DNA of 64,000 bases from Selaginella moellendorffii (Eukaryota > Plantae > Lycopodiophyta): the NCBI RefSeq assembly GCF_000143415.4, contig NW_003314311.1, forward strand, positions 1 through 64,000, in the 5' to 3' direction. Position 1 is the stretch's first letter. The number at the start of each line of letters is the position of its first letter. Shown one piece after another: positions 1-64,000 of the stretch. A program made the translations under genes and the position numbers. The notes beneath the pieces are model-generated. The model was given only the letters and a program-made list of their open reading frames with translations. It made no database searches and was not told the origin of the DNA.

Positions 1-1662
1 ATGCACTTACTCTTACAGCGCTTACATATAAAATTCCGACTGGAGTTGAGTCCCATGGAAACAAACCTTGTGTGAAGCTGCAGACTTGGTTTTGAAAGTC
101 CAAAGCTCGAAAAAGTGCTGTAAACAATGGATAAAGTTATAGTACCTCACTCCAAACCTTTCACCAGATTTTGCTACCTAAAATCATGCTAACGTGGTTT
201 TGAAATACATGCCCAGAGATAATTACGTCCCAAAGTTTCACGTCTCTGAATGTCTAGCTCAGGGACAAGAAGACAGTCCTCAAGGACTTGTCGTATTCCT
301 TCATTCTAATGAGATTCAGTGAGTCATTCATAGGCTACACATCTTAGTTTATTACTTAACAGGAATATGGTATTAGAAGCTGGCCATTTTTCAAACCTGT
401 AAAGTGAAAAGTCAGTTCACTTGGCAATAGGCGACATGAAGTTGGTTAATTATAGTCTTGGAAAATTGCTATTTCAATGTCATTCTGATGCTGTTGAGGG
501 GACAATTCTTTTCAAAGACCTAGATCTTATGAGAAAGACAAGTGCTACATTGATTAAACTGTGATTATCTGGAAGCCCACATTGCGACAGTGAAATTTCA
601 ATCACTACCGAGAGTACCTCATGACTTTATTTCATGTATCTGGCATTTAGAGGTAGGTGATCTATATGAGATATATGTTTGTCTTGCGCATCCTTTTCAA
701 AGAGAATAACAAGAAAAGCTCCATTATAACTATATTCGTGTTCTTCATTTGGTAAAGCCTTCTGCTCATCCTATTATCACAACTTTGCTCACTCTCATCT
801 GAAGAAAACACTACATTTGATGGAACACATCAAGGCACTTGCCATAGAAACTATTAGGGGTGTTTTTTTTTTAAAAAAAAAAAAAAGAAATAGAAAAATA
901 CTTTTAAAAAGTATCTGGGTTTTCATATAGTAATAGAAAATATTAGACCTGTTTGATACACATTTTTCAAGATTTCTAAGTAGTTTCTTTATATAAAGAC
1001 ATAAAAAAATACAATTTTTCTTTTTTAAAAATGGCTATTTTAAAAATAACGAAAAGTGAAGGACTTCAAGATCAATATAAATAGTCAATGAATGAAACTT
1101 CAAAACAGTCTGATTTTGAATCACTTTTCTCCAAACAAAGAAAACAAGTATGCACCTCCAGACTGAATTTTTTTGTCATTACAACATATGTCTTATTGTC
1201 CCATATGTATTGCTGTACAAAACAAAAGGATGTTAAAACACCATCTTTGAATGGAGAACGCTGTGAGGACTACCAGTGCTGCGAAACAACATCTTGAGGA
1301 CAGGTTTAGCTGTTAAATTGTTTTTAACGTTACATATGAAAAACGTTGTTCCTATTTATACAGCTCAAGCAAGCTGGGGAAGATTTGCGAAGCACAAAGA
1401 TTCTCTCTGTTGCTTTTGTTTATCATTCCACTCATTGATTTCTACAGGAACACATGGTTAGAGGAAGCTTCTTCTGAGATCGAAGCTGCTGTTTGGACAA
1501 GGTTTAACTCGAGTTATTTTCATGCATGCTAAGTGGCTCCAATGTGGAAGTGTAGGCACAGGCCTGTGAACTTAAATCCATTCATTTAATCCAGCTCCAA
1601 AATGTCCTATCTATCCCAGCGGAGATCATCATCACTTTTTCACCTTTTAAAATGGTGTAAAG

Positions 1663-1666
<4 letters not shown>

Positions 1667-1738
<72 letters not shown>
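1667..1738. repeat. (TA)n microsatellite
   Basis: Uninterrupted TA run of about 70 bp. Confidence 0.97.
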
Positions 1739-1743
<5 letters not shown>

Positions 1744-1866
1744 ATTAACCTACCCATCCATTTCTGTATATAAGTAAATTAGTATACTTATTCCTAATTA
1801 TATCAAAGTAATGTTTCTTTATTTTCTGATAGAACCAAAAAAACTTCCTTTTTACTATATAACTAT

Positions 1867-2041
1867 TGTGAGGGTCAAATGTACAGCTACGATGCCGTAT
1901 ACTAATATTAGCGTAGTGGGATTTTGGTAGCCGTCGGATTGGTTTCAATCTGGACCACTCGCTCCTATATATAAGCTAGGGTTTTTGGGCTAATTGATAT
2001 GCATATTTCTGTATTCCTGTTCCATATTCCATGCACTCACA
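1867..2041 (+). repeat. 5' LTR of outer gypsy element (175 bp)
   Basis: TGTGAGGG...CACTCACA. About 90% similar by eye to 14594-14760, mostly transitions plus an 8-bp indel. Confidence 0.95.
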
Positions 2042-2042
2042 T

Positions 2043-2058
2043 TGGTGGAGATGAGGGG
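2043..2058 (+). promoter_or_regulatory. Primer binding site, tRNA-Ala type
   Basis: TGGTGGAGATGAGGGG, 1 nt after the LTR. Matches the complement of a plant tRNA-Ala 3' end (recalled as TGGTGGAGATGCGGGG) with one mismatch. Confidence 0.75.
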
Positions 2059-2277
2059 CACCTTTGATTTGTCCTTGGGGAGTGCTTGGATTTGGGATTT
2101 CGGTTTAGATCTAGCTTTTGCATCGTCTAGATTTAGTTTTTTCCATTTCCTTTCTTTTGTTCTTTCCTTTCAGGATTTTGGTTTAGATCTAGCTTTTTGC
2201 ATTGTCTAGATCTACCATTTCTTTCCAGCTTTTTTGTTATTTCTCTTCTTTTGCTTTTTCTTTTTTCGTTCATCTTC

Positions 2278-2728
2278 ATGGCCAATCCACAATCTCCTCC
2301 TTTGACTCTAGAGTAGCAGTTGGTTCAATTGCTTGATGCTATGCGCTTGCAATTGAACAACCAAACTCAATTGATGGTGGCATTCATAGCACGTGGTCCA
2401 ACTCCTCCTGCTCTTGGTGCCAATCCTCACGTTCGGCCAAAGTTCTTTCATGGGAATCCTAGGGATGATGTGTACCATTCGTTCGATCACTTCACGGTGA
2501 TTGCCACATATCATTCTTGGGATGATGCTCGACGTTTGTGTGAGTTTCCCACGTGTCTCCAAGGGACAGCGTTGCAATGGTACAATGGATTGAGTGCGGC
2601 CACTCGTGGGGATTGGAGTGTTCTTCCGGACATCTTCAAACACGCCTTCGGACATGCCGACGATTGTGACGATGCCTTCCAACAATTGCATCGTCTTCGC
2701 TAAGGGCCATCTGAGTCGGTGATGCAAT
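2278..2728 (+). pseudogene. gag: gag N-terminal part of outer element (in-frame stops, split by nested insertion)
   Basis: PKFFHGNPRDDV...LQGTALQWY retrotransposon gag motif. TAG near 2314 and TAA at 2701. The gag continues after 10623. Confidence 0.85.
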
Positions 2729-3812
2729 TGTAAGCGACTAAATTTTCCATTCTACTTTAGTCACTTAACCACACCTCTGACCACTTGGAGGAGTCTCATT
2801 CACAACCTCCATAAGTCCAATCCAGGACTTGGGACTTGCTAACCCCGAGAATGGCATCCATGCCACTCAACATTTGCACTTGGTCCAAGTGCTCCACGTG
2901 TCCGATCCCATGACCGACACTCAAAGGTACCACCGACATAGCAGCCCGTTACGCTAAGGCTATGCCCAATCACCTTTGCCACACTGGTAGTCCAATACCA
3001 CTTGCATCACCGTCTTGGCTCTCCAAGACTAGGCAAACTATCCGTGAGTGGTCATCTCAGATCCACTCCTTAGCATCCTTAGGATGCCCACCGACAAGGG
3101 GAATAGCCTTCCCCAATATCCCTCTATCAGTCCCCACTAAGTCCCTTTCTGCCCCTGGCCGTGTTTGCCAACACTGCCACTGGATCGAGACCCACAGGCC
3201 CGACCACTAAGTCCCACGGTCCTCTGGGACTTCCTCACCACACGACTGTGTCCTTGGTCACTACCCCAGAGGACTGCTCCTCTTCCTTTCCACAGTCTGG
3301 GCCTTTGGGACAACATCTCGGAACACCGTGGCTTTACGCGAGCCACCTGGGTACTCTCCTCGCCTTCTGCCCTTGGGTGCTCTAGCCATGGGCTTAGAGT
3401 GGGTTCTGTTGAGCCACACCAGGTATCCAAGTAGGTAGTGCCACTCACACTTGGACTGGGAGCATCGGCCAGTCGATCTCCCGGGGGAACTAGAGCCGGC
3501 TCTTGAACACTTCACCAAGCTACCCCGCTTGTCGGTCTGTGTTCACTCTAGTCTTGGACTTCCCAGTGGGCAGCTCATCACCCAACACTGGGTCCGGCCT
3601 TCCTGGGCCAAACTGGCCTTTCCTGGCCAAACTGGCTCCACTGCAGTCCTCCCCCTACTATACTTTTGGAGCTCACCAAACCCCCCAGGGTCTGGGAGAC
3701 GAACGCTTTGGGCTTTCACCCTCTCAGGCTCCGGATTCGGACTCGGACTCGGATTCGGACTCGGACTTGGGCTCGGGCTCGGTCTCGGCCTCGGCCTCGG
3801 TCTCGGTCCTGA

Positions 3813-3850
<38 letters not shown>

Positions 3851-4593
3851 CCGGTCTTGGTCTCGACTTCGGACTCCATCTCGGACTCCATCTCGGACTC
3901 CATCTCGGACTCCATCTCGGACTCCATCTCGGGTCCATCTCGGGTCCATCTCGGACTCCATCTCGGACTCCATCTCGGACTCCATCTCGGGTCCATCTCG
4001 GACTCCATTTCGGGTCTATCTCGGGTCCACCTCGGACTCCATCTCGGACTCCATCTCGGACTCCATCTCGGGTCCATCTCGGACTCCACTTCGGACTCCA
4101 ACTCGGGTCCATCTCGGGTCCACCTCGGACTCCACTTCGGACTCCAACTCGGGTCCATCTCGGGTCCACCTCGGACTCCACTTCGGACTCCAACTCGGGT
4201 CCATCTCGGGTCCACCTCGGACTCCACTTCGGACTCCATCTCGGGTCCATCTCGGACTCCACTTCGGACTCCAACTCGGGTCCATCTCGGACTCCACTTC
4301 GGACTCCAACTCGGGTCCATCTCGGACTCCACTTCGGACTCCAACTCGAGTCCATCTCGGACACTCCCACGTGTCATGTGTTGGTCCTTTTGGGTCCCTT
4401 TTTGGAGCCTCGCCTTTTGCTCGCTTCGTGCTCGTTCCTCGAGCACTTCGTTGGGAGTTCCACTCCCGCTCTTGACTTTTCAAGTCGGAGCTTTTGGTCC
4501 AAACGTGTTACGCTCGTTTGGCTCTCGCTTCGGCCACTACCATGTGGCGCCCTTCCGGCTCCACTTTGGGGCCTAGGGATTTTGTGTCTCACA
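2729..4593 (-). repeat. 3' LTR of nested element (1865 bp)
   Basis: Direct repeat of 8687-10618. The ORF track gives identical translations over the non-satellite part. Confidence 0.95.
3732..4362. repeat. Minisatellite in LTR: 6-bp (GGACTC/GGTCTC) and 12-bp (CTCGGACTCCAT) units
   Basis: Directly visible tandem array. It accounts for the low-complexity ORFs in several frames. Confidence 0.95.
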
Positions 4594-7500
4594 ACTCCAC
4601 CACCCATAGACGAAGTTTGATGTCCTCATCGAACGGTGAACCATTTTATAAAGTAACACCCGCATGTGTTACCATTTCCATCCTTGGCGCGTAGCCAATA
4701 TTTGTCAATGGTGTGACATTGAAGGCTCACCATGCCTTCTCCATATTCGTCAATGGTTGGACATTGAAGGCTCACCATGCCTTTTGCATATCCTCTAAGG
4801 AGGGTAGTCTCTCCAACTTAGAGACTGATTGGACCACATGTAGTGGTTCTCTCCTTTTATTGGTTTAGTTCTCGCTAAACCTCTTAGAGACCCTTCTCTA
4901 AGTCAATCCCACTAGTCCTTCTCGAGTAGTCTCAATTTCCATCGATATAACCTTTGCACTTTGGAACTTTGAATTTTGACTTTTTGGAGTCAATTTCCTA
5001 GGTGTCTCCGACACCTTGCCTTGCACCTTTTGTGCAACTCCACTTCCCATCCTAGGAAGTTCTCTACTCGAGGGCACCATCATCCTCTCTTCTATTTCGT
5101 GCCAAAGTTCCAGTTATCATACTTTGTGCTAGGGCTGTTCATGGCCCTATCATTTGGCTACCTTACCGCTCCCTCCCTTGGAGCTTCCACTTTCGCCAAA
5201 TCGGAGCATTTCGGAATCCCTCCTTGGAAACACACTTCCTTTCCCGCAACTTGTTAGCGTCCAACACATTAGTGTTCCTCGCCTAACTTTGTCACTTGGA
5301 TTCCTTCCAAGGGATTCCACGGCCCTATCTTGGCCACTCATCTTTTGCTCCTATCCGTTGATTGTTGCACCAAGCACCATCGAATCTCTACCTCCCTCCT
5401 TGAGGTATTGTTTCGGTTCCATAGCAAAGACTCTTCTTTGCCAAGTCCGGAGGATGTTCACCCCTAGTACGTCTCTTTAGCATCTTCTGCTATGGGCTCT
5501 ATCCACGGCCCAACTTCGTGACCCTCCCATGGTCTTTTATAGAGACTACTTTCTTCGGACTCACTATGCCATCGCACGGACATAGTTTATTTCCCTTAGG
5601 TGCTCTTCCCACTTGGTCATCACGACCAAGCCACACCACCTTAAACAGTTCAATTTCAACATTTTGAACCAGGAACTTCATTCCTTAGCCAACCAAGGAC
5701 CTTGTCCTTATCTGGCCATAAGATCACCTAGTGATCTCACCTTGGCACCTTAACAGAGTTGCCAAGAGGTACTTGGTCTTCTAGACCTCCAAGTTGTTGA
5801 CTATAACCCCGGGGGCATCCCCCACACTTGGCGGTGCACCCAAGCTAGCCCTTACAGCCAAGGGTTCATAGCAACTGAGATTAGGTGTCCCCATCTCACT
5901 CACCACGACCTTGGTGCCACTTGCACCAAAGTGTTCAAGTTAGATATGCTGAGCTTTCACACTAAGCAATCTAACCGTGCATCACAACTCCGAGGCATCC
6001 CTCGCTTGGCGGTGTGCCCAAACCAGTCTCCCCATTGAGAGTCCATGACCACCGAAATATGAGTGTCCTCATATTCCAAACCATCACCACGCCCTAGTGA
6101 TTTGGGACTCGAACCCAAGCACTAGAGGGTCGGGACTCGAACCCAACCTCCGTATATGCATCTACGGACGGCATCACACAAGATGCCTGGCGTGACTCCC
6201 CACGCCGGTGCACCATCTTATTTTTAAAGCGCGCTACAGATCACAGCTTAGGAACCTAGTTCCTCCACACTGCCAAGTCCTCTCACTTGACATGTCTGTG
6301 ATCATGCATGGACTCCTCCATGCTCGGCCCCATGGCTCACCCTTTTTGAAGTTATCACCTTCAACTAGGGTATTTGTTCCCCCGACGTGCCAATCTCGCT
6401 TGGCAAGTCCTCCGACCACTGTAACATGGTTCCTGCATAAGCGTGAAAGTCCTTGACCATCGACTTTCGTTCAAAGCCCTCTCTTTGAACACTCGGGAAC
6501 TACTTCCCTAACCTTGATAGCCTTGCCTCATGGCAAGCTTCAAGACCACGCTTCTGCTGCGCCACTCTGATTTCGCGCGTTCCATGAACCATTTACACTT
6601 GGCCTTTCTAGGTACTAAGCTACCTAGAATCGTCTTTGGGAACCTTGAAGGAACTCTGTCCCTCAGCTTGCTAAGGCCTCCCTTTTGCAAGCCTTCCAAA
6701 TGCCACATAGTCTAACATGGACAATTCCATAACTTAGACTCTTCATGGCATCACGGTTGCTAGCGGCAACACCCTCGAGCCCCCACTTGATTCTCCACTC
6801 CCAACTGGCATAACCAACCTTGGTTATGCCCTTCGATTTCTATGGTTCAGTTCCATCCCAATACTACTTGCCTTTGGCTTCACACCTTTCCTTCGGTCAT
6901 TCTCCTCCAGATCAGGAGGATAGCTTTGCACTTTCTATCATGCCTTAGCAAGTATTCTTAGGGATGAACTTACCCAATAGCCCAGGGAGTGGTTCCTCAA
7001 TCCGGGTATGCTCACCTTATAATCCCACACACTGGGATTACATTGTTGCTTATGGGCCTTTACATGCCCAGCACTAGCCTTGCCAAAATTCCATTTTTGG
7101 CTTTGTCCAACTTGGGTAGACAGTCCTCTCCTGTCTCCGCAACCTTGGACATTTGGATAGCACCTTCTATCCATCATTCGCTAGGGATTTAGTCCCTTGA
7201 GCTTTATCCATTACCCTCGCGACAACAAACACCACCTTCTGGTGTTCTAGAGTGTTTGGGTGTCCCAATGATGGCTTTCTTGACAATGAGTATTTCCTTT
7301 TATGACATTGACTTACTATATCGCAACATAAGCAACTTATCCCCCGCAAGGGTATATCCGACTTCCCTATGCTAGAAGTCTTGGGTAGCTATCTTCTACC
7401 CATTTAACCAGTTATTTTGCACCTCTTGCTTAGTTGCCTCATAGTTGTCAAGTCTTACAACTCATTGCTTGGTGCTTTCACACCTCCATCATTATCTGGG

Positions 7501-8686
7501 TCACCGCACTCCAACTGCATGCTTTGCAGCTTAGGCTATGCCATTCCCATTTCCATTGGGATTCCTTTGGCAAGGGGTTCTCATGAACCCACCAACATAG
7601 CCTCAAGGTATCACACTTTGGCACATTTGGTGTCTCCACACCATCGGCTCCACGAGCCTACCTCTATGACACTTCTTCTTTGTGTCTAAGTCTTTGCCAA
7701 GACCAATGCCACTCTTTCTCATGCCAACCATCTGTTAGCACTACACCATAGAGGTCACACACAACTTTGTGTCAAAGTTGTTTTCTTTTTTGGGAACACC
7801 TTCCCCACGACTTTAGCATGGCACATTTTGCCATCGATGAGATACCCTCTGTTCTCATCCTTGGATCCTATGATCCCCCCCATCTTTCGTGGGGTACAAC
7901 ACACCTCAGTCCAAATGCTTCCATCAGTCCTTTTAGGACCATTCCTTGACTCTACTTGAGTCATCCAGCAGTTTTGGACTTGGTTAATCCACAGACCCTT
8001 AAGGTCCTACTTGTGAGGCACTAGCTCACTGGAATACACTTTTTGCATTCCTGTCCTACTCAAAAGGACTATTTTCACAAGTGTTACTCCGACACTTGAT
8101 TTTGTTCTCTGGGGGCAACTTTTGCCCCTTAGGACTACTTGTCCATGCGATGAGAATACCACTCATCTCTAAGTACACCCCCCAACTCCTTGGGTTGTTC
8201 CAGCATTTATTAAAGGTAGCCCCGGCTACCATTTCAAGGACTTGAGTCCTCTTCCGTATTTGACCTCCCACGGTCATTACCTCTGGTCTCACATTCATGA
8301 GCACCAACCTCAACTATATGAGGATAATCTTGTGACTCCTTTATTGTTTTGGAGTCTCTATCTTTCCCGTGATCCCAACTTTAGTTGTTTACCACAACAA
8401 CCTTAGCCAATTTGCTGAGACAAATGCTCATCCGGATCACATCCTCAACTCAATGAGGAAAACCTTGCACTGTTCCCAAGATCCCAAAGTCGTTCCATTA
8501 TTGGCCCTTTTCTATCCACCACCTCGTCTACAAGTTCACACATGAACTGTAATGGAGAGCCATGTCTTCCCGACTTGCTACTCCTCAAGGATAGGCCCAC
8601 TCCTCGGACCTTCCGATGCCAACACTAGTGGTGATATACTTGAGCACCAATAAAAGTCGGACTAAGGAACAGCTCCGATACCAAAT

Positions 8687-9788
8687 TGTAAGCGACTAAA
8701 TTTTCCATTCTACTTTAGTCACTTAACCACACCTCTGACCACTTGGAGGAGTCTCATTCACAACCTCCATAAGTCCAATCCAGGACTTGGGACTTGCTAA
8801 CCCCGAGAATGGCATCCATGCCACTCAACATTTGCACTTGGTCCAAGTGCTCCACGTGTCCGATCCCATGACCGACACTCAAAGGTACCACCGACATAGC
8901 AGCCCGTTACGCTAAGGCTATGCCCAATCACCTTTGCCACACTGGTAGTCCAATACCACTTGCATCACCGTCTTGGCTCTCCAAGACTAGGCAAACTATC
9001 CGTGAGTGGTCATCTCAGATCCACTCCTTAGCATCCTTAGGATGCCCACCGACAAGGGGAATAGCCTTCCCCAATATCCCTCTATCAGTCCCCACTAAGT
9101 CCCTTTCTGCCCCTGGCCGTGTTTGCCAACACTGCCACTGGATCGAGACCCACAGGCCCGACCACTAAGTCCCACGGTCCTCTGGGACTTCCTCACCACA
9201 CGACTGTGTCCTTGGTCACTACCCCAGAGGACTGCTCCTCTTCCTTTCCACAGTCTGGGCCTTTGGGACAACATCTCGGAACACCGTGGCTTTACGCGAG
9301 CCACCTGGGTACTCTCCTCGCCTTCTGCCCTTGGGTGCTCTAGCCATGGGCTTAGAGTGGGTTCTGTTGAGCCACACCAGGTATCCAAGTAGGTAGTGCC
9401 ACTCACACTTGGACTGGGAGCATCGGCCAGTCGATCTCCCGGGGGAACTAGAGCCGGCTCTTGAACACTTCACCAAGCTACCCCGCTTGTCGGTCTGTGT
9501 TCACTCTAGTCTTGGACTTCCCAGTGGGCAGCTCATCACCCAACACTGGGTCCGGCCTTCCTGGGCCAAACTGGCCTTTCCTGGCCAAACTGGCTCCACT
9601 GCAGTCCTCCCCCTACTATACTTTTGGAGCTCACCAAACCCCCCAGGGTCTGGGAGACGAACGCTTTGGGCTTTCACCCTCTCAGGCTCCGGATTCGGAC
9701 TCGGACTCGGACTCGGATTCGGACTCGGATTCGGACTCGGACTTGGGCTCGGGCTCGGTCTCGGCCTCGGCCTCGGTCTCGGTCCCGA

Positions 9789-9826
<38 letters not shown>

Positions 9827-10618
9827 CCGGTCTTGGTCTCGACTTCGGACTCCATCTCGGACTCCATCTCGGACTCCATCTCGGACTCCATCTCGGACTC
9901 CATCTCGGGTCCATCTCGGGTCCATCTCGGACTCCATCTCGGACTCCATCTCGGGTCCATCTCGGACTCCATCTCGGACTCCATTTCGGGTCTATCTCGG
10001 GTCCACCTCGGACTCCATCTCGGACTCCATCTCGGACTCCATCTCGGGTCCATCTCGGACTCCATTTTGGGTCCATCTCGGGTCCACCTCGGACTCCATC
10101 TCGGACTCCACTTCGGACTCCATCTCGGACTCCATCTCGGTCTACCTGGGAGTCCATCTCGGACTCCATCTCGGACTCCATCTCGGGTCCATCTCGGACT
10201 CCATCTCGGACTCCATCTCAGACTCCATCTCGGCGTCCATCTCGGACTCCACTTCGGACTCCATCTCGGGTCCACCTCGGACTCCACTTCGGACTCCAAC
10301 TCGGGTCCATCTCGGACTCCACTTCGGACTCCAACTCGGGTCCATCTCGGACTCCACTTCGGACTCCAACTCGAGTCCATCTCAGACACTCCCACGTGTC
10401 ATGTGTTGGTCCTTTTGGGTCCCTTTTTGGAGCCTCGCCTTTTGCTCGCTTCGTGCTCGTTCCTCGAGCACTTCGTTGGGAGTTCCACTCCCGCTCTTGA
10501 CTTTTCAAGTCGGAGCTTTTGGTCCAAACGTGTTACGCTCGTTTGGCTCTCGCTTCGGCCACTACCATGTGGCGCCCTTCCGGCTCCACTTTGGGGCCTA
10601 GGGATTTTGTGTCTCACA
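8687..10618 (-). repeat. 5' LTR of nested element (1932 bp)
   Basis: Adjacent to the tRNA-iMet-type PBS on the minus strand. Repeat of 2729-4593. Confidence 0.95.
9690..10387. repeat. Minisatellite in second LTR copy
   Basis: Same units as 3732-4362 but with a different order and count. Confidence 0.95.
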
Positions 10619-10623
10619 GCAAT

Positions 10624-13600
10624 TTGGCATTCGTTTCCGAAGTCTTTTGCTTCGTGCGGAGCCTAATATGTCGGAGCGGATCAAGCTAGGAATGTTGTGG
10701 CCAGCACTTCGTCAAGATCTTGTTGGCCTTGTGCATGCACTTGCTCCTGCCACCCTTGACGATGCTCTTCGCTTGGCACAACGTTATGAGACGTCGCCTC
10801 TTCCACTTCTCGCTGCACGTCCTTCAGCTCCACTTCCTATGAGTGATGGTCCTGTTCCAATGGAGGTTGATGCTGCTGCTACTCGAGTCCAAGGACAAGG
10901 GCGAGGACGTGGTCGTGGCCGTGATGTTCGTTGTTGTGATGAAGTTGGTCATACTTATCGGCGTTGTCAGCGCTTTCCGGATTGGTGACTTCCATTTCCT
11001 GGGTGGAGACCTTGGCGTCAGCAACGTCCCGTTGGTGCTGCTGCGGTGGAAGGTTTGGATACCGAGGTGCATTCGGGAAACGAGGAGTCGCGTGAGTAAT
11101 GGAGAGACCTTGTGCGAATAAGTTAGTGACCCCTCCATCTTTCTTTCAGGAGTATCATCAAGGGGTTCATTCGGCACCAGTTCATCCAATGTTTATTTTC
11201 CAAGCTCGTTTTTATAACAAGAGGTCTCCTATTCTTCTCTCCGTATTGGTTAATATAGGTTCAAGTTTATCTTCTATTGCTCGACCTGTTGCCACACGTT
11301 GTCGTCTACACTTGCGTCGTGCGGCGGATCCAGTTTTCATTCTTTATGGCAACGGCCGTACACATGCATGTGCACGAGATGAGGCGGACTTGGTTGTGCG
11401 TGTGGGCGATCTCGAGCTTGAGTTGCAGTCGTTGCGGGTGGTGCCGAGTCAAACTTTTGACCTCATTCTTGGTATGGATTGGTTGCAGCGCAATCATGCC
11501 AAGTGTGACTTTGAGGCTTCTTCCCCTTGTCTCATACTTCCTTATGTTTCATCCATCCCTCTCACTTCCGTACCTCTTCGTCCCTCTACTTCTACCTTTG
11601 CTTCCATTACTTTTGTTCCCCCACTATTTCCTCTTGTGTTTCCATCTTGTTCTGCTCTTCCCTTTTCCGATCCCTCCGATGATCTTTGTGTTGCAGTTGT
11701 TGACCAACTCATGAAGGAGTATTCTGATCTCTTTGAATTTGACTTATCGTCTGGGGCCAAGATTGCCACACGTCATCCCATTCCAACCAGGGATGCTCGT
11801 CCAATCAAGGTTCCTGTTCGTCGTCGGTCACCCAAGGAGATCAAGATTTTATGTGCAAACGTCAAGGAGATGTTGGAGAAGGGTGTTATTCGGAAGTCGC
11901 GGAGTCTTTAGGCATGTGAACCTCATCTTGTGATGAAGCCTGATGGGAGTATTCGTTTCTGCATCGACTATCGTCCGTTAAATGAAGTGATGATCCCGGA
12001 CGTGTACCCTCTTCCTCACACTGCTGATCTCTTGGATCGTCTGGGGCGAAGTCGTTGGTTCACCAAATTAGATCTTGCTTCTGGGTATTGGCAAGTACCG
12101 ATGGCTGAAGAAGATATTCCTAAGACTGCTTTTCGTACACCATTTGGTTTGTACGAGTTCTTGGTGATGCCGTTTGGTTTGAACAATGCTCCAACAATTT
12201 TTCAGCGGATGATGGACGAGGTTCTTTGCGATATGCCGGAGGTGACGGCTGACTTCATTGATGATGTCTTGATCCACTCAGAGGGGATGTGGGAGGAGCA
12301 CGTTCGTGATGTTTGTAAAGTGTTGGATCGGCTACGCGACGTTGATTTAAAGTTGAAGCGGTCAAAGTGCATGTTTGGGTCCAAGGACACAACTTATCTT
12401 GGGTACTGTATTTCTCGTGAGGGTTTGCAAGTTGATCCTGACAAACTTGTGGCTGTTCTAAAGTTCCCTACTTTGAAGTGTGTGAATGATGTGCAACGCT
12501 TTTTGGGTAAGGTGTAGTATCTCAGTCATTTTGTGGATCATCTTTCCGATCGCACTACACCATTGCAAGCGTTGCTGAAGTCATCAATGTCATCTTTCAT
12601 CTGGTCTCCGGATTGTGAACGAGCGTTCGTGAATCTCAAAGAGCTATTGACGACTCCTCCAGTTTTGGCATATCCTGACTACACTCGACCTTTTATTTTG
12701 CGCGTGGATGCTTCTGACATTGGTCTTAGAGGTGTGTTGATGCAAGAGAGCTCGAGTGTGCCTGGTCAGCGCCATCCCATTGCATACATAAGCCGTACAT
12801 TACAACTAGCAGAGATGAACTACTCCACGACGGAGAAGGAATGTTTAGCAGCAGTCTGGGTTTTCGAGAAACTTCATGCATATCTACATGGTTCTCGGAC
12901 GTTACTTGAAGGTGACCATGCTGCTGTTACTTCATTATTGAAGCGGAAGAACTTAGTTGGTCGTACGGCTCGATGGGCTTTGAAGCTTCAGATATATGAT
13001 TTTGATGTTGTTCATTGCCCAGGGAGTTCTATGGCTGATGCTGATGCCCTTTCTCGAGCTCCTCTTCCTTCTCCACTCACTTCTCATGTTTCTGATGAAC
13101 CTGTTGTTCTAGCATCTGTGGATTTTCTAGATGAGGATTCTGTGCCGTCAGCGGTTGCTGTCCTTGACGTTCAATGTCCAAGGGTGCAAAGCAAGATCTA
13201 CCTTCTCTTGATGAGGTTCGCGCGGCTCAAAAGATTGAGCCGTGGATTCGAAGGCTTCGAGATGGGTTTGAGAATCCTGCATCACTTGCTGATGACTTGC
13301 CTTTCTGGCATTTACATTCTCAATATCGCCTTGAAGATGGCCTTCTTTATTTTGTGGGGACGGATCCTGATGATCATTTACGGCTGGTGGTGCCTTTAGT
13401 GTTTATTCCACGGTTTCTCCATGCCTACCATGATTCTCCTATTCTAGGTGGGCATATGGGACACCGTCGTGTCACCGAGAAGTTGTGCAAGTCTTTCTAT
13501 TGGCTAGAGATGCAATGTGATATTATCCGGTATGTGCGTAGCTGCGTTTGGTGTCAAGCTCGTAATACTCCTCCTTGTGCTGCGGAAGGACGGTTGGAGT

Positions 13601-14561
13601 CAATTGCAGTTTCCCGTCCGTTTGAGTTGGTGGCGTTTGATCTTATGGGACCTTTTCCACGATCGACTGCTAGCAATGAGTATGTTATTATTGCTTCTGA
13701 CTACTTGACTCGTTAGGTGGAAGTTGGTGCTCTTGCTAGTGCCTCTACAACTGCTGTTGGATACTTCCTCCTCAATCGAGTGGTATTCCAGCATTCTTGT
13801 CCAGAGCGGATTCTTTCAGATAATGGTCTTGCATTTATGGCTAAGGTATTTCATGTTTTGACATCTCGGTTGGGGATACACCACACTTTTATGAGTGCTT
13901 ATCATCCACAATCAGACTGTCTGGTGGAACGGTTCGTTCGGACATTCAAAGGGATGATTGCGAAGTATGTGAACTTTCAGCATTCGGATTGGGATGGTTA
14001 TTTGCCGTCTTTTCGGTATGCCTATGTCACAGGGGTGCAGAGTTCTGTTGGTGCTTCACCATATAAACTTCTATATGGTCATGATCCAATATTACCAACA
14101 GAGCTGGGTTTACCTTCGCGATTGCCACGAGCTCCTGATGCTAGGTCATGGGATCAATATTTGACAAGTATTCTTCCACTTGTCCGAGCAAAGTCTGCTG
14201 AACACTTAGCTACGTACAAGTGGGACAACAATGGCGCTACAATTCCCATCATCGTCCACCTGCAGAGTACAAAGTGGATGATTTGGTGTTAGTCCGTTTT
14301 CCCCATCTTACGGTACGTGGTTTATCTAAGGGGCTCCTTGCGCAGTGGAAAGGACCGTATCGGGTGTTGTGGCAAGTTGGACCACAAGTTTATGAGGTTC
14401 GGCATGACGTTCAGCAAGCCGATCCTCCGGAGATTGTGCATGTGCAGCGGTTAAAACACTTCATACAAAAGGATCAGGAGCAATTAATACCGTTTACAGA
14501 TCCGCCGATGCCTCCTCCTGATGTTCCTCCAGATCCCGGCCCATTTACAAGAGAACCCTGA
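10624..14561 (+). pseudogene. pol: gag C-terminus and pol (protease, RT, RNase H, integrase) of outer element, with stops and frameshifts
   Basis: PVPMEVD. Protease DLILGMDWL with the catalytic site mutated to VNIG. RT IDYRPLN, LDLASGYWQ, MPFGL, FIDD. RH VDAS, ADALSR. IN H-H-C-C, SDNG, GPY. TAG stops at 11909, 12515 and 13714. No chromodomain. Confidence 0.95.
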
Positions 14562-14593
14562 TGGCCTTCCATTATTCCGAGAGGAGGGGATGA

Positions 14594-14760
14594 TGTGAGA
14601 GTCAAGTACGATACCGTATACTAATATTAGTGTAATGGGATTTTAGTAGCCGTCGGATTGGTTTCAATCTAGACCACTTACTCCTGTCTATAAGCTAGGG
14701 TTTTTAGGCTAATTGATATGCACATTTCTATATTCCTGTTCCATATTCCATGCATTCACA
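14594..14760 (+). repeat. 3' LTR of outer gypsy element (167 bp)
   Basis: TGTGAGAG...CATTCACA, preceded by the PPT and followed by CTAT. Confidence 0.95.
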
Positions 14761-15115
14761 CTATTATATTTTTTTTTATAAAATTTAAAACCTATCCATC
14801 TAAAAATTTACATTTTCTAGTATCTTCTAACTCCATATAAAAGCACAAAATAAAGAAGGTAGAAATTTATCCAATCCAGCTTTTGCATTTAATTTGCATG
14901 TGATTATAGACTTGCAATATTTAAAAACCATGGTCTTGTGAATCAATATCCCAGATCTGGCACATCAAACAACCCAAACTTTAGCATGAATCGCGATCCA
15001 GACAACAAAACAACAAGCACACAAATTCACTCGACATCCAAAAGTTAGATTAGCATGCATCAACATCAAAGAAGAGCAAGGAAAGAAGAAGAAAAGTTCT
15101 TACCAGGATCACAAT

Positions 15116-15382
15116 CTAAGCGGTTGCTTCCATGAGCTGCTCCACCTTGGCGATGTAATCTTTCATGGCATCGTCGGCAGATTTGCCCTCGCACTTCTTC
15201 CAGGCGTCCCATTTGGCCTTGCCCTTGAAATCCAGCATCCCCGGCCGACTCGTCTCGTTGTTGCCCACCGTCGCCTGCTTGTAGAGCCCGTAGAGGATGA
15301 GCTTGTCCGCGTCGGTCGTCGTCGGCGGCAGCTTGAGCGCATCCTCGGCCGCCTTCTTGAATTGCTCCTCCGTCGTCGCCAT
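15116..15382 (-). CDS. ACBP: Small cytosolic acyl-CoA-binding protein (88 aa, intronless CDS)
   Basis: LYGLYKQATVG...RPGMLDFKGKAKWDAW is the ACB domain signature. Confidence 0.96.
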   Translation of the reverse strand: MATTEEQFKKAAEDALKLPPTTTDADKLILYGLYKQATVGNNETSRPGMLDFKGKAKWDAWKKCEGKSADDAMKDYIAKVEQLMEATA

Positions 15383-15482
15383 AGCTAGATCGCACCAAGA
15401 ACCCTAAAATCCAAAAAGCCACTTTCCTCTTCTTTTACTTTATTTTGTGTGGCGCCCCCGCGCATGCTCGTGGATTCCAGCA

Positions 15483-17046
15483 ATGCCGTTGCCGATCGAT
15501 CGAATCGGTAAATCTCATCGATCTCGATGCGGGAATGTGCGAATCACTTTCTTGCAGGGGAGATTTTGCCTGTGATCAAGCTGGAGGCGATGGAGCCATA
15601 CGAGATGGGGCTCGCCATTGGGAAGCGCTTCTCGGCGATGATCGAGAGGAGATTGGAGCAAGATCCTCTTGTTCGATCGCAGCTCGTGCCGTTTTCTCGA
15701 ACGAGCGATGGCGAGCAGCTTGTTGACGATCTTAGTGCCACGAACAGGTCTTTGTATTTTTTTGTTCGTTGCTCTCACGTAATGTACCTCCATTGTTCTT
15801 TCAGGAATGCGTTTCCTCGTTACTGGGACGAGCTTCGTGGCATAGCCGATGGAAGTGGTGCTTCGTTTCTCGAGGTAAGAAAAATTCCTTGGAGAGATAG
15901 AAGAAAGGAAAGGAAAGTCTTTCTTTCTTTCGATCGATTGTTCTAAGCTCTTGTATCGTTTTTTTCCCAGCTGCTGCTCTTGAATCTTCGCAAGGAGATT
16001 TTTCCTTTCTTACCAACCGAAGTAGCAAAGGCCAGAGACGTGAACTTGGAAGCGGTGGAATGCTCCGATATCCTCGTTTGCAGACCCGATTTAACTGTGG
16101 TGGCACACAACGAAGATGCGGACGTTTCAGTTGAAGGCCATGCATTCCTTCTTCACGCTGTTCTTCCACACGGAGTCTCATTCTTCGCATACACTTACGC
16201 TGGAGAACTTCCAACTTGTGCGTTTGGATTCAACAGCTTCGGTGTGGTGAGCAAAATGGTTGTACAGTTTTTCTTGTTCTTGCGTGTTTGCTCTGGTTTT
16301 CTGGGCTCACACTTTTTGGTTTTCACGAAAGTGTTTCGATGCTCTGGTCAGGCTTTTACTTTGGACGCAGTTCCTCTTGCTCCAAGCGAGACTGTTCGCG
16401 GTGGTGTTGGAAGGAACTTTGTGTCGCGAGATCTGCTGGAAGCGAAGGACTTCACGGATGCTTTGAAGGTACAAACAATGCATTTCTTTTGGTTTTTGTG
16501 TACACGTTCAAGCGAGAGTTACCTTGCAGAGGATACAAAATCCGACATTGTCTGCTGGACACTGCTATAACTTGCTAGACATCAACGCCAAAATGATTTT
16601 CAACGTCGAGACAGCATCCAAGCAGCGTTTTACATCTCTGCAAATCTCCGAAGCGCCATACTTCCACGCAAACATGTACCTATGTTTGGATGTCTCACAG
16701 GTAATTCCCATAAGGCTTCAAAGCATTCTAAACAAGTCGATTCCAGCAGGTTTCCAACGATAGCTCTCTCCATCGCCAGAAAAGAGCCGCTGAGATGCCA
16801 AAGAACTCGCTGGAGGAGATTCTAGCTGTTCTTGGCGATGGCAGTGACGAGCTATATCCAATCTACATGACAGGTAATTTGAACTCCTTCGCGTTTCTTG
16901 AGAAGATTTTCGTGATCACAGGTCCAAAACTATGCACACTCGTCACCGTCGTGTTTGACGCGAGCTCAAGAACAATGACATTGTATCATGGAAACCCAGC
17001 AAAGTCTTCCACGCTCCAGCTTGAAATATCCCTTGATAGTGTTTAA
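15483..17046 (+). CDS. Peptidase C45 / acyl-CoA:6-aminopenicillanate acyltransferase-like Ntn hydrolase (multi-exon)
   Basis: Exons YEMGLAIGKRF, YWDELRGIADGSG, EC-SDILV (predicted autocleavage Cys), AHNED, YAGELP, FHANMY. Short GT-AG introns. Start inferred from splice phase. Confidence 0.85.
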
Positions 17047-17094
17047 AGGTTCTCTTTTCTTTCTTATCAGATTTTAGGGTTATTAGGGCTAGCG

Positions 17095-20000
17095 ATGGAG
17101 GAAGAGCGCCAAGAGCAGCCATCCGCGGCTTCATCCTCGTTCGCTCCAGCTAAAATCAAGACGCTCTTCCCCGCGTCGGCAGCCGGATCGCTCTTCCCGA
17201 TCTTACAGGTGAGGCGAGAAATTTCGATTCGAACAACAAATGCAGCGTTGTTCTAATCGCATTTTCCAGGCAAAGCATTTCGATGCTGAGGCTCCAACAT
17301 GGCTGAGCAATGCCAGCTTCTCTGAATCTCTTCTTCCACCTCGTCCTGTAAGTGTAGCGGTAGCACAGCCGAGTTTTAGAGAAGGCGATGGATCCGACTC
17401 AAATGGCGATGACGCGGAGCCACTGGGAGAGAAGAAAGACGGGGGCAAGGAGAAGAAACGAAAGAAGGAGAAGGATAAGGAGGACAAACAGAGGAAGAAG
17501 CACAAGAAGAAAGAGCAATCCGAGGATACTGTGATCGGTGCCCTCAAAGGAACTCGCTCCGAGAGGAAAGCCAGTGGTGGTATATGGGCTGGGGATGCTG
17601 GGAAGGACTGGTACTTTGATTTTCGGGGAGACAAAGACAATCTAGCATTCGAATCCTTGTACAGGTAATTTCTTTTCTTGTTCTTCCTACTTTGCAACCT
17701 GGTTTGAAAGCTTGAACTTCTTTATTTTGTAGACACGACATTGCTCGATACCATTTGCACCAGAGCAAGGAAGTTTTGGAAGAAAGGCTATGGAGGAGAC
17801 GATTGGACTTGGTTAGTCCGGAGGGTGATAGCTGCTCGCAGGAGGAGTCAGTGAGAACAAATGGCCGGTATTGGTCGTCAAAGGTGGCTTCGTTGGAGAG
17901 GCGTCGGGACTTTAAACGTTTGTGCTTTGGAGCTTTGCGCTCAAAGAAAACGAGGCATGAAGCAGGAGCCTTGTATGACAACTTCATCGCTCTAAACTTG
18001 AACGAAGGCGAGGTTGAGGACCAGGTAGAGATTCCTCAAGAGAAGAGCTGGGACGATTACGTTCTAGACAAGCTGAGATCTTTCAACCAGCTTACGCACG
18101 AAAAGCCCGGGGATGAGAGTGTGTGGATCAGTTTCGCAAAATTTCAGGTACACACGAGCTATTTCTCTGGCATGCTCTAAAATCTTGTAATGCACAGGAC
18201 GAACTCATCGAAGCAGAAAAGCGAAAGACAATGGTCCAGCATGCGATTGACAAGAAAATTTTACTTTTAGAGAAAGCCCTCGAGCATCATCCGAACAGCG
18301 AAGAGCTGATTCTCTTGTACCTGGAGACGTGCAGAAGGAAAGATGATCTCGATACGCTGATATCGAAATGGGAGCGGATGATCGTGAGACATAGCGGCAG
18401 CTATCGTCTATGGTGGGAATTTTTGAGACTCCGACGATCCACATTTTCTAAGTTCTCGGTATCGGCTCTTAGAAAACTGTACAGTCAAGCTCTTCAGGCT
18501 CTCGCTGCTGCTCGTAATCGGCAACAAAAGGAGGTAAGTTTTTTCTTCTTAATATGCATGCATATTAAATTTTTGTCTTCCTCTTTCAGCGTTTAATCGG
18601 AGATGATACTTCAAAGCTTGCAGAAGCAGAAGTTGGAGTCATCGCAATTTTTCTGGATCTTTGCCGTTTCGAGTGGCAAACCGGTCACCATGAGCTAGTG
18701 GTTGGCCTTTTCCAAGCACAGTTCGAGTATAGCTTTCTCTGTCCGCTTATCCAGCTTTCTCAGAACAACAAACTGAGATTGTTTGAGTCGTTTTGGAATA
18801 GTGGTGCACCAAGGATTGGAGAAGCCGGTGCAGTAGGATGGAACACTTGGATGGAGCAGAAAGAAGAGCAGATTCAAAACGCTAAAGCAATGTCTGCTCA
18901 CAAAATGGAGGAAGAAAGCAGCTGGGCTGGATGGAAAGAAACCAATGAAGTGACAAAGACTGGAATGGAGAAACCAGCGGCCGAGTCGAGCATGAAACAG
19001 GAAGTTGACGACGCGGAAGAAAATGACGAGATTGAGGAAGAAGACGATGCAGCGTTGCTTGAAAAGCTTGGACTCAATCTCGACTTGACGAAAGATGTGG
19101 AAGTCAAAGACGCTCGTATTTGGAAACGCTGGTCCGAGGAAGAAAGCCAGCGTGACTGTTCACAGTGGCTTCCTGTCAAGCAGCGGTCGAGGTAACGAGC
19201 TATATATATATATGTGTGTGTGTGTGTTTTTTTCAGTGTTTTCGGCTTACCTGATAGTCTTTTATGTATGAAGAGCAGCAGGAGATGATCAGGATGAGGA
19301 CGAGGACGAGGGACTGGAAAATATGGTCCTATTTGACGACATCAGAGAAAATCTCTTTACACTGACGACCGTGCAAGGAAAATTCTATCTCATGGGCCAA
19401 TTTCTCGAGTTCTGCAACGTGCCTTTGTTTCAATGGTATTTTGTCTATTTTTCTTCCTTATTTAACCTGGTTTCCTGTTCCAGGTATTGCTCCAATGGAC
19501 TCGGGTATAAAGAACGAATTGACTCGTTGGAGGTTTTAACCTCAGACATCCTAAACGCAAGCACTGACATTCAGGGCCTGGGAAATCTTGTGTTTCCGAA
19601 AGACTGGATCAAAGAGTCGAAGGGCCGGGCGCGCTTTGTCCGCAATACGGTTTTCCTGCTGAAGGACATCTTATCACACAATCTACACTTTCAGGAGGTG
19701 CTCCTTTCTTTAGAAGCTTTGGAAGCCAGTGAAAATGACGGCAATGACGGCTCTAGTGCTTCTCGAGCTCTTGCAAAGAAGTTACTGAAAGCCAGTCGAC
19801 AGGTAAGAAGCTTCGCGCTGATACATCGTGTACTAAATAATCTTGTTTAGGATCTTACGCTATGGGCAGCATACGCTTGCTTTGAAGCGTCTACTGGAAA
19901 TGTTGACGTTGCAAGGAAAATATTTGACACCGCGCTGACATCTTTGAGTGCTCTTCCAAAGGTAAGTTTTCCTGAAACGTTTTCTTTTTTTCCTTTTCCC

Positions 20001-21133
20001 CTGAGCTGTTTTGTTCTAGGAAGCACAATCGGATGCTTCTTCTATCTACCTTGCCTACGCCGAAGTGGAGATGGCACAGTGTGGCACTGACACCCAAGAT
20101 TATCAAAGGGTGCTGTATATTCTACACTTTCTAGGACTCGGTGATCCGTATCAACCGAACTTTTCCACTCTGAGCGGGACACAAGTTTTAAAAGCACGAC
20201 GTGGCTATAACGATCAACTGCAAAAGATTTACACGCTTGGAAAACTGCGCGAGGCGGAGGCATCGCTGGTGATTTGTGCCGCTTTATTTCACCAACTTAC
20301 CGCAGGATGGCAGCCTGCCACCTCGATTTTTCAACAAATTTTGTCAATGCCCGTGCAAGGTACTTCAGCCACCAATTTTTTATTTTTATTTTTCATTTAA
20401 AACAGGTCTGATCTTTCTTTTTCCTGTTCAGATGGTCTGCAAGAAAACGTTCATCACGAACGTCTGTTGCATTGCTATACTACCATGCTTGAAAGCCAGA
20501 AAAACTGGGTAAAGCCGACACTTATTCGACAAGTTGTGAAAGAGGGAGCTATGCAGTATCCATTCAACTTGAAACTCCTCACTTCATTCAAGCAAAACAC
20601 TCTCGCAAATGATACGCGTCGCTTTATCGACAAATTATCGCAGAGGTGGGTCGGTTTTCACGTCTGCCCTTTTCCTCTAAAACGAGTTTGCATGGCCTTG
20701 CAGGAAACAATCGAGCTTACAGTGGATTTTCGCATTGTCCTGCGAGGTCCCCATTGCTGGAGCAACCTCTCGCGTCCGTAATGTGTTTGAGCGTGCGCTA
20801 GATGCCGGTGGAAGCCAGCATTCCGTTCTTTTATGGCGCTTGTACGTTGCGTATGAGCTCGCGCAGAACAACAATGAAGGTGCCCGACGTGTTTTCTTTC
20901 GCGCAATCCATGCATGTCCATGGTACGTTTGCTAGCATTCATGTCAGTGCTTGAAGTTACTAACTAAAACGAGCCTTTTTTGAAGGTCCAAAGCATTGTG
21001 GATAGATGGTTTCCAGAAGATGAGCACTGTTCTTAGCGTCAAGGAATTGTCCGACCTTGTAGATATCATGCGCGACAAGGAGCTGCGCATTCGCACCGAT
21101 GTGTATGAGATACTGTTGGAGGAAGCTGGATAA
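17095..21133 (+). CDS. NRDE2: NRDE-2 family nuclear exosome/RNAi factor (multi-exon)
   Basis: YFDFRGDKDNLAF, FNQLTHEKPGDESVWISFAKFQ, FESFWNSGAPRIGE, RAIHACPWSKALW, KELRIRTDVYEILL*. Confidence 0.9.
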
Positions 21134-21354
21134 GCACCCCTGGTAGGTTCTTCATCTTTGCTTTGCTTTGCCTCTCAAGGTGTGGTTTTACTTTTAGGAG
21201 CAAATTTGAAGACGATCACCAACCTCTGTTCTGGGCTCTGCAGCTATTCGTTTTTTTTCCTAGTGCTTACTGCCCTGGTGTTTACTCCCAAGTGGTTGCA
21301 AGCTTCTGGGCACGCTGGGGTGGCCTTTTGGACAGCTGAGAATTAATGACAAGG

Positions 21355-21454
21355 NNNNNNNNNNNNNNNNNNNNNNNNNNNNNNNNNNNNNNNNNNNNNN
21401 NNNNNNNNNNNNNNNNNNNNNNNNNNNNNNNNNNNNNNNNNNNNNNNNNNNNNN
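21355..21454. other. Assembly gap (100 N)
   Basis: Run of N. Confidence 1.
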
Positions 21455-22220
21455 CCGCGCAAGGAAATGTGTGACCTGTGCTCAGTCTGGTTCCAGGTTA
21501 AAGGGAAGGCTTCTTTATTGGAGGTATTCATCACCACCAAGGCAAGCCATCACTTAAAGCACTTGAGCTCTTTCTTTCTTTTTGCTCCTTGCTTTTCTCC
21601 GTTCTGGAATACTTAACTCTAAAGCCTGGCTGTTGCAGGATTAGATAAATGTCAGCGTCGTGTGGGAGCGACTTCGTGAAATCTCGAGCTGGATGGGAAT
21701 TTTGGAACTGGATGTACACCGGCAGCGATTTGAAGGTAAGGTTGCATGTTTGAGTCGCGTTAGTTGTTCGGGAAGCCACATTTCGTGATCATTAGCTAAG
21801 AAAAAGAATACCGATTTCTTTTCACGATGAACAGTGAGAAGTGTCTTTTTCGATGTGTTGAGTAATAGCTGGTTGTTCTCCTCTCAGCTTTCCTCACTTT
21901 TTTCGCTACAGACTCATTTTTCTTGCTAGTGTATGGAAGGCTTCCTCTCTCTTTTTTTTGTGGACCATGCATGGAAGGTGTCCCGTAGCTGTTATAGATT
22001 CTTTGCATTGAGGGTCCTGGCATTGTTCGTGTGGGATTTCAAATTGGTTGGCTTTCGGGTTGCTTGAAAATTTTCAGAGCTGCAGTGAAAGACCAAATCT
22101 CTTTCCTTTCAGGGGAAAGTAGAAAGCAATCCCGCTGGAGATGAGCAAGCAAGTGTAGCAAGCAAGTATAGCCAAGATGATAAATTGGTAAGAATTTCGA
22201 TTCAATTCCCAGCAGCAGAG

Positions 22221-24011
22221 ATGGTGCAAGGTTTGCTTCGACGTGCACTTGGAGCGGTGAAAGACCAGGCCAGTATTGGACTAGCCAGAGTGAGCAGCAG
22301 CAGATCTCGGTATGTTCCAGCTCTGGAAATCGCAATTGTGAAAGCCACTAGCCACGACGAACTGGTGATGGTGGACGACAAGCATATCTTGGAGATAGTC
22401 TACTTGATGTCCTTCTCCAGAGGATACGCCAGCGTCTGCGTCTCTCTACTCGCTAGAAGGCTGAGCAAAACGAAGAACTGGGTGGTGGCTTTGAAGGTCC
22501 TGCTGGTAATTCACAGGTTGCTACTCCAAGACTCGTCAGTGATGGATTCGAGCTTCGACGACGAGTTAATGCTGGCTAGCAGGAGGATGCTCAGCTCCTC
22601 AAGCTTCAAGGACGAATCGAAGGATCCTCTGGCGCAGCTGTGCAGCTCCTTTGTCCGGAACTATGCTCTCTACATCGACGAGTGGCTCGACTGCTTTGTT
22701 CTGGGGGCCGCATCGCAGGATAGTTCCCTTGGCCAGGCTGCGGGGAATATAGTCGTGGACTTCAATGATTATAGAGTGGACTACACGACGTACAAGCAGG
22801 ACGAGCTCGTCCAGCAGCACCAGAAGAGCCAGAGCTCGGTGTCTGAGACCGACGCAGGGATTGGAATGCTGCTCAAGCGAGTTCCTGTGCTCCAACATCT
22901 GCTCGAGCACGTCCTTGGCTGCTCGTCGGGCGTGGAAGTCCGCCATCCTCTGGTGAGGTCGGCTCTCACTTTGATCCTGCGAGACAGCTTCCGGGTCTAC
23001 GCTCACGTCTGCGATGGCACAAGCACGCTGCTAAACGAGTTCTTCCTCATGGTTCACAAGGATGGTCTCAAAACTTTCGCGATTTACAGCCGGCTCGGGA
23101 AGCAGGCTGACGCTCTGGGAGAGTTGTATGAGAACTGCCGGGAGATGGGAATGTGCTCCGGATCGGAGTACCCGTCCGTCCAGAAGGTTTCTCGCGAGCA
23201 TCTGGTCCTACTCGAGGACTACTTGAAGGACGCCACCCGCAGGAACACCGACCAAGTTGATACGGCGAGCAGCGACGGGAAAACAAGCGAAGAAGTTGAC
23301 GAGATAGCTCCAATTGTTCTCGACGGGAAGCCGAAGCAGGACGTGGATCTGATCAGCTTGGAGCAGCAGCAGCAGCAACAGCAGCCTCTTTTCTCGACGG
23401 CTTCCGAGACCGAGAGCTCGTGGGAAACTTTTGCATCGAGCTCGGAAGAGGGTGGAACTCGAGCAAACCAGAAAAGTTCTCCAGCCAGCAGCAGCAGCCC
23501 GGGAAATCTCAAGAGTTCTCCGAAAGCTTCACCAGGAGACGATTCATCAAACGACACGGATGGAAAGTCTCTAGCAGCAACAGCAGCAGCAGCAGCAGTA
23601 GACAATCCAGCCGCGGGAAATCTCAAGACCAACAACTGTGAATCATCCGACTGGGAAGTAGCGCTCATGGACGAAGCCAAGAAGCTCTCGAGCTCTCTCT
23701 CCACGGCTTCCAGAGGGAGGAGCACGAGTTTTAGCCTGAGCGAGTGGCAGCCGGGGAACACTTCGAGGAGCTCAAGCGCTCGCGGCAGGCCGCAGCGAAG
23801 CAGGATTCCTCTTCTCTCCATGTCGGCGTTGCCCGCGCCGTTCGAGCTTGGATCACAGTCGTCGTCCTCGTTCTCCACCGCCAACGAAGATCTCTTTGGA
23901 TCGAAGAAGCGATTCCAGCAGCATCAGAGGATTGGAATTGGGAGCCCCGGATCGTATGGAAAGCTCATGAACAAGCATCCACAGGGATACAAGCACTTGC
24001 TCGCTCGCTAA
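22221..24011 (+). CDS. ANTH-domain clathrin assembly protein (PICALM/AP180-like), intronless
   Basis: RRALGAVKDQASIGLA, IVKATSHD, NWVVALKVLLVIHRLL, then a Ser-rich tail with WE motifs. ATG at 22221. Confidence 0.92.
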   Translation: MVQGLLRRALGAVKDQASIGLARVSSSRSRYVPALEIAIVKATSHDELVMVDDKHILEIVYLMSFSRGYASVCVSLLARRLSKTKNWVVALKVLLVIHRLLLQDSSVMDSSFDDELMLASRRMLSSSSFKDESKDPLAQLCSSFVRNYALYIDEWLDCFVLGAASQDSSLGQAAGNIVVDFNDYRVDYTTYKQDELVQQHQKSQSSVSETDAGIGMLLKRVPVLQHLLEHVLGCSSGVEVRHPLVRSALTLILRDSFRVYAHVCDGTSTLLNEFFLMVHKDGLKTFAIYSRLGKQADALGELYENCREMGMCSGSEYPSVQKVSREHLVLLEDYLKDATRRNTDQVDTASSDGKTSEEVDEIAPIVLDGKPKQDVDLISLEQQQQQQQPLFSTASETESSWETFASSSEEGGTRANQKSSPASSSSPGNLKSSPKASPGDDSSNDTDGKSLAATAAAAAVDNPAAGNLKTNNCESSDWEVALMDEAKKLSSSLSTASRGRSTSFSLSEWQPGNTSRSSSARGRPQRSRIPLLSMSALPAPFELGSQSSSSFSTANEDLFGSKKRFQQHQRIGIGSPGSYGKLMNKHPQGYKHLLAR

Positions 24012-24254
24012 AGAGATAATGTTTCGAATTTGAATTTGAATTAAAATTCAAAACCATGGTACGAATCTTAGAAAGCAGCTGATCAAATATGATGATATCT
24101 CTTTGTTCTCCTCTTTTCTCTTCTTGATTCATGCTTTGCATGATGTTAAGTGATATCTTCTTGCTTGCCCTTTGTTAGATCTTTCACCAACTTTTTTGGA
24201 TTGTATTGTCTTCATTAAAAAACGGTAGATTGTTAAAGAAATTTAAAAATTTTG

Positions 24255-25118
24255 TTAATTTGATTTCCATATACAAGTTTGCAAGATAGTATCAGAAACA
24301 ACAAAATATCCTGCATTTTCAACACAAAGTGCATATGTAACCCATTCATTCTGTGAAGAAAAGTATTTTGACCAAATAAGTTTGTTGTTTAAATCATAAA
24401 TTGCAAGGTTACCATCTTTTTTTAAATAAAGAGTACATCCATTACCCATGTTATTGGTTTTTGTATCCCAAATTACATATAACCCTTTATATAGTACTAA
24501 ATTACAATCATATTGCATATACAAAATATATTGGCGATTTGGAGACTGAAGAAAATTTCCGTTTTTTATATGTGAAAAACTTGAGAAAATTGGTCCACTT
24601 CTTATGCAAACTATATAAATATTACAATCTCTAAAATTCATAGTGAGTGAATTAATAGTTTTATTAGTGGTATATAATTCATCATTATCTACTATATAAG
24701 ATATTAAATATCTCTCAGATATATATTCTGCTAAACCATATGTAACTAAATCATTCATAACATAATTTTTAAAAATATAATAAAATTGATTTTGTAAATA
24801 ATCTCCTTTGAAAATCTTTGATAAATTAACAATTATAGTGCAAGCTATTATACTATCTATATATTGAGTTTGTATATCTAAAGCACTTATAGTCACAATT
24901 AAAGTTTTATCTTTCTCAAATTTTACATGTGATAGTGAAAATCCAACAAATAAATCTTCCTTTTTATCAACATTTTTTATAAGATCAAATATTAAAGGTA
25001 AAATAGTTGTTTGCCTATATTTAATAGAAATAGCTTGTGGATGATCATAATACTTAGTTATACAATTAGAACATACAATTAATAGAAATAGTAAACTAAA
25101 AAATAAAACCATAACCAT
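24255..25118 (-). CDS. Secreted protein: signal peptide + unknown ~150-aa domain + bulb-type (GNA-related) lectin domain
   Basis: Intact 287-aa ORF in very AT-rich DNA with a hydrophobic N-terminus. MQYDCNLVLY is a QxDxNxVxY motif. Full-length paralog at 60597-61451. Confidence 0.85.
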   Translation of the reverse strand: MVMVLFFSLLFLLIVCSNCITKYYDHPQAISIKYRQTTILPLIFDLIKNVDKKEDLFVGFSLSHVKFEKDKTLIVTISALDIQTQYIDSIIACTIIVNLSKIFKGDYLQNQFYYIFKNYVMNDLVTYGLAEYISERYLISYIVDNDELYTTNKTINSLTMNFRDCNIYIVCIRSGPIFSSFSHIKNGNFLQSPNRQYILYMQYDCNLVLYKGLYVIWDTKTNNMGNGCTLYLKKDGNLAIYDLNNKLIWSKYFSSQNEWVTYALCVENAGYFVVSDTILQTCIWKSN

Positions 25119-25393
25119 AAATTATTTTTGTAATTTTGACTACATAGTAGTTTTTAAATCCAATTTTGAAAATAAAATATAGAACCTTTAACATAGAGAA
25201 AATAAAATAAGAAAAAAATCATATAAAATATCAAGAATTTTGTATTTAATGTAAGGAATTTAAACTCCCGGTTAAAAGTTAAACATAGTTAAACAAGCTT
25301 AAAATTCCTTGTTAAAGGAAATTCCATTAGCTAAAATATACTTGAACGTTTTTGACGATAATCTGAGCCGTCAGTGTGAGCATCAGGGTTTTG

Positions 25394-25402
25394 TTTCCCG
25401 CC
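25394..25402 (+). promoter_or_regulatory. E2F binding site upstream of MCM2
   Basis: TTTCCCGCC about 60 bp before the ATG. MCM genes are established E2F targets. Confidence 0.7.
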
Positions 25403-25462
25403 ATTTCTTCTCTTGCTCCCGTCTAGGTCGCGCGAGGCGGGCGGATTTCGTGGTGTTCTGCG

Positions 25463-29089
<3,627 letters not shown>

Positions 29090-29230
29090 ACAGCGAACTG
29101 TGAGAACTTTGTTTCTTAACCCTGTTTGTATTTATATCAGTCCAATTTAAATGCTTCCTAATATGGTTTGTGGGAGTTTCTATTTAATGTGATACCATAG
29201 TGAGATTTTTTTTATTATTATGGCTTATAC

Positions 29231-32200
29231 ATGCTTATAGCTACTTGTGTTGCTGCCACCGAAAGTCCGGTAAGTGTTTATATTTCTTCGTGTTCATATT
29301 TCTTCGAATCTCATGTAAGATTGACTTCAGGAGAGCTCGATATATATCGTTCATTTGCGAAACACCGATCAAAATCTTCATCCAGATGCTATTACCGAAT
29401 ACCATCACGGAATATTGGCAAGGTAAAACTATTTTTATAGCGATATATGTTGAACTCTGATTTACTTCCTGCAGCCATGATATTGCAAGAGAATCCATGG
29501 TTTACAGCTACGGATGTGGCAAGGATGCACTGATGGTCGACTCAGCCAATCATGCACTTCGGAGTCGATTCCAAGTGCTGGTCAGAGGTGGAGGCACCAG
29601 ACTAAGTTCAAGAGCTTGCTTGGTTCTTTCGTTATTTTTTCTCCCTACTAGAACTTTTGGTTTCCAGCCAAAGACTGAGCCTTCAACCACGGTGAGGTAC
29701 ATGCTTTAAATGGATTTGCTGCACGTTTCACCAAGGAACAAGCTGCTAGAATATCACGTACGTAAACTCTTCTGTTCTATTTTATATTTCCTTCTTACTA
29801 TAAGGCTTTTGGTTTGAGCAGAACACCACGATGTACAATCGGTTTTTCCTAGCAGGCGCGTGGAAACTTACACAACAAGGTCCTGGGACTACATGAGCAT
29901 GGGAAACTCACAAGACTCTCTATTTGGTACAAAACGCCCCCCGCTGCGGAGTGAAACCAAACAAGGAGAGGATGTTATCATCGGACTTGTGGACACTGGT
30001 ATATGGCCGGAAGCACAGAACTTCCATGACGACGGGATGAGCGCAGTTCCTAAGAGGTGGAAAGGAATTTGCCAAGAGGGAGAAGCATTCAATTCTTCCC
30101 ATTGCAACAGGTAACTTCGATTTTCTTTTTCTTTTTCTTTTTCTTTTCACCGCGTCTAATGTGTTGTGTTCAGGAAACTGATTGGAGCAAGATATTTCTA
30201 CCAAAGTTATCTACATTCGAAGGGCGCGGCAAATGTTTCTCAATTCGCACCTCAAATACGACTTTACATTTCAGCCAGAGATGACGTGGGTCATGGAACA
30301 CACACGTCCTCCATTGCCGCTGGAAGATACGTTCCAAACGCCAGCCTCTTTGGTCTGGCAAATGGAACTGCAGTAGGGGGAGCTCCAAAAGCCAGGCTCG
30401 CCATGTACGAAGTGCTTTGGGGCGGCAGCGGCGACGACGCGGATGTAACTGCTGGTATCGACGCTGCGGTCGAGGATGGAGTGGACATTATCTCCATGTC
30501 TTTGGGAGGCCGCGCCGTGCTTTCTTTCAAGTACGTCGGGTCTTTCATTGCGGCGCTCGGTGCCGTCGAGAAGGGTGTTGTGGTGGTAACAGCCGCTGGA
30601 AACGACGGTCCAGACACTTTCTCAGTTTCCAACTCACCTCCATGGATGATCACTGTTGGTGCTAGCGCCGATGACCGGACGTTCAAGAACAATGTCACTC
30701 TGGGGAATGGAGTGAGCTTTAAAGTAAGCCAACTTTCTGCTCAAAGCTCAAACAACTTCATAACTCTTTCTACTTTCAGGGGTTAAGCTTGACGCTCAAT
30801 GGCACCAAGGACTTCTTGCCTCTTGTATCTGGAGACGCCGCTGGATCGAGTATTTGTCGTTTAGGGGCTCTAGATCCCGTCAAAGTGAGGAACAATGTGG
30901 TGGTTTGTGAATACGATTATAGATATACTCCGGATCCCACTGCGGCAAGCGAAGCAGTTTTACATGCCGGAGGAGCTGGTGTTATATATTTCTACCAAGA
31001 CGAAAAGGCGACAGTAGATGGTCACCTCTGCGTCCTACCTTGTTCTTCCATTTCTGCAACTGATGCACAGAGAGTCCTCTCTTATATTTCATCTACAAGG
31101 TAACAGAAAGGCTTCTCTCCTTTCTCACATCGAACAATCTCTCTTTCCAGCAATCCGGTTGTGAATATAAGTCCAGTGGAAACAACTCTGGCCACGTCGA
31201 AGGTTCCAGTCGTGGCTACGTTCTCGGGCCGGGGTCCCGGTGCCGACCCGAACGTCGTCAAGGTATAGCTCAAACTCGATGCAAACGTTTCTATACTGAA
31301 AATCCTTTCGTGTTTCACAGCCTGATATCGTGGCACCTGGTGTCGATATCTTGGCAGCATATTCTCCAGTTCTCCCAGTTGAACCAGGCGATAAGCTCGA
31401 TCGACGTCGCACCAGTCACGTAATTTTTTCAGGAACCTCTATGGCCTGTCCTCACATTGCAGGCATTGTTGCGTTGCTCAAATCGCACCATCCGGACTGG
31501 AGTCCAGCAGCGATCCTATCAGCTATAGTCACGACAGGTGATAGTAACAACAATCTCTACAGCTTTTCTCAACTTTCAACTATTTTACAGGTTACAAGGA
31601 TGGGATGGTTGGAAACCCCTTCGACTTTGGAGGCGGCCATGTCAATCCAAACGCTGCACTTCATCCCGGCGTGCAAATCCGGTGCGACGCGTTTGAGCTT
31701 TACGGCCTCCCGGCTGTGGAAACTACAGCGATGTGCCGCTCAACGTCAACTATCCCTCCATAGCTCGGCTTGATCTCGCGAACAAAACGACCATCACCAG
31801 GAACGTTACCAATGTGGAGGAGGAGGGATCAGTGTACCGCGTGACCGTGATCAGCCCCCCGGGTTATAGCATCCAGGTAGAGCCCCAGGTTCTACGCTTC
31901 GATCGCAAGGGAGAGACGAAAACGTTCCGAGTCACGATGGAGGCAACGAGCGAGGCTGGGGATAATCTCTTTGAAGAGGCATTTGGGTCGATAACTTGGA
32001 GTGATGGGCTTCATGACGTAACGAGTCCTGTGGCTCTTGTAAGGTTCGCCAACATTCCTCTAGACTATGATCGAGAACCCAGTCCTCCTGCGAGAGCTAA
32101 TCCTACGAATAGTTTTTCTACGTGTCCTCCCACTGCGGCTATATCTTCAAGGTCAGAGTTTATAGCGCGAATTCAAATAACTGGTACTAATCTTTCTTTG

Positions 32201-32317
32201 TTTTTCCAGCTCCAACGCTTATATGTCTTCTTTATCGTTATATGTTTTCTCTACAGTGCTTTTGTGGCTCATAGCTGCGTAGTTATATCTATTAATTCTT
32301 GTAATTTGGTTAAATAG
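29231..32317 (+). pseudogene. Subtilisin-like S8 serine protease (I9, S8, PA, Fn3), probably pseudogenised
   Basis: Catalytic triad motifs VDTG, HGTHT and GTSMACPH are intact. Lesions: a 185-bp insertion in the I9 exon, a frameshift/stop near 30784, the missing LVYD..FLC segment near 31670, and a doubtful start. Confidence 0.75.
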
Positions 32318-32511
32318 ATATTTCATTTTTTTACATTTTTTCTACCAGTTGCTAGCCCACCAGCGTTGGCAGATACTTTGCAAAGCCGACAAACTTATCA
32401 ACCAAGTCACTAGACTTTGATGCCTATCAAACTCTATCAGCCCTGAATATAACCAGCGAGCTCTAAAGCTGTTGCAATAAGGCAGGGAGTCCTACTAGAT
32501 AGTAACATTTT

Positions 32512-34788
32512 TTAAGAATGAGCATAAGCATTGTGCAGAAGGTTATATGGGGCAGCCACCTCTGGTTCCAGCTCAAATATAAACCGGGCAACTCTCTCAG
32601 CTCTCACAACGTCCCCATTGATCCGACAGGCTGCAAGCAAACTCGTCCATGCCACTGCATCAGGCAAAAAAGGCATATTCAACACAAGCTCTTCCGCCTC
32701 TCCCAGCTTCTTGGCTCGTCCAAGAATGTCCACCAAACAGTAATAATGCTCGATCCTTGCAGCTACAAAGTGATCTTCAATCATCGCTGCAAAGTAGTGA
32801 CGGGCTTCGTCTATCATCCCCGAATGGCTGCAGCCGTGGAACAGCCCAACAAAGCTGCTCTCGTTGGGAATCATGCCTTCCAAGCTCATCTCTTTGAACA
32901 TAAAGTTCGATTCTCCAAGATTCCCATTCCGGGCATAGGCCGCAACCATAGTGTTCCAAGCAATCACATCCTTAAACTCCATGGCATCAAAAGTTTCGCG
33001 GCTTTCTACCACATTCCCTGCTTGCGAATATGCAGCAATCAAGGCCGACCAGGAAAGAGTGCTAAAACTTGGGATTCTCTCAAAGACCATCTTTGACTCA
33101 TTGAGATGCCCATTTTGGGCATAGCACACGAGCACCGTGTTCCACGACGTCACGTCCCTGTGGATCATCCTCTCAAAAGTCTCTCGTGTCTCGTTAAGGT
33201 GGCCTCTCGCAGCGAATGTCTGGAGAACCGCATTGCACGATCCAACGTCGAACTGGAGCATTCCCTCAAACATGTTTCGTGCTTCTTCCAGGCAGCCGTT
33301 TTGGGCATAGCCCGTGATCACCGCGTTCCACGAGATGGAGTCCCACTGTGGAAGCCTGTCAAACGTTGCCTTGGAAGCATCCATGTCGCCACCTCGAGCA
33401 AAAGCCCGGATCAAACACGTCCACAGGACGATGTCTCGCTTTCCCGTGACCGATCGAAAAAGGTTTCTGGCGTTGTCGGGATCTCCACATTCGGACTCCA
33501 CGAGCATCATGGAGCTGAAAGAGAGAATGTCTCTCTCGGGCATTGCTTGGAAGAAGTCTCTGGTTTTCTCAATATGCCCGGCTTGGGCATATACCGCTAG
33601 AGCCGCATTGAGCGATATCATGTCCCAGTATGCCATCCTCGAGAGAGTGGCTTCCACTCCAGCGAGATCTCTGGCGTTCGCGAAAGCATCGAGCATGGAG
33701 TTCCATGCAACTATGTCTTTGAGTGGCATCTCTTGGAATACGCTCTCGGCTCCAAGAACATCACCCTCGATCGAGAGAGCTCCCAGGAGAGACGTCCATG
33801 AGACGCAGTTCCTGCTGGGCATGAGATCAAAAGCGGCTCTTGCATCGTCAATCGCCCTGGCATGGCCGAAGGCAGCCACCATTGCAGACCACACAACGAT
33901 GTTCTTCTCGGGGATTGCATCAAACGTTGCCTTGGCTTCGTCAAGGAGATTGGAACGAGCGTAGGCTTGAATCATACAGACCCAAGAGGTGGTGTCTTTG
34001 TCTTGCTGCTCGTCAAACAAGTTTCTCGCTTGATCGACATACCCGGCCTGGGCATATGCTTGGGTCAAGGCATTCCAAGAGGCTACGTCGTAAAAGGGCA
34101 TCTCAACAAGCAATGCTTTAGCCTTTTCCAGATTGCCTATTTGTCCATACTCCACTGCCAAGACTGTGACAGACACTACATCATGTAGCGGCATTAGACT
34201 CAATACTTGGCTCGCAGATTGCAAATCACCTCTCTTGCCATGTGCTCTGATCAGGGTTGTCCACGAGATTGCATCTTTCTCAGGCATGAAATCGTAAAAA
34301 TTTCCAACATGTGGGGTATCTTGAACTGCTAGCATTGTGTTGCAAGATACTAAGTTCCACTGAGGAAGCTTGGTAAAAACCTCTCTGGTTTGCTCCAAAA
34401 AATGCCCAGTTTGGGCATATGCTGTAAGGAGGGCAGTCCAGGACACCACATTCTTCTCCGGCATCGCATCGAATGCTCTCTTAGACCCGTGCAAGTTACC
34501 AGTTCGGGAATATGTGCTGAGGATGATATTCCACGAGAAAAGATTCGGGTGGTGGATGGAGTCGAAGACAGCTTTTGCATCTTGCAGGCTCCCGCATTTG
34601 CCATACATGTCAACAAGCAAGTTGAGAAGGTATCTGTCATGCCTGTGCTCAGAGGCAAGGATTTGTGCGTGCGTGGCTTTTGCTTTGGACAAGTCCCGTG
34701 ATTCACCGCACCGCCTCACTAAAAGACTTAAGGAGCTGAGAGTCTCTCTTGCAATGGAAATGGTCGATAGAAGTCTCCTAAAGAGCAT
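32512..34788 (-). CDS. PLS-class PPR protein with truncated E domain, no DYW (758 aa)
   Basis: Transit-peptide-like N-terminus, ~31-aa repeats (FDAMPEKNVVSW), EHYYCLVDILGRA, PDAVAWTSLLAAC. Confidence 0.95.
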   Translation of the reverse strand: MLFRRLLSTISIARETLSSLSLLVRRCGESRDLSKAKATHAQILASEHRHDRYLLNLLVDMYGKCGSLQDAKAVFDSIHHPNLFSWNIILSTYSRTGNLHGSKRAFDAMPEKNVVSWTALLTAYAQTGHFLEQTREVFTKLPQWNLVSCNTMLAVQDTPHVGNFYDFMPEKDAISWTTLIRAHGKRGDLQSASQVLSLMPLHDVVSVTVLAVEYGQIGNLEKAKALLVEMPFYDVASWNALTQAYAQAGYVDQARNLFDEQQDKDTTSWVCMIQAYARSNLLDEAKATFDAIPEKNIVVWSAMVAAFGHARAIDDARAAFDLMPSRNCVSWTSLLGALSIEGDVLGAESVFQEMPLKDIVAWNSMLDAFANARDLAGVEATLSRMAYWDMISLNAALAVYAQAGHIEKTRDFFQAMPERDILSFSSMMLVESECGDPDNARNLFRSVTGKRDIVLWTCLIRAFARGGDMDASKATFDRLPQWDSISWNAVITGYAQNGCLEEARNMFEGMLQFDVGSCNAVLQTFAARGHLNETRETFERMIHRDVTSWNTVLVCYAQNGHLNESKMVFERIPSFSTLSWSALIAAYSQAGNVVESRETFDAMEFKDVIAWNTMVAAYARNGNLGESNFMFKEMSLEGMIPNESSFVGLFHGCSHSGMIDEARHYFAAMIEDHFVAARIEHYYCLVDILGRAKKLGEAEELVLNMPFLPDAVAWTSLLAACRINGDVVRAERVARFIFELEPEVAAPYNLLHNAYAHS

Positions 34789-37640
34789 AAGCTGAGGTTT
34801 TAGTGCACTTTAAGGTTTGAGTTAGTTCTTTTCTCTGTTTCTCTGTGTCCCGCACGACAATGTGCGGTTTTTCAGAGTGAAAGATATGAATATCAAACTC
34901 TTTTGCTAATATGGATACATACTCAGAGGCCTCTGCAAAGGCCTCTGGAAGTGCACTTTATTCCGCTTTATGGAAACTAGGGGAGCTCTACTACATCTTG
35001 TTCACATTTTGCTTTTCTTAAACGAATATCATCACCTCTATCAGACAAGGAGGAATTCCATGACAGAAGTTCCTTCACTTCTTCCGTTCCAGGTAACAAT
35101 AACATGTGACTTTCCTGTTTGGTACATACATAAAGCCCAATGCACTTTGATCTTCTGCTTGCTCTTACGGCATCGAGGAGATCGGCTTCGTTGGTTGGGA
35201 AGAACGCCTTGGTGAAACTTCTGAGGAATACAGTGGCACCATGTGTCACAAGTTTCACAATATACAGGGACATTAAAACATTCCAAACATTTTAGTTTTG
35301 CAGTGACAATGTTCTCCACAGCTGTCCTCCACAACCAAGTATGAGATATTGTTGGATTCAGTGATCCACCAAAAAAATGGCCAGTCGCAAAAGATACCAA
35401 GGTTACTTTAGTAGAGCTTCACAATCTCAACATGGCAGGGTTTGTGCTGGAAGCTTCAAATGGATGATATCCTGCAACACAGCCGCAGATGCCAATGGAA
35501 CCCATTCCAGTAAAGGAAGAGTCTGTAAATGTGTCTGCCCAGCATGGAAATTTGACACCATTGGCCCAGGAACATTTTTTGAGACTGATCATTATGAAGA
35601 AGCACCCCTTTCTCTAACGAACCACAACTCTGTGGTTAAAGCAATGGTTTGTATAAGTTCAATTTATTTTTTACATATTATTAAAGAAATATTCTATAAA
35701 TATTCTCTGATGTGGCTTCCCTGCAGCCGGTCCACCGGGCTGCACGCTCCATCATAAGCAAGTGTAAGATTTCTAGTAGGGACTGCCAAGAATTATAAAA
35801 ACAGCGCAGCTCCTTATACTTTGATGCTCAAGGAATTAAAAACCTGTAATAATATATACTTTTAGCCTCACACTAATCCAGTCTGATTTCTGAAAGCATT
35901 GTGGTGGGATGCGGAGGAAAAAGGACTGATATATAATTGATAAAAACTTGGAAAATGTACACCAGCTTTGCAAGGAACCTTCTAAAGCATTCAAGCCTAT
36001 ACTGTTAACAGACATAGAAGTCTGGGTAACATACCTGAGGCGCCAAACAGACTGGGGAACCAACTGCTCCTAAATTGCAGTCCATGCATCCGGGAGGAGG
36101 ACATTGCCAATGCAATCAGATAGCTACACTGTTGCAAAGCAACTGATGTGCACGGTGGAGCTACTCCAGGTTTGTGATATAAACTTCCTTGTGAGGATAC
36201 TCTGGCCAATCTTTGATATTGCTGAAGTTTCCAGAGCAATAGACGTTAATCGCTTGGCTCCCATCTACAAAATCGGTGACCCAATGCTAATGTATCAAAC
36301 TATCATGGTTAGTTTGGTATTTCGAAAATCTTTACCCAAGTTCTTCAGAGACCACTTGTTGACTAGAGTTAGAGGAATACAAAAAGGGCCCTTGGACAAG
36401 CTCACTTTTGCCCTTGTTACAGTTGTGCTGATCATCTGATCAAATTTCCAAACATTACACAAGGATTGTACATTAGTGCCTTAGGACACTCGTCCACAAA
36501 AGTCAACTATCAGACATTCAGATGGCAGGGCAAAAACCTGAGAGGCAAGTGAAAAAGTGTCGAGACTATTAGTGAAACACAGTGACAGTGTGTGAAAAAG
36601 AGTGAATCAGGCCAGAGTCCGAGAGTGACCGAGACTGTGACACTAAGTGGACGAGACAGGGACATTCATTGTTTGAGACTCTGACACTTACAAAAGCAAC
36701 CACATCAGAGCCAAGTCAGAGTGAAGTTAGTACCACGCTAGGACCTCATTTTTGCCACGTCGTTGATAGTTTTTTGGGTTTAGGGTTTGGACCATGACCT
36801 TTGATTCGCGCGGTTTGGGAGTCAGCGGCTAGGTGCAGTGTAGGATGGTCGCATGTTGGAGTGTATTCCTGCAGTGCAAGTGCATTGTGAGCTCCATTGC
36901 AGCAGCATTGGACTGGTAAGTTTTTTTGGCCTTCCTCCATGACTTCTAACAGTGAGTGTAGTGGAATCTAGTAAGGGAAGGAGCACATGTGTCGAGGTGC
37001 AGCAAGTCCCTTTTACTCAAAAACAACTTTGGGTAAAAGCCATGAAGGTTTGAGCTGCTGCATTGTGTCCCCCTAAAAAGTCAACGACCAGGAAGTCTTG
37101 TGTGGTTTGAACCCCATCCATGGTGACCAAGACTTTGCAAAGAAGACCTATTAGTGGCACTTGATGCTAGGCAAAAGTCTTGAGGAGCACTGATGTTGGC
37201 ATGACTACAGGCAAGCCAAACTCTTGATAGATATATGCTAAGATGATGTTGATTTCAAATCAAGAGTTGATGATCACATTTTGGATAATGTGGAGTCCAA
37301 TTTTATCCATGTAAAAGAATGCTCCAAGATCAATCTCCCCCATTTCATCTATAATATGCACATTTGCATGCTAGAGCTCTTGCCAAACATGAGGTAGTTG
37401 ATTGGCAATACCTACAAATCCAACATATGTGGAACCAGCTAGAGAAGCTATAAGATATCAAGGTTTGGTTGCATCAGTTTCAATGAGTGAGTATGGTTAG
37501 TGTTGTTGCAAAGCACAAAACAACCCAATTTATGGAATATATAAATCTTTAGCACTGACAGTCATTAAGAGAGGCTGCTACTTAGGTTCTACAGTCATCT
37601 CCAAAGGTACAACAATGTGATAAATTTACCTTTTGTACCC

Positions 37641-37773
37641 ATCTTGTAGAATCAAATTGTATGTTCAAAGGCTTGGAAGGCATGATTCCCAATGAGAGTA
37701 GCTTTATTGGGCTGTTTCAAGAATGCAACCATTTGGGGATGATAGATGAAACTTGTCACTACTTTGCAAATAT
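37641..37773 (+). pseudogene. Inverted decayed fragment of a PPR gene
   Basis: LEGMIPNESSFIGLFQECNHLGMIDETCHYFA aligns at DNA level with ~32782-32921 (minus strand). Confidence 0.85.
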
Positions 37774-38696
37774 GTATGAAATACATCACTACACTTCTAA
37801 AGGAGTATAATGCTAGAATAGAAGGTGGAGAGTATATAGTTGCCATTCAAGAATTTTTTTTATTTTTCATTAGGCACAAAAAATGTGGAAATATATATGT
37901 TCCTTACAAGCACATGTACTCTATCTTCATCAAACACCTTACACTAGGATTCAAAAGTGGGCATTTATATACACTAGGCAAATCTAGTTACAAAATATTT
38001 TGGGAGTTAACTAGATTTGCCAAGACTATTGATGTTAATCCTATCAATAATATAAAAATTTTATTTTATATAATTAATAAAAGACATACTTTTCATTTTA
38101 AGACAAACACTGTTGTATTTACAAAAGGAAACAAGAAGAAATAACAAAATTATAAATGACAAAAAAATGCAATGTAGCAAAGCTTAGCCTGCTTTAGTTT
38201 TTTATATGTTTTCTAAGCTCTTTTATAACTTATCACATCTTTTGTCTCTTTACCATCTCAAAAAATATTTCATAGTAATTTTTCATAGGCATGATGGTGG
38301 CAATAAAATCTAGAGTGTGTAGTAATCTTTAAATTGGCCTATTAGCTGTTATATACACACCTTCTTTGCACTATAGTCAATATATAACTGGAAAGCTAGC
38401 GAGATACTTATATATCAAGTTCTCCTATTGGAGGAATGTCAAAGATATTTAAAATATTATTGCATTGCAAAATCTTGTTTAACTTTAATTAGATAAAATC
38501 ATGAGGGTACTACTTGATAACAATAAGAATGATTGGAAAAATGGGTGTAATTTTGTTTATAAGCCCTTTCTCTCAATATATAGCTTTATAAATTGTTTTT
38601 TTAATTATTCTTTTTAATTGCTTATAATCCACCACATTTTTTTTGTAAATTCACACCCTCTTAAACAGAAATTAAGAGTTGTAACTCTTTTGAGAG

Positions 38697-39180
38697 CCCC
38701 ACTCTCTTGACACTTTACCCCTTGAGTTGTGCCTAGCCGTTGGTAAATTAAACCTATCAAATGTCAACTTAACATGTGATGTGAAGCCTCTAACCAATCA
38801 ACAAAGCTAAACTTGAGGCTTCTTTAATACCAAATATAAATTTTTGACTTCCTAAGAAGTCACTTAGACCAATATTACTCAAACCCAAGAATATATGTTC
38901 TTTTTGGTTACTTATAATCTATCACGTTTTCTTATATGTTCATACCCTTGTAAATAGAAGCTAAAAGCCACAACTTTCCCGAAAACCCCACTCTCTTGAC
39001 ACTTTACCCCTCTAGTTGGGCCTAGCCGAAGGCAAACTAAACTTCCTAGATGTCAATTTCAATATATGATGTGATTCTTTTAACCAGTCAACAAAGTTGG
39101 ACCTAAAACCTCTTTGATACCAAATGTAAGCTCTTGAATTTAAATTTCCCGGGAAGTCATCCAACCTAGTATTACTCAAA
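38697..39180. repeat. Diverged tandem duplication, period about 290 bp
   Basis: CCCCACTCTCTTGACACTTTACCCCT at ~38697 and ~38987, with ~190 bp of downstream similarity. Confidence 0.8.
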
Positions 39181-39283
39181 TTTAAAAACACTTAACTATC
39201 CCAAGAATTTTAACCAATTGAAAAAAGGGGTATACTTTTATTTATGAGTTCTTCCTTTTTATATTTAAACCTCTATGGATTAT

Positions 39284-39988
39284 TGTAGCGCATCTTATCT
39301 CTTTCCCCTTAAGCCAACTGGAAAAGGGGCAATTGCTTATTGGAAAAGGGGCAATTGCTTGATGAGAGAGCCCTTAGTGGCTATTTTATCCCCATTTATC
39401 CCCCAAGGTTCTAAGGATCCACGGTGAACGGTGACAGTATATCCAAATCTTATCCCATGATCATATGCGCTACACTCACCCCCCCTTCAGAGATGTTAAT
39501 GTCCTCATTGACTATTGACTAACAACCCTTTGGCTCAGCCAAGGGGAACCAGCCCCTCCATTTCCGCACTCAATCTACCAATCCTTCCATTGTGTAGATT
39601 AGTTATTCCATGTGAGGCAACTAGTCATTCACCCGTACCGCAGTCCCACGGTAGATACTTTCGTTCGTGGATACTCCACACAAGAGGAAGGACGTACGCA
39701 TGGATGCCCAATACGTATGATTTCAAATTTAGGGGTAGAAATATACTTTGCTTAAGGGTATATTATACTTTTAAATAGCCACTAATCAATGGGAATCAAA
39801 CTTGTGCCATTTACTCTGATACCAACTGTAGCGCACCTTATCTCTCTCCCCTTAAGCCAACTGGAAAAAGGGCAATTGTTTGATGAGAGAGCCCTTAGTG
39901 GCTATTTTATCCCCATTTATCCCCCAAGGTTCCAAGGATCCACGATGATAGTATATCTAAATCTCATCCCATGATCACATGTGCTACA
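39284..39988 (-). mobile_element. TRIM (terminal-repeat retrotransposon in miniature), 705 bp
   Basis: LTRs at 39284-39474 and 39827-39988 (TGTAGCGCA...GCTACA). TSD ATTAT on both sides. Minus-strand PBS TGGTATCAGAG (39814-39824) and G-rich PPT (39475-39488). Confidence 0.95.
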
Positions 39989-41383
39989 ATTATCTTTTAA
40001 GTCGTTCTCTTTGGTTGCTTACACAAGTTAAATGTTCTTGAATTTAAGTAATACTAGGCTAAATGACCTCCCAAAAAATTTAAATTCAAAAGCTTATAAT
40101 GTCCCCTACCATTATTTGCACAAACACTTTAAATGCTACTAGAACTCTACCTTGATAAAATGGCATTACTAGTTTAGGCTTTGAGTGTAATGAAACTCCT
40201 ATCACAACCTTCCAAGAGTTGAACATTCCCAAAACTAGCATAAATACTATTTTAGTTTGCCCCAACCCCATCTAATAGAAAAACAAAGAAGAAAATTGTC
40301 AAGCTTACTAATCCACTTTAGCACAATGTTAGGAAAAGACTTCCAAAATATTTCTTAAGCTGCCTTGTTTTGTACTTTGAACTCTAATTATTAAGTTGCA
40401 ACATAATATGTGAGAAAGGCAATGTTTAAAACCATTTTAACATAGTGAAAAAGAAAAAATTACCTTTAATATATATATGAACTTCCATAGTCAAAATGTA
40501 TCCATATATTCATATACATTCATTTGGGAAACAAAATCTACACTATAGGTAAAGCCCATCATCTTGATGAGGAAGGGGCACTCATACTCATTAAAAATTT
40601 GGTCTAAAAACAATTTCCTACAGATGAACTTGTTCATATAGGTTAGTATTAGTTCAAGGATGGAATTGATAATATTATTGTAAAATTTAAAATACTATAT
40701 GTATACTTTTTGAGGCTAATAGCAAGTTGTGCACCTTGTGATAAATCCAGCATGGTCTTTTAAACATGCTTTGGAATTGAAGATGAGTTCTCACAATCTT
40801 TAAATCTTACAATATTTTTAAACAATTGATTAAACTCTTTTGTATCTCTTCTTCTAGTGGGTGTGCATGTGGAAACATGTATTATGGCTCTGCCAGCCAC
40901 TCTGTCCCAAATATAGCACACATGGTTTTGACTTATACTCTATGGTGAATTACTATAAGATAACCCTAATCACTATTAATATATAAATATTTTCATAATT
41001 ACTTTCTTTATTTATATGTTTAATTTTATTAACGAAAGAAATATTATAATAGAATATATACTGTTTAGAATTTAGTCTCCCAAAGTAACTTTTTCCCTCT
41101 TGGATGGTGAAATATTACATAAGAGCTAGAGGTGTTATATTTTTCTTCTTTAGATAATAAAAATGGATCCAAAATAAAAGAAAGATTATATAAATGTTAT
41201 TGAGGTTTTTAAGTTTTTGTCAAATGGCAAACACACATCTTCTATTTTTATTACATATTTTAATTTTAATACATTTTTATTATTTACATTCATATAAATT
41301 ATTCTAATTCTTTTTTTTTATAAGGTATAGAAATATTTAAACTATTTTATAATTTTTATATTCTACATATTTGAAGTCATTTG

Positions 41384-42257
41384 TTATGCTATAGTCAAAT
41401 CATCATTATAGTAGATAAGAATAACTGGAACATAAAAGTAAGCTGGCAATCCTGAGCCAAGATACTCGTAAATCAGCTTCTCCTTAATTGGAGGAGGGAA
41501 CTCATCAATGTCAGAAATATCTGGAACACCATTGCATTGCAAAGTCTTGTTTAAATCCAACTGGATAAACTCATGAGCGTCACTCAAGCTCACTGCTCGA
41601 CAAGAGTAGCTATCTGCATGACTGTTGTAATCTTTGTAGCGATCTAGAATCTGGCCCACAGTTTCTTCGCAAGGAACCTATAAAGTGTTATCTCCTAAGA
41701 TCTTGGAAAGTGAAAAAGAGTTCTTCCTTTTCCATACCTCTAGAAGGATGTCTTGGTTGATGAGAACGTTCTTCACTCGAATGCACCGAGTTCTTTTGCT
41801 TAGTTTGCCAATCATGTACTTGGGATCGTTCCACCACTCAAACTCAAACGATGAATCCCAGTCTGTTCTAGGAGCGCGTGGAGGGACGTGAACAAATCTC
41901 CCCTGCCAAGACCAAATTTTGCTCGATCGATAAACTCTTCACGATTTCTTTTAGAACTTCCAATAAACTTTGATGAATTTGTACCTCCGGCGTGTGGAAG
42001 AGCTCCTGCTTGGAAACCGGATCAATGTGGCGTTTGACGCTTCCAGTGCTGGGATCAAACCAGTGACTGATATCGCCTCCTCCGGCGTGGATCAAGAGCT
42101 TGCCAAGAAACGCTGGATTGCGAGTGACGAGATTGGTGACATCGTAGACCGATCCGAGCAGCGTGATCCAGCAATCGCCAGGAGTGCAGTGCTGCTTGAC
42201 CTCAGTGGCCGTGTACCAGCCGCTCTTGCGCTTGGGCGTCGTGGGGATCATCGCCAT
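41384..42257 (-). CDS. CYB5D1: Cytochrome b5 domain-containing protein 1 (ciliary radial-spoke-type), 3 exons
   Basis: HCTPGDCW...GDISHWFD, GRFVHVPP..PRTDW, IGKLSKRTR, YNSHADSY, C-terminal YYNDDLTIA. Confidence 0.92.
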
Positions 42258-42305
42258 GGCGCTAAAACCCTAGATCCAAAGCGTCAGCCCTAAAAGCGCA
42301 AAATT

Positions 42306-42399
42306 GCGGGAAAAAGTTTAAACTCATCCAACGGCAGCGGAGCAAACTGGAAGAGCCCTAAATCCAACGGCACAGAACAAAATGCCCTAGAGCGGGAAA
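42306..42399. promoter_or_regulatory. Putative bidirectional promoter with two E2F and two MSA-like motifs
   Basis: GCGGGAAA at 42306 and 42392. TCCAACGGC at 42327 and 42363. Confidence 0.5.
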
Positions 42400-42408
42400 T
42401 GCAGATCA

Positions 42409-44460
42409 ATGCGAGCGCGCGGGCGGAGGATCATCCCCTCGATTCGACGCTATCTCTCGACTGAATCTGCGGCGGCGCTGGATCCCGGGCCCGACGATCA
42501 CGACGACGAGGTCGCGGTATTCACCAAGCTGCTAAAATCGTGCACGGGGCAGAGAGATCTCGTGCGAGGGAGGAGCATCCACGACCAGATCCGGCGCAGC
42601 AATCGCAGCAGGAAACGATGCCTCGCGAATTCCATCATGGAGATGTATGGGCGATGCGGCAGCGCGATCGAGGCCAAAGAAGTCTTCGATCAATTGGGGC
42701 TGAGGACAAACCGCTGCTCATGGGCGATTCTCATCGCGGCCTACGCCCAGAATCGGCAAATAGAGGAGGCCGAGCTCCTCTACCAGATGTTCCCTCTGAG
42801 AGATCGAAGATCATCCACCGCGATGATCTCCGGCTACGCGCGTGCTGGGCAAATCGAAAAGGCGCGCGCGATATTCGATGGATTGACGCAGCGTGATTTT
42901 GTGCTGTGGAATGTGATGCTCAAAGGCTATGCCTTTCTCGGCGATCTGGAGGAATCCACGCTGTTCTTCAGCAGAATGGTTTCCAGGGATTGCGCGTCGT
43001 GGACGACGATGCTCACGGTCTACGCTAAGCGCGGGCATTTTGATTCCGCGAAGATGCTCTTTGATGCCATGCCCCAGCGTGACGAGATCGCGTGGAACGC
43101 GATGATAATGGGATTTGCAGCAAATGGCAGCTTAGACGAGGCTAAGTGCCTGTTTAACTTAATGCCCCTGCTGGAGACGCTGACGTGGACGTCCTTGCTC
43201 GCGCCATTTGCCCAAGTCGGGCATCTTGACGAAGCACGTCGGGTGTTTGATTCCATGCCTGAGCGAGATTCCGCTTCTTGGAAGGCAATGCTCGTGGCAT
43301 GTTCTCTGGGTGGGAATATCCAAGAGTGTAAGCATTTCCTTGACAAGTTTCCAATGTTGGATACAAGTGCTTGTAGCATGATGATTTCAACAGGGAATGT
43401 GGAAGATGGTGAGAGCATCTTTTTCTCCATGGAGGAGAAGGATTCCATTGCCTGGAGCGCCATGCTGTGCGGATATGCCCGGGGTGGAGATATTCCCAAA
43501 GCCAAGGCTTTGTTTGACAGGATGCCCACCAGGGATGTGTTCTCCTGGACGGGAATCCTCGCAGCATATTCTCAGGGCGGTGATGTGGACGCTGCTGTGG
43601 TGGCGTTTGATAGGATGCCCATGACGGACGTAGTGGCATGGAACGCTCTGATCGTTGGATTTGGCGGGAGTGGGAAGATCCTGGAATCAAGGGACCTATT
43701 CGAAAAGATTCCCGCCAGGAACCTGCTGACGTGGAACTCACTCCTGCAGGCATATTCTTCGGCTAGTGCGAAATGCCGCAGGGTGTACGACAAGATGCCG
43801 CAGCACGACGCCACGTCGCGCGTGCTGGCCGCCACGTCATACTCAGGAACCAGCGTGGAGATCCTCCACCGGAAGCTCGAGATGCTGGAGAATCTGCCCG
43901 AGGGACATGTGGCGGCATTGAACACGAAGGTCGCGGCATATGCCAAGGCCGGGCAGCTGCGTGACGCCTGGGAAACGTTCGATTCCATCTGCCCGTGCGG
44001 CGTGGTGTCGTACAACGCGATGCTCGCGGCATATACTCTTAACGGCCACCTTTCAGCTGGCCTGAACCTCTTCCACGCCATGAATCTCCAGGGCGTGAGC
44101 CCTAACGACGTGACATTTATGGCCATTCTCATTGGATGCCGCCACAAGGGATTGCTGGAAGAGGGCCGGGACTACTTCGTTTCGATGCTTGGAGATTTTA
44201 ACCTAAATCCTGGGATCGAGCACTACTATGCGATGGTTGATATGCTGGCTCGGGCAAAACAGCTCTGGAGAGCCGAGAGCTTGATAAATTCCATGCCATA
44301 TTTGCCCGATACGTTTGCCTGGACGAATTTGCTGGGAGCTTGTACCACACTAGGGGATTTGGAGCGAGCAAACAGGACTACTGCAAATGCCGTGAAGTTG
44401 GATCCTGGAGTGTCTACTCCTTATGTTCTTCTTTCCAATGTTTATGCCCAAGATAGTTAG
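42409..44460 (+). CDS. PLS-class PPR protein with truncated E domain, no DYW (683 aa)
   Basis: Arg-rich presequence-like N-terminus, short PPR repeats, EHYYAMVDMLARA, PDTFAWTNLLGAC. Confidence 0.95.
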   Translation: MRARGRRIIPSIRRYLSTESAAALDPGPDDHDDEVAVFTKLLKSCTGQRDLVRGRSIHDQIRRSNRSRKRCLANSIMEMYGRCGSAIEAKEVFDQLGLRTNRCSWAILIAAYAQNRQIEEAELLYQMFPLRDRRSSTAMISGYARAGQIEKARAIFDGLTQRDFVLWNVMLKGYAFLGDLEESTLFFSRMVSRDCASWTTMLTVYAKRGHFDSAKMLFDAMPQRDEIAWNAMIMGFAANGSLDEAKCLFNLMPLLETLTWTSLLAPFAQVGHLDEARRVFDSMPERDSASWKAMLVACSLGGNIQECKHFLDKFPMLDTSACSMMISTGNVEDGESIFFSMEEKDSIAWSAMLCGYARGGDIPKAKALFDRMPTRDVFSWTGILAAYSQGGDVDAAVVAFDRMPMTDVVAWNALIVGFGGSGKILESRDLFEKIPARNLLTWNSLLQAYSSASAKCRRVYDKMPQHDATSRVLAATSYSGTSVEILHRKLEMLENLPEGHVAALNTKVAAYAKAGQLRDAWETFDSICPCGVVSYNAMLAAYTLNGHLSAGLNLFHAMNLQGVSPNDVTFMAILIGCRHKGLLEEGRDYFVSMLGDFNLNPGIEHYYAMVDMLARAKQLWRAESLINSMPYLPDTFAWTNLLGACTTLGDLERANRTTANAVKLDPGVSTPYVLLSNVYAQDS

Positions 44461-45258
44461 TTTTACTCGCAGCAAATTTTGAATAAAAATAAAAATAATA
44501 TAAGTATTTAAATATTCATTCTTAAGTTTAAGTTAAAACTATTTGAAGTTATTTTAATTTAAATTTGTCATTAGTGGACACTAGAAGTTTCAAGCACAAT
44601 AGAATGTGGTTGGGCATTTGCACGATGAGAAAATGTTGTGGGGTCAACCATAAGAATATTTTTTTGTGGTAAGTGTGTTGCGTGGCGTCATCTTGTGGTG
44701 CTTGATCTAACCTATAATTATTCCTCCTCTTTTTTTATGTGATGTTGTTGCTGCTGGGAATTTTTGTGATGGTTGTGAACTTGTCACTTTTACATGGACA
44801 CCCAAAGGCCAATTTTAAAGGCCCTAAACAATGTAAAGGTTGTCTAAAGGTCCCGATGCGTCTGCGTGGCGGGGTTTGCGCCGTCGGATCGCAGCGGTGC
44901 CGTACGGGTACGCACTTTTGTTAAAGCCTTTGTTCCTGCCGCGAGGCGCAAATCTCCACTGCGCCCTCGATCGATCGCTATTGGGGTTTTGGATCGATGC
45001 GTCCTCGGCTGTGAAATTTCGGCGCCGGATCGTCGTGCTGTCCCGCGCGATGTGCACGACAGGGGTTTTGGATCTACATTTTCTTGGAGGAGCAAGATTT
45101 TGATCCCTTGCGCGCCGGAGGTAAGCGCCGAGACGATCTCCCGGAGCTAGAGATCGGGAGATTGTCCCTTCTTCCTATTCTTCCTTTCCCCTTGCTCTTC
45201 CTGGCGGGGGAGCAGTGTGATTCTCTTCTCGACTATCGCTCCATCTGGAGCTGGAGCC

Positions 45259-47568
45259 ATGAGAAGGAACAAGGCCGGGGCATCCATCACGTTGCATCCG
45301 CAGCACCACAAGGATTCTAGGGACAGGGAAATCGCCGCGATTTGGAGGCCGACGAGCCTACGCATGAAGCGAGGCGTGAGCGGCGCCCACAGGGGCCCGA
45401 CCACTCCGGTTCCCAGCTGGAAGCTCTACGAGAATCCTTTCTACAGCAATGTGATCCAAGCCGGGGCCAGTGTCTCCGCCAGGAAGCTCGCGGCCAGCTT
45501 GTGGGAGCTCCAGGAGATCCCATTGCCCAGATCGCCGGCGGCATCGCCAGACTCCGCCGCCACAAGCAGCCCACCAGCGGCGCCGCCCAGAAGCTCTGCG
45601 GAATCTCCAAAGTCGAGTCTCTCGCTGCCACCACCTCCGGCAAAGAGGAAATCCTCTCCAGCGATTTCGTCCACGGCTAGCGCTCTGGAGGAAGCTGCCA
45701 AGGTAGAGATCGAATTTTTCCCAGCTTGATGACTCTCCGTTTTCACTCGTAGGTGTGTTTGATCCTGTTTTTTGTGCTGATTTTTCTGGATCAGGTTTGG
45801 TGACACATTGCTCGTTGCGCAGTCTACAGATGGAAATGGAAAAATTGCGCACACGAACAGGCAGCTGGCCGCAATGCAGTCTCACATCAACAGATGCTTG
45901 GACAAGCAAGCGACTGCGGTTAAGAGTTCCATCGCCAAAAGCAACAGCAACAATGCGGTATGTTCCATGGCTCTTTTTTTCCCTTTTTCCCTGCAGTACT
46001 GTTCTTTCCTGCTTGCCACCTTTGGTTTTATCGATGGCTCTTTTTCTTTTTCGTCAGGGGCGGTTTTGTTGTTTGACTTGGATGTGTTCTAGCTAGGCAG
46101 TGTATTAACTTCGTGAGCGTTTTTTTAGAGCGACTCGGCGTCACAAGCATCTCCAGAGACGAAAATTGTTGCCAGCCCCGACGGTTTTTCAGCATCCCCC
46201 GAGCTTCTTGAGCGGTTACACGCCTTGGAAGATCAGCACAGCGGTGCGGCTCTGGCCAGTGTGTTAAGGACGGAACTTGATGTCGCACGTAGCAAAGTCA
46301 AGGAGCTAGAGGGAGCGAACAAATTGGCTCGCAAGGAGATCGAGGCTTTGCTCAAGAAGATAGCGGACGACAAAGCGGGCTCTTTTGGGAAGGAGCAGGA
46401 CAGGGTGAAGCAGGCTTTGCTGTCTGTCAGGGACGAGGCCGATGAAGAGCGCAAGTCGAAACGCAGGATGGAGCTGGCTAACAAGAAGCTGTCGAGAGAG
46501 CTCGGCGAAGCAAAGATGGCGCTCTCGAAGGTACTCCAGGAGCTCGAGAAGGAACGCAAAGCAAGGGAGCTTATGGAGGATGTGTGCGACGAGCTGGCTC
46601 GAGAGATAGGCGAAGACAAGGCAGAAGTTGAAGAGCTCAAGCGCGAGTCGCTGAGAATAAGGCAGGAAGTGGAAGAAGAGCGCCGAATGCTACACATGGC
46701 CGAGGCGTGGCGCGAGGAGCGCGTCCATATGAAGCTGGCCGAGGCGAGAGACGAGATCCAGGAGAAGCTGGACTTGGTGGAGAAGATCAAAGGCAAGCTG
46801 GAGGAGTTTCTGAGAGTGAGGAGGAGAGTCCTGGACGACGGCGACTACGCAAGCCAGCAAGCGGATATCAGGGACGGGGAGATGCTGCGCGCTTCGGTCG
46901 ACAGCTTGCTCTCGCAGGAGCGCGAGAGCCTCAAGCAGCAGTCCGAGACGAGGAGGAGCGAGGAGGTGGAGTCACTGGACGACGATCTCCACTCGATAGA
47001 CCTCACCAAAGACGCAGCCTCGGCCAAGGAGCGAAGGCTGGCCGAGTGGCACAGGCTCAAGACTGACAGGAGAATCTACTGCTCCCCGGAGAGCCGCGGT
47101 GAGATTGGCGACGATGGTGGCAGCGGCAGTAGCAGAAGCACCAGCGGCAGCGGCAGCAGCAGCATCAGCACCGACGGCGAGAGTGGAAGAAGCAGCTTTT
47201 CCCGAGCAAAGAAAGGACCGCCGGCAAAGGTGATAGCCATCGCTCCTCCCGCAAACGGCGGGTCTGGGAGCCTGGGGAGCCTCACCACCAAGTCGATCGG
47301 GAGCAACTTGGGCAGCAGCTTCGATAACAACACCGGCACCACCGCGAGCTCGGAGTTCGATCTCCCGCTCCGGACGCTTGGGCGATCGATTGATAAGCCC
47401 GCCAGCAACAGGATGAGTAACAGCAACAACAGCAACTCGTCGCCGGCGTCGGTGGTGGCCAACGGCAAGAGCCGCAAGCTCAAGAGCCTGGTGGAGTGGA
47501 CGACCAAGGGTGGCGGTGGTCAGCCGGCAAATGGTGGTGGTGGCGTCAAGCACTTCTCCAAAGCTTGA
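45259..47568 (+). CDS. Plant coiled-coil protein, At5g41620/BRANCHLESS TRICHOME-like (about 3 exons)
   Basis: PTTPVPSWKL, VSARKLAASLWEL, ERKARELMEDVCDELAREI, EEERRMLHMAEAWREERVHMKL. Start uncertain. Confidence 0.8.
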
Positions 47569-47795
47569 TATTATTCTTCTTACAGGAATATACAGTGTGC
47601 GAGAAAGTACGGAAAGAAAGTGTAAGAATTTTTGTATCGCCAAGCCCTAAAAGTATATACGATTTTATCAGAATATTCTGTGTTAACGGTATTAAAACTC
47701 TAAACCCTAAAATATCGTACACATTTTTCAAATGTGTACGGTATTAAAGTGGTGTTTTTAGGGTTCTTAGGTTAGGGCAAAGGGGAGGATCGAGG

Positions 47796-48623
47796 ATGAG
47801 CAGGGTGCAGGTAGAGCGGGCCGCGGCGGCGGCGGCGCGCAACGTGAACGCCTACGGGCAGAAGGAGGAGGGGCCGAGCCGATGGCAGGAGCGCAAGGAG
47901 GCCAAGCGCCAGATGTATCTCATGAGCACGGAGCGGCCGGTGACGGTAGACGTTCTGCGCAACAAGGAGAGCGGCGGCGGCGGCAGCAAGCAGCTGACGG
48001 GCCACTGCCAGAAGTGCTTCCAGCGCCACTGGACGTACGAGTGTAAGAACGAGCGCATCTACATGAGCCGTCCCTCGCGCTCCCAGCAGCTCAAAAACCC
48101 CAAGCTCAAGCCCAAGCTCATGGACGCCAGCGAGGTGGTGGAGTTTTTGGGCGAGAAGGAGCGGAAGGAGCAGGACAAGGTGGCCAAGCGCGAGCGGCGG
48201 CGGGAGAAGGAGCGGGAGATGGAGCGGCGGCGGCGGCGCAAGAAGAAGAAGATGGCACGTCGCAGCAAGCGCTACGAGTCGTCGGAGTCGGGGGAGAGCG
48301 ATAGCGATGGCGGCTCTTCCTCTTCCTCGCCCTCTTCGTCTTCCTCCTCGTCTGAGGATGAGAGGAAGCGTCGCCGAGCAAGGAGGAAGAGGAGATCGCC
48401 GCCTCCATCTCCATCGTCGAGCTCTGGCGATGGCTCTTCCTCGCCTTCCTCGTCTTCGTCGTCCGAGGATGAGAAGCCGAGGAGTAGGAAGCGGCGGAGG
48501 AATGCCACCACGTCCGAGTCCGAGAGCTCGGATGAGGACTCGCGTGGCCGGAAGCGCAGCCGCAGCCGCAGCCCGGAGGATGATCGCGCGGCCGAGAAGA
48601 AGGCCGAGAAGAAGCGGAAGTGA
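47796..48623 (+). CDS. ZCCHC10-like zinc-knuckle protein with Arg/Ser-rich tail
   Basis: CQKCFQRHWTYECKNERIYMSRPSRSQQLKNPKL. Confidence 0.85.
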   Translation: MSRVQVERAAAAAARNVNAYGQKEEGPSRWQERKEAKRQMYLMSTERPVTVDVLRNKESGGGGSKQLTGHCQKCFQRHWTYECKNERIYMSRPSRSQQLKNPKLKPKLMDASEVVEFLGEKERKEQDKVAKRERRREKEREMERRRRRKKKKMARRSKRYESSESGESDSDGGSSSSSPSSSSSSSEDERKRRRARRKRRSPPPSPSSSSGDGSSSPSSSSSSEDEKPRSRKRRRNATTSESESSDEDSRGRKRSRSRSPEDDRAAEKKAEKKRK

Positions 48624-48683
48624 CTTGACAACGAGAAGGAAAGCTGCTCCTTGATTTTCTTTGTTGCCTGGTTTGCATGGGGA

Positions 48684-51077
48684 CTAGATGGTGGTGATCA
48701 CGGCGGCTCCACTGGATGGCTTGGACGCGAAGACGTAGAGCCCCAGGGATTCGGGCTTGACGATGCCTTTCTGGATTCGGGAGTTGTAGAAGCCTTCCTG
48801 TAATTGCATGAAAAAATGAAATAAATTGTGTGAGCTCTTAACTTTAAAGTGTGATCTCTATCCACTTGCCTTGAGCGAAAGAATGAAAGCTGGAACCGAT
48901 GCTTCGTGTACCAGGGCCACCACGCAGCCACCCCATCCGGCTCCAGTCAGCCTGGCTCCCAGCGCTCCAGCCGATCGACACACTTGAACGAGTTCCTCAA
49001 GCTCTGGGCAACTGGAATTCACAGAGAAGAGTTAAAAATTCTTCTTTTTGGGACATGTGATGAATGTAAACCTGCACTCGTAGAGTTTGCTGCAGCTAGT
49101 GTGGCTGTCGTTCATGAGCTTTCCAAGCCGTTTCAATGCTTCTTCTTCACTGCCAAAAAAAAAAACAAAAAAAAAGAAGAAGATAAGCTACACTCACATA
49201 GATAACTCAACAAGGACAGTACCCTGCGCCAGATGAAACAGTGTCACGGAAAGCGTACACGCGTTTTGCTTCCGAGTATACGTGCGTTGCTCTCTACACA
49301 CAACCCCAGAAAGGCGTCCGTGATTGGATAAGAAAGAATAATTTTGAGTACCTGGTGAAGCTTGAACTGTTTAGCAACCGAAAGTACAGCTTGGAAGCTC
49401 GAACCCTTCGGGAAAATTGAAGTTAGGGGGTGTTTTAATAGCTCCTCTAGCTCCTCTGTCGTGTATGGATGCTCATGCAACAAGTCCTGATTTATACGAA
49501 CGTAAGGTACAAAAATCTAAAACGCTTTTTTACCTCAATCGCAAGCAACAAGTCGGACGAGTCGCGAGAAGTTGCATACGCCTCGCACAAGCCTTCTACA
49601 TCAGACAGTGTGGACACGGATTTAATCGCCTCGTCTGCTGCCATCCCTAGCTTCACAGCGAGTACAATCTGCAAAAAGGCGTTGGACAATAAAAAAACCG
49701 TGAGAGGAAAACTTTTAACTTACCGCAGCCAAACGGCACTCAACAACTCGATTGTTGTAATTAGTTGCCGCGGTTACAGCCTTGTTAGATTCTGTAAGCG
49801 AGTTCGCAACTACGAAGGTACCACCAGCTGGTAGTACAACGCTTGTGGCTTTGATAGGATTAAAATCGATCAGCATTGCAACGCCTTGTTGTGCCATGAT
49901 CGAAATGGCCTGCAGAGAAAAAAAACCTTCGTGAAAAAATCTGTACAAACGCGCTACTAAATCTACCTGGTCCATGCCACCAGATTGCGTACCAACATGC
50001 CGCTCGCAGGTACAAGCAAATTCTGAGACTTCCTTCTGAAAAACCAAGGACAAACAGTTAGCGTACAGCAGTAACACTTTTCCGGACTAGCAATCTCAGG
50101 CATTTTCAAACCTTGAAAGCACATAATTCGAATAAGGCCAGGAATGCAAGCACTGATGCACACACCAACGCAGACGAGCTGGAAAGGCCTGATCCTGAGC
50201 GCAAGCAAGCAAACACGGTAAAAGAAAGATTGTGGCAACCTTGGTAAACGAAAGATCAAGTGCTGCCATGATAGAAAGTGCAGAGGAGCAAACTAATGCT
50301 GCCGAGCTCGATAATCCGGATCCTGTAATAGATGGACTTTGTATCTCTGTGCTACATACTTGAACTGAAAATGGGAGAATTCTTTACCCATGGGAACAGT
50401 TCCATCGACCAAGATATTAAGGCCCGTGTCTGGTTTACGATGTATCTTTTTTGATTCCAAGTGCTCGAAAACACCTTTGTACCTGTAAGGTAAAGGAAAA
50501 TTGAAGAAAAGCTAGAAAGGCTCTTAAAACAAAAAGTTACATACCCACAAAGAACGTAATTCCCCCATGTATGATTCAATCGATCCACTTCCTGGGACAG
50601 TGACAATGAAACCAAGAACCTTTCTATACCAAAAAAGAAGTCCAACAAACCTGAGATGGATCAACCGAAAAGGAGCACGGCTTAAATTTCTCGTTATCGA
50701 TACTCGCAACGCGCAGAGCCGGCGAGCCATCGCTTTCCGAGGATCTCCCAATCGCGACAATTGTGTCCTGGCGAATTGCCATTGGCAGCACCGAGTAGCC
50801 TTCGTAATCGATGTGCTCGCCGATAAGATTCACTCGACCTGCATTCCCGGGAGCCGCCAATCGCCAATCCAATCCACAAATCGAGCGAAATATCAAGAAA
50901 ACCTGGCGCTCGCGCGTAGAAATCCGGATCGCTGCCATAGATCTCTGCAAACCTCGCCCGGAGCCGCGCGTAGCGAAATCTCGCCTCGTCCAGCAGCGAT
51001 CCATGCCCGTAGACGCTCTCCAAGCTCACTCTCACGGGCACGCGCTCGTCCTCCGCGATGACGCATTGCTGCTCCAT
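48684..51077 (-). CDS. GALK: Galactokinase (GHMP kinase, multi-exon)
   Basis: [60 protein letters not shown]. Confidence 0.95.
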
Positions 51078-51244
51078 AGCTTACTAGCGAACAAGCAAGC
51101 CCTTTTTTTGTCACGGGGGTTTCAAATTATATGGCGGAAAATACCAAGAGAATATTCCGTCATCCCATTAGATTATCTCTAATCCTTCATTGAACTCGAT
51201 CAAAATTAATACAGCACCCCCATTATTATAAACCAATCTTATCT

Positions 51245-53436
51245 TCATTTCTTCGTCGTGCGAGCAGCGCTCATATGATCCTGGAAAGAAAGAAAATCAA
51301 TCACGAAGAAAAAAGAGAGATTTTCTTTTTTCTTACCGAGATGAAGTCGAAAGCTTTGGTTGTCTCCTCCATTCTGGGAAGACTTGCGGAAGCTGACGAA
51401 TATGGATGGCTCGAAAAATCGAACGCGTCGCTCGCAAAGCTCGCTCCCTGAGAGCCAAATCCCATCCCAAATCCGCCCGAGAAATCCTGTTGCTGCTGGA
51501 AGCTATGCTGCTGCGCTGGTGGTGCTTGTCCGAAACCATAGAGTGGTGGTGCTGTTCCTGGATAATGAGCTTGAGCTTGAGGAGCAAAGCGTCTCGCAGC
51601 GTCGAACTTTGCCATGATGAACTCGGCACCCCCGGGAATGCTCGGTGAGACGAAACTTGGTGGAGCTCTACTCAATCCCTGCTGCTGCTGCTGCTGCTGT
51701 GGCTGCGGCTCTAATCCCATAAGCCCGGAGAAATCCTGACCAAATCCTGGATCTAAGTTGGATTGTTGCTGAAAAGATGGAGTGCCTGTGTCCAGAGATC
51801 CCAGTAGATCACTTATGTTCGTGGCTGATGCTGGCTTTTTTGACGGCTCTTCGGCAATGCTGAGGCCCTCGAAGAGGCTGCTTGTTCCGTTAGTTTCGGT
51901 GTTCTCGTGTAAGCCGTCGCCTAGCAAGTCGCCCTGGACTGGTGAGGCTTCTGTTAACGAGCTCAGGATATCCACTTCGTCTTTCTGATGAGTGCTGGAA
52001 TCATCGTCGTTTGTGTCGATCAAATCTGGCATTTCAACTCGCTCCGTGCGTTTTGGTTGGCGACTTCTTGCGTCGTTTGATACCTGAGAGCCCTCCTCGG
52101 TTTCAGTTTGAAGCAAGCCAAGAACCTGGAGATACATCGTTAGTCTCGCAAAAGAAGTTAACAAAAGCATACCTTGTTTGCTTTTTCGCGTAGAGAGCTT
52201 TGTGGCGAATCCATACAGTCGATGACGCTGGCATGGTTTGCCTCAAAACGTTGTGAGACATCTCCAAATGGTTTCACTGCTCTCTGACGTAGCACAGCCT
52301 CAAGAAAACACAAAGTTTTCAAGCGAACCTATCTTGAAACAATTGAATCAGAACAAGAAGGAAAAGTTTACACCAACTTCACCACTTACCTGCCAGGAGT
52401 GAACTTGTAGCTTTTGCTCAAAGGCTTGATGCAGCCTCTGAGGATTCAGCACCTGCGCTGCCAAAAGAAAGGACTGTATCGCTTCGCGGCTTGGTTGAAG
52501 GCGCACACCACCGACACCCGTCACAGTGTCCAGGAGTTTCTCTTCTTGTGTTAAACCGTTGGCGTCTTCAGTCTTCTCGTCCGCTGCCGACTTTGGAGAA
52601 TCCGGCTGCTCGTATGACATCTCCTCAGAAGCTCCTCCTCTGTAAGTCTCCCTGTAAGTATCCCGACTCTCGCTATAAGAATAAGAATCCCGATGGTTAT
52701 CCCGGTACTTAAAGTTGTCTCGCTCCGATACCGATCTACGTAAGTTTGGAGCCTCGTAGCTTCCGGAAGAGCTCTTGCTCTTCGTGCCGTTGCTGCTGCC
52801 AAAGTGACCATAGTGGCTGCTTATCATCGTCAAACCTTGCTTGATAGACGCGGTGCCTATGTCGACCACCTCGCTTAAAAGCGTTTTCTTCTCCTGCGAA
52901 GCTCTAGAATCGAAGTTCGTGTTCCCAAAACCCTCAATCCTTCTGCCGGTTTCCTCCAAAGCCGGTGGTTTCTCGTCGGACGCAAACATGGCAGTGATGG
53001 CCTCGCGAGCAGTCTCACGAACCGCCTTGTTGAGACTGTCACCTCGGAGCGAATCGGGCTGACCTTGATAATGGAACAGCTGCCGTATCGCTGCAGACTG
53101 CCTCTGGATTTCTCTCTTAAACTCGATTCCAGATTTTCCAACTTCGAATTTGATGAATCTCAGTGTCTGCAAGAAACGAATAGACAATGAGAAGAACTGG
53201 AGAGAACAAAGAAAACAACCAAAGCATACCTTTTGCTTCACTAGCGGGCTTTTGTGCTCCAATCTCTTGAAGACATACTCCACCATTTCGTGGACAACGT
53301 CGTGAGGCGCCGAGCGAAGAACTGAGCTGATCTCGTCCAATTTATACACTGGAGCGACCTTATCATCGTCGGTGGTCACTCCATCGATTAACCTAGTCCG
53401 CCTGTATGCTTCGACTGCCCGCCGACTGGATTCCAT
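51245..53436 (-). CDS. MTV1: ENTH/VHS tepsin-like protein (MODIFIED TRANSPORT TO THE VACUOLE 1-like)
   Basis: MESSRRAVEAYRRTRLIDGVTTDDDKVAPVYKL, RIEGFGNTNF, GGVRLQPSRE, C-terminal AFDFIS/DHMSAAR. Confidence 0.88.
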
Positions 53437-53709
53437 AGCTCGGATCGAAAACTTCCTGCGCTGCTAGTTCCCCGGATCCGGAGGATCTCCAATCCAATTC
53501 GAGACCGGGTAGCTCTCACGAATCCCTACCTGGCGCGGCGATCGCGACAATGTGAATTGGAAGACGCACCTCGGGCGCCATTCCTTCGCCAAGAACCCAT
53601 CCCTAAACTCATCGGAGCCGCCATAGCCAAATATTTCACGTGGGATACAAAAGAGGGAACCATGTCATAGTCCAGACCAAACACGTGTCTGCCACGTTAG
53701 CACGCATCA

Positions 53710-54305
53710 TCTATATATATAAAAACGAAGGGCCCGTACCCCCACAGCTGTCCGACCGTGGTTCTTGCCATGGTTTGCAGGAATATCAGCTCAATATTGT
53801 GGTGGCAGCATGCTAGGAAGGGAAGAAGGTGTGGTGACAATTGTTATACCATGCATTCCATGGCTGCTCTATCTATGTTGTGTAAGCAGCACCACAGGCA
53901 GGGCTGGTGAAGGAGTGCATGAGCAATGAAGAGCTGTGCTATGTTTGAATTCTAGAGCTGACCGTAATGGGTGTGGGTGATGCAAGGTATGGATTATGGT
54001 GCACTCATCACATTGACCTTTGCAATAATAGTGGCTACAAGTGAGTGATCCCATTCTTAGGACTCAAACATAAGTATATCAAAATTTTAAGTCTCTATTA
54101 ATCAAGAATAGTTAAATATTTTTAATGTTATTTGTTACCTAACTGAGCATAATTAATACATTTTCATTGATGGCCTTGATGGTACTAGCAAAACAACTCT
54201 TCTTAACATTGTTATAAATGTGTTACAACTAAACAAAATAAATGTTATTAGTAGGAATTGCAAATACTTTACTCTATAATGGGTAAACTTCACACACTAA
54301 TTTTC
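53710..54305 (+). mobile_element. Helitron relic: 5' terminus and PIF1-type helicase fragment
   Basis: A|TCTATATATATAAAA 5' end. 54098-54305 reads LNQE*..IFIDGLDGTSKT..GIANTLLYNG*TSH, i.e. decayed helicase motifs I and Ia. No 3' end found. Confidence 0.7.
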
Positions 54306-54309
54306 ATAA

Positions 54310-56165
54310 GTATAACACATAAAGTTTTTGATGCAACAGCAGTAGTATAATTATATACTACATCTGAATTTAGAGTTAACCTCCAAGGGTGTTATATTAC
54401 AAAACAAGGGTCCAATATGCACTCAATATTCTTCATGACCACTAGCTTTTACATACAAAATGGTATTAGATGGAGTTTAACACAATTTCAGTATACTAAT
54501 GGCCTAACGCAAAGAGGAGGGTACCCCACCAACTAGAGTAGTATAAAGCTTGGGTTTAAACTCAAGTCGAATAAAGAACAAAAAGTGACAAAGCTTAACG
54601 GGAGCAAAACTAATATCTTAAGTGGTCAACCATGCTTTTAACTATTATCCCTACTATATATTTGACCACATGGTAGATAACATCTTTTATAAAACTATAT
54701 TACCATAGTTAGCATCACCAATTTGACTTATAACAACTTTATGCTTCACACTATAAGGATTCTCATAATCTACTGAATGAGATAGCATTGACTTAAGATG
54801 TCTCACCAAGTTGAAGATCCTATGAGAATTGTGATTTTGCCTCATTTGGAGGACATCATAGGCTAAGCCCTCATGATAGATGCACTTATAACTTCACTTC
54901 ACCAACCATTACCCAAAGGGTAATAACAACTCATAGGCCAAATATGCAAGAGATCCAAACCTCAGGGGATTGAGTGACACTAGGCACACTAGAGGTGGAG
55001 ACAACAAAAGACATCGGTTGCCAAATAGTAGAGACAAAATCCCTTAATCTCATGCTTTTTGGGGGTGTATGTAAATAAAATATAAAATATATCATCTTCA
55101 AAAATTTGTCTATGATAACCTCCACTAGCAATAGGTAATAGCATTAATAAATCAGGTGATGCTATTATCTCAAACTTCGTAGTTTGGTAGGTAGTGCACT
55201 CCCTTATCCACTGCTTGACCTCACATTGGATCCCCTTCTAGTAGAAAAAGTGGATATCCCACCACTAAAATGTTACAACATAAAGTTCCAAATGCAATAT
55301 AGCATAACTGTAGTGCACTTGAATTTGAAGCTAAACTCTAAGTCTATTGCACTACAAAATAAAGGTTTAGTAATCAATATTCCCTACAAGCACCAACTTC
55401 CCGTATCTAGCTCTTTTGCAAAATGGTATCAAATGGAATTTAGCACAATTTCAATAAACCAGTGGCATAATGCAAGGAGAAGGGTATCCCACCGACTAGA
55501 GCAACATGAAGTTTAGGCTTCAATTTAACCCAGATGTAAAACAAGGAACATAGTTTAACAAGAGGTAAATTAATATCTCAAATGGTTAATCATGATTCTA
55601 ACCACTATCCCAAAAGTTAGTTTCTAGGACAAGCTTGAAAGCTAAATATGGAATGGCACTAGATTGATAATTGTGACATGAGAATAACACTATAAGATTC
55701 AAGACACTCTTTATATTCCATAGTTATGCCTCTTAAGTAGATTTGGATACTTACCATAAATAGCATATGGAATTGGATGTCCCACCACCAAAACATTACA
55801 GTATAAAGTTCCCAATGCAACAACAACAACACAACTATAACACACCTAAATTTGGAATTAAGCTCCAAAGCTATTACAGTATAAAACAAGGGTCTAGTAT
55901 ACACTTAATATCCTTTATGAGCACTAGCTCTTCATATCCATCTCCTACATGTAAAATGGTGTCAAATAGAATTTAACACAATTTTAACATACTAATGGCC
56001 TAACGCAAGGAGGGTATTGTACCGACTAAAACAACATAAAGTTTAGGCTTAGACATAAGCCAAATGTAGAACAAGGAGTGATAAAGCTCAACATGAGATA
56101 AATTATTGTCTCAGGTGATCAACCATGCTTTCAACTATTATCCCTACTATACATTTGAAACCACA
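54310..56165. repeat. Three diverged copies of a ~360-bp unit, possibly decayed LRR coding sequence on the minus strand
   Basis: Copies at ~54310-54670, ~55270-55615 and ~55790-56165 share ATAAAGTT..ATGCAA, AATGGCCTAACGCAA and AACCATGCTTT. Confidence 0.7.
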
Positions 56166-56329
56166 ACATTTGTTACTAAAATCTTTAACTAAGTTAAAGA
56201 ACATTGTTTTCTTTTACCTTTTTTTACTTTCACTATTCTTGGGTTTAGCGATAGAAAATGGGCAATGTTGGGGAGAGAAAACAAACTGTGGAGAAGGATT
56301 GGGGTAAGGATATTATCCTCTGCAAAGTA

Positions 56330-58200
56330 TATGATAATGCTCAACATCACTAGATTTGTAAACATTGCAACAAAGAGTATGGAGGGTCTTTGAAGCATCA
56401 CCAAACACATTTGGGGTGAATCCCAAGTCACCAAATTGCTTTATATGAGATTATGCCACCTGAAGTTGAGCATGAGAACTAAGAAGTCTTTTGGAAGACT
56501 TATCCAAAAAATAACTCAAGAACTCAATAACATGGAGCAACTGATACCCAAATGCTAGAAAGGGAACCATCTACTACAAGATCAAATGCCCAAATGTCAT
56601 ATAGGGACATGGGGAGTGGAGGTAATAGAGCATCTATAAGGCAGTCCTCTCAGAGAAGCTCTATATACTCAATTGGAAATGCAACTCTTGATGGTTGTTT
56701 GCCTATAAACATATAGATTGTCTCAAATGCCAAGTTGGCACATCTAGGATGCAAAACTCAAACAACTCTTAAATAGTCCTTTGAAAACCAATATCACTGA
56801 AATGCAAATGTGGTTGTGAGGAGGCTTATATAAGCTTATGCTCCTCCTTTTAACATCATTAGTTCACTTTTTTGGGAAGACATGATGAATGTTTTACTTG
56901 TTGCTGGAAAAGGATATAAATCCACCATGATCAAATATAAAGGACTACATATTCAACATTTGAATAAAGAATGTGAAAGTTTGAGAAAGAGGATGCAGCC
57001 AATCAAAGAAGGATGGAAACATTATGGTTGTAATATCATCTTGGATAGATGGCAATGTAGCAGGAAGAGGCTGATTATCAACTTCTTGGTTGTGAGTTGT
57101 CAAGGTTGCATATTCCTAAAATCTGTGGATGCATAAGATGCAATCAAGACTGATTTATATCTCTATAAGCAGTTACAGCCAATGATTCTGAAAGTTGAAC
57201 TTGAAAATGTTGTTCAACTAGTCACAAATAATGCAGCCAATTGTGTGAGCATCGGCCAACTTATGATGGAGGAGTTTCCTCACATCATACATGGTCATTG
57301 GGTTTGTCATGTTCTTGATTTGTTATGTGAAGAACTTGAATGGGCATAGCCATTGCATTGGTTACCTTCTTCACAAAAAAACCAAAGCTTCTAGTTGCTT
57401 TCCAGAAGATTCCATGTTTGGCTTGATACTTGAAGCTATGTGTCTGGAGCAGACGAAGTGGAAGCCCTAGTGAAGAATAGTGAGTTTTGGATGTAGTATT
57501 CTGAGCTTCTCGTGATCATGGCCCCAATTCTAAAGCTGTTAAAAATAGTTGATAGAGATGGCGCAGGGATGTGTGTCATCTTTGAAGCTATGGATCAAAT
57601 GCAAAAGAGCTTATAGAAATTGGCTGATGATGATGTGGTGGACAAGCAGAGAATTGAAATGGTTAAAGCATTCATATACAATAATGATTAGTTTGGTCCA
57701 AACTGTTGGCTCATGATGCACAATTGTCTACAAAGTGTGGCTGTTGTTTACATCCATTGTGGATGGACATGGAAGAGGATGTTGAAGGCAATGATACCCA
57801 TGCATACTTTGAATAGATTTCAAAGGGGGATTTGACGCTTAAGGAAATGTTAGTGCTTCAATTTCATGATTTCAAGAAAAATCAACCTGCACAGATAAGA
57901 CATAATCTAGAGAGTATATATCTCAACTCCTTGACCTGCAAAAGGTGGCTATATAAATGCTCAACCAATGTATTTCAATTTTTGATGCTAAAAGAAATTA
58001 GAGCATTTGGAGCATTGTCTAGTCTAAGAGAAGAGCTCAGTTGCGTTGTGAACATGAAAAGTTAGTGTATTGTTACACTAACTTGAAGTTAATCCAACTC
58101 ATAGAGACAAAGGGCACCCCTTGTAAGGAGATTGATCATGATGATTTAGATTTAGAAGCCAATTGGGAGAGGCTTTTATATATGGAGCAAATGATGGAAG
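56330..58200 (+). mobile_element. Degenerate hAT transposase (BED finger, DUF659, dimerisation region)
   Basis: CKHCNKEY, WKHYGCNIILDRW..RLIINFLV..FLKSVDA, VVQLVTNNAAN, CHVLDL. Many stops. Confidence 0.85.
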
Positions 58201-58389
58201 AATTCTAAGAACTTTTATAAGAGATAGATGAAAGTGTTGTATGATCTTGAAATTATGCAGTAGAATATTCTAATATTTAAAAGAATCTTTTAGAATCTTT
58301 TTCATTTCTTTAGGTTTTTAAGTTTGTTACTAACAAACGCATTTGGAACGTTTGTGTGTTTACTCGGTAAGTATGGTTTCTACCATGAA

Positions 58390-60034
58390 TTCTTGCTCTA
58401 GATCGGGGAGAACTAATAGAGGAGACTTGGAGGAATCATCATTTGAGCTCCACAAAGCCTTCTATGCAGATTCTTCCCACGAAAAGGTACCAGTCCTGAT
58501 AATGTTTGAGTGGAGCTGCTACCGATGTGAAGTGCCAAATGAAGTAGTGGAGATAATTGGCAAACCTGACAAATGCTTGAAGCTGCTTCAATGACTACCA
58601 ATCTTCTACCACCAAAAGCTTGTTTAGATTTGGGAAAACTTGTCCATGAGAAACTCAAAATCCCAACTACTCAAATTTTTGTATACCAAAGCTGCATTTA
58701 GATAGTTTACTAACCATCCTATTCTCCTCTAATGTGGAGAATACACATAAATGCCATATCTTGTCTTTCTTGAGGACTAACAACTTTGGTGTGGCGAATG
58801 GGCTGTTGCTAAGCTCGATAAGGTTCTACTCCAATAGCTCCACCATCATTCAATCTATAGTATCATGTTCCTCCTTTGTCAACCAAAATAAAGGCCTACA
58901 AACAGGGCTGGTCAGCTTGATTGTGTGCTTCATACTGGTCTTCTCACTAACCATGGGTGCCACTTACAACTTAAAGACAGCTTTGTAGTGTAAGAGGACA
59001 TTCACGATCTCGTCCACCAATCCCATCTCTCAGATCCTATGGATTTGCTTCATTGGTTGCCAAAGTTGACATTGCTGTCTTGTTGTTGTTCCAAGCTTCA
59101 GGTCCACTCTTGAAACTTTCATCTATCTTTGGCCCCGTCATACTTCTCCAGCGGGATCTGATCTTGCCATCTTCCCCAGCAATTAGTCATATACCTCCAG
59201 CATCAATGGGAGTTCTTCCCAACATTCCTTCCCCTTTCCTGTTAACCCCGACTCCTCGCATCTTCTTGATTAAGCCCTCATACCACTCTGTGCTGTCCAC
59301 TAGAGGGAGTGGGACTAAGGAAGAGTCATGTAACCGGTCATGATTTGTCAATCGGCAAACTAGGCCCCATTGATCCTGGTTCATTTGGCTTGAATGCATC
59401 CTCCCCTCCAAGAGCTCCTGGCACTCCTGGAGTTGTTCTTGCTGCTCCCCCAATCGCTGCAGCACCTGATCCAGATGTTGCAAAGAAAGCTGTGCAGATG
59501 CGTACTGCTCACTTCCCTGCTTTTGATCAGACAAGTACAGCTGCATGAACGAACGGAGGGCATTCTTGATGTTTGTCAACATCTCAGTCGAAACTAGTGG
59601 CGATGGGGCTGACGAGTTTGTAGTCTCACCTTTTGTCTCTGGGTAGATCTCACTGTCTTCTTGCCATGCCATGGCAAAGCCCTGGCGCCATTCTCTTCAC
59701 CTACGAGCTCCCAAGCGAACCAAGAACACGAACAAACCCTAGGGATACCGTGAAAGGAAGAGAAGTGCCAATTGAATGGTTCTCACTGTTATGCCCCTAG
59801 AAACTTCATGAAATGTCACTATCCAAATCGTGCAAATTGGCAGTCTGGCTAGAGAATTGGTGCTCCAATACCACTGTTGCATTCCTCCATCATTTTATAG
59901 ATCTCTAAGCATTCCTTAAAGGGAAAAGGAATAGGGGTGGAAGGAAAAGAAAAGAAATCAAGGAAGGGGAGAAGAAGATCCAAAATTATAACCTGCCCGT
60001 ACACACTTACCTTATATCACTCCCGTGTTTATCA
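58390..60034 (-). mobile_element. Truncated, internally deleted Ty3/gypsy element
   Basis: Putative LTR at 59875-60034, PBS TGGTATTGGAGC (59862-59873), gag-like ORF 59187-59672, RT remnants SNSPFATPKLLVLKKDK, KLSKCSFG and FANYLHYFI. Confidence 0.75.
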
Positions 60035-60596
60035 TATGGAGACTGACTAAAATAAGCGTCAAATTCCTATGGAGACTGACTAAAATAAGCGTCAAATTCC
60101 TAGACTCATGAGTCGGAAACCTTTATTTTTATAGATAAGTTATTTCATAAACTGTGATCTTGATTATTTTAAGCTGAAGTTGAAGTCAATCATAGTTTCT
60201 ATTTTGGAAGTTTTAAAATACTATTCAAGCTTTCTAGTGTTTGAATAACAAATAGTAGTAATTGATGGCACTAATAGAAAAAACTATTTCTGATATGAAC
60301 AATTTAGTTTTCAAGCACCTTTCATAGTTTATTTAATTAAATTATAAAAATTTATATTTTTAAAAACAATGACATTAATATTAATAACCACCTCTGTAAA
60401 ATAGTATGATAATAAATTTTGTTTATAAAATAGCTAATCATGAAAAATTAAACTAGTTTATTAATATCTTTACAGTTTTCTTATCATTTTGCTATGAGTT
60501 TTATATAGTTTCAATATTGCATAATGTTTTCCTTTTTCAAATAATCAACATAACTATTCGAAATTAATAGAATAAAGTACTCTTACAGATAGTAGA

Positions 60597-61451
60597 ATGA
60601 TTATATCTATTTATTATTTATTTTTATTTTTATCTTATTGTCATTGTATAACTAAGTATTATGATAAACCACAAGCTATTTCTGTTCATTACAGACATTA
60701 TACTATTTTACCTCTAATTTACAAACTTATTGAAGATGTTGGTAAAAGAGAAAATTTATATCTTGGCTTTTCACTATCTAAAGTGAAATTTGAAAAACAA
60801 AAGACTTTAATAATAACTATAACTGTTCTTGATATACAAGTTGAATATAAAAATTTAGTAGCTTGTACTATTATTGCTAGCCTATCAAAGGTGTATAAAG
60901 GATTTCGTATTCAAAACCGATTGCTTAAAATTTATCAAGATTATATTGTTAATGATGGAGTTACCTATGGTTCAGCTGAATATATAGATGAGAGATACTC
61001 AATATCCTACACTTTAGAAAGTGATGAATTATATGACACAAAGAGTATATATAAAACTTATTTTGAAATTGGAAATTTTAAAGATTGTAATATTTATATA
61101 GTATGCATAAGAAATAGACCATTCTTTTCATATTTAGAAAATGGAGCTTTTCTTCAATCTCCAAATCGTTTATATATTTTATATATGCAGATTGACTGTA
61201 ATTTAGTTCTTTATAATGGGTTGTCCATAATTTGGGAAACAAAAACTAATAATATGGGTGAGGGATGTTTTCTTAGATTACAAAAAAATGGAAATCTTGT
61301 AATTTATGATAAAAATTACAGAGAGATCTTAGTATATCATTTAAAGAAACAAGATAAATGGGTTACATATGCATTATGTGTTGAAAATGAAGGATATCTT
61401 GCTATTTATAATACAAATTTGCAAATTTGTGTATGGAAATCAAATTATTAA
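60597..61451 (+). CDS. Secreted protein: signal peptide + unknown domain + bulb-type lectin (paralog of 24255-25118)
   Basis: Intact 284-aa ORF with MQIDCNLVLY. Aligns end to end with the first copy. Confidence 0.85.
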   Translation: MIISIYYLFLFLSYCHCITKYYDKPQAISVHYRHYTILPLIYKLIEDVGKRENLYLGFSLSKVKFEKQKTLIITITVLDIQVEYKNLVACTIIASLSKVYKGFRIQNRLLKIYQDYIVNDGVTYGSAEYIDERYSISYTLESDELYDTKSIYKTYFEIGNFKDCNIYIVCIRNRPFFSYLENGAFLQSPNRLYILYMQIDCNLVLYNGLSIIWETKTNNMGEGCFLRLQKNGNLVIYDKNYREILVYHLKKQDKWVTYALCVENEGYLAIYNTNLQICVWKSNY

Positions 61452-61707
61452 ACTTCTTTAACATTAAGATAATTCACCATGATTATTTTTAAATAAACTA
61501 TTTTATATTTTTAGCTAATAAAAAACAGGGAAAATTACATTACTAAAACTTTACAAAAAAACAAATTTGCCTTTAGAATTTTTAAAATTATAGTTTTGAT
61601 TCTACAAAGCTAGAAAACTACCCTTACTCAACCTTCAACTAAAATAATCTAAAATATTCTATTTAATTTGGGGCAAATGGGATTAAGGATTAGGGCTAAT
61701 TGATGTG

Positions 61708-62231
61708 NNNNNNNNNNNNNNNNNNNNNNNNNNNNNNNNNNNNNNNNNNNNNNNNNNNNNNNNNNNNNNNNNNNNNNNNNNNNNNNNNNNNNNNNNNNNN
61801 NNNNNNNNNNNNNNNNNNNNNNNNNNNNNNNNNNNNNNNNNNNNNNNNNNNNNNNNNNNNNNNNNNNNNNNNNNNNNNNNNNNNNNNNNNNNNNNNNNNN
61901 NNNNNNNNNNNNNNNNNNNNNNNNNNNNNNNNNNNNNNNNNNNNNNNNNNNNNNNNNNNNNNNNNNNNNNNNNNNNNNNNNNNNNNNNNNNNNNNNNNNN
62001 NNNNNNNNNNNNNNNNNNNNNNNNNNNNNNNNNNNNNNNNNNNNNNNNNNNNNNNNNNNNNNNNNNNNNNNNNNNNNNNNNNNNNNNNNNNNNNNNNNNN
62101 NNNNNNNNNNNNNNNNNNNNNNNNNNNNNNNNNNNNNNNNNNNNNNNNNNNNNNNNNNNNNNNNNNNNNNNNNNNNNNNNNNNNNNNNNNNNNNNNNNNN
62201 NNNNNNNNNNNNNNNNNNNNNNNNNNNNNNN
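61708..62231. other. Assembly gap
   Basis: Run of N. Confidence 1.
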
Positions 62232-64000
62232 NTTTGAAAAGGTACATTGTAGCTGTAAGAGTCAGGGTGCCCTTGGGAAGCTTCACACATCTATTTAGAA
62301 GGGAGGGTTAGCTTGTTTGATTCAAACTTTCATCAATGTTATTAATGTGAGGAGCAAGGGGGCAAGGCATACATTTGGGGAACAAAAAAGTTAGTTCCAA
62401 TATGGATTGCTAATGGTTTTCAGCAAACCTTGGTAGAAGAATTAGGATTTAACATGAAAAACACAAGTAGGTATGTTAGATGGGAAGATGGTGTTAATAT
62501 ACTATATATAAGACCTTAGAGGGGGAAATAGAAAATAATTAAAGAGATTCCTATGAATCAGGTAGAGCTTTATGCAAAGCTCTCCATGTACTGTAAGAAG
62601 CTTTTGGAGAGCAATCTCAAGAGTAAAGTATTCATGGAAAGAGATTGATTGTATCAAATAGTTATTTGTTGCTTTTAAAGTATTCTTAATTGGTTTCTCA
62701 TGTTATAAACTTTTGGTTGAACTCATCTCAAGGGCCACTTCTAAGACTACTTATTGAGTGCTAGTGTTGAAAGGAGCATTATATCCTTTAGCATTTAGCA
62801 AGTGGTTTTTTTTGCTTATGAACAAAGCAATCAATAATAAATGTAGTATGATATTCCTTTCTGATCTGTAGAAAGGTGTTGTTGATATGTAATACAAGTG
62901 GAACATGGTTAACAAAGTTGATGACTTAATTCTTCAAGCAATGAAGTTTGGGATGATATTAGTGATATGACTTCCACTAGTTTAGTGAAGCTTAGATTTG
63001 TGAAGTATGAAGTCGTGATTGCTTAATTCTACACCCATCCTTGCTACTCACTTGAGGCTTATTGTGGCACATATAGGTCTTTTGTTCTGGAGGGCTTGTG
63101 CAAGAATAATACACAACCATTAAAAATCCTCTTAGTTAACTAAGGAAAAAATGTGTATGAACATAATACATTGGTTATGATAAAAAGGGCTTTCCATTGT
63201 GGATGATGTCATTACATTAGACATAGCAGATGAACTTGTTAGTAGCTAATTTAATTAGTTTATTTTGTTTTTCTTTCTATTTTATTTGTTATTCTCTTGA
63301 ATATATGTTAATAAGTAGAATATTCTAGAATATTTTAGTTGAAGAGTGTTAAAAGGTTGAGTAAGGGTTTTGTTTTGTAATATGTAAAATTTTGTAGTGG
63401 CAAAATTGTAAATTTGGAAATTTAGGACTAAATTTTGGTTGGTCATGGAGCTAGCTGAAATATGTTCTTTATTGAGCATTATTTAAGGGTTTTAAAATCT
63501 TTGGTAAAGAAAAATTTGAAGAATCTATAGCTGAAGGTTTGCTATTAAGAGAGAGTTTTTTATATATATAATATTTTAGTGCTAATTTGGTTACTAGTAT
63601 TCCATAGTTTATATCTCTATTTGATTATAGTAGCATTCAATTGCAGCATTTAGGAAAATAAATTCAACTTAGTTTAGAAGAGCATGAAAATATTTCTCTA
63701 TATATTTTGTAGCACATGTGCTTTTCACTTTTTATCATATAGTGATTTACCATAAGATAACCACAAAGCAAAACCTAAACTCTTTAGGTGCCATGTATCA
63801 CATGACACATGCCACATGCCATGTGTTCAATGATAGTAGAGCAAAACTCAAGTTTCAAAGCCTTAAATGAAAGAACAAAGTTAAACTCTTAATTTTGTAA
63901 CCAAGGGGTTAAGGAACCAAAATATAGAGCAACTCAAGAGCGTTATGCCCAAGGAGCAAAGGGATAGGAGCATAGAGTGACATAAGAATAGTCATAGAGC

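Follow-up and report, generated by a model that had tools for sequence, protein, structure and literature searches.

Introduction

Among the proteins with which plants defend themselves, GNA-type lectins form one of the main classes. The antifungal lectin gastrodianin (GAFP-1, PDB 1xd5) and the snowdrop agglutinin (1jpc/1msa) are secreted members of this group, with a disulfide-forming pair of cysteines and three sugar sites of the form QxDxNxVxY per domain. In the type-2 ribosome-inactivating proteins, which join an A chain to a ricin-B lectin, a signal peptide is followed by a non-lectin domain and a sugar-binding domain, and the molecule is stabilised by disulfides. In the lectin-like bacteriocins LlpA, pyocin L1 and putidacin L1, which are bacterial tandem B-lectins without a separate non-lectin domain, the B-lectin domains direct a killing protein towards a surface glycan. 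Small secreted alpha+beta domains with an antifungal or glycan-binding role are also known from plants and fungi, among them the Gnk2/DUF26 proteins and the KP4 killer toxin. Surveys of the domain partners of GNA-type lectins have been built on annotated proteomes (PMC5485960, PMC6362431).

In this work we have analysed a stretch of 64,000 nucleotides from the spikemoss Selaginella moellendorffii (contig NW_003314311.1, positions 1 to 64,000; below, the window), which carries two paralogous genes, here called A and B. Their predicted secreted products place an orphan N-terminal domain in front of a GNA-type lectin, and we found no description of AT-rich genes with such a pairing in the literature that we searched. 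The C-terminal 108 or so residues align with the GNA-related lectins along the full lectin repeat (E 8e-17 to 1e-10), with gastrodianin as the closest solved relative, and they have in common with them a QxDCNLVLY site, the GNA disulfide cysteine pair and, as far as A and B can be predicted, secretion. Unlike these lectins, however, A and B keep only one of the three sugar sites in canonical form, have two extra cysteines, a lectin that sits behind an orphan domain of about 158 residues and an extreme AT content, and score below the Pfam gathering threshold. The likeness to type-2 ribosome-inactivating proteins is one of plan only, since the lectin is by family a beta-prism II rather than a beta-trefoil and Pfam gave no RIP or enzyme signature in the N-domain. 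Lectin-like bacteriocins were among the PDB matches of the A/B lectin (E 6e-11 to 4e-6), but the N-domain that separates A and B from them in plan is not a decayed B-lectin repeat, a candidate that was ruled out by an hhalign probability of 0.1%.

Two intact genes missing from the annotation

Gene A (24255..25118, minus strand) is by its ORF translation a complete single-exon coding sequence of 287 residues plus stop, and gene B (60597..61451, plus strand) is a complete single-exon paralogue of 284 residues plus stop. The first-pass annotation of this DNA, made from the letters alone, had described an intronless 287-residue ORF lodged between an ANTH and an MCM2 gene, and a 284-residue paralogue about 55-60% identical, with in-frame indels only and conserved cysteines. 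These observations held up well: the coordinates and strands of both ORFs were confirmed, both neighbours were recognised by Pfam matches, and BLASTP aligned the two proteins with 168/287 identities (59%), 75% positives and three in-frame gaps. At the nucleotide level the identity is 74%, and all eight cysteines that follow the signal peptide are common to A and B.

Gene A fills the 1.35-kb gap between its two housekeeping neighbours, and its ATG is preceded, two codons upstream, by an in-frame TAA. A hydrophobic segment of 15-17 residues opens each ORF, which indicates that A and B are complete single-exon genes. In A, this signal-peptide-like segment (25062..25118, minus strand) comprises residues 1-19, a hydrophobic run followed by C-S-N-C; it was read off the translation, with a putative cleavage site. 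It is followed by the orphan N-domain with four conserved cysteines (residues 20-178; 24585..25061, minus strand) and the GNA-type (B-lectin) domain (residues 179-287; 24258..24584, minus strand). In B, the corresponding parts are the N-domain of residues 18-177 (60648..61127, plus strand) and the lectin domain (61128..61448, plus strand).

At the base composition of A and B a random codon is a stop with a probability of 0.092, so that 287 open codons would be expected with a probability of about 9e-13, and the remaining five frames of ORF A contain 13-34 stops each. Chance thus does not account for ORF A. The window matches scaffold GL377615.1 of GCA_000143415.2, which we take to be the S. 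moellendorffii v1 assembly, holding both haplotypes. The second haplotype scaffold, GL377574.1, also carries gene A, again between MCM2 and ANTH, which excludes contamination or a local misjoin.

The sole product on record at the gene A locus in GCA_000143415.2 is an 83-residue fragment (window 24285-24533) internal to the lectin domain, a gene model that has neither a real start nor a real stop, and the 287-residue ORF is unannotated on either haplotype scaffold. The full-length A and B proteins were both absent from a collection of 5.8 billion proteins. With this fragment as the only record, we regard both genes as unannotated. Word-index protein searches returned only four proteins: the 83-residue fragment of gene A itself and three proteins of metagenome or Logan origin with B-lectins in tandem. 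The architecture of A and B is missing from the annotation and hence from the lectin surveys that are based on proteomes.

The C-terminal lectin domain

The first-pass annotation had assigned the C-terminus to the GNA-related B-lectins, and our searches agreed, although the Pfam score lay below gathering. With phmmer, 35 PDB chains were matched, the best of them gastrodianin 1xd5 (E 8e-17, residues ~183-279), followed by curculin, the snowdrop and garlic agglutinins and pyocin L, among others. Pfam B_lectin (PF01453) scored 24.2 bits for A (E 5e-5) and 23.4 bits for B (E 9e-5), and neither reached the gathering score of 32.4 bits; the score is lowered by the AT-driven residue bias and by the divergence of the second and third repeats. 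Where a GNA domain has three QxDxNxVxY sites, each copy has one that is canonical, QYDCNLVLY in A (24489..24515, minus strand; found in the translation and in the alignment with gastrodianin) and QIDCNLVLY in B (61188-61214, plus strand). The second repeat is altered, to KKDGNLAIY in A and to the near-canonical QKNGNLVIY in B, and the third is degenerate and has lost the motif. The GNA disulfide cysteine pair is present, together with two more conserved cysteines. As a check on the beta-prism II fold, an AlphaFold2 model of the mature protein was built on a 3-sequence alignment and reached a mean pLDDT of 31. Judged by these matches, the C-terminal domain of A and B is a GNA-type lectin with one predicted canonical mannose site.

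The orphan N-terminal domain

The N-domain of about 158 residues is most conserved between A and B in three blocks, CITKYYDxPQAIS right after the signal peptide, GFSLSxVKFEKxKTLI and DCNIYIVCIR. Its conserved cysteines are at residues 19, 93, 165 and 172 of A, and the only close pair is C-X6-C. It had been noted earlier that this part of the protein fits no known family, and wider searching bore this out. Neither Pfam (E <= 1) nor NCBIfam gave an accepted family match, matches in PHROGs were at chance level alone (E >= 0.1), and a profile of the domain found 0 matches at E <= 1e-3 among 1.84 billion representatives of about 15 billion proteins. Pattern and tblastn scans of viral, metagenome and prokaryote contigs found no relative, and a protein-language-model atlas gave no usable match for the N-domain of either A or B. 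In the PDB there was nothing beyond chance-level matches to pneumovirus fusion glycoproteins. These came from a profile search and covered about 100 residues (A ~77-178, window 24585-24890) with E 0.028 and 0.24; we put them down to compositional chance, as the per-stretch E was 0.5-3.7 and both sequences are rich in I, N, K and L. A CBM_14 match in B (E 0.011), 16 residues across CNIYIVC, was likewise set aside as too short and below threshold. At the level of sequence, the N-domain is an orphan.

An AlphaFold2 model of the N-domain, from 2 sequences, had a pLDDT of 36. Both this model and that of the mature protein (pLDDT 36 and 31; inputs A, the second allele of A, and B) contain, in mature numbering, a helix at ~22-35, strands at ~41-51, 55-64 and 73-82, a second helix at ~88-103 and a late strand at ~148-156. 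These low-confidence models suggest an alpha+beta domain, with no specific fold assigned.

Selection and divergence

Are the two open frames maintained? The first-pass annotation had proposed purifying selection on both ORFs, and pairwise ML estimation (GY94, F3x4) supported it: omega between A and B was 0.21 (dN 0.27, dS 1.3, kappa 2.7), with an LRT statistic of 49 against omega = 1. The two domains are equally constrained, with an omega of 0.19 in the N-domain and of 0.21 in the lectin. The Nei-Gojobori dN/dS was 0.51, an estimate that is unreliable at this composition, where changes at synonymous sites, confined to A and T, have come close to saturation. In simulations of neutral change, 1.9% of the ORFs were still open at 5% divergence and fewer than 0.1% at 10-13%. 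The DNA similarity between the copies is confined to 25066-24240 and 60643-61465, that is, from just after the signal peptide to 15 nt past the stop, and the flanks of A and B cannot be aligned with each other.

The two haplotypes offer a second comparison. The two open alleles of gene A are free of indels and differ at 11/864 nt (1.3%). The AT-rich 5' flank of A differs at 10/272 nt and by one indel, and the alignable 3' flank at 5/125 nt and by four gap openings; the latter comparison is limited to about 125 nt by an N-gap on GL377574.1 directly downstream of gene A (extract positions 3416-3525). The island flanks thus differ by 3.7-4% between haplotypes and the coding sequence about 3-fold less (Fisher p = 0.017 for coding sequence against 5' flank). 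The allelic changes in A comprise 8 non-synonymous nucleotides in 7 codons and 3 synonymous ones, a pN/pS of about 0.65 that with 11 changes is indistinguishable from 1. The contrast between coding sequence and flank is the sole, modest evidence that places the constraint within the plant and not in some hypothetical donor. Purifying selection has preserved the coding sequences, as seen over the long time since A and B diverged and, between haplotypes, in comparison with the flanks.

Base composition and surroundings

Gene A had been described as far more AT-rich than its neighbours, and its GC content is indeed 23.6%, against 55% in the ANTH ORF, 47-60% in the MCM2 exons and 43% in the MCM2 introns. 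In B it is 24.2%; GC3 is 13%, and 91-93% of the four-fold degenerate sites in A and B are A or T. Gene A lies in an AT-rich, CpG-depleted island (24040..25390) with 25% GC and a CpG observed/expected ratio of 0.38, and gene B in an AT-rich region (60100..61707) with 22-24% GC that is bounded by an assembly gap (N run 61708-62232). At the switch from normal GC to AT-rich DNA before gene B, we noticed a perfect-to-97% tandem duplication of a 33-nt unit (60032-60097); a 72% look-alike of part of this unit past gene B (61638-61662) is probably due to chance. As a TE hallmark we considered, and rejected, a 25-nt direct repeat with one copy close to each end of the B region, since the two copies are only 72% alike and the DNA is AT-rich.

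CpG depletion together with an excess of TpG/CpA is what cytosine methylation and deamination typically leave behind. In the coding sequences, the CpG ratio is 0.17 for A and 0.25 for B, with a TpG/CpA excess of 1.1-1.3, as against a CpG ratio of 0.90 in ANTH; other AT-rich stretches of the window, which are non-coding, reach 0.14 (40201-41600) and 0.03 (62401-63900). This suggests that the islands of A and B are subject to the same mutational regime as the silent DNA that belongs to the genome itself, and the AT content can then be explained without a foreign donor.

The base composition had led the first-pass annotation to raise a foreign or TE-associated origin, a suggestion that our results do not favour. 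Terminal repeats, target-site duplications and TE or viral ORFs bracketing the islands were searched for at both genes and none were found; there were no relatives in viral, metagenome or prokaryote collections, and the CpG depletion is that of other AT-rich DNA in the window. A giant-virus origin was also considered and dropped, as there was no match in viral contigs. In the published account of giant-virus footprints in Selaginella, an exoribonuclease family is the only one of clear viral origin, and lectins are not mentioned (PMC4083422).

Expression

Three stranded RNA-seq runs from one study, about 12% of each, were mapped on the gene A locus (22600-26600). ANTH was covered 3-36x up to ~24070 and MCM2 2-20x from ~25414, with five GT..AG introns confirmed, and between them, over ~24074-25279, not a single read fell on either strand in any of the three runs. 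These data establish the silence of gene A for the sampled runs alone. The pattern that the first-pass annotation had thought would speak against its reading was a dN/dS near 1 with no transcripts; of its two parts, transcripts were indeed missing from the three runs, whereas omega came out at 0.2.

Two further observations concern reads and contigs at this locus. At about 16 sites in ANTH and MCM2 (22619-26544), a second base was present in ~30-60% of the reads in all three runs, which fits the expression of both haplotypes of these genes. Two small public runs from one sample, with the kind of library unrecorded, contain contigs of 466 and 179 nt identical to the interior of gene A (24343-24988); they amount to 645 nt of its coding sequence at depth 2, with nothing from the flanking genes. 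The short contigs, together with one of 18.7 kb, indicate that these runs are probably a low-coverage DNA skim, and we did not count them as expression. If they were RNA, they would be the only sign of gene A expression.

Discussion

We are somewhat inclined to see A and B as two old paralogues of a spikemoss-specific family of secreted chimerolectins, kept by selection and missing from the annotation. Such a protein would enter the secretory pathway and form about four disulfides. Its lectin domain may anchor it to mannose-type glycans on a target, which could be the wall of a fungus or oomycete or a gut glycoprotein of a herbivore, and the N-domain would then add a second activity, whether toxic, inhibitory or a second binding specificity. 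The resulting plan would be that of a chimerolectin, with the effector at the N-terminus and the lectin at the C-terminus as in type-2 ribosome-inactivating proteins. The CpG depletion and the silence of gene A suggest TE-like methylation, and expression may be limited to a condition or stage outside those sampled. By analogy with antifungal gastrodianin, the type-2 ribosome-inactivating proteins and the lectin-like bacteriocins, we infer that a defence role as a lectin-aimed effector, an idea already raised in the first-pass annotation, is the most likely mechanism. If the N-domain is active, it would be an effector module of a new kind that comes with a targeting domain of its own.

Could A and B instead be what remains of a foreign or selfish AT-rich element (an endogenised virus, for example, or TE cargo) that was inserted independently at two places, brought its low omega from the donor and is now silent and drifting? 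Their composition is extreme for this genome, their flanks are unrelated, gene A received zero RNA reads in three runs, its allelic pN/pS of ~0.65 is not distinguishable from 1, and Maumus et al. (2014) voice the same caveat for NCLDV-like genes of Selaginella (PMC4083422). On the other hand, neither copy has terminal repeats, target-site duplications or adjacent TE or viral genes that we could find, the search of 1.84e9 proteins and the scans of viral, metagenome and prokaryote contigs turned up no relative, and the CpG depletion is the same as in other AT-rich DNA of the window. Between haplotypes, moreover, the coding sequence is 3-fold less diverged than its own AT-rich flanks and free of indels, which points to constraint inside the plant, and a drifting relic would require two copies and the second allele of A to have stayed open by luck at ~9% stops per random codon. 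We consider such an origin quite improbable. A role outside defence would leave A and B as selected host genes. They might, for instance, be storage-type lectins, or lectins secreted at a reproductive or developmental stage and acting at the spore or gametophyte wall or in the recognition of self-glycans, with the N-domain as a structural or second carbohydrate-binding module. Stage-limited expression would fit the silence in sampled sporophyte RNA, and the selection has long been purifying (omega 0.2), where proteins engaged in an arms race often diversify; the N-domain, too, is no less conserved than the lectin. The closest solved relative, however, is the antifungal gastrodianin, and multi-copy, lineage-specific, secreted and cysteine-stabilised lectin chimeras are typical of defence, as far as general knowledge and one survey (PMC5485960) go. 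A role outside defence seems unlikely to us.

A different question is which fold the N-domain adopts, and here one alternative would be compatible with the chimerolectin reading. The domain could be a cysteine-poor version of the alpha+beta sandwich of Gnk2 (DUF26) or KP4, giving the protein a double carbohydrate-binding or an antifungal module. Both weak models place a helix, three strands, a helix and a late strand in the same order, which does not conflict with a small alpha+beta sandwich, and DUF26, a secreted domain of plants, occurs in Selaginella and is akin to fungal lectins in structure (PMC6368629). But residues 20-178 gave no Pfam match to Stress-antifung (PF01657) or KP4 (PF09044) at E <= 1, and the N-domain has no sequence match in the PDB. 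The defining C-X8-C-X2-C of DUF26 is missing, the cysteine pattern being C...C...C-X6-C, and at ~158 residues the N-domain is about 50% longer than the ~100-110 residues of Gnk2 and KP4. We find this fold assignment doubtful. A bolder possibility, which we put forward tentatively and hold to be a little less doubtful than the Gnk2/KP4 fold, is that the N-domain is a new fold or toxin module restricted to spikemosses. A and B would then represent an undescribed class of lectin-aimed (AB-type) defence proteins, kept in chromatin that is methylated and AT-decayed, and released from it only under attack or during a single life stage. If this is true, selected genes can persist at near-equilibrium AT content in silent DNA and escape all annotation. 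More generally, should A and B be both under selection and housed in silent DNA depleted of CpG, they would illustrate how functional genes of an early vascular plant can slip past gene finders and composition filters.

Other features of the window

Two other ORFs of the window drew our attention. An ATG-to-stop ORF of 132 residues (37746-38144, plus strand; 27% GC) is longer than would be expected when ~9% of random codons are stops. It lacks both a Pfam match and a signal peptide, and may be a further hidden gene or what is left of a TE. The second ORF, at 41868-42257 (minus strand), borders an AT-rich stretch; it encodes a cytochrome b5-like haem-binding domain (Pfam E 3.7e-9) and is probably an exon of an ordinary gene.
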